The translations under genes and the position numbers were made by a program. Below are positions 1 through 64,000 of a stretch of 64,000 nt of DNA, piece by piece. Numbering within the stretch: position 1 is the stretch's first letter; every line of letters starts with the position of its first letter. The DNA comes from Coriobacteriia bacterium. Lineage in GTDB: Bacteria; Actinomycetota; Coriobacteriia; Anaerosomatales; PHET01. The notes below the pieces were generated by a model. That model was not told the origin of the DNA, made no database searches, and worked only from the letters and a program-made list of their open reading frames with translations. The stretch is taken from positions 23,713 to 87,712 of the forward strand of contig DASRYH010000008.1 of the NCBI GenBank assembly GCA_035687245.1, in the 5' to 3' direction.

Positions 1-1136
1 TGGGCATCTGCGACCAGTCCGGCAACCTGATGAGCGGCGAGAACGCCATCAAGGCGATGGCTGTCCAGCGCGATCGCGGTAACGGTCTTGGCGGTGGCTT
101 CGCCGGCTACGGCATCTACCCCGAGTTCCCGGATCACTACTGCTTCCACATGATGTATCACGACCTGAAGGCGAAGGAGGAGGCCGAAGGCGTCTTCGAC
201 CGCTACTTCGTGGTCGACCTCGCCGAGCCGATGCCGACGCGCGCCGTCAAGGGCATCAGTGACGCCCCTCTCCTGTGGCGCTACTTCCTCCAGCCCGACC
301 CGCACAAGCTCGTCGAGTCTGAGATGACCGCCGACGACTTCATCGTGCACACGGTGATGCTCATCAACGCGAGTGTGGATGGTGCCTTCGTCGCCTCCAG
401 CGGCAAGAACATGGGCGCTTTCAAGGGAGTTGGCTTCCCCGAGGAGATCGGCCACTACTACCTCCTCGAGGAGTACGAAGGCCACACCTGGACCGGCCAC
501 AACCGCTTCCCGACCAACACGCCGGGCTGGTGGGGCGGTGCGCATCCGTTCACGCTGCTCGACTGGTCCATCGTGCACAACGGTGAGATCTCCAGCTACG
601 GCATCAACAGCCGCTATCTCGAGGCCTTCGGCTATAAGTGCACGCTCGGCACCGACACCGAGGTCGCGGCCTACCTGTTCGACCTGATGCTTCGCCGCCA
701 CAAGCTGCCGCTCGAGCTGGCCTGCAAGGCGCTCGCTTCGCCGCTGTGGAGCGAGATCGACCGCATGCCCGAAGAGCAGCAGGCCGTCATGCGCTCGCTG
801 CGCGCGGTCTACGGCCCGGGCATGCTCAACGGTCCGTTCGCCATCGTGCTCGGCTTCAACGGCGGCATGGTTGCTTTGAACGACCGCATCAAGCTGCGCC
901 CGCTCGTCGCCGCCACTCAGGGCTCGATCGTGATGGTCGCCTCCGAAGAGAGCGCGATGCGCGAGGTGCTCGACGCCCCCGATCGCGTGTGGGCGCCGAA
1001 GGCCGGCGAGCCCGTCATTGCTCGCGTCGAAACCTGCGAATGGCCCATCCACGGCGACCTGCACCTGCCGGCGCGTGAGATCTCGACGGCCGTTACCGGC
1101 GTCGAAATCGCCGAAGAGACTGTCGAGGTGAACTAG
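1..1136 (+). CDS. Class-II (Ntn) glutamine amidotransferase domain protein, glutamate-synthase domain-1 type (split archaeal-type GOGAT); 5' end outside window
   Basis: The reading frame is open to base 3 (GICDQSGNL precedes the first Met of the track ORF). GltS-GATase-like blocks are present: RGNGLGGGFAGYG, GHNRFPTNTPGWWGGAHPF, IVHNGEISSYG. It is followed directly by the FMN and GXGXG domain genes. Confidence 0.7.
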   Translation, partial: GICDQSGNLMSGENAIKAMAVQRDRGNGLGGGFAGYGIYPEFPDHYCFHMMYHDLKAKEEAEGVFDRYFVVDLAEPMPTRAVKGISDAPLLWRYFLQPDPHKLVESEMTADDFIVHTVMLINASVDGAFVASSGKNMGAFKGVGFPEEIGHYYLLEEYEGHTWTGHNRFPTNTPGWWGGAHPFTLLDWSIVHNGEISSYGINSRYLEAFGYKCTLGTDTEVAAYLFDLMLRRHKLPLELACKALASPLWSEIDRMPEEQQAVMRSLRAVYGPGMLNGPFAIVLGFNGGMVALNDRIKLRPLVAATQGSIVMVASEESAMREVLDAPDRVWAPKAGEPVIARVETCEWPIHGDLHLPAREISTAVTGVEIAEETVEVN

Positions 1137-1138
1137 AG

Positions 1139-2650
1139 ATGCCGACGAGCCTCATCCAGCCAGAGTTTCTGGTAGAGATCGACTACAACAAGTGCCACAA
1201 GTGCGGCCGCTGCGTGCAGCAGTGCGGCTGGGGCGTCTACTCGTTCAACGAGCGGCCGTTCCCGGATGACAGCAAGTGCCGTGCGTGCCACCGCTGTGTC
1301 ACCTACTGCCCGGCGCACTGCATCAAGATCCGCAAGAACGACCTCGCGCTGCGCGAGAACGCCAACTGGTCTTCAGAGCAGCGCAAGAACGTCTGGCGTC
1401 AGGCCGAGTCCGGTGGCGTCATGCTCACGGGCATGGGTAACGACAAGCCCTACCAGAGCATCTTCGACCACCTTGTTCTCGACGCGTGTCAGGTAACCAA
1501 CCCGTCCATCGACCCGCTCCGCGAGCCGATGGAGACGCGCACCTATCTGGGACGCAAGCCCGATAGCGTCGAGGTCGAAGCCGACGGCAACGGTGGCTAC
1601 CGCCTCAAAGAGGGCGCCGGCATCAAGAACAACGTGAAGCTCGACGTGCCGATCGTCTTCTCGCCGATGAGCTACGGCTCGGTGTCGCTGAACGTGCACA
1701 AGTCGCTCGCGATGGCCGCACAGCGTCTCGGCATCCTCATGAACACTGGTGAGGGCGGCCTTCACGCCGACCTCTATCCGTACCAGGACAACGTCATCGT
1801 CCAGGTCGCCTCGGGCCGCTTCGGCGTCAACCCTGAGTACCTGCAGCGCGGTGCCGCAATCGAGATCAAGGTCGGCCAGGGCGCCAAGCCGGGCATCGGC
1901 GGTCACCTGCCGGGCGAGAAGATCAACAAGGAAGTCTCGACTACCCGCATGATCCCGCAGGGTTCAGACGCCATCTCGCCGGCTCCGCACCACGACATCT
2001 ACTCGATCGAGGATCTTCGGCAGCTCATCTACTCGCTGAAGGAAGCCAGCGGCTACAAGCCTGTCGGCGTGAAGATCGCGGCGGTGCACAACGTGGGCGC
2101 GATCGCGTCGGGCATCGTGCGCGCCGGCGCGGACTACGTCTATCTCGACGGCTTCAAGGGCGGCACGGGTGCGGCTCCGGCCATCATTCGCGACCACATC
2201 GGTCTGCCGCTGGAGATCGCCATCGCCGTCGTCGACCAGCGCCTGCGCGACGAGGGCATCCGCAACCAGGCCTCGATCATCGCGGCCGGTTCGATCCGCT
2301 CTTCGGCCGACATGGCCAAGGCGATCGCGCTGGGCGCCGACGTCGTCGCCATCGGTTCTGCCTCGCTCATGGCCCTGGGCTGCCACCTCTGCCAGGGCTG
2401 CCACACGGGCTGCTGCTCGTGGGGTCTGACCACTCAGAAGCCCGAACTCACCCGCCGCGTGGATCCCGAGTGGGGAGCTGAGCGCCTGGTGAACCTCGTG
2501 CACGCGTGGAGCCACGAGCTGCAGGAGATCCTCGGTGCCCTTGGCGTAAACGCAGTCGAGTCGCTGCGCGGAAGCCGCGAGCGCCTTCGTGCCGTGGGCC
2601 TCGACGCCCAGACCTGCGAGATCATCGGCGTCAAGCCGGCGGGCCGGTAA
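1139..2650 (+). CDS. Glutamate synthase FMN-binding domain protein with N-terminal 2x[4Fe-4S] ferredoxin module (split GOGAT domain 2)
   Basis: Two Cys clusters, CHKCGRCVQQC and CRACHRCVTYCP. GltS FMN-domain blocks SPMSYGSVS, NTGEGG, KVGQGAKPGIGGHLPG, ISPAPHHDIYSIEDL. Starts 3 nt after the upstream stop. Confidence 0.8.
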   Translation: MPTSLIQPEFLVEIDYNKCHKCGRCVQQCGWGVYSFNERPFPDDSKCRACHRCVTYCPAHCIKIRKNDLALRENANWSSEQRKNVWRQAESGGVMLTGMGNDKPYQSIFDHLVLDACQVTNPSIDPLREPMETRTYLGRKPDSVEVEADGNGGYRLKEGAGIKNNVKLDVPIVFSPMSYGSVSLNVHKSLAMAAQRLGILMNTGEGGLHADLYPYQDNVIVQVASGRFGVNPEYLQRGAAIEIKVGQGAKPGIGGHLPGEKINKEVSTTRMIPQGSDAISPAPHHDIYSIEDLRQLIYSLKEASGYKPVGVKIAAVHNVGAIASGIVRAGADYVYLDGFKGGTGAAPAIIRDHIGLPLEIAIAVVDQRLRDEGIRNQASIIAAGSIRSSADMAKAIALGADVVAIGSASLMALGCHLCQGCHTGCCSWGLTTQKPELTRRVDPEWGAERLVNLVHAWSHELQEILGALGVNAVESLRGSRERLRAVGLDAQTCEIIGVKPAGR

Positions 2651-2665
2651 GGGGAGGACGACATA

Positions 2666-3484
2666 ATGACCACCAAGACCAACGCAGGCCCCATCGAGGG
2701 CTACGTGCAGGTCGTTCCGGCGATCGAGCGCGATGGCGACGTCGCGACTATCGAGTGCAAGGGCGTCTACTATAAGCAGGTCAATGAAGCCGTTCGCGGT
2801 GCGTTTGCCGACGGCGTGAAGACCGTGAAGCTCATGAACGTCAACGGCCAGCGCTACATCGGTACCGGCATCAAGGGCAAGGACCTGCGCATCGAGGTTT
2901 ACGGCACGCCGGGTCAGGATCTCGCCATGCTGATGGACGGTCCGACCGTCGAGATCTTCGGCAACGCGCAGGACGGTGTAGGCAACACGATGAACGCCGG
3001 CAACGTCATCGTTCACGGTGACGCCGGCGACGTGCTTGGCTACGGCATGCGTGGCGGCCGCGTCTTCATCAAGGGCGATGTGGGTTACCGCGTGGGCATC
3101 CACATGAAGGCCTACGAGGACCTGCGCCCGATCATGATCTGCGGCGGGCGTGCTCGTGACTTCTTCGGCGAGTATATGGCCGGTGGCCTGCTCGTGCTGC
3201 TGGGCATGAACTCGCGTCTCGAGGGCCCGCTCGTGGGCGGCTACCTCGGCACCGGAATGCACGGCGGCGAGATCTACCTGCGCGGTGAGGTCGAGCCGTG
3301 GCAGATCGGCAAGGAGTGCGGCATCTTCACCGCTTCCGAGGATGACATCGCCTCGATCAAGCCGATTCTCGCCGACTACTGCGAGGCTTTCGGCATGGAC
3401 CTCGACGAGGTGCTCTCCGTGCCGTTCACGCGCCTCGTGCCGATCAGCCACCGCCCCTACGGCAAGCTCTACACATACCTGTAG
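2666..3484 (+). CDS. GXGXG-motif beta-helix protein (glutamate synthase domain 3 / FwdC-like)
   Basis: Repeated G-x-G turns (VYGTPGQDLAMLMDG, IFGNAQDGVGNTMNAG, VHGDAGDVLGYGMRGG, IKGDVGYRVG) typical of the GltS C-terminal domain. SD-like ggggagg lies upstream. Confidence 0.75.
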   Translation: MTTKTNAGPIEGYVQVVPAIERDGDVATIECKGVYYKQVNEAVRGAFADGVKTVKLMNVNGQRYIGTGIKGKDLRIEVYGTPGQDLAMLMDGPTVEIFGNAQDGVGNTMNAGNVIVHGDAGDVLGYGMRGGRVFIKGDVGYRVGIHMKAYEDLRPIMICGGRARDFFGEYMAGGLLVLLGMNSRLEGPLVGGYLGTGMHGGEIYLRGEVEPWQIGKECGIFTASEDDIASIKPILADYCEAFGMDLDEVLSVPFTRLVPISHRPYGKLYTYL

Positions 3485-3592
3485 GCGGCGCGCGTCAAAA
3501 CGACCTTCGCAAACGTCCGACTCCTGCACCCAGAGCCGGGCGTTTGTGCTGGTAGACAGCGGTTTTAGCGAGGCGTTGCAGGAGTTGCCAAT

Positions 3593-3621
3593 GTTTCGGC
3601 AAAGCGAAACAGATACGAAAC
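3593..3621 (+). promoter_or_regulatory. Candidate GlnR-type operator upstream of glnA (GTTTC-n8-GAAAC-n6-GAAAC)
   Basis: Pentamers at 3593-3597, 3606-3610 and 3617-3621, about 84 nt upstream of the glnA ATG. The same GAAAC-n6-GAAAC unit occurs in sense orientation upstream of amtB. Confidence 0.4.
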
Positions 3622-3704
3622 ACAACGCCCCGTAGCATGTGTGTACGAACAAGTCAGTTTCCGTCCGACATCGCGCAAATAGCGCACGTGAAGGAGGTTC
3701 TTGT

Positions 3705-5036
3705 ATGTCGCCGAAGTTCGACAAGGACTACGTCCTTAAGACGGTCGAGGAGCGCAACGTCAAGTTCGTTCGCTTCTGGTTCACCGACGTGCTGGGCGTT
3801 CTTAAGTCGTTCGCCGTCACGGACAGCGAGCTCGAAGGCGCGTTCGAGGAGGGCATGGGCTTCGACGGCTCCTCCATCGACGGTTTCACCCGCATCCAGG
3901 AGTCGGACATGGTGGCGTTCCCGGATGCCTCCACTTTCCAGGTGCTCCCTTGGCGTCCCGAGGAGCAGGGTGTCGGCCGCATCTTCGCCGATATCACCCG
4001 TCCCGACGGCTCGCCGTTCGTGGGCGACCCCCGCTACGCCCTGAAGCGCATGCTCAAGAAGGCCGCCGACATGGGCTTCACCATGTACGTCGGTCCCGAG
4101 CTCGAGTTCTTCTACTTCGCTGATGATCAGGACACGGAGATCCTCGACCAGGGCGGCTACTTCGACCTGACCCCGCTCGATCTCGCCAGCGACCTTCGCC
4201 GCGAGACCGTTCTCACTCTTGAGAAGATGGGCATCCCGGTCGAGTACTCGCACCACGAGGTCGCCCCGTCCCAGCACGAGATCGACCTCCGCTATCAGGA
4301 GGCACTGACGATGGCTGACGCGGTCATGACCTACCGCCTCATCGTCAAGGAAGTCGCCATGGCCAACGGCGTCTACGCGACCTTCATGCCGAAGCCGATC
4401 GCCGGCATCAACGGCTCGGGTATGCACGTTCACCAGTCGCTGTTCACCAAGGACGGCAACGCGTTCTTCGACGCCAGCAAGCCGGGCCACCTGAGCGACA
4501 TCTGCAAGCACTACATCGCCGGTCTGCTGAAGTACGCTCCTGAGTTCTGTGCGGTCACCAACCCGCTCGTGAACTCCTACAAGCGACTCGTTCCTGGCTT
4601 CGAGGCCCCGGTCTACGTCTCGTGGGCCCAGGCCAACCGTTCCGCCATGGTTCGCGTGCCGCTCTACAAGCCGGGCAAGGAGAACGCCACTCGCATCGAG
4701 CTGCGCTCGCCGGACCCCTCCTGCAACCCGTATCTCGCGTTCGCCGTCATGCTCGGCGCCGGCCTCAAGGGTATCGAGGAGAAGCTTCCGCTCATGGACG
4801 AGGCGACCAACGACATCTTCGAGATGTCCCAGGCCGAGCTCGACGCCGCTGGCATCGCGACCCTTCCGGGCAACCTCGGCGAAGCCATCGAGCTGTTCGA
4901 GAAGTCCGAGACCATGAAGGAGATCCTGGGCGACCACATCCACTCCTTCTACAGCAAGAACAAGAAGGCCGAGTGGCGCGCCTACATCCAGGACGTCTCC
5001 GAGTGGGAGATCAAGCGCTACCTGAGCGTCATCTAG
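3705..5036 (+). CDS. glnA: Glutamine synthetase type I, GSI-alpha subtype
   Basis: ATG at 3705 with AAGGAGG at 3691-3697. Blocks FDGSSIDGF, GSGMHVHQSLF, NSYKRLVPGFEAP. About 443 aa with C-terminal NDIFEMSQAEL..LPGNL, Bacillus-like, and no NLYDLP adenylylation motif. Confidence 0.9.
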   Translation: MSPKFDKDYVLKTVEERNVKFVRFWFTDVLGVLKSFAVTDSELEGAFEEGMGFDGSSIDGFTRIQESDMVAFPDASTFQVLPWRPEEQGVGRIFADITRPDGSPFVGDPRYALKRMLKKAADMGFTMYVGPELEFFYFADDQDTEILDQGGYFDLTPLDLASDLRRETVLTLEKMGIPVEYSHHEVAPSQHEIDLRYQEALTMADAVMTYRLIVKEVAMANGVYATFMPKPIAGINGSGMHVHQSLFTKDGNAFFDASKPGHLSDICKHYIAGLLKYAPEFCAVTNPLVNSYKRLVPGFEAPVYVSWAQANRSAMVRVPLYKPGKENATRIELRSPDPSCNPYLAFAVMLGAGLKGIEEKLPLMDEATNDIFEMSQAELDAAGIATLPGNLGEAIELFEKSETMKEILGDHIHSFYSKNKKAEWRAYIQDVSEWEIKRYLSVI

Positions 5037-5061
5037 TCAAACGCACGAGAATCGGCTCCAA

Positions 5062-5096
5062 AGAGAGGCCCCCGGCGCACAGCCGGGGGCCTCTCT
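5062..5096 (+). terminator. Perfect 15-bp GC-rich hairpin after glnA
   Basis: AGAGAGGCCCCCGGC (5062-5076), loop GCACA, GCCGGGGGCCTCTCT (5082-5096). No clear U-tract, which is common in high-GC genomes. Confidence 0.6.
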
Positions 5097-5335
5097 CGTC
5101 GGGAGCCGGAGAACGGTTACGCGCACCGGCGCCATTCGCCCCGTCCTCTTCGCGACAAGCTGCAATAGAATGGGCGGGTACTGTGGAGTACGCTCGCACT
5201 TCGGCGCTGCCAATCGCAGTGCGGAAACCTGCCTGCAACACGGAGGAACTACTCTTGGTTTATAGGACATACAAAGCGCACCGGTAGGAGAGGAGCAAGC
5301 GGCTCTCCTGCGGGTTGAACGTTGGAGCAGCTGCA

Positions 5336-6007
5336 ATGCATATGAAGCGCGTGCTGATCGTCTCTGACGACATGCATACTCGAGCGTGGATCTCGCAAGG
5401 CGTCGCAGCGCTGGATGTTTCGGCGTCCGAGGCGTCCATGGGCGAGATGCAACGCCGGCTGCTCGACGGCGAGACGAACCTCGTCGTCATCGACGGAGGG
5501 CGCGCGCCAGATGCGCTCGCGCAGGTGGTGGAACATGCCTCTTCTAGCGGCACCGAGATTCGCATGCTCGTGATCGTCGAGCCTGAGGGCCTCGGCACGC
5601 TCCGGCTTCCGGTGCGCGTCCCCAGCGACTTCCTTGTGCGCGGCGCATCGACCGACGAGCTTGGTGCCCGCGTCCGTTCGCTGCTGTGGCCGGGCGAAGA
5701 GGTTACGACCCAAGAACTCGTTCGCATCGACGACCTCACGCTCAATCTGGCCACCTACCAGGCCTATCTCGACGGCACGGCCATCGACTTCACGTACCTC
5801 GAGTACGCGCTCTTCGCGTTTCTCGTCACGCACCCGGGCCGCACCTACTCGCGCGAAGTGCTACTGCGCCGTGTGTGGGGCAGCGACTATTACGGCGGCT
5901 CCCGCACCGTGGACGTCCACGTACGTCGCATCCGCTCCAAGATCGGCGGCGAGCTCTCGCGCAGGCTCGAGACGGTGCGCAACGTCGGCTACCTGTGGAA
6001 CGGCTAG
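5336..6007 (+). CDS. OmpR/PhoB-family response regulator, GlnR-like orphan nitrogen regulator
   Basis: Receiver-like N-terminus (KRVLIVSDD...NLVVIDGG) plus winged-helix C-terminus (LTLNLATYQAYLDG..IDFTYLEYALFAFL, RTVDVHVRRIRSKI, VRNVGY). No cognate kinase is adjacent, and it sits next to glnA. GGAG lies 8 nt upstream of ATG 5336; the track start at 5315 is a TTG. Confidence 0.65.
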   Translation: MHMKRVLIVSDDMHTRAWISQGVAALDVSASEASMGEMQRRLLDGETNLVVIDGGRAPDALAQVVEHASSSGTEIRMLVIVEPEGLGTLRLPVRVPSDFLVRGASTDELGARVRSLLWPGEEVTTQELVRIDDLTLNLATYQAYLDGTAIDFTYLEYALFAFLVTHPGRTYSREVLLRRVWGSDYYGGSRTVDVHVRRIRSKIGGELSRRLETVRNVGYLWNG

Positions 6008-6083
6008 TGCGACTAAAGTAAGAACGAGTCGCCGGTATCGCGCCGCAGGACTTGTCAGTCGCTTCGTCGTTCGGGGGTAGGGA

Positions 6084-8273
6084 ATGGCGACCGGACCGTT
6101 TCGCTTGCATGTCGCTGTAGATCGCGGGCACGGCCCCGTCTACGTGCTGCTGCACGGTATCAACTCCACAGGTCACGACTGGGACACCGTTGTCACGGCC
6201 ATGGGCTTCGACCGGCGTTGCGTCGCAGTGGATGAGCTTGGCTACGGCGAGTCGCCTAAGCCGCTCGACATCGACTACACGATCGACGATCACGTCGAGT
6301 CGCTGCGTTACACGCTTCGTGACATCGGAGTCGACGAGCCGTTCACGCTGGTGGGCTACTCGATGGGCGGCCCTATAGCGCTGCGGTACGCGGCGACCTA
6401 TCGCGAAGAGGTCGCTCGCCTCGTGCTCATCAGCGCGCCCTTCTTCCTGCGCCCGGACCAGATAGGTGACGACGCGTACGCCAAGGCGGTCTTCCAGAGC
6501 GAAGGCTCGCAGCAGGTGCTCTCGCTCGTCACGAGCGCACGCTTCGAAGGATCGGGCGTCTTCAAGAAGCTCTCGTCCGAGGAGTCCCAGCTAATCCAAG
6601 GCTTCATCAACGCCCGGGACTTGAAGACCGACTGGCAGATACTCCAGCGCAACATGGCGAACGTGATCCAGGGCTCCGACTTCCCAGCCGATCTCGTGCG
6701 CGTGAAGGCGCCGATCACCTTCATGGTGGGGGAGCACGACACCTTCATCGTGCAGTCACAGATCCAGACGCTTCGTGCCGAATATGCGCCGAGCATGGAG
6801 GTCCGAGTACTCGGCGACCTCAAAGCCGACCACATGCTGCTGGAGAACGTGCCAGTGATGATGGCCGGCGAGATCACCAAGTGGGAGGACCGCCGGCTCG
6901 CCGTCGCACTGGACCGTGGCGAGGGCGAGACCTTCGTCTTCCTGCACGGCATCGAGAACGACGGCTCCTTCTGGAACGAGGTCGCCGCCGCGGTGTCGAC
7001 GTCTAATCGCGCCATCTCGCTCGACATGCTCGGCTTCGGCTTCTCGCCCAAACCGCTCGATATCCCTTACAGCGTCGACAACCAGGTCGCCTCCATATGC
7101 GAGACGCTCGACGCGCTGCTCGCCGAAGGAACCCGGGTGACGTTTGTCGGCCACTCACTGGGTGCGCTGGTTGCCGCAGGCTACGCGCGTCGCTTCCCTG
7201 ACCAGGTCAGGCAGCTCGTGCTCTTCGTGCCACCTGTCGGTCACGACGACACGGAGGTGGGTAAGGAGCGCTTCGACAAAGCTCGTGCGACCTTCGTCAA
7301 CAGCTTCGGGGTGCTGCGTGAAAGCGGCGCGAAGCTCTCTCGCCGAAGCTTCGTGCGCAGCACGCTGGGCTCCACGAGGTTGGACCGCTACGAGCCGAGC
7401 CTACGCTCCATCGAGAATGTGATCGAGAAACGTCAGCTCGCAGACGACCTTTCGGCGACGAGCGTGCCTGTCACCGTTATAGCGGGCAAACGCGACCCGA
7501 TGGTCGTGCCCGAGGCGGTCGAAGCTCTCGCCGGCCTTCGCGAGGGCATCGAGGTCCGCGTGCTCGACAGCGGCCACGACATCGCTCACACACTGCCGGT
7601 CGAGGCGGTTGCAGCGATTGACCCGACCATCGACCCGGGAGTGGCGGCCGCAGTCGTCGAGAAGTCGAAGACCGACCGCAAGCTGAGGCCGTCGGCGCGC
7701 ACGCTTTCCGCGGCGCTTGACACTGATGCGCTTCTCGTGGGTGCACGCGGACTGCTGCTCATGATCTTCGGCGCCGGGCTGCTCTTCCTGCCTTCGGCCG
7801 GAGACCTCAACGTGCTGCGGTTCGCGTTTGCGGCCTTCGTATTCGTGCGTGCGGTCGCCACCATCACAGGGGTCTTCACCACGCACAGCATCCGGCAGGA
7901 GCAGATGACGTCGGCGATCATGGGCGTCGTAGGTATGGCCCTTGGGGCGTTCATGCTCTTCACGCCGTCCATGACGCTGCTGGTGCTGGTACTGTATGCG
8001 TGCGGCTACCTGCTGGTGACCGGCGTCGTCTACCTGTACGCCGCATGGCGCACTCAGTACTCGCCGAAAAGGCGCCGCAGGCTGCTTCTCGAGGGCAGCG
8101 TTTCTGCCGCAGCAGCACTGCTGCTGCTCGCCGGTTCGACGCTCGTCGCGAAGCTCATCGTCGCGTTTCTGACGGTCGGCTCGCTGAGCATGGGTTTTGC
8201 ACTGATCAGCTATGCACTTGTCGTGCGGCGCAGTGCCGCACTGACCGCGAATGCGGTCGTCGAGGAGGAGTAG
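6084..8273 (+). CDS. Tandem alpha/beta-hydrolase protein with C-terminal multi-pass membrane (DUF308/HdeD-like) domain
   Basis: Two hydrolase modules, each with an HG oxyanion motif and nucleophile elbow (VLLHGINS...GYSMGG; VFLHGIEN...GHSLGA). About 190 C-terminal residues are hydrophobic helices. Confidence 0.6.
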   Translation: MATGPFRLHVAVDRGHGPVYVLLHGINSTGHDWDTVVTAMGFDRRCVAVDELGYGESPKPLDIDYTIDDHVESLRYTLRDIGVDEPFTLVGYSMGGPIALRYAATYREEVARLVLISAPFFLRPDQIGDDAYAKAVFQSEGSQQVLSLVTSARFEGSGVFKKLSSEESQLIQGFINARDLKTDWQILQRNMANVIQGSDFPADLVRVKAPITFMVGEHDTFIVQSQIQTLRAEYAPSMEVRVLGDLKADHMLLENVPVMMAGEITKWEDRRLAVALDRGEGETFVFLHGIENDGSFWNEVAAAVSTSNRAISLDMLGFGFSPKPLDIPYSVDNQVASICETLDALLAEGTRVTFVGHSLGALVAAGYARRFPDQVRQLVLFVPPVGHDDTEVGKERFDKARATFVNSFGVLRESGAKLSRRSFVRSTLGSTRLDRYEPSLRSIENVIEKRQLADDLSATSVPVTVIAGKRDPMVVPEAVEALAGLREGIEVRVLDSGHDIAHTLPVEAVAAIDPTIDPGVAAAVVEKSKTDRKLRPSARTLSAALDTDALLVGARGLLLMIFGAGLLFLPSAGDLNVLRFAFAAFVFVRAVATITGVFTTHSIRQEQMTSAIMGVVGMALGAFMLFTPSMTLLVLVLYACGYLLVTGVVYLYAAWRTQYSPKRRRRLLLEGSVSAAAALLLLAGSTLVAKLIVAFLTVGSLSMGFALISYALVVRRSAALTANAVVEEE

Positions 8274-8279
8274 TCACGC

Positions 8280-10946
8280 ATGCCCCAGCGCACGATCGCA
8301 GTTATCGACGGCAACAGCCTGCTGCACCGCGCGTTTCACGCACTGCCTGAGTCGATGACGGCGCCCGACGGGCGACCCACCAACGCCGCGTACGGCTTCA
8401 TCTCGATGCTTCTCAAGCTCATGGCCGACATCCGGCCCGACGGCCTGGTGGTCGCGTTCGACCGCGGCATGCCGGCCTTTCGGCGGGAGGCCCTTCAGCA
8501 GTACAAGGTGCACCGGCCGCCGACCGCTGAGTCGCTTAAGGCGCAGTTCCCGATGGTCAAGCACCTGCTCGAGTCGATGTCGGTTCCAATCGTCGAGATC
8601 GAGCAGTGCGAAGGCGACGACGTGCTGGGTACGCTCGCCAAGCGTGGCACCGAGCAGGGGATGCGCGTGCTGCTCGTGACGGGTGACCGCGACGCTTACC
8701 AGCTCGTGAACGAGAACGTCAGCGTCGTGACCACCAAGAAGGGCGTCTCCGAGATCGTTGTCTTCGGGCCCGCTGAGGTCTACGAGCGCTACGGTGTTAC
8801 GCCTTCGCAGGTGCCGGACTACCTCGGCCTCAAGGGCGATACGAGCGACAACATCCCCGGCGTGCCGGGCATTGGCGAAAAGACCGCCGCCAAACTGCTA
8901 CAGCAGTACGGCGACATGGACACGATCATCGCTTCTGCCGAAGAGATCGGCGGGCGTGCAGGCGCGAGCATCGCCGAGAACGAAGAGGCTGCGCGCGCGA
9001 GCCGCACGGTGGCCACTATCTGGTGCGACGTGCCGATCGAGCTCGACCTCGCAAGTGTGGAGTTCGGTCACTTCGACCGCGCCGCGCTCGCGCAGGCCTT
9101 CGGCGAGCTGCGTTTCACTTCGATGCTCGACCGCGTGCTAGCGCTCGCTGCCCCCGGCGACGGTGCTGGGGACGCGGGGCCGGCTGTGGGCGCGAGCGAG
9201 GCCGGCGTACCGGCCGCTGCGTGCCGCGACTGCGTGAAGGGTGCTGCCGCCGAGACTGCCATGCGCGGCTGGATGCAGACGGGCGATGCGTGGCTGGGCG
9301 TGGCGATGGGTGTGCCCACCGACACGCTCTTCGCAGACTCTCGCGAGCTGGCGGTTGCCGGTCCCGGCGCTGTGGCCGTGAGCGATGGCGACGGAGTGCC
9401 CGCGCTGCTAGGAGAGCTGCTGGCGGGTGCTCGGGTGGCCGCTGCCGACGTCAAGGCACTGGCCGCCGAGATATGTCCCCCCGACGAGTCGGAGGCCTGC
9501 CGCCGTTCGCTGGAGCTGGACGACGCCAAGCGCCTCTTCGACTGCGGCATCGCGGCCTACTTGCTCGAATCCAACCGCTCCTCCTACGACCTCTCGTCGC
9601 TGCACGCAGACTACCTCGGCACACCCGCCCCTCAGGCCTCCGACCAGGTTCCCGAGGCGGCAGTGGCAGCCCAGCTCGCCGCCGATCTCGCGCCTGAGCT
9701 CGAGCGACGCCTCGAGCAGGACGGCTCCACCGGCGTCTTCCGCGACATCGAGATGCCGCTGGTACCCGTGCTGCTGCACATGGAGCGCGTGGGCGTTGGT
9801 CTCGACACGAGCGTGCTTGCATCGCTTGCCGAAGAGACGCACACGGCCATCGATCGCCTTCGTGGCGAGATCTTCGAGCTCGCGGGCGTCGAGTTCGTCA
9901 TCGACTCGCCCAAACAGCTTGCCGAAGTGCTCTTCGAGAAGCTGCAGCTGCCGGTGCAGAAGCGCACCAAAACGGGCTTTTCCACCGACGCGAGCGTGCT
10001 GGCGGCGCTCGCCCCGCTGCACCCGATCGCGGAGAAGATCGTCTCGTACCGCGAGATGACCAAGCTCACCAGCACCTATCTCGAGGCACTGCCGCGAATG
10101 GTGCGTGGTGACCGCAGGCTGCACACGTCGTTCAACCAGACGGTGGCGGCCACGGGACGGCTCTCGTCCTCGAACCCGAATTTGCAGAACATCCCGGTGC
10201 GCACCGACTTCGGCCGAAGGATCCGCGCCGCGTTCGTGCCTGCCGAGGCCGGCGACGTGATCGTGGCGGCCGACTACAGCCAGATCGAACTGCGCATCCT
10301 CGCGCACCTTTCGGCAGACCAGGGCCTCATCGATGCCTTCACGAGTGGCGAGGACTTCCATACTGCTACCGCCGCGCGAGTCTTCGGCGTGGATCCCGAT
10401 GCGCTCGAACCGGGGATGAGGGCGCGCGCCAAGGCCGTCAACTTCGGCATCGTCTACGGGCAGTCGGCGCACGGACTTGCCGACACTCTCAAGATCACGC
10501 ACGTCGAGGCGCAGGGGATGATCGACCGCTACTACGCAGCGTACCCGGGTGTCAGGCGCTATCTGGACGAGACGGTGGCGAGCGCTCACCGCGACGGCTT
10601 CGCCACCACGCTCTACGGCCGCAAGCGCCGCATCCCCGAGCTCATGAGCTCCAACTACAACCTGCGATCCTTCGGCGAGCGTACCGCCATGAACCACCCG
10701 ATGCAGGGCACGGCCGCCGACATCATGAAGCTGGCGATGATCGAAGTGCACCGCAAGCTGCACGCCTCAGGCCTCTCCGCACGCATGGTGCTGCAGGTTC
10801 ACGACGAACTCGTCTTCGAGTCGCCAGTCGCCGAAGTCGAGGCGCTCTCCGCGCTCGTATGCGAGGCGATGTCAGGTGTGGCGGCGCTGTCGGTGCCGCT
10901 CGAGGTGAGCGTGGGCAGCGGTCCGGACTGGGCGCAGGCGAAGTAG
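8280..10946 (+). CDS. polA: DNA polymerase I
   Basis: 5'-nuclease N-terminus (IDGNSLLHRAFHAL, GDRDAYQL). Pol motifs DYSQIELRILAH, KAVNFGIVYG, QVHDELVFE. Confidence 0.9.
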   Translation: MPQRTIAVIDGNSLLHRAFHALPESMTAPDGRPTNAAYGFISMLLKLMADIRPDGLVVAFDRGMPAFRREALQQYKVHRPPTAESLKAQFPMVKHLLESMSVPIVEIEQCEGDDVLGTLAKRGTEQGMRVLLVTGDRDAYQLVNENVSVVTTKKGVSEIVVFGPAEVYERYGVTPSQVPDYLGLKGDTSDNIPGVPGIGEKTAAKLLQQYGDMDTIIASAEEIGGRAGASIAENEEAARASRTVATIWCDVPIELDLASVEFGHFDRAALAQAFGELRFTSMLDRVLALAAPGDGAGDAGPAVGASEAGVPAAACRDCVKGAAAETAMRGWMQTGDAWLGVAMGVPTDTLFADSRELAVAGPGAVAVSDGDGVPALLGELLAGARVAAADVKALAAEICPPDESEACRRSLELDDAKRLFDCGIAAYLLESNRSSYDLSSLHADYLGTPAPQASDQVPEAAVAAQLAADLAPELERRLEQDGSTGVFRDIEMPLVPVLLHMERVGVGLDTSVLASLAEETHTAIDRLRGEIFELAGVEFVIDSPKQLAEVLFEKLQLPVQKRTKTGFSTDASVLAALAPLHPIAEKIVSYREMTKLTSTYLEALPRMVRGDRRLHTSFNQTVAATGRLSSSNPNLQNIPVRTDFGRRIRAAFVPAEAGDVIVAADYSQIELRILAHLSADQGLIDAFTSGEDFHTATAARVFGVDPDALEPGMRARAKAVNFGIVYGQSAHGLADTLKITHVEAQGMIDRYYAAYPGVRRYLDETVASAHRDGFATTLYGRKRRIPELMSSNYNLRSFGERTAMNHPMQGTAADIMKLAMIEVHRKLHASGLSARMVLQVHDELVFESPVAEVEALSALVCEAMSGVAALSVPLEVSVGSGPDWAQAK

Positions 10947-11007
10947 GGGAGCCTGCGGCTCAGAACGTATTGGGACACGAGAGCGGCCGTGCGCGACTGG
11001 CCGTGCG

Positions 11008-11679
11008 CTAATCCGCCTCGCGGCGCGTACGCGAGATGTTGGAGACGAGCAGTGCTACCACCGTGACCAGGTAGATCTGCCCGATCAGCGCCTCGAGGAT
11101 CGCGACCATGCGTGCGATGTCTGACCCCGGCACGAGGTCGCCATAGCCCACCGTCGACAGCGTGATGAAGCTCCAGTAGACGAAGTCGGATGGCCTTGCG
11201 AGGCCGATATCCGCGAAGAAGATGCCGGTGATGCGCTGGATAGCGCCGGCTACCACCACGAAGAACAGGCCCACCAGCAGGTAGATGCAGATGGCGCCAA
11301 CCACCGTCTGTATGGTGACCTTTCGGTGTTGGCTCAACCGCCGCGCGATGGCGACGGGGATGATGGCGACCAACACCAGCATGAGGACGTAGTAGGCGAA
11401 GGTCTCGAGCTGGGGCAGGTTCATGACGGTGGCGGCGACGACCACCACGAGCGCAACACCGCAGGTGATGGCCACAAGCCTACGGGTTCGAGGGTGTGAG
11501 TCCGAGGTGGAGACGGCAAGCATCGCGGTGAACGACTGCGCCCCCACGAGCAGCACCGCGCCCCAGCCGCCTGGATCAACCATCGCCAGCAGCCCGATCG
11601 TTGCGATGATCGCGAGCAGGAGGGGAAAGTAGCGGTCGAGCGCGTCGCGCACCTGACGCTGCACCTGCACGCACCTCAC
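11008..11679 (-). CDS. Two-TM-type potassium channel family protein
   Basis: K+ selectivity filter TLSTVGYGDLVPG preceded by several TM helices. Confidence 0.7.
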   Translation of the reverse strand: MRCVQVQRQVRDALDRYFPLLLAIIATIGLLAMVDPGGWGAVLLVGAQSFTAMLAVSTSDSHPRTRRLVAITCGVALVVVVAATVMNLPQLETFAYYVLMLVLVAIIPVAIARRLSQHRKVTIQTVVGAICIYLLVGLFFVVVAGAIQRITGIFFADIGLARPSDFVYWSFITLSTVGYGDLVPGSDIARMVAILEALIGQIYLVTVVALLVSNISRTRREAD

Positions 11680-11776
11680 TTGTTCGTGTCGGCACCCTAG
11701 GGTCGTTCGCCCGCGCGAGCCGGTTCGCGCAAGGTGATAGTAGCCGAATGGCCGATTCGGCGGGGAAGATGCGCCC

Positions 11777-11805
11777 TAGCACAACGGGTCACACGACGCT
11801 ATACT
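11777..11805 (+). promoter_or_regulatory. Candidate rpsA promoter TAGCAC-N17-TATACT
   Basis: Hexamers at 11777-11782 and 11800-11805. The same architecture (TAGCAT-N17-TATACT) precedes tRNA-Leu. Confidence 0.4.
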
Positions 11806-11966
11806 GTCGCCTTGGTGTCTGGAAAAGGTGTAGATACGCCCGGCACCGTGACAATATTGGCCCCTCGACATGTGTAGTCCTGTAGGCGACGACGAGGTTG
11901 AACGCGACCCAACGCTGTAGGCGACGGCATGACCCGGGGGCCCCGAGTTTGGAAGGGGTCCAAAGA

Positions 11967-13409
11967 GTGACCGAGCAGGAGAACAACGGAACGATTATCG
12001 AGCAGACTTCGTACACCGATGAGGAGATGCACGCCCTTATCGATGGCACGATGACCATGTTCGACGACGGTGACCTGGTCACCGGTACCATCGTCCGGGT
12101 CGAGCGCGACGAAGTGCTGCTCGACATCGGTTACAAGTCCGAAGGCGTCATCCCGTCGCGTGAGCTGTCGATTCGCAAGGACGCCAATCCCGCTGACATC
12201 GTCAACGTCGGCGACAAGGTCGAGGCCCTCGTCCTCCAGAAGGAAGACAAGGACGGCCGCCTGATCCTCTCCAAGAAGCGTGCGGAGTACGAGCGCGCCT
12301 GGAGCAAGATCGAAGAGAAGTTCGAAGCTGGCGAGAATGTCGAGGGCGAGGTCATCGAGGTCGTCAAGGGCGGTCTCATCCTGGACATCGGCCTGCGCGG
12401 CTTCCTGCCGGCATCACTCGTCGACCTTCGTCGCGTCAAGGACCTCTCGACCTACATGGGCCGCACCCTCGAGGCGCGGGTCATCGAGATGGACCGCAAC
12501 CGCAACAACGTCGTCTGCTCGCGCCGCGTGGTGCTCGAGGAAGGCCGCAAGCACGAGCGCGCCGAGATCCTCGGCAAGCTGCAGAAGGGCATGATCCTGC
12601 CGGGTAACGTCTCCTCGATCGTCGACTTCGGCGCATTCGTGGACCTCGGCGGTATCGACGGTCTGGTTCACATCTCCGAGCTCTCTTGGAGCCACGTCAA
12701 CCACCCGTCCGAGGTCGTCAAGGTCGGCGACCCGGTCAACGTTCAGGTGCTCGACGTCGACCTCTCCCGCGAGCGTATCTCGCTGGGTCTCAAGCAGACC
12801 ACCGAGGACCCGTGGAAGCAGCTCGTCAAGAACTTCCCGGTCGGCTCGATCATCGAGGGCGCTGTGACCAAGCTCGTGCCGTTCGGCGCGTTTGTCGAGC
12901 TGGGTGACGGTGTCGAGGGCCTCGTCCACATCTCCGAGATGGCCAAGGGCCACGTGGAGACGCCGGACCAGGTTGCTGCCGTCGGCGACAAGGTTCACGT
13001 CAAGGTCATGGACATCGACGAGGAGCGCCGCCGCATCTCGCTGTCGATGCGCTCTGCCGCCGAGACCCTCGGCTTTGAGATCGAGATCGCCGGTCGTCCC
13101 GAGGGCGAAGAGGGCGAAGAGGCTGAGGCCGTCGAGGGCGAAGAGGCCGTCGAGGGCGAAGAGGCCGCTGCTGTCGAGGAGACCGCTGAGGTCGAGGTTG
13201 CCGAAGAGGCCGCCGAGGCTGAGGTCGCTGAAGAGCCTGCCGCCGAGGTCGAGGTTGCCGAGGAGCCCGCTGCCGAGGCCGAGGTCGCCGAAGAGGCTGC
13301 CGAAGAGGTCGTCGAGGCTGAGGCCGAGGCTGCCGAAGAGGCCGCTGAGGAGCCCGTCGCTGAGGCTGAGGTTGCCGACGAGGCTGTCGAGGCTGAGGAA
13401 GCCGAGTAG
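11967..13409 (+). CDS. rpsA: 30S ribosomal protein S1 with long acidic Glu/Ala-rich C-terminal tail
   Basis: GTG at 11967 with GGAAGGGG upstream. Four S1 domains (GDLVTGTIVRV, GENVEGEVIEV, GMILPGNVSSIVDFGAFVDLGGIDGLVHISE, GSIIEGAVTKLVPFGAFVEL). Confidence 0.9.
   Translation: MTEQENNGTIIEQTSYTDEEMHALIDGTMTMFDDGDLVTGTIVRVERDEVLLDIGYKSEGVIPSRELSIRKDANPADIVNVGDKVEALVLQKEDKDGRLILSKKRAEYERAWSKIEEKFEAGENVEGEVIEVVKGGLILDIGLRGFLPASLVDLRRVKDLSTYMGRTLEARVIEMDRNRNNVVCSRRVVLEEGRKHERAEILGKLQKGMILPGNVSSIVDFGAFVDLGGIDGLVHISELSWSHVNHPSEVVKVGDPVNVQVLDVDLSRERISLGLKQTTEDPWKQLVKNFPVGSIIEGAVTKLVPFGAFVELGDGVEGLVHISEMAKGHVETPDQVAAVGDKVHVKVMDIDEERRRISLSMRSAAETLGFEIEIAGRPEGEEGEEAEAVEGEEAVEGEEAAAVEETAEVEVAEEAAEAEVAEEPAAEVEVAEEPAAEAEVAEEAAEEVVEAEAEAAEEAAEEPVAEAEVADEAVEAEEAE
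13100..13406 (+). repeat. Low-complexity GAG/GCC-rich tandem-like repeats encoding the E/A/V tail of S1
   Basis: Reiterated units such as gaggccgtcgagggcgaa (two adjacent copies) and gaggtcgaggttgccga variants. In-frame and coding. Confidence 0.6.
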
Positions 13410-13433
13410 CCGTTCGTCCATTAGTTCGGAATC

Positions 13434-13469
13434 GGGGCCGGGAGCGCTACGCTTCCCGGCCCCGTTTGT
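13434..13469 (+). terminator. Rho-independent terminator after rpsA
   Basis: GGGGCCGGGA (13434-13443) pairs with TCCCGGCCCC (13454-13463), followed by GTTTGT. Confidence 0.7.
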
Positions 13470-13517
13470 ACTAGGCTGGGACTGTTAGTCCGACTGCTTG
13501 GCGGGAGTTGCTACACA

Positions 13518-14132
13518 TTGCTCATCATCGCGCTCACCGGGGGGCTGGGCTCAGGCAAGAGCACGGCTGCGACCTACTTCGCATCGCGCGGCGCCATCAT
13601 TCTGGATCTGGATGAGCTGGCCGCGCGTCTGCTCACGCGGGGAAATCCCGTTCTTCGCAAGGTAGTGAAGGAGTTCGGCGAAGACATCTTGGACTTCGAC
13701 GGCTCGCTGAATCGTCGTGCCCTTGCCGCCAAGGCCTTCATCGATCGCAAGTCCGCGGACCGGCTTAACGGCATCATCCACCCGGCACTCGCACGCGAGA
13801 TCGGACCTGCGCTCACGAGTCTTCGGCTCATCGAGGTGCCGCCATCGGTCGTGGTTCTGGAGATCCCGCTGCTCGTGGAGGCGCCGGTCTTCATCGAGCT
13901 GGCCGACCAGGTCCTCGCTATCTCCGCGCCCGAGACCGTGCGCATCGCGCGTGCAGTCGTCGCCGGCTACGAGGAACTGGACGCGCGCAGCCGTGTTGCC
14001 CTGCAGGCAAGCGATGAGCAGCGCTCAGCGATTGCGGACGTCACGATCATCAACGACGCCGACCGGGCAACCTTCATGGACAAGCTCGACGCTTACTGGG
14101 AAGAGTACGTCGCGGCTTCGCCCCTGACCTGA
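13518..14132 (+). CDS. coaE: Dephospho-CoA kinase
   Basis: P-loop ALTGGLGSGKST at the N-terminus, about 200 aa, canonical position after rpsA. TTG start. Confidence 0.85.
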   Translation: MLIIALTGGLGSGKSTAATYFASRGAIILDLDELAARLLTRGNPVLRKVVKEFGEDILDFDGSLNRRALAAKAFIDRKSADRLNGIIHPALAREIGPALTSLRLIEVPPSVVVLEIPLLVEAPVFIELADQVLAISAPETVRIARAVVAGYEELDARSRVALQASDEQRSAIADVTIINDADRATFMDKLDAYWEEYVAASPLT

Positions 14133-14728
14133 TGGGTCGCCAGAGTCCTTGGGCGCTGCACCGCCTCGCGATCGTGGCAATCGTGCTGATACTCGGCGCG
14201 ATCACTCTGTTGTTCCTGCGCGGCCCCGAGGGCTGGCAGCGTCGCTACTACCCGTTGCGCTACCAGCAGGCCATCGAAGACTCCGCGATTCGGCACAAGG
14301 TGTCGCCGTACCTGATCGCCGCGGTCATCGAGGCCGAATCAGACTGGGAGCCTTCGGCCGAGTCGAAGGTGGGCGCTACCGGTCTGATGCAACTGATGCC
14401 ATCTACGGCCAAGCAGTTCGCGCGATGGAAGCGCGTTGACGCTGAGAGGTTCCCTCCCGACAAGTTGAGCGACCCCACCGTCAACATCGAGTACGGAGCG
14501 GCCTACCTGCGCTATCTTGTGGAGCGCTACCATGAGGTCGAGGCGGCGCTCGCCGCCTACAACGCCGGACTTGGTCACGCCGACGCGTGGGTGGCCCGTG
14601 GCGGCAACATCCGCGACCACATCGACTTTCCTGAAACGAAGCACTTCGTTCTGAAGGTCTCGCGTGGCAAGGACCGCTACGAGGCCTTGTATCCGGCAGC
14701 CTTCGAAGCCTGGAGAGAGACGCAGTGA
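14132..14728 (+). CDS. Membrane-anchored lytic transglycosylase (SLT domain)
   Basis: N-terminal TM helix. SLT catalytic block [26 protein letters not shown] and AYNAG. The start overlaps the coaE stop (TGATG). Confidence 0.75.
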
Positions 14729-16833
14729 GTGACCAGAAACGGCTTGGACTTCCTCAGACCAACGCGGGAACGCGCCCGCTACGCGTTGTAGCGCCCTTCG
14801 AGCCCTCAGGCGACCAGCCGCTGGCAATCGAGCAGCTTGCCGAAGGCATCGAAAGCAAGATGCGTCACCAGACGCTTCTGGGCGTCACCGGCTCGGGCAA
14901 GACCTTCACGATGGCGAAGGTCATCGAGTCGGTGCAGAAGCCGACCCTAGTGATGGCACCCAACAAGACGCTCGCCGCGCAGCTTGCCTCCGAGCTCAAG
15001 GACTTCCTGCCGGACAACGCCGTCGTCTACTTCGTCAGCTACTACGACTACTACCAGCCCGAGGCCTACGTCCCGCAGACCGACACCTTCATTGAGAAGG
15101 ACTCATCGATCAACGAGGAGGTCGAGAAGCTGCGGCATGCGGCCACGGCTGCCTTGCTCTCGCGGCGTGACGTCGTGGTGGTGGCGTCGGTGAGCTGCAT
15201 CTACGGTATCGGTTCACCTGAAGACTACGCGGGCATGGCCGTCTTCCTCGACATCAGCAAGGGCTACGACCGCGACCAGCTCATGCGCGACCTCATTGAG
15301 ATCCAGTACGACCGCAACGACTTCGAGGTCGACCGCGGCACCTTCCGCGTACGCGGCGACGTCATCGACGTCTTCCCGCCCTACGCCGACCACCCCATCC
15401 GGGTCGAGTTCTTCGGCGACGACATCGAACTGATCGCCGAAGTGGACCAGCTCACCGGCGAGGTGATCAACCGCTTCGATTCGATCCCCGTCTGGCCGGC
15501 GACGCACTACGTCACCGAGAAGACCAAGATGGCGCAGGCGCTTGGCACGATCGCTGAAGAGCTGCGAGTGCGGCTCGACGAGCTGAAGTCGGCGGGCAAG
15601 CTTCTTGAGGCGCAGCGCCTTGAAATGCGCACGAACTACGACCTCGAGATGCTCGAGACCATGGGCTTCTGCACCGGCATCGAGAACTACTCGCGCCACC
15701 TCGACGGCCGCAAGCCGGGCGAGCCGCCCAACACGCTCATCGACTACTTCCCGGACGACTTCTTGTGCATCATCGACGAGAGTCACGTGACCGTGCCGCA
15801 GATACGTGGCATGCACGAGGGCGACCGCAGCCGCAAGATCACACTGGTAGAGCACGGTTTCCGGCTCCCGAGCGCGCTGGACAACCGCCCGCTGCGCTTC
15901 GACGAGTTCGACCAGCGCGTGCCGCAGTTCGTCTACGTTTCGGCGACTCCCGGCGACTACGAGATGAGAGTCGCCGAACAGGTCGTGGAGCAGATCATCC
16001 GTCCGACCGGCCTCATCGACCCCGAAGTGATCGTGCGCCCGGTAAAGGGTCAGATCGACGATCTCATCGGCGAGATCAAGGAGAGGGTGGAGCGCGACGA
16101 GCGTGTCTTGGTCACCACGCTCACCAAGAAGATGGCCGAAGACCTTACGGACTACCTCTTTGAGCAGGGCATCAAGGTGCGCTACCTGCACAGCGACATC
16201 GCCACGCTCGAGCGCGTGGAGATCCTGCGCGACCTGCGCGCGGGCGTGAACGACGTGGTCGTGGGCATCAACTTGCTGCGCGAGGGGCTCGACCTGCCCG
16301 AGGTGTCGCTGGTCGCGATCCTGGATGCCGACAAAGAAGGCTTCCTGCGCAACTTCCGGTCGCTCATCCAGACGATTGGTCGCGCCGCGCGAAACGTATC
16401 GGGCCAGGTCATCATGTACGCCGACAGGACTACCGACTCGATGAAGCTCGCCATCGACGAGACCAACCGGCGTCGCGCGAAGCAGGTCACATACAACGAA
16501 GAGCACGGCATCGAGCCGCAGACGATTCGCAAGGCGATCGCCGACATCGTGCAGTACGTCCGCTCGGGCGAGACCGAAGACCTGCCTGCGCTTGAAGCAG
16601 CACGGGAACTCGCGCAACTGCCGCGCGGCGAGGCGCTTCGGCTCATCTCGTCGATGGAAGAAGAGATGGCCTACGCAGCCGAATCGCTCGACTTCGAGAC
16701 CGCTGCGCGCCTGCGCGACCAAGTGGTTAAGCTGCGCGCCGAGATCGAGGGTTCCGAGGCAGGGGACGTGCTCGCGAACCTGAAGAAGGGCGCTCGCAAG
16801 GGGAGCGCATTCGGCAAGAGGAAGCGGCGCTAG
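14725..16833 (+). CDS. uvrB: Excinuclease ABC subunit B
   Basis: [10 protein letters not shown] Walker A, DESH box, C-terminal UVR domain ([22 protein letters not shown]). Confidence 0.95.
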
Positions 16834-16851
16834 GGGCTCGCGGGCAGCGGC

Positions 16852-17490
16852 CTAGGGTGCGTACTGCTCTTCGACTGCGGTGACCACGCCGTTTTGGACG
16901 GTCAGCCAGTAGCCGTCGGCGCGAAGTGCAGCGGTGTCCTCGTTGTTGGCGCTCAGGTAGCCCGCGAAGGTGGCGACGTCGGTGTCGTAGCCGCCGACTA
17001 CCGAACCCTCGCCCGGTCGCGTGGTGAGCCGCACGACGGTATCGGCCGCCAACTTGAGCGTGCTTGGACTCTCATCCTCATTGACGATGAAGTAGTCGTT
17101 TGGAGGAGGAGACTCCTCGCCGGCCTTGGTAGCTGCCTTTGCGGCGGCCTCGCCGGTGAGGTAGGTCGCGAAGTCCACCACGATCTTGCCGGGAGCACCG
17201 GGCGTCACTGACTTCACGAAGCCGAACTGCCGCTTGTCGGCTGGCTGGTTCGCCGGCGGCTGCGTGGAGGGCTGTGTCTGCGGGGGCGTCTCCGGGGTCT
17301 GGTTCAGCTTGTCGGAGAGATCCTGGACCTGCTTGTCAGATGCCTCAAGCCGCTGCATGACGCTGGAGAGGCTGCCTTGGAGCTTCGTGACACGGCCGCG
17401 CTCCGCGATGGACATGGCGGCGCTGCCTGCCACGATACCCAGCACCAGTGCGATCACCGCCACTGCCCACAGCCGTCCGTTCGAGTGCAT
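16852..17490 (-). CDS. Hypothetical membrane-anchored protein (coiled-coil, Pro/Gln-rich linker, C-terminal globular domain)
   Basis: Start probably at MHSNGRLWAVAVIALVLGIV (TM anchor). QTPETPPQTQPSTQPPANQP linker. No family recognised. Confidence 0.45.
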   Translation of the reverse strand: MHSNGRLWAVAVIALVLGIVAGSAAMSIAERGRVTKLQGSLSSVMQRLEASDKQVQDLSDKLNQTPETPPQTQPSTQPPANQPADKRQFGFVKSVTPGAPGKIVVDFATYLTGEAAAKAATKAGEESPPPNDYFIVNEDESPSTLKLAADTVVRLTTRPGEGSVVGGYDTDVATFAGYLSANNEDTAALRADGYWLTVQNGVVTAVEEQYAP

Positions 17491-17592
17491 GCGCGCCTCC
17501 GATTCCCTAGCAGATCTCACAACGATGCTAGCCGTACGGGGCGGGGATTGCACCCCCTTCACACGGTGTAAGCGTCGGCGTATGCTGCCTAT

Positions 17593-17988
17593 ATGAACAT
17601 CTGCTCAGATACTCAGTATCCTGAGAAGGACGAAGTCTGCGCCGTCGATGTGGTAGATGCCGACGCGGTCTCGCGCGTAGCTGCTGCCATCGCACCTCAA
17701 CCGCTCGTCGAGCGAACGGCTGCGTTGTTCGCCGCGCTCGCGGACCCGACGCGCTTTCGCATTCTCGATGCACTATCGCGAGAAGAGCTCTGCGTCTGCG
17801 ACCTCGCGGCGATCGCCCGTATCAGCCAGTCGGGCGTCAGCCACCAGCTGCGGCTTCTGCGCGACCGCGGGCTCGTGACCTACCGGCGCGACGGCAACCG
17901 CGCGGTCTACCGGCTCTCCGACGAGCACGTGCGCGACCTCATCCGCATCGGTGTCGAGCACGCCTCTGAGGGTGCTGTCGATGTCTGA
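17593..17988 (+). CDS. ArsR/SmtB-family metalloregulator, CadC/CmtR-like
   Basis: ELCVCDLAAIARISQSGVSHQLRLLRDRGLV HTH with the CVC metal site. N-terminal Cys4/Cys16 are present if ATG 17593 is used; GTG 17650 is an alternative start. The stop overlaps the ATPase start (ATGTCTGA). Confidence 0.8.
   Translation: MNICSDTQYPEKDEVCAVDVVDADAVSRVAAAIAPQPLVERTAALFAALADPTRFRILDALSREELCVCDLAAIARISQSGVSHQLRLLRDRGLVTYRRDGNRAVYRLSDEHVRDLIRIGVEHASEGAVDV
17604..17625. promoter_or_regulatory. Palindrome CTCA-GATACT-C-AGTATC-(C)TGAG, candidate ArsR/CadC operator
   Basis: Perfect 6-1-6 core GATACTCAGTATC at 17608-17620 with extended arms. It lies just after ATG 17593 and upstream of alternative start GTG 17650. 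Confidence 0.4.
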
Positions 17989-20365
17989 CTCGGTTCGCGA
18001 GACAGCAGTGTTCGAACTGCCGAAGGAGCGCTCCACGTCGCTCAGGTGTACCGCATGCGCTGATCGTGCATGTGAGTCGGTGGGGCGCGTTCCGGGTGTG
18101 GTACGCGTGGAGTGCGACAGTGCGCACTCGCAGGTGCGTGTCGAGTTCAACACCCTGAAGACCACCGCAGCCGACATCGAACGGCAGCTGTCCCACTCTG
18201 AACTCGAGTTCGAGCAGGCCATCGCGCACAAGGCGTGGCGTGTGAGCGGACTTGATTGACCGGACTGTGCGCGCACCGTGGGTGCGTCAGTCTCCCGAAT
18301 CGCAGGAGTGGTAGCTGCCGACCTCAACTTCGCCAGCGCGACCCTGCTCATCGAATACGACTCATCAGCTGACCCGACGGCCGAGGTAGAGCGTGTCGTT
18401 GCCGCCTCGGGCCATGGCATCCAATCGCTCGAGCAGGCAGCTGCCGGCGAAGCTCCGCCTGAACGCAGCTGGCTGGACAGCAACCTCGCAGAAGTTGCGA
18501 CCGCCGGCTCCGGCGCCTTCATCGCGCTGGCGTGGATCGCCGGCCTTCTGGGCGCCGCCGGGCTTGTGACCAACGCGCTCATGGCCGTCGCGATCGTCTT
18601 CGGCGGCCTGCTCGTGTGGAGGCGTGCGCTGGTCTCGCTTCGCGCACGCATGCTCGACATGAACGTGCTCATGACTATCGCCGTATTCGGCGCCGTCGCG
18701 CTTGGCGACTGGGGCGAGGCCGCCGCCGTCTACTTCCTCTACGCCTTCGGCGGCCTGCTCGAATCTCGTACGCTTGAGCGCACCCGGCGCTCGATTCGCG
18801 ATCTCATGGATCTCACGCCGCCTGCCGCGCGCGTGCGTCGGGGCGGCGATCTGGTGGAGATCCCCGCTGCCGAAGTGGTGCCGGGTGACACGATCGTCGT
18901 GCGGCCCGGCGAGCGCATCGCTCTCGACGGAGTGGTTCACTTGGGATCGTCGGCGATCGATGAGTCGCCCATCACCGGCGAGTCGGTCCCGGTCGACCGC
19001 ACCCTCGGAGACCGTGTCTATGCAGGCACGCTCAACACCACGGGCCTGCTCGAGGTGACCGTCACCACCACATCCACCGATTCGACGCTCGCGCGCATCG
19101 TCTACATGGTCGAAGAGGCGCAAGCTGCCAAGGCCCCGAGCCAGACCCTCGTGGACCGCTTCAGCCGCTACTACACCCCCATCGTGATCTGGGGTGCAGT
19201 GGCCGTCGCGGTGGTGCCGCCGGTTCTGGGCTTCGCCCTCGGCGCCGACTGGGGCTCGTGGACCGAGTGGATCAAGCGCGCGCTGGTCATGCTGGTAGTG
19301 AGCTGTCCGTGCGCACTTGTCATCTCGACCCCTGTATCGATTGTGAGTGGCATCGCCCGCGCAACGCGCGACGGAGTACTCGTCAAAGGTGGTGCCTTCA
19401 TCGAAGCCGCAGCTCGAGTGCGCGCGATGGCCTTCGACAAGACCGGAACCCTCACCTCGGGCCGTCCTGCCGTGACCAGCGTCGTCGCTTTCGGCGAGGC
19501 GAGCTCGGCCGAGGTGCTGCGGCAAGCGGCTGCGCTTGAGGCGCACTCGAACCACCCGCTCGCGCGCGCCGTCGTACGTGCTGCCGAGGGCTCTGGCGAT
19601 GCACTCGCGGCTGCCAGCGACATCAGCGAGACTCCGGGCGTCGGTGTGAGTGGGACCGTCGACGGGAGGCGCGTAGAGGTGAGCAGCCCCTCGGCGGCGG
19701 AGTCCCTGGGCGCACTCAACGCGCACGCCGAGGCGGCCGTTCGGAAGGCCGAAGACGTCGGGCAGAGCGCGCTGGTCGTGAGCGCTGATGGCCGGGCAAT
19801 AGGCGTGATCGCCGTCGCCGACCAGCTGCGTCCCGAGACGCCAAAGACGCTGCAGCGTCTGCGCGCGCTCGGTATAGAGCACCTTGTCATGCTGACCGGA
19901 GACAACCACCGCGTGGGCGAGGCGGTTGCTGCCCAGGCAGGCATCACGAGCGTGAAGGCGCGGCTGATGCCCAAGGCCAAGACCGACGCCGTGGGTGAGC
20001 TGCGCGAGCGCTACGGCACCGTGGCGATGGTTGGCGATGGCGTGAACGATGCGCCGGCCCTCGCCGCTGCCGACGTGGGTATCGCGATGGGCGCGGCGGG
20101 CTCCGACACCGCGCTCGAGACCGCCGACGTCGCGCTCATGCGCGACGACCTTTCGGCGCTTCCGGGCTTTCTCGCACTCGCGCGGCGCACCGTCAACACC
20201 GTGAAGGCCAACGTCGCTTTCTCGATCGCGGTGAAGGTCGTCTTCCTTGTGCTCGCGCTCACCGGCAAGGCGACGCTCTGGATGGCGGTATTCGCCGACA
20301 CCGGCGTCGCGCTGATCGTGATACTCAACGGGATGAGGCTGCTGGCCGCGCCCCGTGCGCGCTGA
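17981..20365 (+). CDS. Heavy-metal (Cd/Zn/Pb-type, P1B-2) translocating P-type ATPase interrupted by a single in-frame TGA at 18257-18259 (candidate Sec codon or nonsense mutation)
   Basis: Two HMA-like domains (RCTACADRACESV; SGLD-TGA-PDCARTV). [27 protein letters not shown]-terminal FADTGVALIVILNGMRLL. Track ORFs 17951..18259 and 18278..20365 share one frame. Confidence 0.65.
18263..18292 (+). promoter_or_regulatory. Hairpin immediately 3' of the in-frame UGA (candidate bacterial SECIS)
   Basis: GACUG/CAGUC lower stem, bulged U18268, GCGCGC/GUGCGU upper stem, loop ACCGUGG. Confidence 0.35.
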
Positions 20366-20385
20366 TGCCGGTCGGCTGTCCGCTG

Positions 20386-21210
20386 CTAGTTGCGGCCCTC
20401 GTGCTGTTCATCGGCGAGCGCGGCGTTGAGTGAGCCGGTGCGGTAGCCCTCCAAGTCAAGCGACGCCCACACGAAGCCGGCACCCTTGAGCGCCTCAGTG
20501 ATCGAACCGCGCTTGTCCCACGCCGCGTCGAGTTCGGAGCCGTCGACTTCGAGGCGCGCCACGTCGCCGTGCGCGCGGACTCTGAACTGCCGAAGGCCCA
20601 GGTCGCGCAGGGCGACTTCGGCGTTCGAGATCCTGGCAAGGGCGCCGGGAGTGATCTGTTCGCCGTACGGCAGTCGGGAAGCCAGGCATGCCATCGACGG
20701 CTTGTCCCAGTTCGGCAGGCCCAGTTCGCGTGCAAGGTCACGGATATCTTGCTTGGTCATGCCGACTTCCTGCAGCGGGCTCACGACGCCGCACTCAGCA
20801 GCGGCGCGGGCACCGGGGCGATGGTCGGAGCGGTCGTCGGCGTTACTGCCGTCGGCTACGTTGGCGAGCCCCTTCGATTCGGCGACTCCTTTGAGCAGCG
20901 AGAACAGCTCGGACTTGCAGTGGTAGCAGCGGTCGGTGGGGTTGGAGGTGAAGCTCGGGTTCGAGAGCTCCTCGGTGTCGATCTCGAGCAGGTCAAGGCC
21001 AAGCTGCGCTGCGAGGTCACGGGCGGCGTCGGTCTCTCCGGCGGGGTAGACCTCGGAGCTGGCCATGACGGCCTTGCAGCGGTCGCCCAGTACCGCGTGG
21101 GCGCAGAAGGCGAGCAAGGTCGAGTCCACGCCGCCCGAATAGGCGACGAGCAGGCTATCTAGTTCGCCCAGCCGGGCGATGAGGGCTTCGTACTTCTCTG
21201 AAGTGGTCAC
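20386..21210 (-). CDS. larE: PP-loop ATP pyrophosphatase, LarE-like sulfur transferase family
   Basis: VAYSGGVDSTLL PP-loop, DRCYHCK, and MACLASRLPYG (Cys in the LarE-type position). GTG start at 21210 with an AAAGGA SD; the longer track ORF adds an implausible N-terminus. Confidence 0.7.
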   Translation of the reverse strand: MTTSEKYEALIARLGELDSLLVAYSGGVDSTLLAFCAHAVLGDRCKAVMASSEVYPAGETDAARDLAAQLGLDLLEIDTEELSNPSFTSNPTDRCYHCKSELFSLLKGVAESKGLANVADGSNADDRSDHRPGARAAAECGVVSPLQEVGMTKQDIRDLARELGLPNWDKPSMACLASRLPYGEQITPGALARISNAEVALRDLGLRQFRVRAHGDVARLEVDGSELDAAWDKRGSITEALKGAGFVWASLDLEGYRTGSLNAALADEQHEGRN

Positions 21211-21307
21211 GCAGGTCCTTTCATCGGAGACCGCAGTATACGGCGGTACGGCTGGCTGGGCATACAAGAAGAGTCGCTGAGCGCAGGCCGTCACCGGGAG
21301 CTCACGG

Positions 21308-23269
21308 GTGGACCACGAATCGCACGAATCGCACGACATGCAGCACGCCGGGCACGGGACCGACTTCGCGAGGCGCTTCTGGATCTGTCTCGCGCTCACG
21401 GGGCCCGTGATCGCGATCTCGCCGATGCCGCTCGAGCTGCTGGGGTTGCCTCACATCGCTTTCGCCGGCGATCGGTGGGTTCTGCTGGCGCTTGCCACAG
21501 TGATCTTCGGATACGGTGGGGTGCCCTTCTTCGGCGGATTCGTGGCGGAGATGCGGCAACGACGGCCCGGTATGATGACGCTCGTGACCGTGGGAATCAC
21601 GACCGCCTACCTCTACAGTGCGGCAGTCGCGTGGGGACTGGCGGGCGAGCCCGTCTACTGGGAGCTCGCCACGCTCGTGGACATCATGCTTCTGGGCCAC
21701 TGGATCGAGATGCGCTCCACGATGGCCGCATCGGGCGCGCTTGAGTCGCTTGCACGGCTCGTGCCCGCCGAGGCGCACCTGCTCGCTGCCGACGGGGCCA
21801 TCACCGACGTCGCGTCGTCATCACTGCAGGTGGGACAGATCGTGCTCGTACGCGCCAGCGAGCGAATCCCAGCCGACGGTGTCGTCGCCCGCGGCACATC
21901 GACTGTCGATGAGTCGCTGCTCACCGGCGAGTCGACGCCTGTTGCCAAGGCCGCCGGCGATGCCGCCGTCGCCGGTTCGATGAACGGCAGCGGCGCGCTT
22001 GAGGTCGAGGTGCGCAGGGTGGGCGAGGACGCCTTTCTCGCCCAGGTCTCCCGCATCGTCGCTGAAGCGCAGGCGTCGAAGTCGCGGACTCAGCGGCTCG
22101 CCGACACCGCGGCCTTCGTGCTCACGCTCGTGGCGCTGGGATCGGGCATCCTGACCTTCGCGGCGTGGGCGCTACTCTCCGACAGACCGTTGGCGTTCGT
22201 CTTGGAGCGAACGGTATCGGTGATCGTGATCGCCTGCCCACACGCGCTCGGGCTCGCGATACCGCTTGTCGTCGCTGTCACGACCGCGCTTGGCGCGCGA
22301 TCGGGGCTGCTCGTGCGGGACCGCGCCGCTTTCGAGGCTGCCAGGCACGTCGGGGCCGTGATCTTCGACAAGACAGGGACGCTCACGGAAGGTCACTTCG
22401 GCATCGTTGAGACGGTGGCGATCGCGCCCGTGACGGAGGACGAAGTCGTCTCGCTTGCGGCAGCTGTCGAGCGCGGATCGGAGCACCCCATCGCTGGTGC
22501 GATCACCGCGGCGGCCACTGATGCGCTTGCCGCCGAGGAGTTCGAGGCGGTGCCCGGCCGCGGTGTACGCGGGCGCGTGGATGGACGTCAAGTTGAGGTT
22601 CAGAGCGCAGCTTCAGCCCACGAACGATTCGGCAGCTTGCCGGAGGCGGTACGGCGTCTTGCCAAGGGCGGACAGACTGTCGCGGTAGTGAGTGTGGACG
22701 GTGCAGTCGCAGGGGCGATTGCGGTGGGTGACAGGGTACGACCTGAGTCGGCAGATGCGGTGAGGCGGCTCAAGGCGCTCGGCGTGCGCAGCGTGATGCT
22801 CACGGGCGACAGCCGTGACGTAGCGGAGCGCGTTGCACGCGAGCTGGGCATCGACGAGGTTCACGCCGAGGTGCTCCCGGAGCGCAAAGCCGAAGTCGTT
22901 CGGCAGCTGCAGGCCGAGGGCTACGTCGTTGCGATGACCGGCGACGGAGTGAACGACGCGCCCGCGCTCGCGAGCGCTGATGTGGGCATCGCAATCGGCG
23001 CGGGGACCGACGTCGCGGTCGAGACCGCCGACGTGGTGCTGGTGCGAAGCGACCCGCGCGACGTGGTGGCCGTGATCGACCTATCGCGCCGAAGCTACCG
23101 AAAGATGCTCCAGAACCTCGCGTGGGCAGCCGGCTACAACGTTGTGGCACTGCCGCTCGCGGCAGGTGTGCTCGCTGGACAGGGAGTCCTGCTATCGCCA
23201 GCAGTGGGGGCCGCGCTGATGGCAGCCAGCACGGTGGTGGTGGCTATCAACGCACGGACACTCAGGTAG
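21308..23269 (+). CDS. copB: CopB-type (P1B-3, CPH motif) copper P-type ATPase with His-rich N-terminus
   Basis: [46 protein letters not shown]...MAAST. Confidence 0.85.
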
Positions 23270-23276
23270 CGCTGTA

Positions 23277-23837
23277 CTAGAGCGCCGGCGGTTCAGCCTT
23301 CGGGTCCCAGGCCTCTTCGGCGACTTCCGCGACTGCATTGGCGTAGCGCGCCGCGGCAAAGAGCGCGTCGGCGAGACGGTTCACGAACGCGAGCACGTGC
23401 GCGTCGACGTGCTCCGAGTCCGCGAGGTTCACGACACGCCGCTCGGCCCGGCGCACGGTTGCGCGGGCGATGTGCAGGCGCGAGGCGAGTTCGGAGCCGG
23501 ACTCCACGACGAAGTGAGCAAGCGGGCCCGACGTCTTCTCGAACCGGTCTATCGCGCGCTCAAGGAAGGCGACATCTTCGGCGGAGACGGCGACGGCGCC
23601 AGCTGATTCGGCGTTGGGCGTGGCCAGGCGGCTCGCGCAGTTGAAGAGGCGCTGCTGCGCGAAGCCGAGGACGCTGTCGAGAAGCTCGTCGGCGCCGGCT
23701 GCGCGCGCGAAGCCGATGGCGCTATTGGCCTCGTCCACCGTGCCGTACGCCTCGACTCGCAGCGAGGACTTGCTCACGCGAGATCCGTCGGCAAGCGATG
23801 TCTGACCGTCATCACCGCTGCGGGTGTAGATGGACAT
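23277..23837 (-). CDS. PduO-type ATP:cob(I)alamin adenosyltransferase
   Basis: MSIYTRSGDDGQTSL...RVEAYGTVDEANS N-terminal signature; about 186 aa. Confidence 0.8.
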   Translation of the reverse strand: MSIYTRSGDDGQTSLADGSRVSKSSLRVEAYGTVDEANSAIGFARAAGADELLDSVLGFAQQRLFNCASRLATPNAESAGAVAVSAEDVAFLERAIDRFEKTSGPLAHFVVESGSELASRLHIARATVRRAERRVVNLADSEHVDAHVLAFVNRLADALFAAARYANAVAEVAEEAWDPKAEPPAL

Positions 23838-23889
23838 GCGATGAACCCCTTCGTCGTCTGGTGGCTACAGTATCGCGCAACAAAGGCGG

Positions 23890-26148
23890 CTAGAGGGCCG
23901 AACGCACCCTCATCGCAACGTGACCAAGGACGCCCTTGTCGCTTGCGGGGCTGCCGTCTTCGGCAACGAGGTGGAAGACGTCGCGAGCCATGCCGTCGAT
24001 CGTGGCGGCCTTCGCCCACGAGATCGACAGGTCGCTATCGGCCACCGCGCGGGCGATGTCGTGCAGCACGCCCGGCCGGTCGGGCGCAGTCACGCGTAGC
24101 TCTGTCGCCCATCCGCTCTGGTGGATCTCGACACGGCTCTTCCCGCGGGCGCGGGGCGGGTAGTGCTTGCGGCGTTCGGCAAGGCGCGTCTGCAGCTCGA
24201 GCCGGTCCTTCAACGCTGCGCGCACGAGCCGCTCGAGCAGCGCGAACGTCTCGGTCGTGACTGAGCGACGAGTGGCCGACTCCACTACGAAACAGTCGAG
24301 TACGGCTGCCGAAGTGGCCTCGAACGCATCCACAGAAAGGATCTGAAGCCCCGCCAGCGAGACCGCGCCCGCAAGTCGGGCGAATACCGCCGGTTTGTCC
24401 GCTGCCACGATGGTGATCGTGTGCGTCTCAGGCACGGGCCCGGCCGAGATCGCAAGGTGCGCGATCGCCGCGGGGTCTCGTGACAGCTCCGCTACCAGGC
24501 TCGCGTCGCGGACGATCTCGGACGGCTCACGGGTCGCGAGATATCGAAGCGAGGCGCCGCGAACGAAAGCGCGTTCAGCGTCACCGGCGCGGTCCATCGC
24601 TGAAAGCGTGGCAGCCCGCACCTCTTCGGCGCGCCTGACGAGGCCTGCACCATCTTCGTCGGGGGAGAGTGCGGCGTCGAGGCGAGCCACGAGTGTTCCG
24701 ACGAGTGCCGCCGTCCACGGTGTCCACGTCGAGGGGCCGGTGGCGCGCGCATCAGCGGCTGTGAGGAGATGAAGCGCCGGGAGGAGCTCGAGGCGGCCCA
24801 CCCGGGCCGCGCAGCGAAGTATCGTGTCCTCGTCGTCAAGGTCGTCGCGCAGGGCCGCTTCGGCGAGCGCGAGATGTAGCCGTACGAGGTCCGCCACATC
24901 CGCTGCCTGCAACTCACTCATGCCGAATCGCAGCGCGGCTTCGCGTGCGGGCTCCGCTCCGCGCTCGGCATGCCCGGCGCCGCCCTCTAGCTTGCCAGTG
25001 TCGTGCACGAGCGCGGCAAGATGGGCAGTGTGAAGCTGGTCTCGCGACAGGGATTCGAGCGAGCGAACGAGAGCGCCGTCGGTATCGGGAGCTTCGGCGA
25101 GCAGGCACGCAGCCTTGAGCTGGTGCGCGCCCACCGTGAGCTCGTGGCCGAGTCCGGGCCTTCGGCAGGACATGAGTGCGCGATAGCCAGGGAGCAGTGC
25201 CTCCAGTGAGCCCGCCTGCGCGGCATCCTCGAGATCTGGCAGTGCCGCTGTGCCGCGATCAAGGAGCGCGAACAGCTCATCGGACCGCAGCGATGCGCTG
25301 GTGACTGTCGCTGGCTTGCGCGACTGGCTCGCCGCCCGCACGCCGTCCAGCGTGAGCGCGGTGATTCCCATGGCCCGCTGCGCTGCCTCCGCGCGCTCCT
25401 CAAGCAGCGAGCCCGCATCGATTGCAAGGCGGTTGCCGAAGCCAGCACGCTGAAGCTCCCACCGCGCCTCGGAGATCGCCACCGCAGCCGCGTTCACCTC
25501 CTGCAGCGCTGTCGCATCAAGGAGACCCAGCTCGACGAGCGCCGAGGGGTCGCCGGCACGCCGCCCGGACAGCGCTACCGCTGTCCACGTGAGTTCGTCG
25601 TAGTCGCGTCGTCCGCCCCGGTCTTCCTTGAGGTCGGGCTCGAGTGCGAACGGGGACCCTGGTCGATTCCTGGCAGTGATCTCGACAAGCAGCCTTTTCG
25701 CGCGTTTGCGCGCATCGCGCATCCACGACTCGATGGCTTGCGTCGCCCAGTCCACATCGCCCGCGATAGGGCGTGCGGTGAGCGCTGCGGTGGCCGTCTT
25801 CACATCTTCGCGCATCGCCCTTAGCTGCTGTTTGGGTGAACGCACCTGGTGGCCCACCGCGAGCCCCGCATCCCACAGGGGATAGAGCACGGCCTCAGCG
25901 AACGTCTTGAGCTCCGGCTCGCCGGCCTCAGAGAGCACGAGGATGTCGAGGTCGCTCTTTGGCAGTAGCGCACCCGCGCCCCAGCCGCCCAGCGCCACCA
26001 GCGCCCAGTGCCCGCCAAGCGGCGACGAGGCCGCCCGGGCAAGCACCCGGACGACCTCGTCGGTCATATCACTCAGCCTGCGAGCGGCCTCTATGCCGGC
26101 CGCTGCTCCGGCGATGTGCGCGTCACGCTGTGCGAGCAGCTCCTGCAC
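23890..26148 (-). CDS. glnD: [Protein-PII] uridylyltransferase/uridylyl-removing enzyme
   Basis: Nucleotidyltransferase N-terminus (GGWGAGALLPKSDLDILVL), HD domain (LAALVHDTGK), two C-terminal ACT-like repeats. Immediately downstream of the PII gene. Confidence 0.8.
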   Translation of the reverse strand: MQELLAQRDAHIAGAAAGIEAARRLSDMTDEVVRVLARAASSPLGGHWALVALGGWGAGALLPKSDLDILVLSEAGEPELKTFAEAVLYPLWDAGLAVGHQVRSPKQQLRAMREDVKTATAALTARPIAGDVDWATQAIESWMRDARKRAKRLLVEITARNRPGSPFALEPDLKEDRGGRRDYDELTWTAVALSGRRAGDPSALVELGLLDATALQEVNAAAVAISEARWELQRAGFGNRLAIDAGSLLEERAEAAQRAMGITALTLDGVRAASQSRKPATVTSASLRSDELFALLDRGTAALPDLEDAAQAGSLEALLPGYRALMSCRRPGLGHELTVGAHQLKAACLLAEAPDTDGALVRSLESLSRDQLHTAHLAALVHDTGKLEGGAGHAERGAEPAREAALRFGMSELQAADVADLVRLHLALAEAALRDDLDDEDTILRCAARVGRLELLPALHLLTAADARATGPSTWTPWTAALVGTLVARLDAALSPDEDGAGLVRRAEEVRAATLSAMDRAGDAERAFVRGASLRYLATREPSEIVRDASLVAELSRDPAAIAHLAISAGPVPETHTITIVAADKPAVFARLAGAVSLAGLQILSVDAFEATSAAVLDCFVVESATRRSVTTETFALLERLVRAALKDRLELQTRLAERRKHYPPRARGKSRVEIHQSGWATELRVTAPDRPGVLHDIARAVADSDLSISWAKAATIDGMARDVFHLVAEDGSPASDKGVLGHVAMRVRSAL

Positions 26149-26526
<378 letters not shown>

Positions 26527-26534
26527 TCAGGCCG

Positions 26535-27782
26535 CTAGAGCACGTAGCCCGTCTCTGCGTGGTCGACAAGGTCCAGGCCGCGCTCCTCGTCTTCGGCGCT
26601 TGCACGGATGCCGATCGTGGCATCCAGCACCTTGAGGATGACGAAGCTGATGCCAAAGGAGAAGACGATTGTCACAAGCACACCCACGATCTGCGGCACG
26701 AGCTGGCCCGGATTGCCGAAGAGCAGGCCGTCTCGGCCAGCCGCGTTGACAGCGGTGGAGGCGAAGACACCTGTCAGTATCGCGCCGGTTGTGCCACCAA
26801 CACCGTGTACGCCAACGACGTCGAGCGCGTCATCGAAGCCGAACTTGTTCTTGAGGCTGACGCCGAAGTAGCAGAGCACGCCCACGACAAGGCCGATGAT
26901 CATCGCTGGGCCCGCATCGACGAAGCCCGCTGCTGGCGTGACGCCCACGAGGCCCGCGACGGCACCGGACGCAGCGCCGAGCGTAGTGAACTTGCCGTGC
27001 TGGATGCGCTCCACGATCAGCCAGCCGAGCATGCCGGCTGCGGCAGCGAGGTGCGTGGCCATGAAAGCGGAGGCCGCCACCCCGTCGATCGCGAGCTCAG
27101 AGCCTGCGTTGAAGCCAAACCAGCCGAACCACAGGATGCCCGCGCCCAGAAGCGTCATGGGCAGGTTGTGCGGCTGAAGATCCGACTTGCCGTAGTCCTT
27201 GCGCTTGCCCAGCACGATTGCGCACGCGAGCGCCGCCGCAGCAGAAGCGATGTGGACCACCGTGCCGCCAGCGAAGTCGAGCGCGCCGAGGCTGCCCTCG
27301 AAGTTGCCGAGCCATCCGCCGCCCCAGACCCAGTGGGCGAGGGGTGAGTAGACGAGCAGCAGCCAGGCACCGGCGAAGATCGCGTAGGCCGAGAACTTCA
27401 TGCGCTCGGCCATTGCGCCGGTGATGAGGCCGACCGTGATGATCGCGAACATGCCCTGGTACATCGCGAAGACAGACTCGGGCACCATGTGACCCGGCAG
27501 TCCAACGACGCTGCTTGCCACGCCTGAAAGGCCCAGCTTGCCGAAGCCCCCGATGAACTTCGCGAGCGGCCCCGTCGTAGGGCCAAAAGCGATGGTGTAG
27601 CCGACGAGCGCCCACAGAATCGTCGAGAGCCCCATCGAGAAGAAGCTCTGCATCGTGGTGGACAGGACGTTCTTCTTGCGCACCATGCCGGCGTAGAACA
27701 GTGCCAGCCCCGGCGTCATGAACAGCACGAGCGCAGCGCAGATCACCAAGAAGGTGGTGTCGGCGTAGTTGATCTGTTCCAT
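26535..27782 (-). CDS. amtB: Ammonium transporter
   Basis: Amt blocks FYAGMVRKKN, DFAGGTVVHIASAAAAL, GVHGVGGTTGAILTG. Start taken at MEQINYADTTF. Confidence 0.9.
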   Translation of the reverse strand: MEQINYADTTFLVICAALVLFMTPGLALFYAGMVRKKNVLSTTMQSFFSMGLSTILWALVGYTIAFGPTTGPLAKFIGGFGKLGLSGVASSVVGLPGHMVPESVFAMYQGMFAIITVGLITGAMAERMKFSAYAIFAGAWLLLVYSPLAHWVWGGGWLGNFEGSLGALDFAGGTVVHIASAAAALACAIVLGKRKDYGKSDLQPHNLPMTLLGAGILWFGWFGFNAGSELAIDGVAASAFMATHLAAAAGMLGWLIVERIQHGKFTTLGAASGAVAGLVGVTPAAGFVDAGPAMIIGLVVGVLCYFGVSLKNKFGFDDALDVVGVHGVGGTTGAILTGVFASTAVNAAGRDGLLFGNPGQLVPQIVGVLVTIVFSFGISFVILKVLDATIGIRASAEDEERGLDLVDHAETGYVL

Positions 27783-27864
27783 GGCGTCTCCTTGCATCCC
27801 TTGTATCGCGGCCCCGCCGGCGAGTCACCGATAGGGCCCATCCCTGGCGCCACGTGTCCGTAGC

Positions 27865-27905
27865 GTTACGGCGACGTTACGGGCCTTACGTTTCGGGCTT
27901 GTTTC
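27865..27905 (-). promoter_or_regulatory. Array of four pentamer direct repeats upstream of amtB (candidate GlnR boxes)
   Basis: The minus strand reads GAAAC-aagccc-GAAAC-gtaaggccc-GTAAC-gtcgcc-GTAAC, 83-123 nt upstream of the amtB start. Confidence 0.5.
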
Positions 27906-27998
27906 GGCGCGAAGTCATAGGTGTGAAACCTTCGGCGAGCGAGAAGGGGGCTATACTGGAACGTCCAGCGAAAACCAGGTGTAGAGGAAGGTCCCGGT

Positions 27999-30905
<2,907 letters not shown>

Positions 30906-30907
30906 GC

Positions 30908-32779
30908 GTGGCCGACTACCCCACAGTCGCCGAACAGCTCTCGAGCGTGCCCGACGCGCCCGGCGTCTACCTGTGGAAAGACGTCGACGGTGAGGTGCTC
31001 TACGTCGGCAAGGCGAAGTCGCTGCGCAAGCGCATGCGCCAGTACACGAGCGGCCACGACGACCGCGAGAAGATTCCGCTGATGATGGCCCAGGTCACGA
31101 GCTTCGACTACGTCGTTACCGACACAGAGGTCGAGTCGCTCATCCTCGAGGCGAACCTCATCAAGCAGTACCGGCCGCCGTACAACGTCGACTACCGGGA
31201 CGACAAGAGCTACCCGTTCATCGCGTTGACCCTCGACGACCCGTACCCGTCCATCAAGTACACGCGCGAGAAGCACCGCCCCGGTACGAAGTACTTCGGC
31301 CCGTACACGGACGCTCGTGCTGCACGCGAGACTATCGACATCGTTCGCCGAATCGTCCCCATATGCCGCGCGACCTGCCCGGAGTGGAAGCGCGTGACTG
31401 CCAAGGGCGGAGCCGCGGGTGGGAGAGCGTGCTTCGACTATCACGTGGGCCTAGGTCCGGGTCCGTGCGTGGGTGCCGTGAGCCGCGAGGACTACGCCGG
31501 AAACGTCGCCAAGGTCGCTGGCTTCCTGTCGGGCAAGCACGACGACCTCGAGCGCGACCTCGAGCGGCAGATGAAGGCCGCAGCTGCCGATCTCGACTAC
31601 GAGGCCGCAGCAAAGCACCGCAACCGCCTCGAGGCCGTGAACGCGATTCGGCAGCGTCAGCACATCGTGAGCGGCCGCCCACTCAACATGGACGTTGTGG
31701 GCCTCTTCCGCGAGGAGACGGTCGCTGGGGCTCACGTCTTCGTCGTTCGTGAGGGGCGAGTGCTCGTCGCCAACGAGCTCGTCGTGGACAAGGGGCTCGA
31801 GGTGACCTCCGATGAGCTCATGGAGGGCTTCCTGCTCCGCTACTACGCGGACGCCGCCGACATCCCTAAAGAGGTCGTGCTCGTCGACCCGCCGTGCGAC
31901 CCCGATGCGATCGCGGCGTGGCTCACAGCGCTTCGCGGCACCAAAGTCACGATCACCGTGCCTCAGCGCGGCGAGAAGCGGGAGCTGCTCGAGCTTGCCG
32001 AACGCAACGCGCAGCACACTCTGATGCGCTTCAAGGTCCGGACTCGCTACGACGAGGAGCGCCTCAACTCCGCGCTCCTGCAGCTAGAGAGCGCGCTGGC
32101 CCTACCCTCGCCGCCGCTGCGCATCGAGTGCTACGACATCTCGACGTTGCATGGCCGCCATTCGGTGGGCTCGATGGTGGTCTTCACCAACGGGCGCCAG
32201 GACTCGTCGCAGTACCGGCGCTTTCGCGTGAGAACCGACACCGGCGAGGCCAACGACGTGGCGATGATGGGAGAGGTGCTGCGCAGACGCTTTTCGGCGG
32301 AGCGCGTCGCCGACACCCGCTTCGGCTCCAAGCCTGGCCTCGTCATCGTCGACGGCGGAAAACCACAGCTCACGGCGGCAATTGCGGCGCTGAAGGAGAT
32401 GGGTGTCGATGACGTTCCCGTCGTCGGCCTCGCGAAGCGCGACGAAGAGGTCTGGGTGCCCTGGGCGAACCAACCCGTGGTCTTGCCTGCAGGCTCGCCC
32501 TCGCTCTACCTCGTGAAGCGCGTGCGCGACGAGGCGCACCGGTTCGCAATCGAGTATCACCGCAAGTTGCGCGGCAAGGCGATGACGGCGTCCGTGCTCG
32601 ACGACATCCCCGGCGTAGGCGAGAAACGCAAGAAGGCGATCCTGCGCCACTTCGGCTCCGTGAAGCGCCTAAGAGGTGCGAGTGCCGACGAGATCGCGCA
32701 GGTAGAAGGCGTGCCGAGAGACGTAGCCGAGGAGATCGAGGCGGTCATTCGGCAGTGGGCGGCCGAGAAGCGCGAATAG
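30908..32779 (+). CDS. uvrC: Excinuclease ABC subunit C
   Basis: GIY-YIG N-terminus (PGVYLWKD..EVLYVGKA), UVR domain (LDYEAAAKHRNRLEAV), C-terminal HhH. Confidence 0.95.
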   Translation: MADYPTVAEQLSSVPDAPGVYLWKDVDGEVLYVGKAKSLRKRMRQYTSGHDDREKIPLMMAQVTSFDYVVTDTEVESLILEANLIKQYRPPYNVDYRDDKSYPFIALTLDDPYPSIKYTREKHRPGTKYFGPYTDARAARETIDIVRRIVPICRATCPEWKRVTAKGGAAGGRACFDYHVGLGPGPCVGAVSREDYAGNVAKVAGFLSGKHDDLERDLERQMKAAAADLDYEAAAKHRNRLEAVNAIRQRQHIVSGRPLNMDVVGLFREETVAGAHVFVVREGRVLVANELVVDKGLEVTSDELMEGFLLRYYADAADIPKEVVLVDPPCDPDAIAAWLTALRGTKVTITVPQRGEKRELLELAERNAQHTLMRFKVRTRYDEERLNSALLQLESALALPSPPLRIECYDISTLHGRHSVGSMVVFTNGRQDSSQYRRFRVRTDTGEANDVAMMGEVLRRRFSAERVADTRFGSKPGLVIVDGGKPQLTAAIAALKEMGVDDVPVVGLAKRDEEVWVPWANQPVVLPAGSPSLYLVKRVRDEAHRFAIEYHRKLRGKAMTASVLDDIPGVGEKRKKAILRHFGSVKRLRGASADEIAQVEGVPRDVAEEIEAVIRQWAAEKRE

Positions 32780-32901
32780 ATGCGGTGCGGAGCGAGGCCT
32801 TGGATGAGCACTCCAGCTTCAATCGTCCATGCTGAAGTGCCGATGTAGTTAAGTGACAGAGCAGGGGCGCCATCCAACGGCTAGAATGCTCTCGGAGGAG
32901 A

Positions 32902-34701
32902 ATGCGGCAGGCTAACGCATGCGTCCGAGGCCTTGGGGATGGCCACACACGGCAGTGCGAGGACATGAACCACGGGGACTACCTGGATACGGTCGACGAC
33001 GCTGCGGAGGCCGGAGTAGAGCAGGACGAACGGGACGAGGGATCTGACCTCGGCTCTCGTGTTCGTACCCCGATAGCCATCGTCATCATCCTCCTCGTGC
33101 TGCTGCTCACCATGTGCACGGCCATCGGCAGCATCACCAAGTTCCAAGTCACCCGCGTGCAGTTCATCGCGCGCAACGCCGAATGCCTCACGTGCCACAC
33201 CGAAGTGCTCGCCGAGATGCGCAAGAGCTCGCAGCACCAGCCGTTCATCACCAAGCACTGCACCTCGTGCCACACCCCGCACGGCGCGCTCGTGCGCGTG
33301 AAGGAGCGCACGTGGTACGCGAGCGCGGCATCGCGCATCGGCATGTGGTTTCAGTGGGGCCCCTTCCGCTGGCTCTTCCAGGACCCGAATGCCAAGACAG
33401 ACACCAAGCCTTCGGCGGGGCGAACTACCACGAGCACAACAAGCAAGGGTGGGTTGGGCGAGTCCAAGCTCACGTCGCCTCTGACGACGCTGTGCTGGAG
33501 CTGCCACGGCAACCTGCGACACGACCTGTCGCTTCCGGTGGACCACCCACCGTTCAAGGGCGGCCACTGCACCTCGTGCCACGACCCCCACGCCTCGATG
33601 ACCAAGCCGCTGCTCGTGGGCGATGACCACATCTTGTGCGGGCAGTGCCACCCGATGACCGACCTCAGCCGCAAGCACCTGCACCAGCCTGCGGAACAGT
33701 GGCGTTGCCGTTCGTGCCACCGCGCCCACGGCTCCGACCACAGAGGCATGCTCGTGGCTCGCCAGCGCATCCTGTGCTTCTCGTGCCACCCGGAGGTCGC
33801 CACCGACGACCTCCTGCGCGTCCGACACCGTCCCTTCATCGGCGACGAGTGCACCTCGTGCCACGAACCGCACGGAGCCCCCGCGAAGCCGATGCTGATC
33901 GCACCCGAGCCCGAGCTCTGCTATCTGTGCCACCCGAAGACCGCCGGCGAGTTCTCGCGCGATAGCCACCATCCCGTTCCGAACAAGATCAAGTGCACGA
34001 GCTGCCACCGCGCGCACGGGTCCAAAGAAGACGCGCTGCTCAGGCAGCCCGAGAAGCAGCTGTGCTTGTCGTGCCACGATGAGATCGATCACGAACGCGA
34101 CCTTGTCTTCCAGCATCAGCCGTTCGAGAAGGACAAGTGCACCGTCTGCCACGTCCCGCACGGCTCCAAGTACGGACCGCTGCTGCAGGCCCCAACGCCG
34201 GACCTGTGCTACAAGTGCCACCCCGGCGTGAAGGACCAGTTCGGGCTGCCGAGCCACCACCCGATCGGCCCGAAGTTGAAGTGCACCGGCTGCCACCGCG
34301 TTCACGGCTCCAACTACTGGGGTCTGCTCCACTCGCGCGGCAACAAACTGTGCTACCGCTGCCACAGCTCCGTCCGAATCACCTACGAGGTCTCGCGGCA
34401 CAGCGACGTTCCGTGCCTGCGCTGCCATACGTGGCACGGCTCGGTCTACGACCCGCTCCTCGTGAAGATGAACCCACCCCTGTGCCTCGACTGTCACCAG
34501 CCGAATCGCTGGTACTCGGGTCCACGCGCACACCCGACGTGGCCGAAGTTCTACGACTGGCACGCCGGCAAGGGTTTGACGTGCACGTCGACGTGTCATA
34601 ACCCGCACGGCACGCAGTTCGACCACATGGTCCGCAACTTCCCGGCGGACTGGGACGGGCAGTGCCGCCAGTGCCACGACGACATCGGCATCTACCAGTA
34701 G
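32902..34701 (+). CDS. Membrane-anchored multiheme cytochrome c (18 CxxCH + 1 CxxxCH)
   Basis: N-terminal TM helix IAIVIILLVLLLTMCTAIG. There are 19 heme-binding motifs, with reiterated H-x-P-F-x(3-5)-C-T-S-C-H-x-P-H-G modules. ATG 32965 is an alternative start. Confidence 0.85.
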   Translation: MRQANACVRGLGDGHTRQCEDMNHGDYLDTVDDAAEAGVEQDERDEGSDLGSRVRTPIAIVIILLVLLLTMCTAIGSITKFQVTRVQFIARNAECLTCHTEVLAEMRKSSQHQPFITKHCTSCHTPHGALVRVKERTWYASAASRIGMWFQWGPFRWLFQDPNAKTDTKPSAGRTTTSTTSKGGLGESKLTSPLTTLCWSCHGNLRHDLSLPVDHPPFKGGHCTSCHDPHASMTKPLLVGDDHILCGQCHPMTDLSRKHLHQPAEQWRCRSCHRAHGSDHRGMLVARQRILCFSCHPEVATDDLLRVRHRPFIGDECTSCHEPHGAPAKPMLIAPEPELCYLCHPKTAGEFSRDSHHPVPNKIKCTSCHRAHGSKEDALLRQPEKQLCLSCHDEIDHERDLVFQHQPFEKDKCTVCHVPHGSKYGPLLQAPTPDLCYKCHPGVKDQFGLPSHHPIGPKLKCTGCHRVHGSNYWGLLHSRGNKLCYRCHSSVRITYEVSRHSDVPCLRCHTWHGSVYDPLLVKMNPPLCLDCHQPNRWYSGPRAHPTWPKFYDWHAGKGLTCTSTCHNPHGTQFDHMVRNFPADWDGQCRQCHDDIGIYQ

Positions 34702-34799
34702 GGGCGCTCCCCGCCGGATAGCCACCGTCCGCCCGGGTAGGCGTCCCGTGGCCTCGACGCTGTGGGTATACTGGGCTGCACCTGGCGACCGGAGAACTC

Positions 34800-35717
34800 A
34801 TGCCTGACTACTGTTCGACAGACCCCGAGGCCGATTCGGCATCTACAGCGCCCGAGATCGTCGTGATCACGGGCATGTCGGGTGCCGGTCGTTCCGAGGC
34901 CATGCACACCTTCGAAGACCTCGGCTACTTCTGCATCGACAACCTGCCGCCATCGTTCATCGGACAGCTCGTCGATCTCGCCGAACTGCCGGACTCAAAC
35001 CTCAAGCGGCTCGCGGTCGTATGCGACGTGCGCGGTCACGCCTTCTTCGACGAACTCGCTGGCGAGATGGCCAAGCTCACCGAGCGGAGCATGAACCTGC
35101 GAGTTCTCTTCCTCGAGGCCGACGATGAGGTGCTTCTCCGGCGCTTCAAGGAGACGCGCCGCCGCCATCCGATGTGCGACGACGGTCGCGGCCTGTCTGA
35201 CGGCATCGCTGCAGAGCGTGCGGCCCTTGAGCCGTTACGCCGGCTCGCCACGGTCATCATCGACTCCAGCGAACTGCGCCCCAATGAGCTGCACACCGTC
35301 ATCCGTGAGCGCTTCGCCGAAGCCGACTCCACCGGCATGGCGATCTCGGTCAACTCCTTCGGCTTCAAGCACAGCGTCCCCAACGACGCCGACATAGTGA
35401 TGGACGTACGATTCCTCCCGAACCCTCACTACGATCCCGCGCTCCGTCCGCTAAGCGGGCTCGACGCGCCCGTGGTCAACTTCGTCATGTCACGCCCGGA
35501 GACGGAGGCGTTTCTCGACAAGTGGTTCGCCCTGCTCGACGCTGTGATGCCGAGCTACGTCGCCGAAGGCAAGCATCACCTGTCTATCGCCATGGGCTGC
35601 ACAGGCGGGCGCCACCGCTCCGTGGCACTCGCCGAGGCCACCGCACGGCACCTCGTTGATGCCGGCTACCAGGTCACGGCGTCGCATCGCGACATCGGCA
35701 GGGATCGCGCCGAGTGA
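34800..35717 (+). CDS. rapZ: RNase adapter protein RapZ (YvcJ)
   Basis: VVITGMSGAGRSEA P-loop, FCIDNLPP, C-terminal CTGGRHRSV. Confidence 0.9.
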   Translation: MPDYCSTDPEADSASTAPEIVVITGMSGAGRSEAMHTFEDLGYFCIDNLPPSFIGQLVDLAELPDSNLKRLAVVCDVRGHAFFDELAGEMAKLTERSMNLRVLFLEADDEVLLRRFKETRRRHPMCDDGRGLSDGIAAERAALEPLRRLATVIIDSSELRPNELHTVIRERFAEADSTGMAISVNSFGFKHSVPNDADIVMDVRFLPNPHYDPALRPLSGLDAPVVNFVMSRPETEAFLDKWFALLDAVMPSYVAEGKHHLSIAMGCTGGRHRSVALAEATARHLVDAGYQVTASHRDIGRDRAE

Positions 35718-36667
35718 GCAGCGTTGTGAGAAAGAGCGCAGTCGCGGTAGGCGGCGGCACCGGGCTTCCGTCGGTACTGCGAGCGCTGCTCGACCTCGGG
35801 TTCGAGACGTCGGCGGTTGTGACGATGGCCGATGACGGCGGTTCGTCCGGCGCGCTTCGACGTGAGCTGGGTATCCTGCCGCCGGGCGATATCCGCAACT
35901 GCCTCGTTGCAATGGCGGGCGACCCCACGGGCCTGCGCGCGCAACTGTTCCAGTACCGCTTCGCGCAGGGCGAGGGCCTGTCCGGCCACGCTGTGGGAAA
36001 CCTCGTCCTTGCGGCGCTCACGGACCTGTCTGGTAGCTTTCCCGAGGCCATCAACGTTGTCGGGGAGTTCCTCGACGCGCGGGGCAAGGTACTTCCGTCC
36101 ACGCTTGCAGACGTCGAGCTTCACGGCGTGGACCGCATGGGACGAGAGGTCTTCGGCCAGGCCTGCCTCGCGTCTAACGAGTACCCGGTCGAGCACGCAC
36201 TCCTCGAGCCGGCGAATCCGCCTGCATACGGTCCCGCGATCGAGGCGATCGCTGCTGCCGACGCTGTGGTGGTGGGGCCGGGTTCGCTCTACACGAGCAT
36301 CATCCCGAACTTCCTCGTAGACGGAGTCGCCGCCGCTCTTGCTGCATCGCGGGCGAAGCGCGTCTACGTCTGCAACGTCGCCAACATGCGCGGCGAGACC
36401 AACGGGCTGGACGCAGCAGATCACGTCGAGGCGCTCATCGAGCATGGGCTCGGCGGCTGCATCGATGTCGCCATCGTGCACCGCTGCGACTCGAACGAAG
36501 CGCTGTGCCCGGCCGAGGTCGAGCCGGTCGTTGCCGACGATCGCGTAGTGGCCCGAATCGAGGCGCTCGGCATACAGGTGGTCTGCGCTGACCTCGCGGA
36601 TCGGGAGAGCCCCGTGCGCCACGCGCCAGCCGTGCTCACGCGTGTTCTGGGCGAGGTGCTTGGCTGA
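35714..36667 (+). CDS. yvcK: YvcK/CofD-family gluconeogenesis/cell-shape factor
   Basis: VAVGGGTGLPSVLRAL, DDGGSSG, GPGSLYTSIIPN. GTGA overlap with rapZ. Confidence 0.85.
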   Translation: MSSVVRKSAVAVGGGTGLPSVLRALLDLGFETSAVVTMADDGGSSGALRRELGILPPGDIRNCLVAMAGDPTGLRAQLFQYRFAQGEGLSGHAVGNLVLAALTDLSGSFPEAINVVGEFLDARGKVLPSTLADVELHGVDRMGREVFGQACLASNEYPVEHALLEPANPPAYGPAIEAIAAADAVVVGPGSLYTSIIPNFLVDGVAAALAASRAKRVYVCNVANMRGETNGLDAADHVEALIEHGLGGCIDVAIVHRCDSNEALCPAEVEPVVADDRVVARIEALGIQVVCADLADRESPVRHAPAVLTRVLGEVLG

Positions 36668-37602
36668 TGTCGTTCACCGCTGAGGTCAAAGATGAACTCT
36701 CGCGCGTCGAGCCGAAGCGCTCGTGCTGCAGCAAGGCGCAGCTCGCGGCGCTGGTGCGCATCGAGGGGACACTGCATATCAGCGGCCCGAACCGCTACCG
36801 GCTCGAAGTCGCCACCGAGACTGCACCGGTCGCGCGGACGACCATCAAGCTGCTGCACTCCGTCTACGGGCTCAAGACCGAGCTCACCGTGCGCCGCAGT
36901 GTGCTGCACAAGACCAACAACTACTTGATTACCGTACCGTCGCAGCCGAACCTCTCACCCGCGCTCAGCGAGCTGGGAATCGTGGGGGAGAAGGGCTTCG
37001 CGCTGGGCGTGGATCCGGCCCTCGTCAAGCGCGACTGTTGTGCGATCGCCTATCTGCGCGGGGCGTTTCTGGGCGGTGGCTTCGTGGCCGACCCGCACGG
37101 CGACTTCCACTTCGAGCTCACTGCCGAATCCGAGCAGCTCGCCGAAGACCTCGTCGCGCTCATGGACCGCTTCGGCATCGAGGCGCGCGTCGCCCAGCGG
37201 CGCGGCACCTTCGCCGTCTACCTCAAGGGCGCCGAGCCCATCGTCACGTTTCTCGCGCTCGTGGGTGCACACCGTGCGCTCCTGCGCACCGAGGACGTCC
37301 GCATCGTCAAGTCGATGCGCAACGACGTGAACCGGCTCGTGAACGCAGAGATTGCGAACCAGGCCAAGACCGCCGAAGCCGCAGTCGGCCAGATTCAGGC
37401 GATCGAGTTTCTGGCCGACACGCGCGGGCTCGACAGCCTGCCACCCGCACTGCGGGAGCTCGCCGAACTCCGGCGGGCCAATCCAGACGTCTCGCTTCGA
37501 GAACTCGGGGAGCTTGCGGACCCGCCCCTCTCGAAGTCGGCGGTATATCATAGGGTTCGCCGCATCGAGGAGCTTGCCGAAGAGGCGCGCTCCGAGAGTT
37601 AG
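36667..37602 (+). CDS. whiA: DNA-binding protein WhiA
   Basis: MSFTAEVKDELSRV..CC..A, LAGLIDADG-like middle region, C-terminal HTH (SKSAVYHRVRRIEELA). TGATG overlap with yvcK. Confidence 0.9.
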   Translation: MSFTAEVKDELSRVEPKRSCCSKAQLAALVRIEGTLHISGPNRYRLEVATETAPVARTTIKLLHSVYGLKTELTVRRSVLHKTNNYLITVPSQPNLSPALSELGIVGEKGFALGVDPALVKRDCCAIAYLRGAFLGGGFVADPHGDFHFELTAESEQLAEDLVALMDRFGIEARVAQRRGTFAVYLKGAEPIVTFLALVGAHRALLRTEDVRIVKSMRNDVNRLVNAEIANQAKTAEAAVGQIQAIEFLADTRGLDSLPPALRELAELRRANPDVSLRELGELADPPLSKSAVYHRVRRIEELAEEARSES

Positions 37603-38760
<1,158 letters not shown>

Positions 38761-38850
38761 CAGTTCGCCAAGTCGGATCACGACGGGGCCTCGCGAAGGT
38801 GCGGGGCCCCGTTCATCACAGGACCGTGAACGAAGGGGACTGAAGAGAGC

Positions 38851-40038
38851 ATGTTCGCCAAGAAGACGATCAAAGACGTCGACGTTCGCGGTAAGCGCGT
38901 CCTGGTGCGCGTCGACTTCAACGTGCCGCTTGCCGAAGGGGCCGTCACCGACGACACGCGCATTCGCGCGGCGCTGCCGACGATCCGCTATCTGATTGAC
39001 CACGGCGCGCGTGTCGTGCTCATGAGCCACCTCGGCCGCCCGAAGGGCGAACCCGATCCCGTGTACTCGCTCAAGCCGGCTCGTCGCACGCTGCAGCGCC
39101 TCATAGGCCGCAACGTCGCGTTCTCGCCCGAGGCAGTTGGTCCGGAGGCCGAAGAGGCCGTGTCACGCATGATCGACGGCGAGATCCTCATGCTGGAGAA
39201 CGTACGCTTCTACTCAGGTGAGAAGGCGAACGATCCCGAGTTCTCGCAACTGCTCGCCAAGCTCGGCGACATCTACGTCAATGACGCCTTCGGGGCAGCG
39301 CACCGCGCACACGCGTCTACCGCGGGCATCGCGCAGTTCTTGCCGGCCTACGCCGGCCTGCTGCTGGCGCGCGAGATCGAGACGCTTACCGGCATGCTGA
39401 AGAGCCCGGAGCGCCCCTTCGTCGCGATCCTTGGCGGCTCGAAGGTCTCCGACAAGTTCGGCGTCATCGACCGCCTCATCGAGTGCGTCGACGAGCTGCT
39501 CATCGGCGGCGGCATGGCCTTCACCTTCCTTGTGGCCAAGGGCATCGAGGTGGGCAACTCGATCGTCGAGCAGGAGTGGGTCGAGCCTGCCAAGAAGATG
39601 CTTGCCAAGGCGGAGGAGAAGGGCTGCGACCTGATACTGCCGACCGACTTCGTGGTCGCCTCTGAGATCGCCGACGACGCCGACACCACAATCTGCGGCC
39701 GCGAGGAGATCCCCGTGGGCCAGATGGGCCTCGACATCGGTCCGTCGACCGTCGAGCTGTTCAAGGGCACGATCGCGGACGCCAAGACCATCTTCTGGAA
39801 CGGGCCCATGGGCGTCTTCGAGATGGCGCCCTTCGAGACGGGCACCAAGGAAGTCGCGATCGCCGTGGGCCGCAACAACCGCGCTGTCTCTGTCATAGGC
39901 GGTGGCGACTCGGTCGCCGCGCTCAAGAAGTTCGGTCTCGAGGACCGCGTGACGTTCGTGTCGACGGGCGGCGGCGCGTCGATGAAGCTGCTCGAGGGCG
40001 CGCCGCTTCCGGGCGTCGAGAACCTGCTGGACGCATAG
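38851..40038 (+). CDS. pgk: Phosphoglycerate kinase
   Basis: RVDFNVP, MSHLGRPKG, FWNGPMGVFE, STGGGA. Confidence 0.95.
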   Translation: MFAKKTIKDVDVRGKRVLVRVDFNVPLAEGAVTDDTRIRAALPTIRYLIDHGARVVLMSHLGRPKGEPDPVYSLKPARRTLQRLIGRNVAFSPEAVGPEAEEAVSRMIDGEILMLENVRFYSGEKANDPEFSQLLAKLGDIYVNDAFGAAHRAHASTAGIAQFLPAYAGLLLAREIETLTGMLKSPERPFVAILGGSKVSDKFGVIDRLIECVDELLIGGGMAFTFLVAKGIEVGNSIVEQEWVEPAKKMLAKAEEKGCDLILPTDFVVASEIADDADTTICGREEIPVGQMGLDIGPSTVELFKGTIADAKTIFWNGPMGVFEMAPFETGTKEVAIAVGRNNRAVSVIGGGDSVAALKKFGLEDRVTFVSTGGGASMKLLEGAPLPGVENLLDA

Positions 40039-40112
40039 GCTGCCGAAGGGGCCGCATCCGCGGCCTTTCGGCGGGTGAGAACGCGAAAACCCACTGACGA
40101 GGGGAGGGCGAT

Positions 40113-40889
40113 ATGTCGAGAACGCCGATGATCGCCGGGAACTGGAAGATGTATAAGACGGCCGGCGAGGGCGCCATCTTGGTGCAGAACCTCGACGAGC
40201 GCGTGGAGTCCTACTGGAACGACGTCGATATCGTGGTCTGTCCGCCGTTCACGGCGCTCAAGAGCGTCTCGACCGTCATCGAGCTCGACAAGCTCAACAT
40301 CGGGCTTGCCGCTCAGAACGTGCACTGGGAGCCTGAAGGCGCCTATACCGGTGAGATCTCGGTGCGCATGCTCTCTGACCTGCGCTGCAACTACTGCATC
40401 GTCGGCCACTCAGAGCGCCGCGAGATGTTCGGCGAGACCGACGAGACCGTCAACAAGAAGGTCAAGGCGCTGTTCGCCGCCGGCATCACGCCGATCGTGT
40501 GCGTGGGAGAGTCGCTCAGCTCGCGCGAGGCCGGCGAGACCGACGAGTACGTGCGCAAGCAGGTTCGTGGAGCGCTCGACGGTGTGAGTGCCGAAGACGC
40601 CGCCAAGCTCGTCGTCGCCTACGAGCCGATCTGGGCGATCGGCACCGGTCGTACGCCGACCCCTGAGGCCGCCAACGACGTCTGCCGCTCGATTCGTGCA
40701 ACGTTGGGAGCGCTCTTCGGCCAGCCTGTCGCAATCCAGGTGCGCGTCCTCTACGGCGGCTCCGCCAAGCCTGAGAACCTTGGGCTGTTCATGCCCGAGC
40801 CCGATATCGACGGCGCACTCATCGGCGGCGCCGCACTCGACGCGGAGTCGTTCGCCTCGATGGTGCGCACCGCCATGGAGTACATCTAG
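40113..40889 (+). CDS. tpiA: Triosephosphate isomerase
   Basis: IAGNWKMY, VGHSERR, VAYEPIWAIGTG. Confidence 0.95.
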   Translation: MSRTPMIAGNWKMYKTAGEGAILVQNLDERVESYWNDVDIVVCPPFTALKSVSTVIELDKLNIGLAAQNVHWEPEGAYTGEISVRMLSDLRCNYCIVGHSERREMFGETDETVNKKVKALFAAGITPIVCVGESLSSREAGETDEYVRKQVRGALDGVSAEDAAKLVVAYEPIWAIGTGRTPTPEAANDVCRSIRATLGALFGQPVAIQVRVLYGGSAKPENLGLFMPEPDIDGALIGGAALDAESFASMVRTAMEYI

Positions 40890-40892
40890 CCG

Positions 40893-42410
40893 ATGAAGAA
40901 TCTGCCTGTCGCCCTGATGATCCTCGACGGCTTCGGCTTGGGCGTCGAGGAGCCCGGTAACGCCGTGCGCGCGGCCAACGCGCCACACCTGCACGCACTG
41001 TTCGAAGACAACCCGAATGGGCTGCTCTCGGCATCGGGTCTCGCCGTGGGCCTGCCCGAGGGACAGATGGGCAACTCGGAGGTCGGGCACCTCAACATCG
41101 GCGCGGGGCGCGTCGTCTACCAGGAGCTCACGCGAATCGACCTCGCTATCCAGGACGGTTCGCTCTTCGACAACGAAGTCATCGGCGCGGCCATCGACGC
41201 TGCCGTCGCCGAGGGCAAGGCCGTGCACTTCATGGGCCTGGTCTCGCCGGGAGGCGTGCACAGCCACCAGAACCACCTCTACGCGCTCGTGGACATGGCG
41301 CGCCAGCGCGGCGCGTCCACGGTGTGGGTCCACTGTCTGCTCGACGGGCGCGACACCCCACCCCAGAGTGGCCTCGGCTACGTTCGCGAGCTCGAGGCGA
41401 AGCTGGAGCGCATCGGTGTCGGCACGATCGCAACGGTCATGGGCCGCTACTACGCCATGGATCGCGACAACCGCTGGGACCGTGTCGAGAAGGCGTGGCG
41501 GGCGCTCGTGCTGGGCGAGGGCGTCCCGGCCGACAGTGCCGATAGCGCGATCGAAGCCTCGTATGCAACGGGTGTGAACGATGAGTTCGTAGTCCCCGCC
41601 ATCGTGGAGCCCGCGCGGCTTGCCGAAGGGGACGCGTTCGTCTTCTTCAACTTCAGACCCGACCGCGCGCGCGAGATCACGCGCTCGCTCACCGACGCGA
41701 CGTTTGAGGGTTTCGAGCGACCTGTGTACCCGGCCCTGCGGTTCGTCTGCCTCACCGAGTACGACCCGACGATCCCCGCACCCGTGGCGTTTCCCAAGGC
41801 GTTTCCAGCCAACGTCCTGGCAGACGCACTCGCAGCCAACGGTCTTCGGCAGCTTCATATCGCGGAGACCGAGAAGTACGCACATGTGACCTTCTTCCTC
41901 AACGGAGGCGTCGAGACGCCGAAGGCGGGGGAGACGCGAGTGCTCGTGCCGAGCCCCAAGGTCGCGACCTACGACCTCAAGCCGGAGATGAGCGCTCCCG
42001 AAGTCACAGACAAGCTCGTCGAAGCCATCGAGGGCGATGCTGCCGACGTCTACATCGTCAACTACGCCAACTGCGACATGGTCGGCCACACTGGCGTCTT
42101 CGAAGCGGCAGTCAAGGCGGTAGAGGCCGTGGATGAAGCCGTCGGACGCGTGCTTGCTGCCATCGCCGCGAAGGGCGGTTCGGTCATCCTGACGGCCGAC
42201 CATGGGAACGCGGAGCATATGGTGGACGCGGACAACGTCACGCCGTTCACCGCGCACACGACCTCGACGGTACCCATCGTCGTGGTCAGTCCCGGCGTGA
42301 AGGGCATCGCAGACGGCGGCAAGCTCGCGGATGTGGCACCGACTCTTGCCGCACTGATTGGCATGGAGCAGCCACAGGAGTGGACGGGCCATAGTCTGCT
42401 GCTATACTGA
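40893..42410 (+). CDS. gpmI: 2,3-bisphosphoglycerate-independent phosphoglycerate mutase
   Basis: LMILDGFG, GNSEVGHLNIGAGR, ADHGNAE. Confidence 0.9.
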   Translation: MKNLPVALMILDGFGLGVEEPGNAVRAANAPHLHALFEDNPNGLLSASGLAVGLPEGQMGNSEVGHLNIGAGRVVYQELTRIDLAIQDGSLFDNEVIGAAIDAAVAEGKAVHFMGLVSPGGVHSHQNHLYALVDMARQRGASTVWVHCLLDGRDTPPQSGLGYVRELEAKLERIGVGTIATVMGRYYAMDRDNRWDRVEKAWRALVLGEGVPADSADSAIEASYATGVNDEFVVPAIVEPARLAEGDAFVFFNFRPDRAREITRSLTDATFEGFERPVYPALRFVCLTEYDPTIPAPVAFPKAFPANVLADALAANGLRQLHIAETEKYAHVTFFLNGGVETPKAGETRVLVPSPKVATYDLKPEMSAPEVTDKLVEAIEGDAADVYIVNYANCDMVGHTGVFEAAVKAVEAVDEAVGRVLAAIAAKGGSVILTADHGNAEHMVDADNVTPFTAHTTSTVPIVVVSPGVKGIADGGKLADVAPTLAALIGMEQPQEWTGHSLLLY

Positions 42411-42468
42411 TTCACCGCGCTGGGCTCTGGCCCCGTGCGTGGATATCTCGACTCGAAGGAAGTAACTC

Positions 42469-42708
42469 GTGAACGCGTTGCTGATTATTATGCTTGTCGT
42501 CTGGGCGATCTCCGGGATCGGCCTGATCGTCTTCGTGCTTCTGCACTCCGGTAAGGGCACCGGCGTGTCCGAGATGTTCGGCAGCGTCATGGCGCCGACG
42601 TCGAGCGGCACGAGCATCATCGAACGCAACCTTGACCGCATCACGATCGGCTTTGCGGTCGCCTTCATGGTCAGCTTGCTCGTGCTCATGGTGATCTATC
42701 CCAAGTAG
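42469..42708 (+). CDS. secG: Preprotein translocase subunit SecG
   Basis: 79 aa, two TM helices, LLHSGKGTG motif. Canonical position after the glycolytic genes. GTG start. Confidence 0.8.
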   Translation: MNALLIIMLVVWAISGIGLIVFVLLHSGKGTGVSEMFGSVMAPTSSGTSIIERNLDRITIGFAVAFMVSLLVLMVIYPK

Positions 42709-42730
42709 TCACCGGTAGCACGTGCTCTTC

Positions 42731-42770
42731 GAGCCTCTCCTGCACAGCGGGGGAGGCTTCGTTGTGTTTC
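42731..42770 (+). terminator. Probable terminator after secG
   Basis: GCCTC(T)CC ... GGGAGGC stem followed by the T-rich TTCGTTGTGTTTCC. Confidence 0.45.
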
Positions 42771-43111
42771 CGGGTACATTACCGCGCATGATCAGGCCTT
42801 CATGAAAGCGGCAGGTCGGCCTCTGCGAATCGCACTTAGGACAGGCACTTCGACGAGCTTTTCGTTGTGCAAGGGGAAAAGTATTACCATTGGAAGGAAG
42901 GGGAAGTGCGTCTCACAAGACAGTCCATCAAGAGTATGCGTTTTGCTTGCGTTTCGATGCATGCTCGTGGACACTCATCAGGTCACTTTCGCCGTTCGCA
43001 TTTGGCGAATATGCGTATGGTGGCCGCTGAGACTACCGCAGCACACACGGATGATGTGCTCGAATCGGGCGGTGGTCTTGTGTGAGACGCGAGTCTCGAG
43101 AGGAGGCAGGA

Positions 43112-44827
43112 GTGCAGGGAAAGCATCGCAAGCTCGTAGCGGCGGTCGTCGCGCTTGGGCTCCTCGCATCCGTGGGCCTCGGCGGTTGTGCGCCGAAGCA
43201 AACGGGCGGCGAGGCAACGAAGCCAGCGACCAGCGAGCCCAAGAAGGGCGGCTCGATGTCGTTCTACATCGGCGAGCCGGCCTACATCGATCCGTACAAC
43301 GCACAAGAGACCGAGGGAATGCAGATCACGCAGGCGATCTTCGACTCCCTCACCAACTTCGATGAGAAGGATCCGACCAAGCTCATCCCGGCTGCGGCCG
43401 CGAGCTGGGAGCCGAACGCCGACGCAACTGTCTGGACGTTCAAGCTCGATCCGAATGGCAAGTTCGCCGACGGCACCCCTGTAAAGGCCTCCGACTTCGT
43501 CTACGCGTGGAACCGCATCGCGAACCCGAAGACGGTCAACACGGCCACTGGCAAGGCCGACCCGTCGATCATCAGCTACCACCTGGGCTTCGTTAAGGGC
43601 TTCCAGGAAGTCGTGGATGGCAAGGCCGACACGATGGAAGGCGTCAAGGCTGTCGACGACACGACGCTTGAGATCACGCTGACTCAGTCGTTCGCCGACT
43701 TCGAGTACGTCGTGGCCCACCCGGCACTTGCGCCGGTCGAGCAGAAGCTCGTCGAAGAGGGCGTCGACTACAACGGCGAGAAGATCCCGTTCGGCGAGAT
43801 GCCGCAGGGTAACGGCCCGTTCAAGATGACCGAGCCGTGGAAGCACAACCAGTACGTCAAGGTTGTCCGTAACGACAGCTACGCCGGTACTGCTGCGCTC
43901 CTCGACGGTGTCGAGTTCAAGATCTTCAAGGACCCGGAGACCGCCTACACCGAGTTCGAGGCGGGCAACCTGGACTTCACCCAGATCGGCGAGGGCAAGA
44001 TCAAGGACGCCGTTGCCAAGTACGGTGAGTCCAAGGACGGGTACACGGTCAACCCCGGCAGCCAGGCTCTGCTCGGCGCCGAGAACTCGACCTACTACCT
44101 GATTCTCAACAACAAGAACGAGTTCCTGAAGAACGCCGACGTTCGCAAGGCAGTCTCTCTGGCCATCAACCGCCAGGCGATCTGCGACGTCGTCTTCGAG
44201 GGCACGCGTGAGCCGGCCGACAATATCCTGCCGCCGGGCATCGCTGGCTACGAGAAGGGCGCGTGGGTCGACTCAAAGTACGATATCGAGGCCGCCAAGC
44301 AGGCGCTCGCCGACGCTGGCTATCCCGAGGGCAAGGGTCTTCCGACCATGAAGCTGTCGTTCAACAGCGGCGCCGGTCACGAGAAGATCATGGAGCTCGT
44401 CCAGTCCGACCTCAAGGCCATCGGCATCAAGACCGAGTTCGATTCGGCCGACTTCCCCGTCTACCTGAAGCAGCTGGACGAGGGCAAGCACCAGATCGCC
44501 CGCCTTGGCTGGGTTGCTGACTACCCGATCGCCTACAACTTCCTCTACGCGATCTTCGATTCGAAGTCGGGCGACAACAAGTCGTTCTACAAGAACGAGG
44601 CCGTGGACGCTGCTATCGCCGAGGGTCAGACGATCACCGACGCTACCGCGCGTGCCGCCAAGTACGCCGAGATCGACAAGACCATCGGTGCGGAGAACCC
44701 CATCGCCCCGCTCATGTTCTACAAGCACCACCACGTCGGCTCTGACCGACTGCGGGACTTCGACTTCGACGCCATGTACTTCGGTCACTTCGAGAAGGCA
44801 TGGGTCGACGACGCGGCCGCCAAGTAG
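43112..44827 (+). CDS. Peptide/nickel ABC transporter substrate-binding lipoprotein (family 5, OppA/DppA-like)
   Basis: GTG 43112 with AGGAGG 5 nt upstream. Lipoprotein signal VAALGLLASVGLGGC. Family-5 SBP blocks (SLTNFDE, WTFKLDPNGKFADGTPV). Confidence 0.85.
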   Translation: MQGKHRKLVAAVVALGLLASVGLGGCAPKQTGGEATKPATSEPKKGGSMSFYIGEPAYIDPYNAQETEGMQITQAIFDSLTNFDEKDPTKLIPAAAASWEPNADATVWTFKLDPNGKFADGTPVKASDFVYAWNRIANPKTVNTATGKADPSIISYHLGFVKGFQEVVDGKADTMEGVKAVDDTTLEITLTQSFADFEYVVAHPALAPVEQKLVEEGVDYNGEKIPFGEMPQGNGPFKMTEPWKHNQYVKVVRNDSYAGTAALLDGVEFKIFKDPETAYTEFEAGNLDFTQIGEGKIKDAVAKYGESKDGYTVNPGSQALLGAENSTYYLILNNKNEFLKNADVRKAVSLAINRQAICDVVFEGTREPADNILPPGIAGYEKGAWVDSKYDIEAAKQALADAGYPEGKGLPTMKLSFNSGAGHEKIMELVQSDLKAIGIKTEFDSADFPVYLKQLDEGKHQIARLGWVADYPIAYNFLYAIFDSKSGDNKSFYKNEAVDAAIAEGQTITDATARAAKYAEIDKTIGAENPIAPLMFYKHHHVGSDRLRDFDFDAMYFGHFEKAWVDDAAAK

Positions 44828-44852
44828 GCCCGTCACGCTCTGAGAAATGAGA

Positions 44853-44885
44853 GGGGGGCAGGACACACCGTGTGTCCTGCCCCCC
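44853..44885 (+). terminator. Perfect 15-bp hairpin between the SBP and permease genes (intra-operon attenuator/mRNA stabiliser)
   Basis: GGGGGGCAGGACACA, loop CCG, TGTGTCCTGCCCCCC. No U-tract. Confidence 0.55.
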
Positions 44886-44918
44886 ACCTATGAAGGCACG
44901 TAGAGAAAGCAATCACCC

Positions 44919-45929
44919 ATGCCCCAGTACATCGCCAGACGCATCCTGCAGTTCATACCGGTCTTCATCGGTGTGACGCTGGCGCTCTTCATGATCGCCA
45001 ACTTCATGCCGGGTGCCGATCCGATCCAGATGCGCTACGGCGAGCGCACGCCGCCGCCGGAAGTCAAAGCGCAGCTGATCGAGGAGTACGGTCTGAATCT
45101 GCCCTGGTACCAGCAGTACTTCAAGTACCTTGACGACCTGTGGCCGATCGACGTCGTAGACGGCAAGCTCGCCTACACCGGTGTCGACCTTGGGACGTCG
45201 ATCTACACTGGACGCACCGTCGTCCAGATGCTCGGCGAGACCTATCCCTACACCATCCGGCTCGCGTTCGCCGCGATCATCATCGAGATAATCATCGGGA
45301 TAGGCGCGGGCATCATCTCCGCGGTGAAGCAGTACTCGTTCTGGGATGTCTTCGTGACATTGACGACGTCCATACTCGTGTCCCTGCCGGTGTTCTGGCT
45401 TGGACTGATGCTCCAGATTGTCTTCGGGATTTGGATGAAGAGCTGGACGAACGAGGCGTTCTACCTGCCAATCTCGGGTGCCGAGAGCACCAACTTCGGC
45501 CCGATGGCGCACGTCATACTTCCTGCTGTCACCCTCGCGTCGGTGTCGACGGCGTACGCGGCGCGCATCATGCGCAGCCAGCTGCTAGAGGTCAACGGGC
45601 AGGACTACATTCGCACCGCCCGCGCGAAGGGTCTTTCAGGCCGCCAGGTCCTGTGGAGCCACGCGCTCAAGAACGCCCTCATCCCCGTGGTCACCTTCAT
45701 CGGACTTGACCTCGGCGCGATGTTTGCCGGCGCTGTGCTCACTGAAACCGTCTTCAACTGGCCGGGCGTTGGGTTCATGCTCGCTCGAGCCATCTTCCAG
45801 CGGGACTTCCCCGTCGTGTTCGGCGGCGTCACCGCCATGCTCTTCGCTGTCATGATCATCAACCTGTTGGTAGACATCTCCTACGCCTTCCTGGATCCGC
45901 GTATCCGGTATGGCGGAGTGAGCGAGTAG
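44919..45929 (+). CDS. ABC transporter permease (DppB/OppB-like)
   Basis: N-terminal YIARRILQFIPVFIGVTL; EAA-type loop YIRTARAKGLSGRQVLWSHALKNA. Confidence 0.85.
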   Translation: MPQYIARRILQFIPVFIGVTLALFMIANFMPGADPIQMRYGERTPPPEVKAQLIEEYGLNLPWYQQYFKYLDDLWPIDVVDGKLAYTGVDLGTSIYTGRTVVQMLGETYPYTIRLAFAAIIIEIIIGIGAGIISAVKQYSFWDVFVTLTTSILVSLPVFWLGLMLQIVFGIWMKSWTNEAFYLPISGAESTNFGPMAHVILPAVTLASVSTAYAARIMRSQLLEVNGQDYIRTARAKGLSGRQVLWSHALKNALIPVVTFIGLDLGAMFAGAVLTETVFNWPGVGFMLARAIFQRDFPVVFGGVTAMLFAVMIINLLVDISYAFLDPRIRYGGVSE

Positions 45930-45936
45930 GAACGCC

Positions 45937-46911
45937 ATGACTGACAAGACACGATCGGATGAGATCCGAAAAGAAGGCGTGCACGACATGGCGTCCGGGC
46001 CGATCTCGGGCCCTCCGCTCATGGAGGAGCACGTCGCCGACGAGTCCCGCACACTGTGGGGCGACGCGTGGTACCGCCTCCGCCGAAACAAGCTCGCGCT
46101 CGCCGCACTGATATGGATATGCATCGTGGCACTCGCGGCGATAACTGCAGGCTTCTGGGTTCCGCAGAACTTCGGCGATCCCGCGAGCATCAACTCGCAG
46201 ACGGCAAACGCGCAGCGGCTGCTTCCGCCGTCGATGGCGCACCCCTTCGGCACTGATGACATGGGCCGCGACATGTTCGGCCGCGTCGTCTATGGAGCTC
46301 GCGTCTCGCTCACCGTCGGCATCCTTGCCACGCTGATCGAGGTGCTGATCGGCGTCGCGCTGGGCGCGATCTCAGGCTTCTATGGCGGGTTGATCGACGC
46401 GTTCATCATGCGCACGACCGACATCTTCTTGGCGTTTCCCTACATCTTGTTCGCAATCCTCATCCTGACGGTGGTGCCGTACCGCGGAGTGGTACCGGTG
46501 GTCATCGCTATCGGACTGTTGGGCTGGCCTACCTTCGCGCGGCTCTTCCGCAGCTCGGTGCTCTCCGTGAAGGAGAACGACTACGTAGATGCCGGCCGCG
46601 CGCTGGGAGCAAGCGACGCCAGGCTGATGTTTCGGCATATCGCACCCAACGCTGTCGCGCCGGTCGTGGTCTACGCGACGATGTCGATCGGTGGCGCCAT
46701 CCTGACCGAGGCGGCGCTGTCGTTCCTGGGTCTGGGCATCAAGGCTCCGGGCATCTCGTGGGGTCAGATGATCGACGCGGCGCGGGGCTTCTTGGTCACG
46801 CACCCTGCACTCGTGCTGTGGCCGGGTCTCGCGATTCTGACGACTGTTCTGTCGTTCACCCTGCTCGGTGATGGCGTCCGCGACGCCCTCGACGTGAAGA
46901 TGAAGGACTAG
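45937..46911 (+). CDS. ABC transporter permease (DppC/OppC-like)
   Basis: HPFGTDDMGRDMFGRVVYGAR; YVDAGRALGASDARLMFRHIAPNA. Confidence 0.85.
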   Translation: MTDKTRSDEIRKEGVHDMASGPISGPPLMEEHVADESRTLWGDAWYRLRRNKLALAALIWICIVALAAITAGFWVPQNFGDPASINSQTANAQRLLPPSMAHPFGTDDMGRDMFGRVVYGARVSLTVGILATLIEVLIGVALGAISGFYGGLIDAFIMRTTDIFLAFPYILFAILILTVVPYRGVVPVVIAIGLLGWPTFARLFRSSVLSVKENDYVDAGRALGASDARLMFRHIAPNAVAPVVVYATMSIGGAILTEAALSFLGLGIKAPGISWGQMIDAARGFLVTHPALVLWPGLAILTTVLSFTLLGDGVRDALDVKMKD

Positions 46912-46913
46912 GC

Positions 46914-47927
46914 ATGGCCGAAGAACTGTTGAAGGTCAACGACCTTCGGATGCACTTCCACACACGCGACGGCGTCGTCAAGGCCGTCGACGGCGTGAGC
47001 TACACCCTCGATCGGGGAGAGACGCTGGGCGTCGTTGGCGAGTCGGGCTCGGGCAAGTCCGTGCACGCGCTCACTATGATGCAGCTCATCCCGATGCCTC
47101 CTGGGCGCATAGAGGGCGGCGAGGTTCTGTTCAAGGGCAAGTCGCTCATCACGATGCCTGAGGAGGAGATTCGCAAGATCCGGGGCAACGAGATCGCGAT
47201 GATCTTCCAAGACCCGATGACTTCGCTGAACCCGGTCTATCGCATCGGCCGCCAGCTTGCCGAGCCCCTGATCGTTCACAAGGACATGAGTAAGCAGCAG
47301 GCATGGGCGCGAGCGATCGAGCTGCTGAAGCTCGTGGGCATCCCGCACGCCGAGCAGCGCGTGAAGGACTACCCGCACCAGTTCTCGGGCGGCATGCGGC
47401 AGCGCGTCATGATTGCGATGGCGCTCGCGTGCGATCCCGACATCCTCATCGCCGACGAACCGACGACAGCCCTTGACGTGACGATTCAAGCTCAGATTCT
47501 CGAGCTGATGCAGGAGCTGCAGAAGCGCACCGGCTCCGCGATCATCATGATCACGCACGACCTGGGCGTCGTTGCCGATATGGCCGACAAGATCCTCGTC
47601 ATGTACGCGGGCAAGCCCGCCGAAGTCGGCACGACCGACCAGGTCTTCTACCGGCCCATGCATCCCTACACGTGGGGCCTGATGGACTCGATCCCGCGCC
47701 ACGACGTGACGGAGAAGGAGGCGCTGTGTCCAATCAAGGGTCAGCCACCCAGCTTGGTCACGTTGCCGCCGGGATGCCCCTTCGCCCCGCGCTGCCCCTA
47801 CGCCAAAGACCGTTGTCGCACCGAAGTACCGCTCTTGCGTGAGATCGAGCCGGGGCACTCGGCCGCTTGTCACTTCGCCGGCATGAAGGACTTCAAACGC
47901 GGGTGCTCCGTGGAGGTGAACGCGTGA
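46914..47927 (+). CDS. ABC transporter ATP-binding protein (DppD/OppD-like)
   Basis: GESGSGKS Walker A, FSGGMRQR signature, [12 protein letters not shown]-terminal oligopeptide-type Cys motif ([10 protein letters not shown]). Confidence 0.9.
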
Positions 47928-48994
47928 TGTCCGAGCGACTTCTGAATGTCAGGGACCTGAAGAAGTACTTCTCTTCCGGCGGCATGCTGTCGGGCGGACG
48001 CGGCAAGGTCAAAGCCGTTGATGGCGTCTCCTTCGAGCTCAATCGCGGCGAGACGCTTGGACTGGTGGGCGAGTCCGGTTGTGGCAAGTCCACCACCGGC
48101 CGCGCCATCATGCGTCTGATCGAGCCGACGAGCGGTGTCGTGGAGTTCGAGGGCCGCGACGTCTTGAAGTTCCACGGCAAGGAGCTCAAGGCGTTTCGGC
48201 GCGACGTGCAGATCATCTTCCAGGACCCGTACGCGAGCTTGAACCCGCGCTTCACCGTCGGCGAGATCGTCGCCGAGCCGCTGCTCATCCACGGAATCGG
48301 AACGCGCCAGGAGCGCCGAACCAAGGCGCAGGAGTTGCTCGAGGTCGTTGGCCTGAACCCCGAGCACATCAACCGCTACCCGCACGAGTTCTCCGGCGGC
48401 CAGCGCCAGCGCATCGGCATAGCCCGCGCACTCGCTCTGCAGCCCAAGTTGATCGTATGTGACGAACCGGTCTCGGCGCTTGACGTCTCGATCCAGGCGC
48501 AGGTGCTGAACCTGCTCGACAAGCTTCAGGACGAGTTCGACCTGACGTATCTGTTCATCGCGCACGATCTTTCGGTTGTGCAGCATATCTCCGACAACGT
48601 CGCCGTCATGTATCTGGGCGGCATCGTCGAGATCAGCGACTGGCGCGGTCTCTACGAGCGCCCGCACCACCCCTACACGCAGTCGCTTCTGTCGGCGGTG
48701 CCGGTTCCCGACCCCGACGTGCAGCGCACGCGCGAGCGCATCCTTCTCGCGGGCGACCCGCCTTCGCCGATCGACCCCCCGAGCGGCTGCCGCTTCCACA
48801 CACGCTGCCCGATCGCGCAGTTCCCGATCTGCTCCGAGCAGCGTCCTGAGCTGCGGGAAGTGGCACCCGGGCACCGCGCGGCCTGCCACTTCGCCAAGCC
48901 GTTCCCGATCGACATAGCCCAGATCGACAACACTATCGTGACCGACGACGCAGCTGCGGCCCTCGCATCGCTGCAAGCTGGCCCGAAGGGCTAG
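47927..48994 (+). CDS. ABC transporter ATP-binding protein (DppF/OppF-like)
   Basis: ATG 47927 overlaps the upstream [31 protein letters not shown]. Confidence 0.9.
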
Positions 48995-49020
48995 CATCGG
49001 CCGAAACGGATTGATATACT
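48992..49020 (+). promoter_or_regulatory. Candidate tRNA-Leu promoter TAGCAT-N17-TATACT
   Basis: Hexamers at 48992-48997 and 49015-49020, about 33 nt upstream of the tRNA 5' end. Confidence 0.4.
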
Positions 49021-49052
49021 CTCGCTCGCTGTCCCACTGGGACACGCACTAT

Positions 49053-49138
49053 GTCGGAGTGGCGGAACGGCAGACGCGCTAGGTTGAGGGCCTAGTGTCC
49101 GCAAGGACGTGAGGGTTCAAATCCCTCCTCCGACACCA
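49053..49138 (+). tRNA. tRNA-Leu (anticodon GAG), class II with long variable arm, CCA encoded
   Basis: Acceptor GTCGGAG/CTCCGAC. Anticodon stem CTAGG/CCTAG with loop TTGAGGG. Variable arm TGTCCGCAAGGACGT. T-arm GAGGG-TTCAAAT-CCCTC. Ends ACCA. Confidence 0.9.
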
Positions 49139-49149
49139 ACGAATGAACG

Positions 49150-49184
49150 GCGGCTCTTCCCGAAAGGGGAGGGCCGCTTTCGTT
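49150..49184 (+). terminator. Rho-independent terminator after tRNA-Leu
   Basis: GCGGCTCTTCCC, loop GAAA, GGGGAGGGCCGC (12 bp including G-U pairs), then TTTCGTT. Confidence 0.7.
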
Positions 49185-49261
49185 GTGTTGACCCAGCGGT
49201 TGCGTCCAGCATCGACCAGGCCTAGCGTGGCACGTGCGGTCGCGCCGATGGAGGAGGGGAC

Positions 49262-51415
49262 GTGCTGTCGAAGCTCGCGCACCTGGCAGGAGCAGTGTTG
49301 GTTGCACTCACGTTGACGGCCATGGCGCCGAAGGCCGCCGCCGGCGCCGTCACTCTGCCCGCGCGCGCGAACCCAATACCAGCACCCTCTGGAGGCTGTC
49401 TGCTTGGGGCCTACGTCCACGACAACCCGGACCAGACCGTCTTCAACAGCGGTGCGGGCAAGGACCACGCACTTCTCCTGAAGTTCATCCACATGGGCGT
49501 CGACGGCTTCGATGTCGCCGGGCCGATCTCTGCCCGGGCGTTCTGCGATTCCGCGTACGCGCTGGACGCCGTGCCGTACCTGACGATCGAGCCCGATCAT
49601 GCGACGGCCGATTCGGTGCTGACTGCCGAAGATCGCGAGTGGCTTATCGCCTTCGCGAAAGAGCTGGGCGCCTATCAACGGCCTGCATTCGTTCGTTTCG
49701 GCCATGAGATGAACGGCAACTGGTACCCGTGGGGATGGACTCACGTAGAGCCGGCCGTCTACATCGAGGGCTTTCGTGAGGCTGCAGCGATCTTCCGCGA
49801 GCACGCCCCGCTCGTGGCGATGGTCTGGGCACCGAGCCAGAACTGGGGCAACAACTGCACCGAGCTCTACAGCACGTGGTATCCGGGTGACGAGTACGTG
49901 GACTGGGTCGGGCTGACGTCGTATGAGTGGTCGTATGGCGGGGTCATGGACGGTCAGTTCTACTACTCGATCAAGTTCGGTGACGGTCCTGAGGCCAACT
50001 TCTACGCTACGTTTGCCGAGGGCCACAACAAGCCGATGATGATCGCGGAGACCGCGTGCGGTGACGATGACCCCGCCTACTATGCGCGCCAAGAGCAGAT
50101 CGACACATTCGGCACTGGGGTGGGGCAGGGCGCACAGAACTGGTGGATAGCTCGGGTATACGACGCCAGCGATGACTACTACAGCACCAAGGTCAACTTC
50201 CCAAAGATCGGGGCCATCACGTGGTTCGGCAAGGGAGACTGGGCACCGGGCGGAAGCGACTTGACTCTCCATTCCACCGGCTTCTCGGCCTATGCGACCG
50301 CGGTGGAGGACTCCTACTGGCGATCCAACGCGATGCTTCCTCCGGAGACAGTCGTCGAGGGAGTGCCCGTGGGCTGGAGCCGCTCGGACGTTGCTGTCTC
50401 CTTCAGCGTCCCCCGGCCCGGCTCGTCGGGTGGCACCCGCACCTTCTACGGCATCGATGCGCCCGCGACTGCCGAATGGACCGCGCCTGTGGCCATTTCG
50501 GCAGAGGGTACATCCACGCTCTACTACCGGTCCGTGGGACGCGCAGGCGCATGGGAGGAGACGAGGTCGGCGCAGGTCCGCATCGACAAGACCCCGCCCG
50601 TGACCACGGACAACCATGCCAGCTACTACCCCGCTCAAGCGGTCATCGGCCTGACGTCTATCGACTCGCTGTCGGGTGTGAGTGAGATCCGCTATCAGCT
50701 CGACGGAGGCGCAGTAGCCACCGGGGACGCCGTATCGGTGAGCGATGCGGGAACGCATACGCTCGTCTACCAGGCGATTGACGGGGCCGGCAACGTGGAG
50801 GGCCCGAAGACCGCGGTGTTCGTCGTGCGCGAGGCCAGCGGCTCCGACATAGTCCCACCGACAACCACGTGCGATGCGGCAGCGACGTACGTTGCGACCG
50901 CCAGGATCAACTTCACCGCCACCGACGACAAGTCAGGCGTGCGCGCGACGTACTACAGGCTGGACGGTGCTCCCGCCCTGGCGGGCACGACGGTCACTAC
51001 TTCCGCGCTTGGCGACCACGTGCTGCAGTACTGGTCCGTCGACAACGTCGGCAACCTCGAGGCTGCTAAGACGGTGCGCTTTGCGGTCGTGAAGCCCAAG
51101 GTCGCGCTCGGGAGGCCGAAGGCGCCGAGGACCATGAAGCGGGGACGCTTCTACTTTGTGTACGGCACGCTCAAACCACACCATGAACGCGGGTCAATGC
51201 CCGTGCGGATCTACAAGTACAAGAAGGTCAATGCGAAGAGCTGGAAGTCGTACGGCTACGTGAAGGCTACGGCAGTCGACTACAAGGGCCTGACCCGCTA
51301 CCGGGTGCGTATGCGCTTGCCATCCAAGGGATCTTGGAGGCTGCGGGCGTACGCGCCTTCTGATGCCAAACACGCTGCAACGCGTTCTGGCTACGAGTAC
51401 GTGCTCGTGAAGTAG
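49262..51415 (+). CDS. Secreted GH26-like glycoside hydrolase with C-terminal Ig-like repeat domains
   Basis: Signal peptide. FVRFGHEMNGNWYPWG, WYPGDEYVDWVGLTSY, KPMMIAETA. Three repeats follow of the type YY(R/Q)LDG...GTHTLxY.S.D.AGN.E. Confidence 0.6.
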   Translation: MLSKLAHLAGAVLVALTLTAMAPKAAAGAVTLPARANPIPAPSGGCLLGAYVHDNPDQTVFNSGAGKDHALLLKFIHMGVDGFDVAGPISARAFCDSAYALDAVPYLTIEPDHATADSVLTAEDREWLIAFAKELGAYQRPAFVRFGHEMNGNWYPWGWTHVEPAVYIEGFREAAAIFREHAPLVAMVWAPSQNWGNNCTELYSTWYPGDEYVDWVGLTSYEWSYGGVMDGQFYYSIKFGDGPEANFYATFAEGHNKPMMIAETACGDDDPAYYARQEQIDTFGTGVGQGAQNWWIARVYDASDDYYSTKVNFPKIGAITWFGKGDWAPGGSDLTLHSTGFSAYATAVEDSYWRSNAMLPPETVVEGVPVGWSRSDVAVSFSVPRPGSSGGTRTFYGIDAPATAEWTAPVAISAEGTSTLYYRSVGRAGAWEETRSAQVRIDKTPPVTTDNHASYYPAQAVIGLTSIDSLSGVSEIRYQLDGGAVATGDAVSVSDAGTHTLVYQAIDGAGNVEGPKTAVFVVREASGSDIVPPTTTCDAAATYVATARINFTATDDKSGVRATYYRLDGAPALAGTTVTTSALGDHVLQYWSVDNVGNLEAAKTVRFAVVKPKVALGRPKAPRTMKRGRFYFVYGTLKPHHERGSMPVRIYKYKKVNAKSWKSYGYVKATAVDYKGLTRYRVRMRLPSKGSWRLRAYAPSDAKHAATRSGYEYVLVK

Positions 51416-51427
51416 TGAGGCCGGGTA

Positions 51428-52366
51428 CTAGCGACCGATGACGCGATAGCTGACGGTGTGGACGCCGCTGAATCCCAGCACGCGGATCACGCCCGGTCCG
51501 AGATCGAAGATACGCCCGCCGTGGTACGGCCCACGGTCGGCAACGCGAGCCACCGCGCGCTTGCCGTTGTAGCGGACCTCCACGAGCGTGCCGAAAGGCA
51601 GCGTCTTATGTGCGACGATCATCGAGTAGGGGCCGATGTGCTGGCCGCTGGCTCCGCGCCCGCTGAAGTTGCGCCCGTAGTGCGATGCGAGCCCGCTCTT
51701 CCAGTCACCTGAACCGGTCAGGCCTTGGGTCGAGTCCGTCTTGGCCGACCCGCCACTGGCCGTACGCTTCGACGATGCGATCCGCACTGAGCTTGAGGCC
51801 TGCACGCGTGCCTGGTAGGCAGCGAGAGCCGCAGCACTCCCCGCGAGTTCACGGCGGGCGCGGGAAACCTCGGCGCGTTGAGCGTCGAGCTCCTTGGCTG
51901 CCTTCGTCTGGAGCGTCATCAGCGCGTCGGCGGATTCGGCGGCCTCGCGCCTCGTCCGAGCAAGCTCACGCAACAGCTCGGCGTCTCGCCGGTTCACGCG
52001 GCCCAACAGCACCCACGTGTTGGCGAAGTCCTCATAGGTCCGCGCGTTCATCAGAACTGCGATGAATGGCGTCTCTCCGCCGCGGTACATGGCCCGGACG
52101 CGTCCCGAGAGCTGAGTGTGCAGCCGGTTCTCACGCTCGACGATCGCGTCGAGACGCCGTGAGGTCGATGCCAGCCGTTCGCGGAGACGTTCAACACGCG
52201 CCTTGGACGCCGCGAGACGTCCCAGCGCGCGGCTGAGTTGAGCGCGGTCGGTAGCCACCTGACCCGACGCCGGAGATGCGATGGCGAGTGAGGGTTGGGG
52301 GATGGCCGACGTGGCCGTGGCGAAAAGAAGCATCGCGCTGAGAAGTTGGAGACGCTTAACAAACAT
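51428..52366 (-). CDS. Secreted coiled-coil protein with C-terminal RlpA-like double-psi beta-barrel (cell-wall lytic transglycosylase-like)
   Basis: Start at MFVKRLQLLSAMLLFATA (signal). Long heptad-like region. C-terminus GLASHYG..G..SG...MIVAHKTLPFGTLVEV..NGKRAVARVADRGP. Confidence 0.6.
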   Translation of the reverse strand: MFVKRLQLLSAMLLFATATSAIPQPSLAIASPASGQVATDRAQLSRALGRLAASKARVERLRERLASTSRRLDAIVERENRLHTQLSGRVRAMYRGGETPFIAVLMNARTYEDFANTWVLLGRVNRRDAELLRELARTRREAAESADALMTLQTKAAKELDAQRAEVSRARRELAGSAAALAAYQARVQASSSVRIASSKRTASGGSAKTDSTQGLTGSGDWKSGLASHYGRNFSGRGASGQHIGPYSMIVAHKTLPFGTLVEVRYNGKRAVARVADRGPYHGGRIFDLGPGVIRVLGFSGVHTVSYRVIGR

Positions 52367-52466
52367 GCGCACTAGTGTACTTGAAGCCGCCCGAAAAGCC
52401 CTCAAGCGCGACGGGTGGTAGACTGCCACATGATTTCGGCGTGCAACCGAATCGGAACGGAGCTCC

Positions 52467-53522
52467 ATGGCGCGACTCGCCAGCCGCCTCATCACGATCG
52501 TCTCGCTCTCCGTGGCTCTCGTCGCGGGTCCGCTGTCGTCGGCCGCCTTCGGCTGGTCCAACGGCCCTGCTGCAGGAGGCGTGGTCGGCAACGGCTATGG
52601 CACTCATGACTGGGTGATCGATCAGGCAGTGCGGCTGGCCGGGCCCGACGCCGCGTGGCTGGATGCGTCAGCGGCCCGTCTGCACTCAGACGACCCGGAT
52701 AAGAAGCCGAAGTCCGATCAGCTCAACCACATCTACAACCTCACCCGCACCGGCTGTGGCGGCCCTCAGACGGTTGCGAACCTCTACTACGAGGCTGTCG
52801 TGGCCTACCGCGAAGGCGATACGCGGCGAGCAAGCGAGCTGGTGGGTGAGCTGTCGCACTACTACGCCGACATCTGCCAGCCGTATCACACCTACAGAAA
52901 CGACCTCAGCGCCCGCGTGGCAGCCGAGCACCGCCGCTATGAGCTGGCGGTCGACAGGTCGCACAACGGCGCCGGCTGGGTGCGCAGCTGGATCACGCCC
53001 GCCGCACGTCACACGTCCTTCGACGTCCGCGGCCGGGCTGTCTCGGCCGCACTTGCGGCTCGCAAAGACTACCCAGCCCTGAAGTCGGCGATGCGCAGAC
53101 GCGGCTACTCCTCTTCGGCTACGTCGGTCACCGGCAAGATCACACGCCGAAGACTGTCGCGCGCAGCCAATGACCTCGCCGACATCATCGCCTCGATTCC
53201 CACCGGAAGCGGGCTTGCAGCCCACTCACGCATCAGGTCCGTGAAGCCGTCGCAGTCCACGCCGCGTCAGGCCGCCAACGTCGCGGTGCATGTGAAGGTC
53301 GTTGACGCGTCTGGCGTACCCGTGAGGGGCGCGCGGGTGAACTACACGTGGCATCTGGGTAGCCGCGTCACAGAGACGACGTCGTACTCGGACGCTAAGG
53401 GAGTCGCGACGTCGTGGCACTCCATGCGGTCGGCGCCGAAGGGTAAGGCGGCGGTCGTCTCCGTCGTCACGGTCACCAACTCGATCGAATCGACCGCGTC
53501 CGCGTCGGTGGTGCCGCGCTAG
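52467..53522 (+). CDS. Secreted zinc-dependent phospholipase C / P1-nuclease-fold protein with C-terminal Ig-like domain
   Basis: The signal peptide ends AAFG|WSNG, with the mature N-terminal Trp expected for Zn-PLC. GTHDWVIDQAV; HYYADICQPYH. Confidence 0.5.
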   Translation: MARLASRLITIVSLSVALVAGPLSSAAFGWSNGPAAGGVVGNGYGTHDWVIDQAVRLAGPDAAWLDASAARLHSDDPDKKPKSDQLNHIYNLTRTGCGGPQTVANLYYEAVVAYREGDTRRASELVGELSHYYADICQPYHTYRNDLSARVAAEHRRYELAVDRSHNGAGWVRSWITPAARHTSFDVRGRAVSAALAARKDYPALKSAMRRRGYSSSATSVTGKITRRRLSRAANDLADIIASIPTGSGLAAHSRIRSVKPSQSTPRQAANVAVHVKVVDASGVPVRGARVNYTWHLGSRVTETTSYSDAKGVATSWHSMRSAPKGKAAVVSVVTVTNSIESTASASVVPR

Positions 53523-53526
53523 ATGA

Positions 53527-54219
53527 GTGGCCGTCACGTTGAGTAACCAGATGACCGCGGCCCTCACTCTGGCCGCCCAGGCGTTTCTCGTCGGGCTGTC
53601 CGGCGCTATGTCGCCCGGCTCCTACCTCACCGTCACGATCGCGCGCACGCTGCGCAACGGTCCGCTCTCCGCAGCGCTGATGCTCGTTGGGCATGCGATT
53701 CTGGAGGGAGTGCTGCTCGTCGGCTTTGCCTTCGGCCTGCAAAGCTTCCTGAAGTCGCCCAGCGTGATAACCGGTCTGGCGGTTGTTGGTGGAGCGGTCT
53801 TGCTATGGATGGGCTTCGGCCTTTTGAAGGGCTCCATCAGCGGCAGCATCGCCGCCGATCTCGAGATCGCTGAAGACACCGCGATAGCCTCGGGGCACCT
53901 CGCCGCCATCTCGCAAGGCGCGATCGTCTCAATCTCGAACCCGTGGTGGACGCTGTGGTGGGCCACCATCGGCGTGAAGCTTGCGATGGACGGCCTCGCT
54001 ATCGGGCCAGCGGGCATCATCGGCTTCTTCCTAGGACACCAGCTCGCCGACGTGTCGTGGTACCTGTTCGTCATCACCGTGGTCCACCGCGGGCGCGGAA
54101 TGCTCCAGCCACGCCCATATCGCATCACGATGGGTGTGCTCGGCGGCTTCCTGCTCTACATGGGCGTGCGCTTCGTCGGCCAAGCCGTCGGCTTCGAGGT
54201 GCCCTGGCTACCGTTCTAG
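53527..54219 (+). CDS. LysE/RhtB-family amino-acid exporter
   Basis: About six TM helices; N-terminal FLVGLSGAMSPGSYLTV resembles the LysE PGP-type motif. Confidence 0.55.
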   Translation: MAVTLSNQMTAALTLAAQAFLVGLSGAMSPGSYLTVTIARTLRNGPLSAALMLVGHAILEGVLLVGFAFGLQSFLKSPSVITGLAVVGGAVLLWMGFGLLKGSISGSIAADLEIAEDTAIASGHLAAISQGAIVSISNPWWTLWWATIGVKLAMDGLAIGPAGIIGFFLGHQLADVSWYLFVITVVHRGRGMLQPRPYRITMGVLGGFLLYMGVRFVGQAVGFEVPWLPF

Positions 54220-54277
54220 CGACCGCAGGCGCAACCCTTCGGCTAGACTGATTCGGCGGAAAGGAGCGCGCGGACGC

Positions 54278-54979
54278 ATGATCTCGTTCACCGAGCTAGC
54301 AATAGGTACCGGCGGCGTCGTGTCCTGCGCCCGTTGTGGCCCGGCCACGGCCGCGGAGCCCTTCGCTGCAGACGAGTTGATCGCCCACATCGCCGCGCTC
54401 GCCGCGTCTGCCGAAGGTGACTTCAACGTTGTTCTCGGCGGCTTCGAGCCCTTTCGCCACCCAGGACTTCCTGCCCTCATCAGCGCGTGCGCTGAGTCCG
54501 GTGCCAGGCGCATCATGCTCCGCACCGACGCGGGCGCGCTGGCGAACCCCGGCAACGCCGAAGGCTGCCTCGCCGCAGGCGTTCGCGCGCTGGAGATCGA
54601 GCTTCTCGCCGAAGGGGCGCTGCATGACGCGCTTGCTGCGCGAGTGGGCCTCGGCGCGGCTGCATCGGCTGGCACGGCGGCGTTTCGGGTCGCCGCCGCT
54701 TCGGCGGGCGTCGACGTCGCGGTCTTCGGCGTTCTGCAGGCATGCCGCCACAACGCGGGCGAGCTTGCCTCAACGATCGCGGCGTTCGCCCAGTTGGGGG
54801 CTGCCGCCGTTCGCATCGAGTGCGGGCGCCTGCCGAACACGCCAGCCAACGCCGCTGCCCTCGCGGCCGCCGTGCACACGGGTGCTGTGAACCGCGTGGC
54901 CGTGAGCGTCGCTGGATACGCGGGGAATCTGCCCGCACTCGCCGATCTCGCGGCCTATCAGCTCGTGGGCGGTGCCTGA
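54278..54979 (+). CDS. Hypothetical Ala-rich protein with radical-SAM-like TIM-barrel pattern but no CxxxCxxC cluster
   Basis: ATG 54278 (AAGGAG upstream). VVLGGFEPFRHPGLPALISACAESGARRIMLRTDAGAL resembles the GGEP...TNG core of rSAM enzymes. Only a CARC pair is present. The stop overlaps the next gene (TGATG). Confidence 0.4.
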   Translation: MISFTELAIGTGGVVSCARCGPATAAEPFAADELIAHIAALAASAEGDFNVVLGGFEPFRHPGLPALISACAESGARRIMLRTDAGALANPGNAEGCLAAGVRALEIELLAEGALHDALAARVGLGAAASAGTAAFRVAAASAGVDVAVFGVLQACRHNAGELASTIAAFAQLGAAAVRIECGRLPNTPANAAALAAAVHTGAVNRVAVSVAGYAGNLPALADLAAYQLVGGA

Positions 54980-56265
54980 TGACCAAGCGGCTCACCGCAC
55001 TGCTCGTGGGTGTGAACTCGCCGGGTTACCGTTCGCTCGCGCTCGACTATCTGCAGGCGACGGCGTTGGCCGACGCCCGCCTCGACGTAGCACTCCAGCG
55101 CTTCGATGTGGGCGCCGACACTGACCCCTGGTGGACCGCCTACCGGATCCTCTCGCTCGACCCGGTGCCCGATGTCCTGGCGATGCCGGTGCTCTGCTGG
55201 ACGGCGGAGCACGTCTACACGGTCGCACGGCTGGTCAAGCAGGCCTCGCCTGGCACTCTGATAGTCGTGGGTGGCCCCGAGGTGGGCCCCATCGCCGAAG
55301 AGACGCTTGCCGAACAGCCCGCGCTCGACGCGATCGTGCGAGGCGAGGGCGAGTTCGCGTTTTGCGACCTGTTGCACTCGCACGCCCGCGGAGGCGATAT
55401 CGCCGGCGTGCCCGGCGTGACCGCGCGAGACGCCGGCCGAGTCGTTTCCGCGTCTGACCGCGAGCCGATTGCGGACCTCGACTCCATCCCGTCGCCGTTT
55501 GCTGCTGGGCTCGGCATGGCCACCGACGGCTCGGCCTACATCGAGACCTACCGCGGCTGCCCGCACCGTTGTGCCTACTGCTTCGAGGGCAAGGGCTCGA
55601 CGCGCATCCGCTCGTTCTCGTGGGAGCGCATCGCTGCCGACATCGAGGCAATCGCTGCGGCCCCGGGCCTGCAGGCATTCAGCTTCATCGATCCCGTCTT
55701 CAACCTCACGCCCGATCGCCTGGAGCGGCTCGCCGAACTCATGGCGCCGCACGTCGCGCGCGGAGTGCGCCTCCATACCATCGAGGTCGACATCGAACGC
55801 ATCGACGACGCCCAAGCCACTCTCCTCAAGCGCGCCGGCGTCGTGAGCGTCGAGACGGGCCCGCAGTCCGTGGGCGCCCGTGCGCTCGACACGTGCGCAC
55901 GCAGCTTCGACGCAGATCGCTTCCGCGCGGGCGTCGAGGCCTGCAAGCGCGCCGGCATTAGCGTGGAGTGCGACCTCATCATCGGCCTGCCGGGCGACAC
56001 CGCAGAAGACGTCGTGGCCGGACTCGATTTCGCGATTGCTCTGGATCCCGGCCGCGTCCAGCTCTCCACGCTCCACGTGCTGCCCGGCACCACGCTGTGG
56101 GACCAGGCAGCGCAGCACGGCCTCGCGTTCGACCGCAAGCCGCCCCACGAGGTCATCTCAACCGCCGAGCTTTCCTTCGGCGAGCTTCGGCGGCTTGAGG
56201 TACTTGGTAACGCCGCCGTCGCAGCCTATCGCGCCCGACTGACTCTACCCGGAGGAAGCAGATGA
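54979..56265 (+). CDS. B12-binding-domain radical SAM protein
   Basis: N-terminal Rossmann/B12-like module (ALLVGVNSPGYRSLALDYL...LIVVGGPEVG). rSAM cluster YRGCPHRCAYCFEG. Confidence 0.8.
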   Translation: MTKRLTALLVGVNSPGYRSLALDYLQATALADARLDVALQRFDVGADTDPWWTAYRILSLDPVPDVLAMPVLCWTAEHVYTVARLVKQASPGTLIVVGGPEVGPIAEETLAEQPALDAIVRGEGEFAFCDLLHSHARGGDIAGVPGVTARDAGRVVSASDREPIADLDSIPSPFAAGLGMATDGSAYIETYRGCPHRCAYCFEGKGSTRIRSFSWERIAADIEAIAAAPGLQAFSFIDPVFNLTPDRLERLAELMAPHVARGVRLHTIEVDIERIDDAQATLLKRAGVVSVETGPQSVGARALDTCARSFDADRFRAGVEACKRAGISVECDLIIGLPGDTAEDVVAGLDFAIALDPGRVQLSTLHVLPGTTLWDQAAQHGLAFDRKPPHEVISTAELSFGELRRLEVLGNAAVAAYRARLTLPGGSR

Positions 56266-57419
56266 CCGTCTCGAACCGCGCTCAGGCTATTCGGCCGTTC
56301 GTCGTCATGGACATCGTGGCGCGCGCCAAAGAGCTGGAGTCTCAGGGCCGCGACATCGTCCGCCTCGAGATCGGCGACCCCGACTTCCCGACGCCGAAGG
56401 TTATCGCGGAGGCCTGTGAGGCGGCTATCGCCGAAGGCTCCACGCACTACACGCAGTCGCTCGGCTTGCCCGACCTGCGCAGCGCCATCACCGCCGACTA
56501 CCGCACGAAGTATGGTGTCGAGATCGATCCGGAGGACATCGTTGTCTCACAGGGCACGAGTCCTGCGATGCTGCTGCTCTTCGGCGCGCTGCTGGATCCG
56601 GGCGACGAAGTCATCATGCCCGACCCGTGCTACCCCGCGTATCCCAACTACGTCTCATTCCTCGGCGGCGTGCCGCGACCGCTGCGCACCTACGCTGCTG
56701 AGGGCTTCCGCTACCGAATCGACGAGCTCAAGGCCGCCATCACGCCCCGCACCAAGGCGATCATGATCACCTCGCCGAGCAACCCCACGGGCGCTGTGTT
56801 GGGCCCCGAGGACCTCGCAGAACTCGGTCGCCTCGCCGAAGAGACGGGCGTCTATATCGCCAGCGATGAGATCTACCACGGCCTCAACTTCTGTGGCGAA
56901 GACCACAGCATTCTGCAGCACACGGACCGCGCCTTCGTCCTCAACGGCTTCTCGAAGGCCTACGCGATGACCGGCTGGCGCCTCGGCTACCTCATCGCTC
57001 CGCGCGAGTTCGTTCGCCCCGCCGAGAAGATCCAGCAGAACTTCTTCCTCGCCGCCAACGCGTTCGTTCAGCAGGCGGGCGTCGTTGCGCTTACGCAGGC
57101 GCAGGGCGAGGTGGCCCGCATGCGTGAGATGTATGACGAGCGTCGCCGATACCTCGTGCCCGCACTGCGCGAGGTCGGGCTCACGATCGACTGCGAGCCG
57201 TGCGGTGCGTTCTACGTCTTCGCCGACGCTGGCTGCTGGGACACCGACTCGCTGCGTCTGTCACAGCGGCTGCTGGAGGAGGCGGGCGTGGCGTGCGCCC
57301 CGGGTATGGACTTCGGTCCAGGCGGGGAGGGCTTCCTGCGCTTCAGCTACGCCACGGCAATGGACCGCCTCGTCGAGGGTGTCGCACGGCTCAAAGAGTG
57401 GGCCGCCGCTCAGTCGTGA
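56262..57419 (+). CDS. Class I/II PLP-dependent aminotransferase (AspC-like)
   Basis: LEIGDPDFPTP, SPSNPTG, NGFSKAYAMTGWRLGY (PLP Lys). ATGA overlap with the rSAM gene. Confidence 0.85.
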   Translation: MTVSNRAQAIRPFVVMDIVARAKELESQGRDIVRLEIGDPDFPTPKVIAEACEAAIAEGSTHYTQSLGLPDLRSAITADYRTKYGVEIDPEDIVVSQGTSPAMLLLFGALLDPGDEVIMPDPCYPAYPNYVSFLGGVPRPLRTYAAEGFRYRIDELKAAITPRTKAIMITSPSNPTGAVLGPEDLAELGRLAEETGVYIASDEIYHGLNFCGEDHSILQHTDRAFVLNGFSKAYAMTGWRLGYLIAPREFVRPAEKIQQNFFLAANAFVQQAGVVALTQAQGEVARMREMYDERRRYLVPALREVGLTIDCEPCGAFYVFADAGCWDTDSLRLSQRLLEEAGVACAPGMDFGPGGEGFLRFSYATAMDRLVEGVARLKEWAAAQS

Positions 57420-59086
57420 TAGTGATGGCGGTGGCGGAAGCGCCGCCAGAACATCGACAGGAAGAACCAGACGCCCACGCCGAAGCTGCAGACGAGCGTG
57501 ATGCTCGCGATCCACTCGAGCCACCACGGGATCGCCGAGCGCGCAAGCAGCCAGCTGAAGCCCAACACGAACGACGCGACGATCAACGCGAACGCCAGGC
57601 GATCGACGAGGGTCTCAACGCGGGCGAGCATCGGGTCGAAGCCGCCGGGGCGGATCGTCATGCGCAGGTCACCGTCGCCCACTCGCTTGAGAGCGTTGTT
57701 CACGTTGTCGGGCAGTCCGTTGAGCGCCTTCGTGGCTCGTCGCAGGGTGCTCAGCAGCCCGGTGGCCATGGCGGTCGGCTTGATCTGATCTTCGACGATT
57801 CTGCGGGCGAACGGCTGCACGGACTCCACGAAGTGGAACTGCGGGTCGACTGCGGTGCCCAACGACTGAATCGTGCCCAGCGTCGTGAGCAGGAGCGCGA
57901 ACTCTGAGGAGAGCGTTAGCCCCCGCCGTCCAATCAACGCCATGACCTCGGTGACGAGCTCCGTTGTGTCTACTTCATTGAGCCGCAGGTCGTAGTACTT
58001 GTTGATGAGCTTGCCCACATCGCGCTTGAGTCCCACGATGTCGATGTCCACGGTGCCATTGCTGGCCTCGAGCAGGATGTCGCCGGCCAGATCGCCGTCG
58101 CGGTCGATGATCGCTACGAGGAGATCCGCTACCAGCGTGCGCGCCTTGTCGGAGAGCGAACCCGCGCGGCCGAAGTCGGTGAACGCCACGCGCCCGTCCT
58201 CAAGTGCGAAGAGGTTTCCGGGATGCGGATCGGCGTGATAGAAGCCGTAGATGAAGATCTGCTCGTAGTAGCAGGTGATGCCCCGACGAGCGATTTCGTG
58301 CCGGTTGAAGCCGTGTGCGTCGAGCTCCTCAAGGCGGTTGAAACCGATGCCGTCGACGCGCGCCATCGTGAGAACCGTCGAGCAGGTCAGGTCCCAGAAT
58401 ACCCTCGGGAAGTAGACGGTCTCGTCATCGGCGAACAGGATCCCTAACCGCTCGAGGTTCTGCGCCTCGTTGACGTAGTCGCACTCCTCACGCAGTACGC
58501 GGGAGAACTCCTCAGCGAGCCCTACGAGGTCGTAGCGGCGTCCCACATCGGTGCGCCCCTCGATGCGGCGAGCCTGCGTGCGCATGATGTCGAGGTCGGC
58601 TTCGATGACCTCGTGGATGTCAGGACGCTGGACCTTGACCGCCACAGGCGTGCCATCGAGCAGGACCGCGAAGTGCACCTGGCCGATGCTGGCAGCCGCG
58701 GCGGGGATGGGGTCGAAGCTCTTGTACAGCTCGTCGAGCGGAGCGCCGAAAGCGTCCTCGATCTCGCGGCGGGCGTCCTCGAAAGGAAACGGCTCCATCT
58801 CGTCTTGCAGCTTGGCGAGTTCCGCGGCGTACGAGGGCGGGATGATGTCGGAGCGCACGGAGAGCAGCTGACCGATCTTGGCAAACGTCGGCCCGAGGCG
58901 CTCCATCGTTCGGCGGAGGCGCTGCTCGGGACTCATGCCATCCTCATGGGCACGCTCGTCGCCGCGGCGCAGCACCGATACCCATGGCGCACGCATCCCG
59001 AGCTGATCGAGCAGCGTGCCGAAGCCTTCGTCCACGAGGACGGTGACCACACGCCGGTAGCGCTGACTGCGGCTGATCGTCGCCAT
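57410..59086 (-). CDS. ABC1/UbiB-family atypical kinase with C-terminal TM helices
   Basis: LGPTFAKIGQLLSVRSDIIP, AAASIGQVHFAVL, HADPHPGNLF. Start taken at MATISRSQRY. Confidence 0.8.
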   Translation of the reverse strand: MATISRSQRYRRVVTVLVDEGFGTLLDQLGMRAPWVSVLRRGDERAHEDGMSPEQRLRRTMERLGPTFAKIGQLLSVRSDIIPPSYAAELAKLQDEMEPFPFEDARREIEDAFGAPLDELYKSFDPIPAAAASIGQVHFAVLLDGTPVAVKVQRPDIHEVIEADLDIMRTQARRIEGRTDVGRRYDLVGLAEEFSRVLREECDYVNEAQNLERLGILFADDETVYFPRVFWDLTCSTVLTMARVDGIGFNRLEELDAHGFNRHEIARRGITCYYEQIFIYGFYHADPHPGNLFALEDGRVAFTDFGRAGSLSDKARTLVADLLVAIIDRDGDLAGDILLEASNGTVDIDIVGLKRDVGKLINKYYDLRLNEVDTTELVTEVMALIGRRGLTLSSEFALLLTTLGTIQSLGTAVDPQFHFVESVQPFARRIVEDQIKPTAMATGLLSTLRRATKALNGLPDNVNNALKRVGDGDLRMTIRPGGFDPMLARVETLVDRLAFALIVASFVLGFSWLLARSAIPWWLEWIASITLVCSFGVGVWFFLSMFWRRFRHRHHYHD

Positions 59087-59342
59087 ACCCTGCCCGTTTC
59101 CCCTCGATGCGGCGCGGCGCGGACACCCACGAAGAGCTTGCGTCCGGCCGCAGTCCACCCTTCGACGAACCTACCGAGAAGGGTATACCTCCGCGGCCCC
59201 AGATAGCGACAGACATCTTCGAAGGCGGCGAAGCCACCGCCATCTGCCGTTCGGCCAGTTCCGCACGCCTGTGGCTCTTGCCGTCCGCCGAATCTGCCGA
59301 TACCGACCGTGTGGGGAATCACGGAATGGCTTAGGCTTTGCA

Positions 59343-60122
59343 ATGGTTGATGCGAACGGCCAAGCTAGAGGGGCCCGCATCCGTCTCCCAGGGGGATACG
59401 CGAACGTGACGACTGTCCATAACGGCAAAGCGGATCTGCACATCCACTCGGACCACTCAGACGGTCTTGCAAGTATTCCTCAGATCATGGAGTACGTTGC
59501 GCACCACACCGATCTCGACGTCATCGCGATCACCGACCACAACACGATGGAAGGTGCGCGCTTCGCCAAATCCCTCTCCGAGCTCTACGACTTCGATGTC
59601 GTACTGGGCGAGGAGGTCTCTTCGAAAGAGGGTCACGTTCTGGGCCTCTGGATCGAGGAAGAGATACCCGCCGGCATGAGCGCCCGCGATACGGTGCGCG
59701 CCATTCAGGAGCAGGGCGGTATCGCCATCATCGCCCACCCGTTCTCGGCGCAAGGCGTCTTCGGTCCCTTCGGCAAGAACCTGCTCGCTGAAGCCTTCAA
59801 CGACATGGCGTTCCATGCCCTTGAGGTTGCGAACTCGCTGCCGTACCTGGACTGGGCAAACGGCGTAGCCCGCAAGATGATGGGCGGGCTCGGCATCGCG
59901 GCGACCGGCGGCTCAGACGCCCACGTGCTCGCGGCCATCGGCAAGGGGTACACGCTCTTCAACGGAACGAGCGAGGACGACCTGCGTGGCAGCATAGAGC
60001 GCCTTGAGACGCGCGCGGAGACCGCACCTGGTGGCCTTTCGCTGATGTGCCGCTACGCCTTCCGCTACCCACAGATCCGTGTCATGCAGTCGTGGAACTG
60101 GGAGCGCTGCAAGGCTCGCTAG
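59343..60122 (+). CDS. PHP-domain metal-dependent phosphoesterase
   Basis: DLHIHSDHSDG, AITDHNT, IAHPF, GGSDAH. Confidence 0.75.
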   Translation: MVDANGQARGARIRLPGGYANVTTVHNGKADLHIHSDHSDGLASIPQIMEYVAHHTDLDVIAITDHNTMEGARFAKSLSELYDFDVVLGEEVSSKEGHVLGLWIEEEIPAGMSARDTVRAIQEQGGIAIIAHPFSAQGVFGPFGKNLLAEAFNDMAFHALEVANSLPYLDWANGVARKMMGGLGIAATGGSDAHVLAAIGKGYTLFNGTSEDDLRGSIERLETRAETAPGGLSLMCRYAFRYPQIRVMQSWNWERCKAR

Positions 60123-60149
60123 GGTCTGTGGTGCGCGCTGGCGTGTGTG

Positions 60150-61433
60150 TCAGAGCTCGCCGTCCACGCGCTCGGCCAACTCCGCCACGAGCCTTGGATC
60201 GTCGCTCCACGCTGGGAGCGTCACCACCGTAACTGATGAGTCGATGCGCGCTTGATGCACCGCCAACTCGGTGTCGAGCCGCGTTGTGATGGTGTCGAGC
60301 GGGAACGTGCCAGGCACCACGACGATTCGCCTGCAGCCAAGCGCTGCCAGATGCCGCACGGTGTTGATCAGGTCCGGCGCGCGCCACTCTGCCCATGCGA
60401 TGTGTACGTTGTCTTCGGCGACTCCGGCGTCCGTGAGCTGCATCCTAACGCGGCTCAGCAGCGCGTTCTCCTGGATGTCGAAGTCGGGATGCAGCCTGGC
60501 TAGCGTCTCAGGCTGGCCTTGGCCGAGCAGGATGACACCGGTACCAGCCGCATCCTCGGTCACGCGCAAGATACGCTGAACGAGCATGCTCACGATGCGT
60601 TCCGAGGCGCCGATCGGCGAAGTGAAGGCGACTCTCACGCCATGGTCTTGCAACCTCAGTGCGTCAGTCTGGCGCTTGGCGTCGGCGAGATCGCGCGAAT
60701 CGCCCACGGCTAGTTCGGCCGCGACGATCGTCTTGAAGCCCGCGAGCGCGAGCGACTGCACGCGCGAAGCCAGTGACGACTCACCCTCACACGTCGCGTA
60801 CTCGATGCGTTCGACTCCCTTGAGGCTGTGAGAGAGGCGGTCGGCGACGGTACGCAGCTCTGCATGCGCGGGACTGCGACCTCCCAAGGCTCGGTAACGC
60901 GCCTTCTGCGCGAAGAAGAGGAAGGGGAGGGTCGCCAGCGAGACGCTCACGAGGTCGTCATCGGTGAGGTCGGAAAGTGCGCGCGCGGTGTCGATGGGGT
61001 CGTATTCGGCACGCTCGATGTCGGCGAAGAGCACGACAGCGACGCCTTCACGCTCCGCCTCGATGGTCTGAGGCGCGAGGGTGACGGACTCAGCCCGCTC
61101 GCCCGCGCGTTCTAGCACGGAAGCGGCAAGCGCCCAGCCGCCAGCTGCCGCCGCGAGCATGAACGCGACCGCATAGACCGCCACGTCCACCCGCTCGTAG
61201 GTTCTCGCGAGGGAAGCGAGGGTGTAGATCGAGAACGCGAAGGAGGCGACGCCCACGATAGCCGCCAAGATCTCGAGCTGTCTCTTGACCACCAGGATCG
61301 CTACGCACGATGCACCAGTGACAAATGCTCCGGCGACGAGCAGGACCCACGACCACGGAATCTCAATCACCCCCTCAGATGTTCGTGATGATACTCGCAT
61401 GGGACTCGCGTTGTTGACAGAGACATACCCCAT
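60150..61433 (-). CDS. Membrane-anchored ferrochelatase-fold protein lacking canonical catalytic His/Glu
   Basis: About three N-terminal TM helices. KARYRALGGRSPAHAELRTVADRL matches the ferrochelatase RY..IGG.SPL block. ILLGQGQPE stands in place of SAHSLPE, and GTFPLDTITTRLD in place of GFVADHLEVLYD. ATG 61400 is an alternative start. Confidence 0.5.
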   Translation of the reverse strand: MGYVSVNNASPMRVSSRTSEGVIEIPWSWVLLVAGAFVTGASCVAILVVKRQLEILAAIVGVASFAFSIYTLASLARTYERVDVAVYAVAFMLAAAAGGWALAASVLERAGERAESVTLAPQTIEAEREGVAVVLFADIERAEYDPIDTARALSDLTDDDLVSVSLATLPFLFFAQKARYRALGGRSPAHAELRTVADRLSHSLKGVERIEYATCEGESSLASRVQSLALAGFKTIVAAELAVGDSRDLADAKRQTDALRLQDHGVRVAFTSPIGASERIVSMLVQRILRVTEDAAGTGVILLGQGQPETLARLHPDFDIQENALLSRVRMQLTDAGVAEDNVHIAWAEWRAPDLINTVRHLAALGCRRIVVVPGTFPLDTITTRLDTELAVHQARIDSSVTVVTLPAWSDDPRLVAELAERVDGEL

Positions 61434-61443
61434 GGGGTATACA
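61414..61443 (+). promoter_or_regulatory. Near-consensus promoter for trxA: TTGACA-N18-TATACA
   Basis: TTGACA at 61414-61419 and TATACA at 61438-61443, about 35 nt upstream of the trxA ATG. Confidence 0.55.
61425..61440. promoter_or_regulatory. CsoR-type operator, perfect 16-bp palindrome ATACCCCATGGGGTAT
   Basis: It lies in the spacer/-10 region of the trxA promoter and overlaps the ATG of the divergent ferrochelatase-like gene. Arms are near-identical to the box at 62286-62302. Confidence 0.55.
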
Positions 61444-61478
61444 AACCATTGTAATCGTGACTAGGAAAGGGACGGCAC

Positions 61479-61796
61479 ATGAGCAATGCAATCGATGTGA
61501 CCGCAGCGTCCTGGGCGACCGAAGTCGCCCAGTCCGACGTACCGGTTGTCGTGGACTTCTGGGCGCCGTGGTGTGGCCCCTGCCGAATGGTCGGTCCTGA
61601 GATCGACAAGCTCGCCGAACGCTTCGGCTCGGCGGTCAAGTTCGTCAAGGTGAACATCGACGAGAACCAGCAACTCGCAGTGAAGTACGGCGTCATGAGC
61701 ATCCCGACGATCGGGAAGTTCGTCGGCGGCGAGCTGGCAGCCTCCGTTGTCGGCGCTCGGGGCGCTGACGCGCTCGCTCGCGATCTCGCGCTCTAG
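61479..61796 (+). CDS. trxA: Thioredoxin
   Basis: VDFWAPWCGPCRMV active site; 105 aa. Confidence 0.9.
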   Translation: MSNAIDVTAASWATEVAQSDVPVVVDFWAPWCGPCRMVGPEIDKLAERFGSAVKFVKVNIDENQQLAVKYGVMSIPTIGKFVGGELAASVVGARGADALARDLAL

Positions 61797-61876
61797 CCAA
61801 CGCGTGTCGTGCTGGCGCGCGCGAAGGCGCAGTTGCGGGCGTGTGACCAGCACATTCGGCATCACTGAGAATCAGA

Positions 61877-61901
61877 GAGGGGCTCCCAATGGGAGCCCCT
61901 C
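61877..61901. terminator. Bidirectional hairpin terminator between trxA and csoR
   Basis: GAGGGGCTCCC, loop AAT, GGGAGCCCCTC: a perfect 11-bp stem between convergent genes. Confidence 0.7.
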
Positions 61902-61939
61902 GTCAGTGCAGTTGTCGCGCACACACACGGTCTATAGCG

Positions 61940-62242
61940 CTACTTCACGCAGGAGCTGTACTTCAAGAAGACCTTGATGGCTTCGTCGATGACTTCATCG
62001 CGGTCCATCGTGTCGTCGGTGATAAGGCAGTTCTTCATCGCGTGGCCGATGACGTGCAAACCGACCTGGTTCAGCGCCGACTTCGCCGCCATAACCTGCG
62101 TCAGAACCGCCTCGCACTCCTGGCCATTGTCGATCATGGTCTGCAGGCCACGAATCTGGCCCTCGAGACGCCGAAGCCTGTTGATGAGCTTCTTGCGCTC
62201 GTCATCGCTGTCGACGAATACAGGGGTCGTGTTCTCAGTCAT
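61940..62242 (-). CDS. csoR: CsoR/RcnR-family metal-sensing repressor
   Basis: LINRLRRLEGQIRGLQTMI, ECEAVLTQV, GHAMKNC. Cys43, His67 and Cys72 are candidate ligands. 100 aa. Confidence 0.85.
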   Translation of the reverse strand: MTENTTPVFVDSDDERKKLINRLRRLEGQIRGLQTMIDNGQECEAVLTQVMAAKSALNQVGLHVIGHAMKNCLITDDTMDRDEVIDEAIKVFLKYSSCVK

Positions 62243-62285
62243 GAGTCATCCATCAATCTGATAGGGTAGATGCGTCACGCGCAGT

Positions 62286-62302
62286 ATACCCCCTAGGGGT
62301 AT
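62286..62302. promoter_or_regulatory. CsoR-type operator ATACCCC-cta-GGGGTAT in the csoR/CDF divergent region
   Basis: 7-3-7 dyad that overlaps a TATTAT -10-like hexamer (62300-62305), 24 nt upstream of the CDF ATG. Confidence 0.6.
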
Positions 62303-62325
62303 TATCGACAACGGAGGGAGGGGAG

Positions 62326-63270
62326 ATGGGATACACGCGGCCGCAGGACGGCGAGGCGTCTGCCAATCGTGTCCACGAGATCCGCAAGATCCTGTGGGTC
62401 ATCCTCTTTCTCAACCTCGGGGTTGCGTTAGCCAAGCTAGTGTGGGGCCTCGTCACGAACTCTGCGGCCATGCAGGCCGACGGTTTTCACTCCCTGTTCG
62501 ACGGTACCAGCAACGTGGTCGGACTGGTGGGTATGGCGTTTGCCGGCCGTCCGGCCGATCGAGAGCACCCATACGGACACGCGAAGTACGAGACCTACGC
62601 TTCGGCGATTATCGCGGTGATGCTCGGTCTGGCGGCGTACCGCATCGGTTCGACCGCGGTCGGACACCTCGTGAACGGCGCGGAGCCCGCGCGAGTCGAT
62701 GCCATCTCATTCGTGGTCATGGTCGGCACGCTCGCGGTCAATCTCTTCATCACGACCTGGGAGCGCAGGGTAGGTCGCAGGCTCGGCAGCGAGATCCTCG
62801 TGGCCGATGCAAGCCACACCGGCTCCGACGTTCTGGTGAGTATCGGAGTCATCATCTCGCTCGTCCTCGTGAAGATGGGCTTCCAGCAGGCGGACCCGAT
62901 CGTCGCGCTCTTCGTGGCAGGGGCGATCGTCTACACCGCGTGGGGCGTCTTCAAGGCAGCCAATGCGACGCTTTTCGATGCTGCCCGGATCCCTGCCGAT
63001 GAGGTATGCGCGTTCGTCTGCGAGCAGGCCGGCGTATTGGGCGCGCACCACGTGCGCACTCGCGGGCCGGAAGGCGCTGTCTACGTTGACCTGCACATCC
63101 AAGTCGACGCCACGAGAACCGTCGCCGACGGGCATAACATCGCCGAAGCGGTGGAGCGCGCGATTCTCGAGCACTACCCGCACGTCGTCGATGCGATCGT
63201 CCATCTTGAGCCCTTCGATGACTACCAGGCCGACAAGACCGCCCGCGAGGTGGACGCCGGACTTGTCTGA
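62326..63270 (+). CDS. Cation diffusion facilitator (CDF) metal efflux transporter
   Basis: Six TM helices with HSLFDGTSN and DASHTGSDVLVS ligand motifs. C-terminal cytoplasmic domain (HHVRTRGPEGAVYVDLHIQVD). Confidence 0.85.
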   Translation: MGYTRPQDGEASANRVHEIRKILWVILFLNLGVALAKLVWGLVTNSAAMQADGFHSLFDGTSNVVGLVGMAFAGRPADREHPYGHAKYETYASAIIAVMLGLAAYRIGSTAVGHLVNGAEPARVDAISFVVMVGTLAVNLFITTWERRVGRRLGSEILVADASHTGSDVLVSIGVIISLVLVKMGFQQADPIVALFVAGAIVYTAWGVFKAANATLFDAARIPADEVCAFVCEQAGVLGAHHVRTRGPEGAVYVDLHIQVDATRTVADGHNIAEAVERAILEHYPHVVDAIVHLEPFDDYQADKTAREVDAGLV

Positions 63271-64000
63271 CGCACCCGAACGTCTCAAAGGCTACGCGCT
63301 CGCGCTGCTGGCAGCTGTCTGCTGGGGAACGGGCGGGCTGACGGCCAAGTGGCTTTTCACCGCGCCTTCGGCAGCCACCGCCAACTGGCCGCTGCACCCG
63401 CTCGGGCTGGCGATCGAGCCGGCAGCGCTGTCGTCGGGTCGCGCACTTGCCGCGTTCCTGATCCTCATCACCTACTTGGCGCTGCGCCGGCCCGCCGACC
63501 TGAAGATCAACCCGCGCCACTGGTGGTTCTTCGTCGTATTCGGCGTGGTAGGTATGGCCGGAGTGCACTTCACGTACTTCAAGGCGATATCGCTCACCAA
63601 CGTCGCCACGGCCATCCTGCTCGAGTACCTTGCACCGATTCTCGTGCTGATCGTCAGCGTCGCCTTCCTCAAGCACAAGCTCACCTGGCAGCTCCCTGCA
63701 GGTGTGGCATTGTCGGTGATTGGCTGTGCGCTCGTAGTTGGGGCGATCGGGGGAGAGGGGATGGCGGTCTCTCCCGCGGGCGTCGCGTGGGGTTTGGGCT
63801 CCGCGGTCTTCTTTGCCGCCTACTCACTGCTGGGCACGTGGGCGGCCTCACGGTATAGCCCGTTCACGACCCTCGTATACGGTCTGGGTGCGGCATCGGC
63901 GTTTTGGCTGGTCACCCTTGGGTTCGGCCCGATCGTCTACATCGTGGGGAACCCGCGCCTGTTTGCCGCCGTCATCTTCATGGCGATCTTCAGCACCGTG
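63263..64000 (+). CDS. EamA/DMT-family transporter, 3' end outside window
   Basis: Open frame from TTG 63263 to the window end, so it is absent from the ORF track. LKGYALALLAAVCWGTGGL..., multiple TM helices, EYLAPILV motif. Confidence 0.6.
   Translation, partial: MSDAPERLKGYALALLAAVCWGTGGLTAKWLFTAPSAATANWPLHPLGLAIEPAALSSGRALAAFLILITYLALRRPADLKINPRHWWFFVVFGVVGMAGVHFTYFKAISLTNVATAILLEYLAPILVLIVSVAFLKHKLTWQLPAGVALSVIGCALVVGAIGGEGMAVSPAGVAWGLGSAVFFAAYSLLGTWAASRYSPFTTLVYGLGAASAFWLVTLGFGPIVYIVGNPRLFAAVIFMAIFSTV

Follow-up and report, generated by a model that had tools for sequence, protein, structure and literature searches.

A candidate selenocysteine-containing ZntA/CadA-type ATPase gene, annotated as two genes, in a Coriobacteriia bacterium

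Predicted selenoproteins in metal handling

Selenoprotein catalogues already list a heavy-metal ATPase with a UxxC motif, under TIGR01525 (PMC13188914; PMC1976440; PMC5029168), with 32 genes in 25 organisms (PMC5029168). The first-pass annotation of the locus described here had mentioned that cation-transporting ATPases with selenocysteine (Sec) are listed in selenoproteome surveys, and these sources bear it out. In the catalogued proteins, Sec replaces the first Cys of a CxxC motif in a P1B ATPase, homologues with Cys exist, and a SECIS lies immediately downstream within the coding region. According to a review, selenium has been shown experimentally in no member of this predicted family. Other predicted metal-handling selenoproteins are the putative mercuric transport protein with a C/SxxU motif, the SO_0444 Cu/Zn efflux family, and SaoB/SaoC (PMC13188914; Haft & Gwadz 2023); in these, Sec is likewise a probable metal ligand in metal resistance and not a redox catalyst.

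How does the present locus compare with these systems? The window, which is the whole 64-kb stretch of Coriobacteriia bacterium DNA that was analysed, very probably contains a single ZntA/CadA-type efflux ATPase gene, 17981..20365, in which the UGA at codon 93 is decoded as Sec (this and all other features discussed are on the forward strand). The gene is a further member of the catalogued Sec-ATPase family: its product is a TIGR01525 P1B ATPase with Sec predicted in place of the first Cys of CxxC, it has Cys homologues, and a SECIS-like hairpin follows the codon immediately, inside the coding region. The likeness to the catalogued exemplar, ABB15669.1, is drawn from TIGR01525, the motif, the homologues, and the hairpin.

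In contrast to the 25 organisms of the catalogue, the Sec form is found here in at least 72 species of a clade centred on the Coriobacteriia. It is accompanied by two hairpin designs and by a conserved U directly before the UGA, U(-1), neither of which was found described in the literature; the literature searched on Coriobacteriia and OPB41/Anaerosomatales yielded nothing useful on the use of Sec. The other metal-handling selenoproteins have different folds and motifs, whereas the Sec of the window protein would lie in a regulatory HMA domain on the cytosolic side of a P-type pump.

ZntA of Shigella sonnei and E. coli (PDB 4UMV, with the N-terminal domain in 1MWY) aligns with the window pump from end to end, the match to 4UMV running across residues 83-789 (E = 9e-127). 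The two proteins share a GxDCxxC-type N-terminal site, including its Asp, as well as CPC, the transmembrane Lys and Asp, DKTGT, TGES, and GDGxNDAP. The window pump differs from ZntA by the predicted Sec in place of Cys59 and by an extra, degenerate HMA-like domain upstream.

A pump gene with one in-frame UGA

Two open reading frames, 17951..18259 and 18278..20365, lie in one frame and are separated by the TGA at 18257-18259, as the first-pass annotation had reported and as translation confirms. Translating across this codon gives ...HKAWRVSGLD-TGA-PDCARTVGASV..., where GLD-TGA-PDC occupies 18248-18268. The TGA is the sole interruption of a ZntA/CadA-type gene that encodes a full-length P1B-2 (Zn/Cd/Pb-type) ATPase of 794 residues, with an expected mass of about 84 kDa. 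Translation likely starts at ATG 17981, which overlaps the stop codon of the preceding gene (ATGTCTGA) and has a GAGGG motif upstream; counted from this ATG, the in-frame TGA is codon 93. The true terminator of the gene, at 20363..20365, is also a TGA and lacks a SECIS context.

The preceding gene, 17593..17988, encodes an ArsR/SmtB-family metalloregulator (Pfam HTH_5, 63.6 bits; NCBIfam NF033788, 104 bits against a cutoff of 55), and its stop, which overlaps the start of the ATPase gene, is again TGA. The order arsR then ATPase recurs in loci of relatives (L003, L006, L134, L138, and L140).

Is UGA reassigned globally? In the window it is an ordinary stop that ends arsR, the ATPase gene itself, and about 15 other likely genes, as had been noted earlier for the neighbouring genes, and global reassignment is ruled out for this reason. 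A GC3-based scan of the window for other genes with in-frame TGA returned antisense artefacts only.

GenBank splits the gene in two, a 92-aa HMA open reading frame and a 695-aa protein, HET6350721.1, which is made to re-initiate at GTG 18278. This two-gene annotation of 17981..20365 is a mis-annotation.

The N-terminal part of the protein is matched by Pfam HMA over two stretches. The first HMA-like domain (residues ~20-69, 18038..18187), which carries C23-x-x-C26, is also matched by NCBIfam TIGR00003 over residues 20-69. The second (residues 85-147, 18233..18421) contains the TGA; Pfam HMA covers its residues 87-142 (profile positions 3-58) with 55.6 bits against a cutoff of 24.8, and alignments to the PDB structures 1P6T, 1MWY, and 4UMV agree on its placement. 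In the PDB alignments, residue 93 coincides with the leading Cys of the GMxCxxC motifs of ATP7B, Bacillus subtilis CopA, and ZntA, so that the earlier placement of the TGA at the first Cys of the second HMA CxxC holds. Asp92 (GAT, 18254..18256) corresponds to Asp58 among the metal ligands of ZntA, the presumed Sec93 (UGA, 18257..18259) to Cys59, the first ligand of D-C-x-x-C, and Cys96 (TGT, 18266..18268), the second ligand of UxxC, to Cys62.

The transmembrane signature of P1B-2 pumps consists of CPC with a conserved Lys and a conserved Asp (DxG). In the window protein, CPC (residues 442-444, 19304..19312), Lys752 (20234..20236), and Asp773 of ADTG (20297..20299) match the residues of 4UMV; the ZntA counterparts of Lys752 and Asp773 are the conserved transmembrane residues K693 and D714. 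The core motifs of P-type ATPases are present as TGES (332-335), the phosphorylation motif DKTGT (486-490, 19436..19450), and GDGxNDAP (685-692). The protein scores above cutoff with TIGR01525 (598.2 bits, cutoff 346.25) and TIGR01512 (510 bits, cutoff 313.5), and below cutoff with the ZntA-specific models NF033775 (517 against 1240) and NF008262 (602 against 1005). Because it passes TIGR01512 and TIGR01525 only, the pump is placed as a relative within the ZntA/CadA-like subfamily and not as an equivalog; on these matches it is predicted to export Zn/Cd/Pb.

Conservation of the UGA codon and alternation with Cys

Homologous loci were found by protein similarity, and the pattern GAT-TGA-CCN-GAY-TGY is present in all seven diverged loci of this kind, which are 60-67% identical to the window gene at the protein level and conserved on both sides of the TGA. 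At the genome level, the TGA form accounts for 72 of 90 matches in species-representative genomes, almost all of them Coriobacteriia or Actinomycetota metagenome-assembled genomes; the other 18 are chance matches without gene context. Complete chromosomes with the TGA form include OW818687.1, OY969691.1, and OY968780.1, and GCA_964492775.1 is an example of a genome with the Cys form. Of the 50 loci long enough for checking, 47 continue without a stop for 640-800 codons beyond the TGA. The pattern used in the genome scan imposed P-D-C-A after the TGA, which makes the conservation of these residues circular in the scan set; for this reason only the seven homology-derived loci are used to judge it, and all seven encode PDCAR after the TGA.

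What replaces the TGA where it is missing? Comparing orthologues at this column had been proposed by the first-pass annotation, and codon 93 was found to alternate solely between TGA and Cys codons. Of the top 120 homologues, about 56 read GLDCPDC, while about 63 begin just past the motif because gene callers truncated them. The nearest Cys forms are P0001, with GAC-TGT and no hairpin, and P0010, with GAT-TGT and a relic stem of 5 bp. Sec and Cys forms are interleaved in a rough neighbour-joining tree, which suggests that the residue has switched several times in this family.

The hairpin downstream of the UGA

The first-pass annotation had also proposed a hairpin directly 3' of the codon. Its existence is upheld by the minimum free energy (MFE) fold and by comparative data, and its exact register is not. 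The supported structure, called type A, spans 18262..18293, as seen in the MFE fold, in pair counts, and in RNAalifold. A lower stem (18262-18267 with 18288-18293) is followed by a bulge UGC on the 5' side (18268-18270), an upper stem (18271-18277 with 18281-18287), and the apical loop GUG (18278-18280). Counting from the U of UGA, this GUG lies at +22..24, which agrees with the earlier placement of a loop G-U about 22-23 nt from that U. In the register first suggested, positions 13-18 pair with 26-31 around the loop ACCGUGG; this is possible, but 11 of 25 relatives cannot form pair 15-29, and the register, though paired equally often, was rejected because it shows no covariation. The supported register is shifted by 2 nt.

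The MFE of the window hairpin is -17.8 kcal/mol. Compared with shuffled sequences, the single-sequence fold is marginal (z = -1.79; 10 of 200 shuffles fold equally well), and taken alone it is no more than chance. Comparative tests were used for this reason, and it is the comparative data that make the hairpin significant. In the type A alignment, 91% of cells are paired, compared with 27-44% when the structure is slid along the sequence, and covariation exceeds that of 500/500 shuffles. Compensatory changes among the TGA orthologues include pair 19-27, for which 13 sequences have A-U and 11 have G-C, and pair 15-31, which occurs as G-U, A-U, C-G, and U-A.

A second design, type B, has a 9-nt loop, CGUGGCNAA, on a 6-bp stem, and both designs place GUG at +22..24. 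The stem of type B is conserved and shows no covariation within type B. The two types differ at the synonymous third base of an Arg codon, which is C in 25/25 type A sequences and G in 45/45 type B sequences, in each case in agreement with its pairing partner in that type. RNAalifold independently recovers the same stems for both types, and in its consensus the loop of type A is the 5-nt CGUGG.

The reference SECIS for bacteria is that of E. coli fdhF, a hairpin immediately 3' of the UGA within the open reading frame. Its apical G-U is unpaired and lies some 22-24 nt from the U of the codon, a single U is bulged 5' of the upper stem, and the UGA is followed by C. The window shares this layout, including the unpaired bases 5' of the upper stem and the C, without similarity in sequence. 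The bulge here is of 3 nt (UGC) and not a single U; type A hairpins have the loop GUG (or CGUGG), and type B hairpins the 9-nt loop given above.

Is the hairpin specific to the Sec forms? In a comparison of 71 Sec forms with 35 Cys forms, a control set that is phylogenetically broader than the Sec set, a complete 6-bp stem was found in 67 Sec forms and no Cys form (p = 6e-24), GUG at +22..24 in 66 and seven, respectively, and GAT before codon 93 in 70 and 17 (p = 7e-10). The covariation check that had been suggested earlier thus gave compensatory changes where TGA is present and no hairpin where Cys is encoded.

The consensus model of bacterial SECIS elements (bSECIS) has four criteria (PMC13188914 Fig. 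2), and checking them had likewise been suggested; the window hairpin falls within all four. The loop of 3-5 nt and upper stem of 6-7 bp lie inside the limits of 3-9 nt and 4-16 bp, as do the 9-nt loop and 6-bp stem of type B; the loop sequence, C21-G22-U23-G24-G25, agrees exactly with the model in its G first; the distance from UGA to loop is 17-18 nt, for a permitted 16-37 nt; and the MFE is well below -7.5 kcal/mol. These criteria are loose: applied to single-sequence folds they pass 43/71 Sec forms and 4/35 Cys forms, the former number being low because alternative folds compete in 60-nt windows, and the stem test at fixed positions discriminates better. By analogy with known elements, we infer that the hairpin is a bacterial SECIS that directs SelB-dependent Sec insertion.

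No curated Rfam model of a SECIS was applicable to this comparison. An Rfam scan of the whole window at gathering thresholds gave a tRNA-Leu and no SECIS match, and a permissive scan of 18200-18360 gave a chance match to HIV-1_SL4 (E = 0.84).

Alternative explanations

Could the TGA be a true stop between two genes, one for a 92-residue HMA-like protein ending in GLD and one for an N-truncated pump that starts at GTG 18278? Gene callers divide the window gene and about 63 homologues in this manner, and the GTG found at +22..24 in most Sec forms could in principle be a restart codon. However, such a division would sever one HMA fold, leaving strand 1 and the metal loop on one side and the remainder on the other. 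The TGA and the GTG are separated by 18 nt that invariably keep the frame, encode PDCAR in the seven loci free of scan bias, and contain no Shine-Dalgarno motif, while the triplet itself is GTA, GTC, GTT, or TTG in some members, and the GTA of L140 is not a start codon. The starts chosen by gene callers differ widely among homologues, the Cys-form orthologues are single genes, and the GTG forms the apical loop of a hairpin that the Cys forms lack; we regard a two-gene arrangement as very unlikely. The first-pass annotation had also raised a sequencing error or a recent nonsense mutation; to these can be added an error of assembly, and the mutation would have left a pseudogene. A single change from TGY to TGA would suffice, and the sole identical second copy, L001 (Logan SRR7629281), comes perhaps from the same or sister samples, so that its independence is not clear. 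On comparison of sequences, though, the TGA is neither an error nor a recent mutation, because the same codon is present in the 7/7 homology-derived loci and in the genomes of 72 species; the downstream frames are intact, the protein is conserved, and a hairpin specific to TGA co-occurs. This explanation is effectively refuted, and its probability is negligible.

Readthrough without Sec is a further alternative, in which a near-cognate tRNA-Trp or tRNA-Cys, or some other recoding stimulated by the hairpin, would decode UGA93. UGA followed by C is a leaky context for termination, and the Sec machinery was not found in the genome fragments, which cover less than 3% of each genome. ARAGORN and Rfam detected no tRNA-Sec in the 64-kb window, and ARAGORN found five tRNAs, none of them tRNA-Sec, in 1.04 Mb of DNA from related loci; tblastn with E. 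coli SelA, SelB, and SelD gave no match in the window or in about 8 kb per relative; and an 8-kb extension of the window's contig at one end, obtained via L137, has no selA, selB, selD, or tRNA-Sec, while a search for sequence beyond the other end found nothing. Given this coverage, these negatives are an absence of data and are uninformative. Against such readthrough stands the site itself, which is homologous to a metal-ligand Cys and would be destroyed by Trp or Gly, and whose alternation between TGA and Cys alone is the classic signature of Sec/Cys exchange. In addition, the hairpin fits the geometry of SelB-type bSECIS elements, with the loop GU at a distance like that of fdhF (PMC13188914), and bacteria that decode Sec have members of this family listed among their selenoproteins (PMC5029168). 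Insertion of an amino acid other than Sec is therefore considered improbable. Every test proposed by the first-pass annotation that was run favours the Sec interpretation.

Proposed mechanism

If UGA93 is decoded as Sec, the following sequence of events can be proposed. The pump would be co-transcribed with the upstream ArsR/SmtB metalloregulator, as the overlap of arsR with the ATPase gene and the conserved synteny suggest, and the regulator presumably represses the pump, judging from what is known of its family. A ribosome arriving at UGA93 would have the mRNA hairpin 5-37 nt ahead of it, with G22-U23 exposed in the apical loop. If E. coli fdhF is a guide, this loop would bind SelB-GTP-Sec-tRNASec, which would outcompete RF2 and lead to the insertion of Sec; more speculatively, the U that precedes the UGA and the C that follows may adjust the competition between RF2 and SelB.

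The alignment with ZntA predicts a product with an N-terminal HMA metal site Asp92-Sec93-x-x-Cys96, homologous to Asp58-Cys59-x-x-Cys62 of ZntA, and after it the transmembrane site of CPC, Lys, and Asp that characterises Zn/Cd/Pb pumps. What could a selenolate contribute here? It would have a low pKa and be softer than a thiolate, and as a ligand it may bind the thiophilic metals Cd, Pb, Hg, and Zn more tightly, exchange them faster, or resist irreversible oxidation. It might thereby alter the role of the N-terminal domain in sensing metal or in handing it off.

A broader reading concerns the lineage. In a mostly uncultured, order-level clade of Coriobacteriia, Sec might be the prevailing state of a ZntA/CadA-type pump at a housekeeping locus (at least 72 species, with uvrB and arsR synteny), encoded with two mutually exclusive SECIS designs in the same 12 codons and a conserved U(-1), and with repeated Sec/Cys switches that left relic hairpins. 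This reading is put forward tentatively and is somewhat doubtful. The lineage-level picture was not found in the literature, and large selenoproteome surveys may hold it.

Implications for selenoprotein and metal-resistance surveys

The general picture of Sec decoding is unchanged by this locus, and the protein family was already catalogued. Its interest lies in a predicted Sec that serves as a metal ligand in the regulatory domain of a transporter. The closely related Sec/Cys pairs offer a route to what a selenolate adds to the handling of Cd, Zn, and Pb, and the presence of two SECIS designs in one coding context offers a route to the co-evolution of SECIS and protein sequence. Should the lineage-level reading be true, the clade would be a natural matched-pair system for studying selenium in the role of metal ligand rather than of redox catalyst, and the metal resistance of these anaerobes might depend on selenium supply.

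The window gene and dozens of its orthologues each appear in databases as two entries, a small 'HMA protein' and a 'P-type ATPase' truncated at its N-terminus, and this split annotation misleads both surveys of metal-resistance genes and counts of selenoproteomes. HET6350721.1 shares its truncation with about half of the top 120 homologues in the database.

Gene structure and domain content

The contig (257 kb; window G+C, 65%) is named 'MAG TPA: Coriobacteriia bacterium' in GenBank. The first-pass annotation held that the ORFs at 17951..18259 and 18278..20365 lie in one frame, with TGA 18257-18259 as the sole break, and this is correct. The start codon of the pump (17981..20365, forward strand) is probably ATG 17981, which overlaps the TGA stop of an arsR/smtB gene (ATGTCTGA) and is preceded by a GAGGG motif 9-13 nt upstream. 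From this ATG, reading through yields 794 residues; the TGA is codon 93. The arsR and pump genes are arranged as an operon, and their overlap of 8 nt (17981-17988) suggests translational coupling of regulator and pump. The arsR TGA, which is read as a stop, lies only 270 nt upstream of UGA93.

The pump contains the Pfam domains HMA (55.6 bits, cutoff 24.8, in two stretches), E1-E2_ATPase and Hydrolase, and it passes the NCBIfam cutoffs for TIGR01525 (598 bits versus 346) and TIGR01512 (510 bits versus 313.5). In alignments to solved structures, codon 93 coincides with the leading Cys of the GMxCxxC loop, in agreement with the original reading of the HMA motif. In Shigella ZntA (4UMV; E = 9e-127), Asp58-Cys59-Ala-Ala-Cys62 aligns with Asp92-Sec93-Pro-Asp-Cys96 of the pump, which also keeps the CPC, Lys and Asp (in ADTG) of the transmembrane region. 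The pump carries the P1B-2 transmembrane signature, with residue homology to the ZntA ligands.

Conservation of the TGA codon

Is the metal-site column occupied by Cys or by TGA in relatives? Among the best 120 homologues in a protein search (identity 51-69%), ~56 are full length with GLDCPDC, while ~63 are ~690 aa long, have no called HMA domain and start a few residues past the CxxC (MGASV..., MSASV..., VAKSV...). The DNA of six short homologues was picked by protein similarity alone (P0028, P0034, P0082, P0005, P0076, and P0009). These loci and the window all encode [W/Y]R[V/I/L]xGLD-TGA-PDCAR[T/A]V (7/7), with GAT preceding the TGA in each case. An identical sequence is present in Logan assembly SRR7629281, which is perhaps not independent of the MAG.

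A scan of 185,579 genomes, one per species, with the pattern GGNYTNGAYTGACCNGAYTGYGC returned 90 loci, 72 of which are this ATPase with HMA strand 1 ahead in the same frame; the remaining 18 (Proteobacteria, Bacteroidota, and others) have no coding context and represent chance background. Of the 50 loci of sufficient length, 47 have an open frame of 640-800 codons past the TGA. Nearly all carriers of the TGA (Sec) form are labelled as Coriobacteriia or Actinomycetota MAGs. In a rough neighbour-joining tree, groups with a Cys codon at the same column (Cys forms) fall inside one Sec clade, that of hairpin type A, type B sequences group apart in a clade of their own, and the Cys forms of 860 aa branch outside the two. 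The topology is no more than suggestive of several Sec/Cys switches in the family.

Outside the actinobacteria, a single clear Sec form was found, VTGLD-TGA-PDCAGKLVDKIKRLPGV, in the MAG Firmicutes bacterium HGW-Firmicutes-8 (locus L021, 3056-3078, reverse strand), where the downstream sequence is AT-rich and unrelated and a different long hairpin has the apical loop AAA, without the usual G. Actinobacteria bacterium UBA2184 (L050) and Rhodocyclaceae bacterium UBA2250 (L081) share an identical TGA-plus-66-nt core despite their different assigned phyla, and the labels 'Eubacteriales', 'Aeromicrobium' or 'Firmicutes' are attached to several more carriers whose sequences are of Coriobacteriia type. 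These odd labels are probably due to mis-binning or mislabelling of MAG contigs.

A hairpin specific to the UGA forms

The 71 distinct TGA-form sequences show two hairpin designs at the same location (numbered from the U of UGA). Type A, which includes the window, has 25 members, an Arg codon CGC, stem pairs 15-31 to 21-25 and the loop GUG; type B has 45 members, the Arg codon CGG, stem pairs 15-35 to 20-30 and a 9-nt loop, CGUGGCNAA. G22-U23-G24 lies in the apical loop of both. Paired cells amount to 91.1% in type A and 93.3% in type B, versus 27-44% and 26-39%, respectively, when the 3' partners are slid, and RNAalifold independently yields the same stems. None of 500 shuffles covaries as strongly as type A, in which 13 sequences have A-U and 11 have G-C at pair 19-27, and pair 15-31 is seen as G-U, A-U, C-G, and U-A. 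The type B stem is near-invariant, showing conservation and no covariation. At the synonymous third position of the Arg codon, the base (C in type A and G in type B) tracks its partner in 70/70 sequences.

On its own, the window hairpin (-17.8 kcal/mol) has only a marginal advantage in folding energy over dinucleotide shuffles (z = -1.79). It falls within all four published bacterial SECIS criteria (loop 3-5 nt, stem 6-7 bp, G first or second in the loop, spacing 17-18 nt, MFE <= -7.5; PMC13188914, Fig. 2). The hairpin that the first-pass annotation drew directly 3' of the TGA exists, but its register was two bases off. The register drawn there pairs as frequently because the GCGCGC run permits slippage, but it shows no double changes, and 11 of 25 relatives cannot form its pair 15-29.

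As a control, a metagenome scan supplied 35 distinct Cys-form sequences that share the peptide GLD-C-PDCAR. The complete 6-bp stem is present in 67/71 Sec forms and 0/35 Cys forms (p = 6e-24), GUG at +22..24 in 66/71 and 7/35 (p = 3e-14), and GAT at codon -1 in 70/71 and 17/35 (p = 7e-10). The control spans a broader phylogenetic range than the Sec set, and therefore the two nearest Cys forms of the same syntenic locus were also compared. P0001 has GAC-TGT and no hairpin (3/7 and 4/6 pairs). P0010 (loci L135 and L136) has GAT-TGT, with the Cys codon at residue 26, and still forms 5 bp of the type A stem (CGCAC/GUGCG). Such a relic is expected where Cys has recently replaced Sec, and the SECIS of this orthologue appears to be in decay after a replacement of this kind. 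In Sec-form loci, the Asp codon two positions past GAT-UGA (18254-18256 for the window GAT) is mostly GAC. The U at -1 and the C at +4 may belong to the recoding context.

How is UGA93 read?

The best-supported reading is standard bacterial selenocysteine insertion at UGA93, and behind it stand the conservation of the UGA, the Sec/Cys alternation and the covarying hairpin specific to the UGA form. GenBank has a true stop at the TGA and a restart at GTG 18278, an arrangement that we consider very improbable. It would cut the HMA fold in two, the 18-nt gap has no Shine-Dalgarno motif, and some members have non-start triplets at the GTG position (for example, GTA in L140). Moreover, the in-frame PDCAR segment is kept in the unbiased, homology-derived loci, and the Cys orthologues are single genes. 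Read-through with another amino acid is slightly less improbable, but it leaves the strict TGA/Cys alternation and the SelB-type geometry unexplained. A sequencing error, a recent nonsense mutation or a pseudogene, the first two of which had been raised as an alternative, is excluded for practical purposes by the comparative data: the same TGA occurs in 7/7 loci and 72 genomes, with open frames. TGA is also a normal stop nearby, as previously noted; besides arsR and the pump, ~15 further likely genes of the window end in it, and therefore the code is not globally reassigned.

With selenocysteine insertion, the apical loop of the hairpin, which begins 5 nt after UGA93, would be recognised by SelB-GTP-Sec-tRNASec. 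Sec would enter the metal site (Asp-Sec-x-x-Cys) in the N-terminal HMA domain of the pump, whose predicted specificity is of the Zn/Cd/Pb type. There, the selenolate might bind more tightly, exchange soft metals faster, or resist oxidation. No selA, selB, selC or selD was found in the window, an 8-kb extension, or ~1 Mb of related loci, fragments that cover only a small part of each genome; the main residual uncertainty lies here. The searchable literature holds nothing on Sec use in this Coriobacteriia lineage.

Relation to known selenoproteins

Selenoproteome surveys do list Sec-containing cation-transporting ATPases, as the first-pass annotation suggested. The family was already handled as a known selenoprotein family in 2007 (PMC1976440), Peng et al. 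(2016) found it in 25 organisms with 32 genes (PMC5029168), and such transporter selenoproteins are described as predicted, with roles that need investigation (PMC13188914). The window gene shows every testable defining feature of this family and belongs to it. The finding is real and its original interpretation correct, but things of this kind were already known. What may be new is how far the Sec form extends in this clade centred on Coriobacteriia, the presence of two alternative SECIS designs within one coding context, and the invariant U at position -1. It is of value for the correction of annotation and as a system for experiments on metal ligation by Sec.

Annotation and genomic surroundings

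Public mis-annotation is systematic: gene calls divide the pump into a 92-aa HMA ORF and a ~690-aa N-truncated ATPase (18278-20365, HET6350721.1, in the window, and ~63 of the best 120 homologues), with arbitrary start codons that vary by genome. The neighbourhood is rich in metal-handling genes (20386-21399, reverse strand; 21308-23269, forward strand; about 61500-63270; and L137, which extends the contig of the window by 8 kb on one side). Directly downstream of the pump is a gene for a LarE-type sacrificial sulfur transferase, followed by a second P1B ATPase of the copper type (TIGR01511, 567 bits) that lacks an HMA domain and has an N-terminus rich in His. Genes for a CsoR-like repressor, a thioredoxin and a CDF (Cation_efflux) transporter lie ~42 kb away, and a 73-aa HMA protein adjoins a DsbD_TM protein just outside the window. 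The likely genes of the window, including a few antisense false ORFs, end in ~36 TAG, 17 TGA and 1 TAA; TGA is normally the dominant stop in actinobacterial genomes of 65% G+C, so the dominance of TAG is unusual.

Follow-up and report, generated by a model that had tools for sequence, protein, structure and literature searches.

A conserved pair of predicted CsoR-type operators flanking a csoR-like gene, and a candidate trxA and CDF-exporter regulon, in an uncultured Coriobacteriia bacterium

The characterised effectors of CsoR-family repressors are Cu(I), Ni/Co, formaldehyde and persulfides, and several large clusters of the family are uncharacterised; none of the characterised members is specific for Zn/Cd or for peroxide (PMC8643695, PMC11672702). 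Proteins of the x-C-x-C class, including CstR and ScCsoR, make up SSN clusters 3, 4 and 10 of Fakhoury et al. (2021). In Cu(I) sensors a tyrosine before the X cysteine forms a second-shell cage that is required (PMC8643695). The csoR-like gene described here was encoded in a 64,000-nucleotide stretch of DNA (the window) from an uncultured Coriobacteriia MAG. It lies between two near-identical dyads that had been proposed as CsoR-family operators, and on re-reading of the sequence every dyad and promoter coordinate of that original prediction was correct. The features of this region were as follows.

61414-61443, plus strand: trxA promoter, with -35 TTGACA (61414-61419), an 18-nt spacer containing the dyad and -10 TATACA (61438-61443)
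61425-61440, no strand: operator 1 (trxA operator), ATACCCCATGGGGTAT, a perfect 16-bp palindrome with core TAC-N8-GTA
61479-61796, plus strand: trxA, 105 aa, WCGPC (Pfam PF00085, 101 bits; NCBIfam TIGR01068, 109 bits, above cutoff)
61877-61901, no strand: GC-rich hairpin, probable bidirectional terminator
61940-62242, minus strand: csoR-like repressor, 100 aa (PF02583), with X = Cys43, Y = Ala68 and Z = Cys72
62283-62311, minus strand: promoter of the csoR-like gene, with -35 TTGTCG (62311-62306), a 17-nt spacer containing the dyad and -10 TATACT (62288-62283)
62286-62302, no strand: operator 2 (csoR/CDF operator), ATACCCCCTAGGGGTAT, that is ATACCCC-CTA-GGGGTAT, with core TAC-N9-GTA

The pattern ATACCCC-N1-5-GGGGTAT had exactly two matches in the window of 64 kb, where 100 dinucleotide shuffles gave an expectation of 0.00, and both copies lay in promoters rather than being spread as a generic repeat would be. 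In 325 kb from 29 related Coriobacteriia loci TACCC-N4-5-GGGTA was observed 48 times (0.62 expected), and all 48 occurrences fell at three conserved promoter positions. One layout was common to all three classes of site, consisting of TTGnnn, 4-6 nt and TACCCC-N2/3-GGGGTA, the final TA of which starts a -10 of the form TAnnnT. The core of operator 2, TACCCCCTAGGGGTA, is identical to the cores of the S. lividans copZA1/2 operators (PMC3902906), and operator 1 fits ATACC-N6-GGTAT, the site of the sulfane-sulfur sensor ScCsoR of S. coelicolor (PMC7533328). These matches uphold, at the level of sequence, the earlier assignment of the dyads to the CsoR family. Both palindromes were confirmed as evolutionarily conserved, predicted binding sites of the CsoR-type repressor encoded between them; we infer that the 61940-62242 protein binds them and that the outcome is repression.

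Operator 1 is built into the trxA promoter, the last TA of the dyad supplying the first two bases of the -10. The dyad was present at the same promoter-relative position in 18/18 loci carrying trxA and in none of the 11 trxA-less loci, in agreement with the proposal that the regulon includes trxA. Among the trxA orthologues TTGAC was kept in 15/18, at a fixed distance, and the -10 read TATAAT, TATACT or TATAAA. The hairpin between the convergent trxA and csoR-like genes was read from the sequence as a probable bidirectional terminator; it has no T-run and so was not called by the scan, and its only match in Rfam was sub-threshold.

The TTGTCG-17-TATACT promoter of the csoR-like gene was found independently by a promoter scan, and the arrangement of TTG-N3, 4 nt, dyad and TAnnnT was kept across csoR orthologues. 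Of the related loci, 28/29 carried an equivalent of operator 2 ahead of the csoR-like gene, in one case in degenerate form. Because operator 2 sits in the gene's own promoter, the csoR-like gene is probably autoregulated, a point missed by the original prediction. The two sites of that prediction stand, but a third operator had escaped it: another conserved dyad stands in front of a CcdA/DsbD_TM gene that lies some 7 kb after the end of the window, and this ccdA dyad was present in 4/4 long loci and in metagenome locus L150.

On the other side of operator 2 the following were identified.

62259-62267, plus strand: candidate extended -10, TGaTAGGGT, of the CDF-EamA unit (tentative)
62326-63270, plus strand: CDF metal exporter, 314 aa (PF01545, 143 bits; ZT_dimer, 67 bits), with HxxxD motifs HSLFD in TM2 and HTGSD in TM5
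63218-64000, plus strand: EamA/DMT-family exporter (PF00892), overlapping the CDF stop and cut by the window end

Both HxxxD motifs of the CDF protein were invariant (14 orthologues). Its best NCBIfam match was to Zn-type Cdf31 (221 bits, below cutoff), for which a literature search gave nothing relevant; the DmeF model returned 41 bits with a cutoff of 250. EamA is probably co-transcribed with CDF, and was called with a PF00892 match in loci L001, L037, L039 and L041. In CDF-less relatives the gene divergent from csoR was EamA or rpoN. Operator 2 ends 23 nt from the CDF ATG at 62326, and on these geometric grounds it would control CDF, as originally proposed. The TATTAT hexamer at 62300-62305, put forward at the same time as the CDF -10, was rejected as it is not conserved in orthologues. 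The csoR leaders of orthologous loci kept TGnTAnnnT or TAnnnT, read towards CDF; with the tentative extended -10 at 62259-62267, operator 2 would span about +12 to +28 of the CDF-EamA transcript.

Upstream of trxA, on the opposite strand, a chelatase-like gene was found.

60150-61370, minus strand: membrane-anchored chelatase-fold protein, 406 aa from the probable start GTG 61370 (Pfam Ferrochelatase PF00762, 37.5 bits; CbiX, 32 bits; both weak)
61388-61393, minus strand: TATCAT, own -10 of the chelatase-like gene (promoter scan)

A PDB sequence search with this protein gave only sub-threshold CbiX fragments and no close relative. The longest open reading frame reaches ATG 61433, within operator 1, and to that extent the dyad overlaps a chelatase ATG as first described. 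The real start, however, is probably GTG 61370, because of the N-termini and SD positions of orthologues and because the frame opened at the palindrome ATG in L004 ends after 4 codons; the ATG in the palindrome was rejected as the start on the same grounds. In orthologues (GAG)TATCAT, followed by the SD and the start codon, was kept at 31-73 nt from the dyad. With its own conserved -10 at a variable distance, the gene is not supported by that dyad as a member of the regulon, contrary to the original prediction. A role of the dyad in activating the chelatase promoter was also rejected, since the 31-73 nt to the -10 show no fixed geometry. Its link to the regulator is synteny, together with a likely csoR-chelatase operon in trxA-less relatives.

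The csoR-like protein matched PF02583 with 88.1 bits (E = 5.3e-25, cutoff 22.8), a PDB sequence search gave ten CsoR-family matches, and the top 22 Foldseek matches against the PDB were all of the CsoR family (CstR, FrmR, CsoR, InrS). An AF2 model, a monomer from which only helix boundaries were drawn, had a pLDDT of 76 with helices at residues 12-39, 43-73 and 81-96. The PF02583 match, the three-helix protomer and TAC...GTA operators in promoters including its own are those of the CsoR/RcnR superfamily. An RLRR DNA-binding motif, the role of which has been described (PMC3902906), is at residues 22-25. Canonical CsoR proteins recognise the same operator core, and the sites could be bound by a paralogue from another part of the genome.

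In HMMER alignments to InrS, G. thermodenitrificans CsoR and S. lividans CsoR, Ala68 took the column of the canonical His and Cys72 that of the canonical Cys, confirming that the His-Cys spacing is one residue off. Residue Y was Ala or Ser in 121/121 orthologues; Cys43, Cys72 and Cys98 were invariant, His63 was kept in 118/121 and His67 in 116/121. Cys43 is preceded by Glu42, with E/D/Q there in orthologues. Asp11, which aligns to InrS His21, was not conserved, and the N-terminus reads MTEN..., with no Pro2. Cu(I)-sensing CsoR proteins have His at Y, four residues before the Z Cys, and Tyr directly before the X Cys; here these positions are Ala68 and Glu42. Neither the H-C-H-H or H-C-H-C set of the Ni/Co sensors RcnR, DmeR and InrS (N-terminal His at W, His at Y) nor the P-C-H-x of FrmR (Pro2, His at Y) was found, and the x-C-x-C of CstR and ScCsoR (Cys at X and Z, no His at Y) was present. 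Ala at Y in PDB entry 7mq3 was dropped as a natural parallel, as 7mq3 is an engineered N55A mutant. The original view, of a repressor that departs from the canonical copper fingerprint and has more than one candidate effector, holds, with Ala at Y giving x-C-A-C like that of persulfide sensors. Because Y is Ala/Ser, the Tyr position is Glu and there is no N-terminal His, the repressor, judged by its residues, falls outside the canonical Cu(I) and Ni/Co sensors and belongs with the x-C-x-C (CstR/ScCsoR-like) class. Its helix-2 pattern, I-x-x-[AS]-M-[KR]-x-C, was nearest to that of actinobacterial x-C-x-C CstR-like proteins.

The protein also has His63, His67 and the C-terminal Cys98. Of the Cys43/His67/Cys72 set named at the outset, the two cysteines stand; His67 is H/Y/R in the wider clade and is therefore a poor candidate ligand, and the invariant Cys98 and His63 had been overlooked. 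Among the candidate sensing residues, Cys43 and Cys72 alone were kept throughout the clade, the CDF-less subgroup included. Cys98 and His63 were absent from ten CDF-less relatives, and CDF adjoined csoR in 15/16 loci having Cys98, an association between Cys98/His63 and CDF that draws on essentially two clades and not on many independent events.

By analogy with CsoR and CstR proteins, tetramers of the repressor would bind dyads of the form TAC-N8/9-GTA that contain C4/G4 tracts. Because the dyads are built into the spacer and -10 of sigma70-type promoters, bound repressor would occlude RNA polymerase at no fewer than three of them: its own (operator 2), that of trxA (operator 1) and that of the CcdA/DsbD_TM gene. 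Given the distance of operator 2 from the CDF ATG, this operator would also lie inside the promoter that drives CDF-EamA, whichever that is, or directly downstream of it. It is likely that the repressor in this way shuts off its own gene, the CDF exporter, trxA and ccdA. Occupation of the inter-subunit Cys43/Cys72' pair would lead to derepression, and the induced TrxA and CcdA would repair thiol damage. The favoured effector is a Zn/Cd/Co-type cation, the substrate of the CDF, which would be captured by Cys43, Cys72' and Cys98; a thiophilic divalent cation is favoured because, in the subgroup of this locus, CDF occurs together with two invariant residues, His63 and Cys98, the latter directly following helix 3. 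A Zn/Cd sensor of this kind would have arisen when an ancestral dithiol site of the persulfide type took in the C-terminal Cys. Where rpoN is divergent from csoR, the regulator may also stand atop a sigma54/two-component cascade driving a CopZ-like gene.

The choice of a thiophilic divalent metal is tentative, plausible but short of probable; the CstR-like helix-2 pattern, the recurrence of trx as cargo, the change of His67 to Tyr or Arg in some members and the small number of clades, essentially two, behind the Cys98/His63-CDF association weigh against it. Held just as tentatively, at somewhat under an even chance, is a persulfide, oxidant or other thiol-reactive effector. The same regulon would then answer to persulfide/polysulfide, peroxide, disulfide or electrophile stress that modifies or cross-links Cys43 and Cys72', with TrxA and CcdA as a reductive repair arm, EamA and CDF as secondary cargo and Cys98 as an extra resolving or reactive thiol. 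This is consistent with the x-C-(A/S)-C arrangement, in which the cysteines are 29 apart like Cys37/Cys66 of ScCsoR, with the missing Tyr/His cage of Cu(I) sensors, with Cys43 and Cys72 alone being universal over both subgroups, and with the resemblance of helix 2 to actinobacterial x-C-x-C proteins and of operator 1 to the ScCsoR site. In at least 10 metagenomic loci a regulator of this kind is paired with a thioredoxin gene that has a dyad in front of it, and further TAC-N8-GTA sites lie ahead of SQR-like, MBL/PDO-like, rhodanese, CoADR-like, TauE, Prx and AhpD-like genes. However, sulfide or sulfite detoxification genes, which define CstR clusters, were lacking nearby: no rhodanese, PDO, SQR, CoA-persulfide reductase or TauE was found within about 20 kb among the called genes of L001, L037, L039 and L041. 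That the operator is shared with a Zn/Co/Cd-type CDF, and that Cys98 and His63 are invariant together with CDF, also count against a thiol-reactive effector.

It is improbable that the protein senses Cu(I) through a non-canonical site made of Cys43, Cys72' and His67 or Cys98, with TrxA and CcdA countering, in an Scs-like manner, envelope thiol damage catalysed by copper. Such a sensor would explain the identity of the operator cores to those of S. lividans copZA and the near-invariance of His67 in the subgroup, and a CopZ-like HMA gene (GMHCGSC) adjoins the third operator, with a cupredoxin gene also in L039. That HMA gene, however, lies behind a conserved sigma54 promoter and not behind a dyad, no copA or P-type ATPase was found within 20 kb, and no copZA operon was found under a dyad. 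All Cu(I)-sensing clusters keep both the His and the Tyr that are replaced here by Ala/Ser and Glu, and in CstR Cu(I) no longer drives release once the His is lost. His67 is offset by one residue, the helix that carries it is predicted to run unbroken, and some members have Tyr or Arg in its place. CDFs are not known as copper exporters, which also counts against copper. Effectors of any other kind are improbable to a similar degree. It is very improbable that the dyads are not sites for the csoR-like protein at all but generic repeats, RNA elements or targets of a different regulator. Their core is common to many CsoR-family operators, but off-target copies numbered 0 in the 325 kb of related loci, the regulator's own promoter carries the dyad almost throughout these loci, and the 64-kb window holds no second PF02583 gene. 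An Rfam search found no family matching the dyads, and with a 2-nt loop the 7-bp stem cannot fold into a hairpin; generic repeats and RNA elements were rejected on this search together with the rarity and promoter placement of the dyads.

The clade amounts to a natural experiment, in which one subgroup has the dithiol pair only, without CDF, and its sister gained Cys98, His63 and CDF. Both subgroups keep the same operators and the trxA target, and the pairing makes the evolution of inducer specificity in this fold directly testable. It also defines a candidate regulon (trxA, ccdA, CDF-EamA) for poorly known environmental Coriobacteriia. That the CDF-linked subgroup is the first CsoR-family sensor of thiophilic divalent metal (Zn/Cd), or the clade the first oxidant/disulfide-stress sensor of the family, driving TrxA-to-CcdA reduction of the envelope, is possible but on balance unlikely.

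The cargo is less unusual than first claimed, as DmeR/DmeF is a precedent and actinobacterial x-C-x-C loci with a dyad-bearing thioredoxin recur. With ScCsoR and CstR the locus shares the PF02583 fold, two Cys 29 apart, no His at Y, an actinobacterial lineage, a similar helix-2 motif, probable autoregulation and several promoters each with an ATACC-N6-GGTAT-type dyad. It differs in having trxA, ccdA and CDF-EamA in place of PDO, rhodanese, SQR, CoA-persulfide reductase and TauE, and in the extra invariant His63, His67 and C-terminal Cys98 and the acidic residues flanking Cys43. The Cu(I)-sensing CsoR proteins (S. lividans, B. subtilis, M. tuberculosis CsoR/RicR) are alike in operator type, RLxR motif, autoregulation (probable here) and promoter-overlapping operators, but have His at Y where Ala is found here and Tyr in place of Glu before the X Cys; in the present locus no copZA operon lies behind a dyad. 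In DmeR-DmeF and RcnR-RcnA a CsoR-family repressor likewise lies beside, and presumably controls, a CDF-type metal exporter; H-C-H-H and the N-terminal His are lacking here, Y is Ala and the best CDF match is Zn-type. In CmtR, of the ArsR family and thus of another protein fold, a C-terminal Cys is recruited into a thiolate metal site. By analogy, the flexible-tail Cys that is invariant only in the exporter-linked subgroup could complete an S3 site.

A pattern search of the window for ATACCCC-N1-5-GGGGTAT gave exactly 2 matches in 64 kb against 0.00 expected, and a sequence check placed both dyads where the original prediction had located them:

61425-61440: site 1 dyad, ATACCCCATGGGGTAT, between TTGACA (61414-61419) and TATACA (61438-61443), overlapping that -10
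61940-62242, minus strand: csoR-like PF02583 gene
62286-62302: site 2 dyad, ATACCCC-CTA-GGGGTAT, inside the 83-bp gap from the PF02583 gene to the CDF gene
62326-63270: CDF exporter gene

Relaxed dyad searches of the window yielded no further credible sites and an Rfam search no family accounting for the dyad sites. Pfam and NCBIfam agreed on a CsoR-family repressor, a thioredoxin (WCGPC) and a CDF protein with ZT_dimer, the identities first assigned.

25 orthologous loci (L003-L027) were taken from species-representative genomes, with three longer loci of 20 kb (L037, L039, L041) and L001, which runs 7.6 kb past the window end. An identical csoR-like protein was present on metagenome assemblies; its homologues carry annotations as proteins of Coriobacteriia MAGs. 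Gene order was strongly conserved: CcdA/DsbD_TM <- HMA <- small ORF <- sigma54 activator <- histidine kinase <- rpoN <- EamA <- CDF <- / -> csoR-like, <- trxA / -> chelatase-like, <- PHP. TACCC-N4-5-GGGTA occurred 48 times in 325 kb of related loci against 0.62 expected. All 48 copies sorted into three position classes and none lay outside these promoter classes, as copies of a generic repeat might have.

Position classes of the dyad in related loci
Class A: core 15 bp, TAC-N9-GTA; 5' of the csoR-like gene; 28/29 loci, one degenerate
Class B: core 14 bp (15 bp in L020); 5' of trxA; 18/18 loci with trxA, 0/11 without
Class C: core 14-15 bp; 37-66 nt 5' of the CcdA gene; 4/4 long loci and metagenome locus L150

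Alignments anchored on the dyad gave a common architecture of TTGnnn, 4-6 nt and the dyad, whose terminal TA starts a TAnnnT -10. The class B example in the window is the TTGACA-N18-TATACA trxA promoter with embedded dyad proposed originally; its architecture is conserved among orthologues, with TTGAC kept in 15/18. Read from these alignments, the dyads are phylogenetic footprints within predicted promoters.

Several loci vary this arrangement. An intermediate subgroup (L013, L022; IIRHAMHEC...KYVNCVR) retains H63, H67 and C98, and its CDF has diverged further (52-55% identity); the dyad near csoR is degenerate in L013 and missing in L022, and the trxA dyad is intact in both. In one Coriobacteriia MAG (L030 5001-5492) two tandem csoR-like ORFs, possibly a fused or duplicated gene, lie 5' of trxA and the chelatase-like gene. 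In some relatives (L039/L040) DUF302 and zinc-ribbon genes are inserted between csoR and trxA (10305-10889), and HMA is separated from CcdA by a cupredoxin gene.

Class A in the window is TTGTCG-N17-TATACT (minus strand, 62311-62283), reported independently by a promoter scan. The site 2 dyad lies inside this promoter of the csoR-like gene itself and is therefore primarily a predicted autoregulatory operator. Its end is 23 nt from the CDF ATG, with the SD at 62313-62323, so any CDF promoter has to overlap the operator or drive transcription across it. The TATTAT hexamer first suggested as the CDF -10 was dropped, since orthologues differ (TATTTG in L003, TATACC in L004, TATCAG in L006). A TGnTAnnnT or TAnnnT element in the CDF direction, conserved inside the csoR leader (window 62259-62267), is tentatively a candidate CDF promoter that would place operator 2 at about +12 to +28. 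The EamA exporter gene overlaps the CDF stop in L001, L037, L039 and L041 and is probably cotranscribed; in CDF-less relatives the gene divergent from csoR is EamA (L017) or rpoN (L021, L010).

The chelatase-fold protein (window 60150-61433, minus) has an N-terminal membrane anchor and weak Ferrochelatase/CbiX matches only. The site 1 palindrome includes CATG, so the longest ORF does begin inside it, as noted originally. Orthologues instead favour a later start: a conserved (GAG)TATCAT -10 (window 61393-61388, in agreement with the promoter scan) precedes an SD and then a start codon, which lies 7 residues ahead of a conserved Trp. The window equivalent, GTG 61370, gives a protein of 406 aa (orthologues, 403-409 aa), and in L004 the frame from the palindrome ATG closes after four codons; that ATG was rejected as the start. 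The dyad is a variable 31-73 nt from the chelatase -10 and a fixed distance from the trxA promoter in orthologues, and site 1 therefore belongs to trxA. Where trxA is absent (L011, L012, L017) the chelatase-like gene follows csoR by 10-50 nt, probably as an operon, and its predicted tie to the regulator is through synteny. The gene always adjoins the csoR-like and PHP-domain genes, so it may have a function connected with the regulator's signal. A PDB search found no close relative of the protein, and no catalytic His of the CbiX kind is evident, those positions appearing substituted.

Beyond the window, dyad and sigma54 sites were located as follows:

L001 2280-2293 (~69314-69327, 5.3 kb past the window end): third dyad, ATATACCCCATAGGGTATAT in locus orientation, TACCCTATGGGGTA read toward ccdA
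L037 2972, L039 2215, L041 2899, L150 360: third-dyad equivalents
L001 ~3009 minus, L037 3567, L039 3591, L041 3581: near-perfect sigma54 promoter TGGCAC-N5-TTGCA

In L001 the third dyad lies within a TTGnnn...TATATT promoter, 40 nt 5' of a 241-aa CcdA/DsbD_TM gene encoding both conserved Cys; its conservation extends the predicted regulon outside the window. The sigma54 promoter is conserved 5' of a small membrane/zinc-ribbon-like ORF and a CopZ-like HMA gene (GMHCGSC), and lies downstream of CDF-EamA and of the rpoN - PAS kinase - sigma54 activator cluster coming after it. With rpoN divergent from csoR in L010 and L021, a cascade from the CsoR-like protein to sigma54 is possible. Between convergent trxA and csoR, a perfect GC-rich inverted repeat (GAGGGGCTCCCA / TGGGAGCCCCTC; window 61877-61901) lacks a T-run and probably serves as a bidirectional terminator; its sole Rfam match, BjrC68, was sub-threshold (20.6 bits, gathering threshold 39).

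Taken together, the promoter sequences give good support to a model in which an autoregulated CsoR-family repressor would occlude the promoters of three (probably four) transcription units.

HMMER alignments of the repressor to InrS, GtCsoR and SlCsoR were free of gaps through helix 2 and set ligand positions X, Y and Z at Cys43, Ala68 and Cys72. His67 falls one residue before Y, which accounts for the off-canonical His-Cys spacing noticed at the outset. The AF2 model, whose structural neighbours were CsoR-family proteins throughout, has a continuous helix 43-73 and helix 3 at 81-96, with Cys98 directly after.

Residue conservation in 121 orthologues
C43, G66, M69, C72, C98: invariant
H63: 118/121
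H67: 116/121 (4 Tyr)
Position 68: Ala or Ser
Residue before C43: E/D/Q, never Tyr

In a sister subgroup of 10 loci C43 and C72 are retained and C98 is absent, with M/L/R/H at position 63 and H, Y or R at 67; CDF is adjacent in 0/10 of these loci versus 15/16 loci with C98. More distant relatives, from Clostridia, are CsoRs of the canonical YC...H...C type and carry the same type of dyad.

A thiophilic divalent metal is a credible effector, if short of probable. The operator-sharing CDF has its best NCBIfam match to a Zn-efflux model and carries HxxxD/HxxxD motifs, invariant among orthologues, which we take to be of Zn/Co/Cd type from established motif knowledge; Cys98 and His63 also co-occur with CDF. 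Reviews list no characterised Zn/Cd or peroxide-specific sensor in the CsoR family (PMC8643695, PMC11672702). A thiol-reactive species is just as credible: the fingerprint is x-C-x-C, and both the nearest relatives and a cargo that includes trxA and ccdA favour it. Persulfide-sensing clusters are defined by that fingerprint and have sulfur-detoxification genes in their neighbourhoods (PMC8643695), whereas no such neighbourhood is present at the csoR-like locus. Cu(I) is improbable and the least likely of these three; the His at Y and the Tyr before the X Cys are conserved throughout Cu(I)-sensing clusters, and His loss uncouples Cu(I) from DNA release (PMC8643695). Some other effector is likewise improbable.

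A metagenome scan for TACCCCNNGGGGTATA gave 120 loci, among whose downstream genes are SQR-like, MBL/PDO-like, rhodanese, CoADR-like, TauE, peroxiredoxin, AhpD-like, CopA and thioredoxin. In at least ten metagenome loci a thioredoxin gene preceded by a dyad is paired with an x-C-x-C CsoR-like gene (GRDC...ASGMRQC...EKLFLSLA) bearing its own dyad and a helix-2 motif similar to that of the window protein; thioredoxin thus turns up repeatedly as cargo of CstR-like regulators in Actinobacteria, a pairing of which a literature search found no mention. In other high-GC Actinobacteria (metagenome loci L068, L129, L097, L151, L103, L072, L128 and others) a TAC-N8-GTA-preceded trx adjoins dyad-bearing x-C-x-C CsoR-like genes.

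ScCsoR is a sulfane-sulfur sensor that uses Cys37 and Cys66, and its binding site is ATACC-N6-GGTAT (PMC7533328). S. lividans CsoR binds as two tetramers and requires the TAC/GTA ends (PMC3902906), and its copZA operators match the core of site 2 exactly. The same operator type serves both, and it therefore does not discriminate effectors. CsoR-type operators and autoregulation are already known, as is a CDF partner of a CsoR-family regulator, in DmeR-DmeF. The novelty is that an uncharacterised clade of Coriobacteriia combines a fingerprint of the persulfide type with a displaced His, a C-terminal Cys specific to one subgroup and a predicted trxA/ccdA/CDF-EamA regulon.
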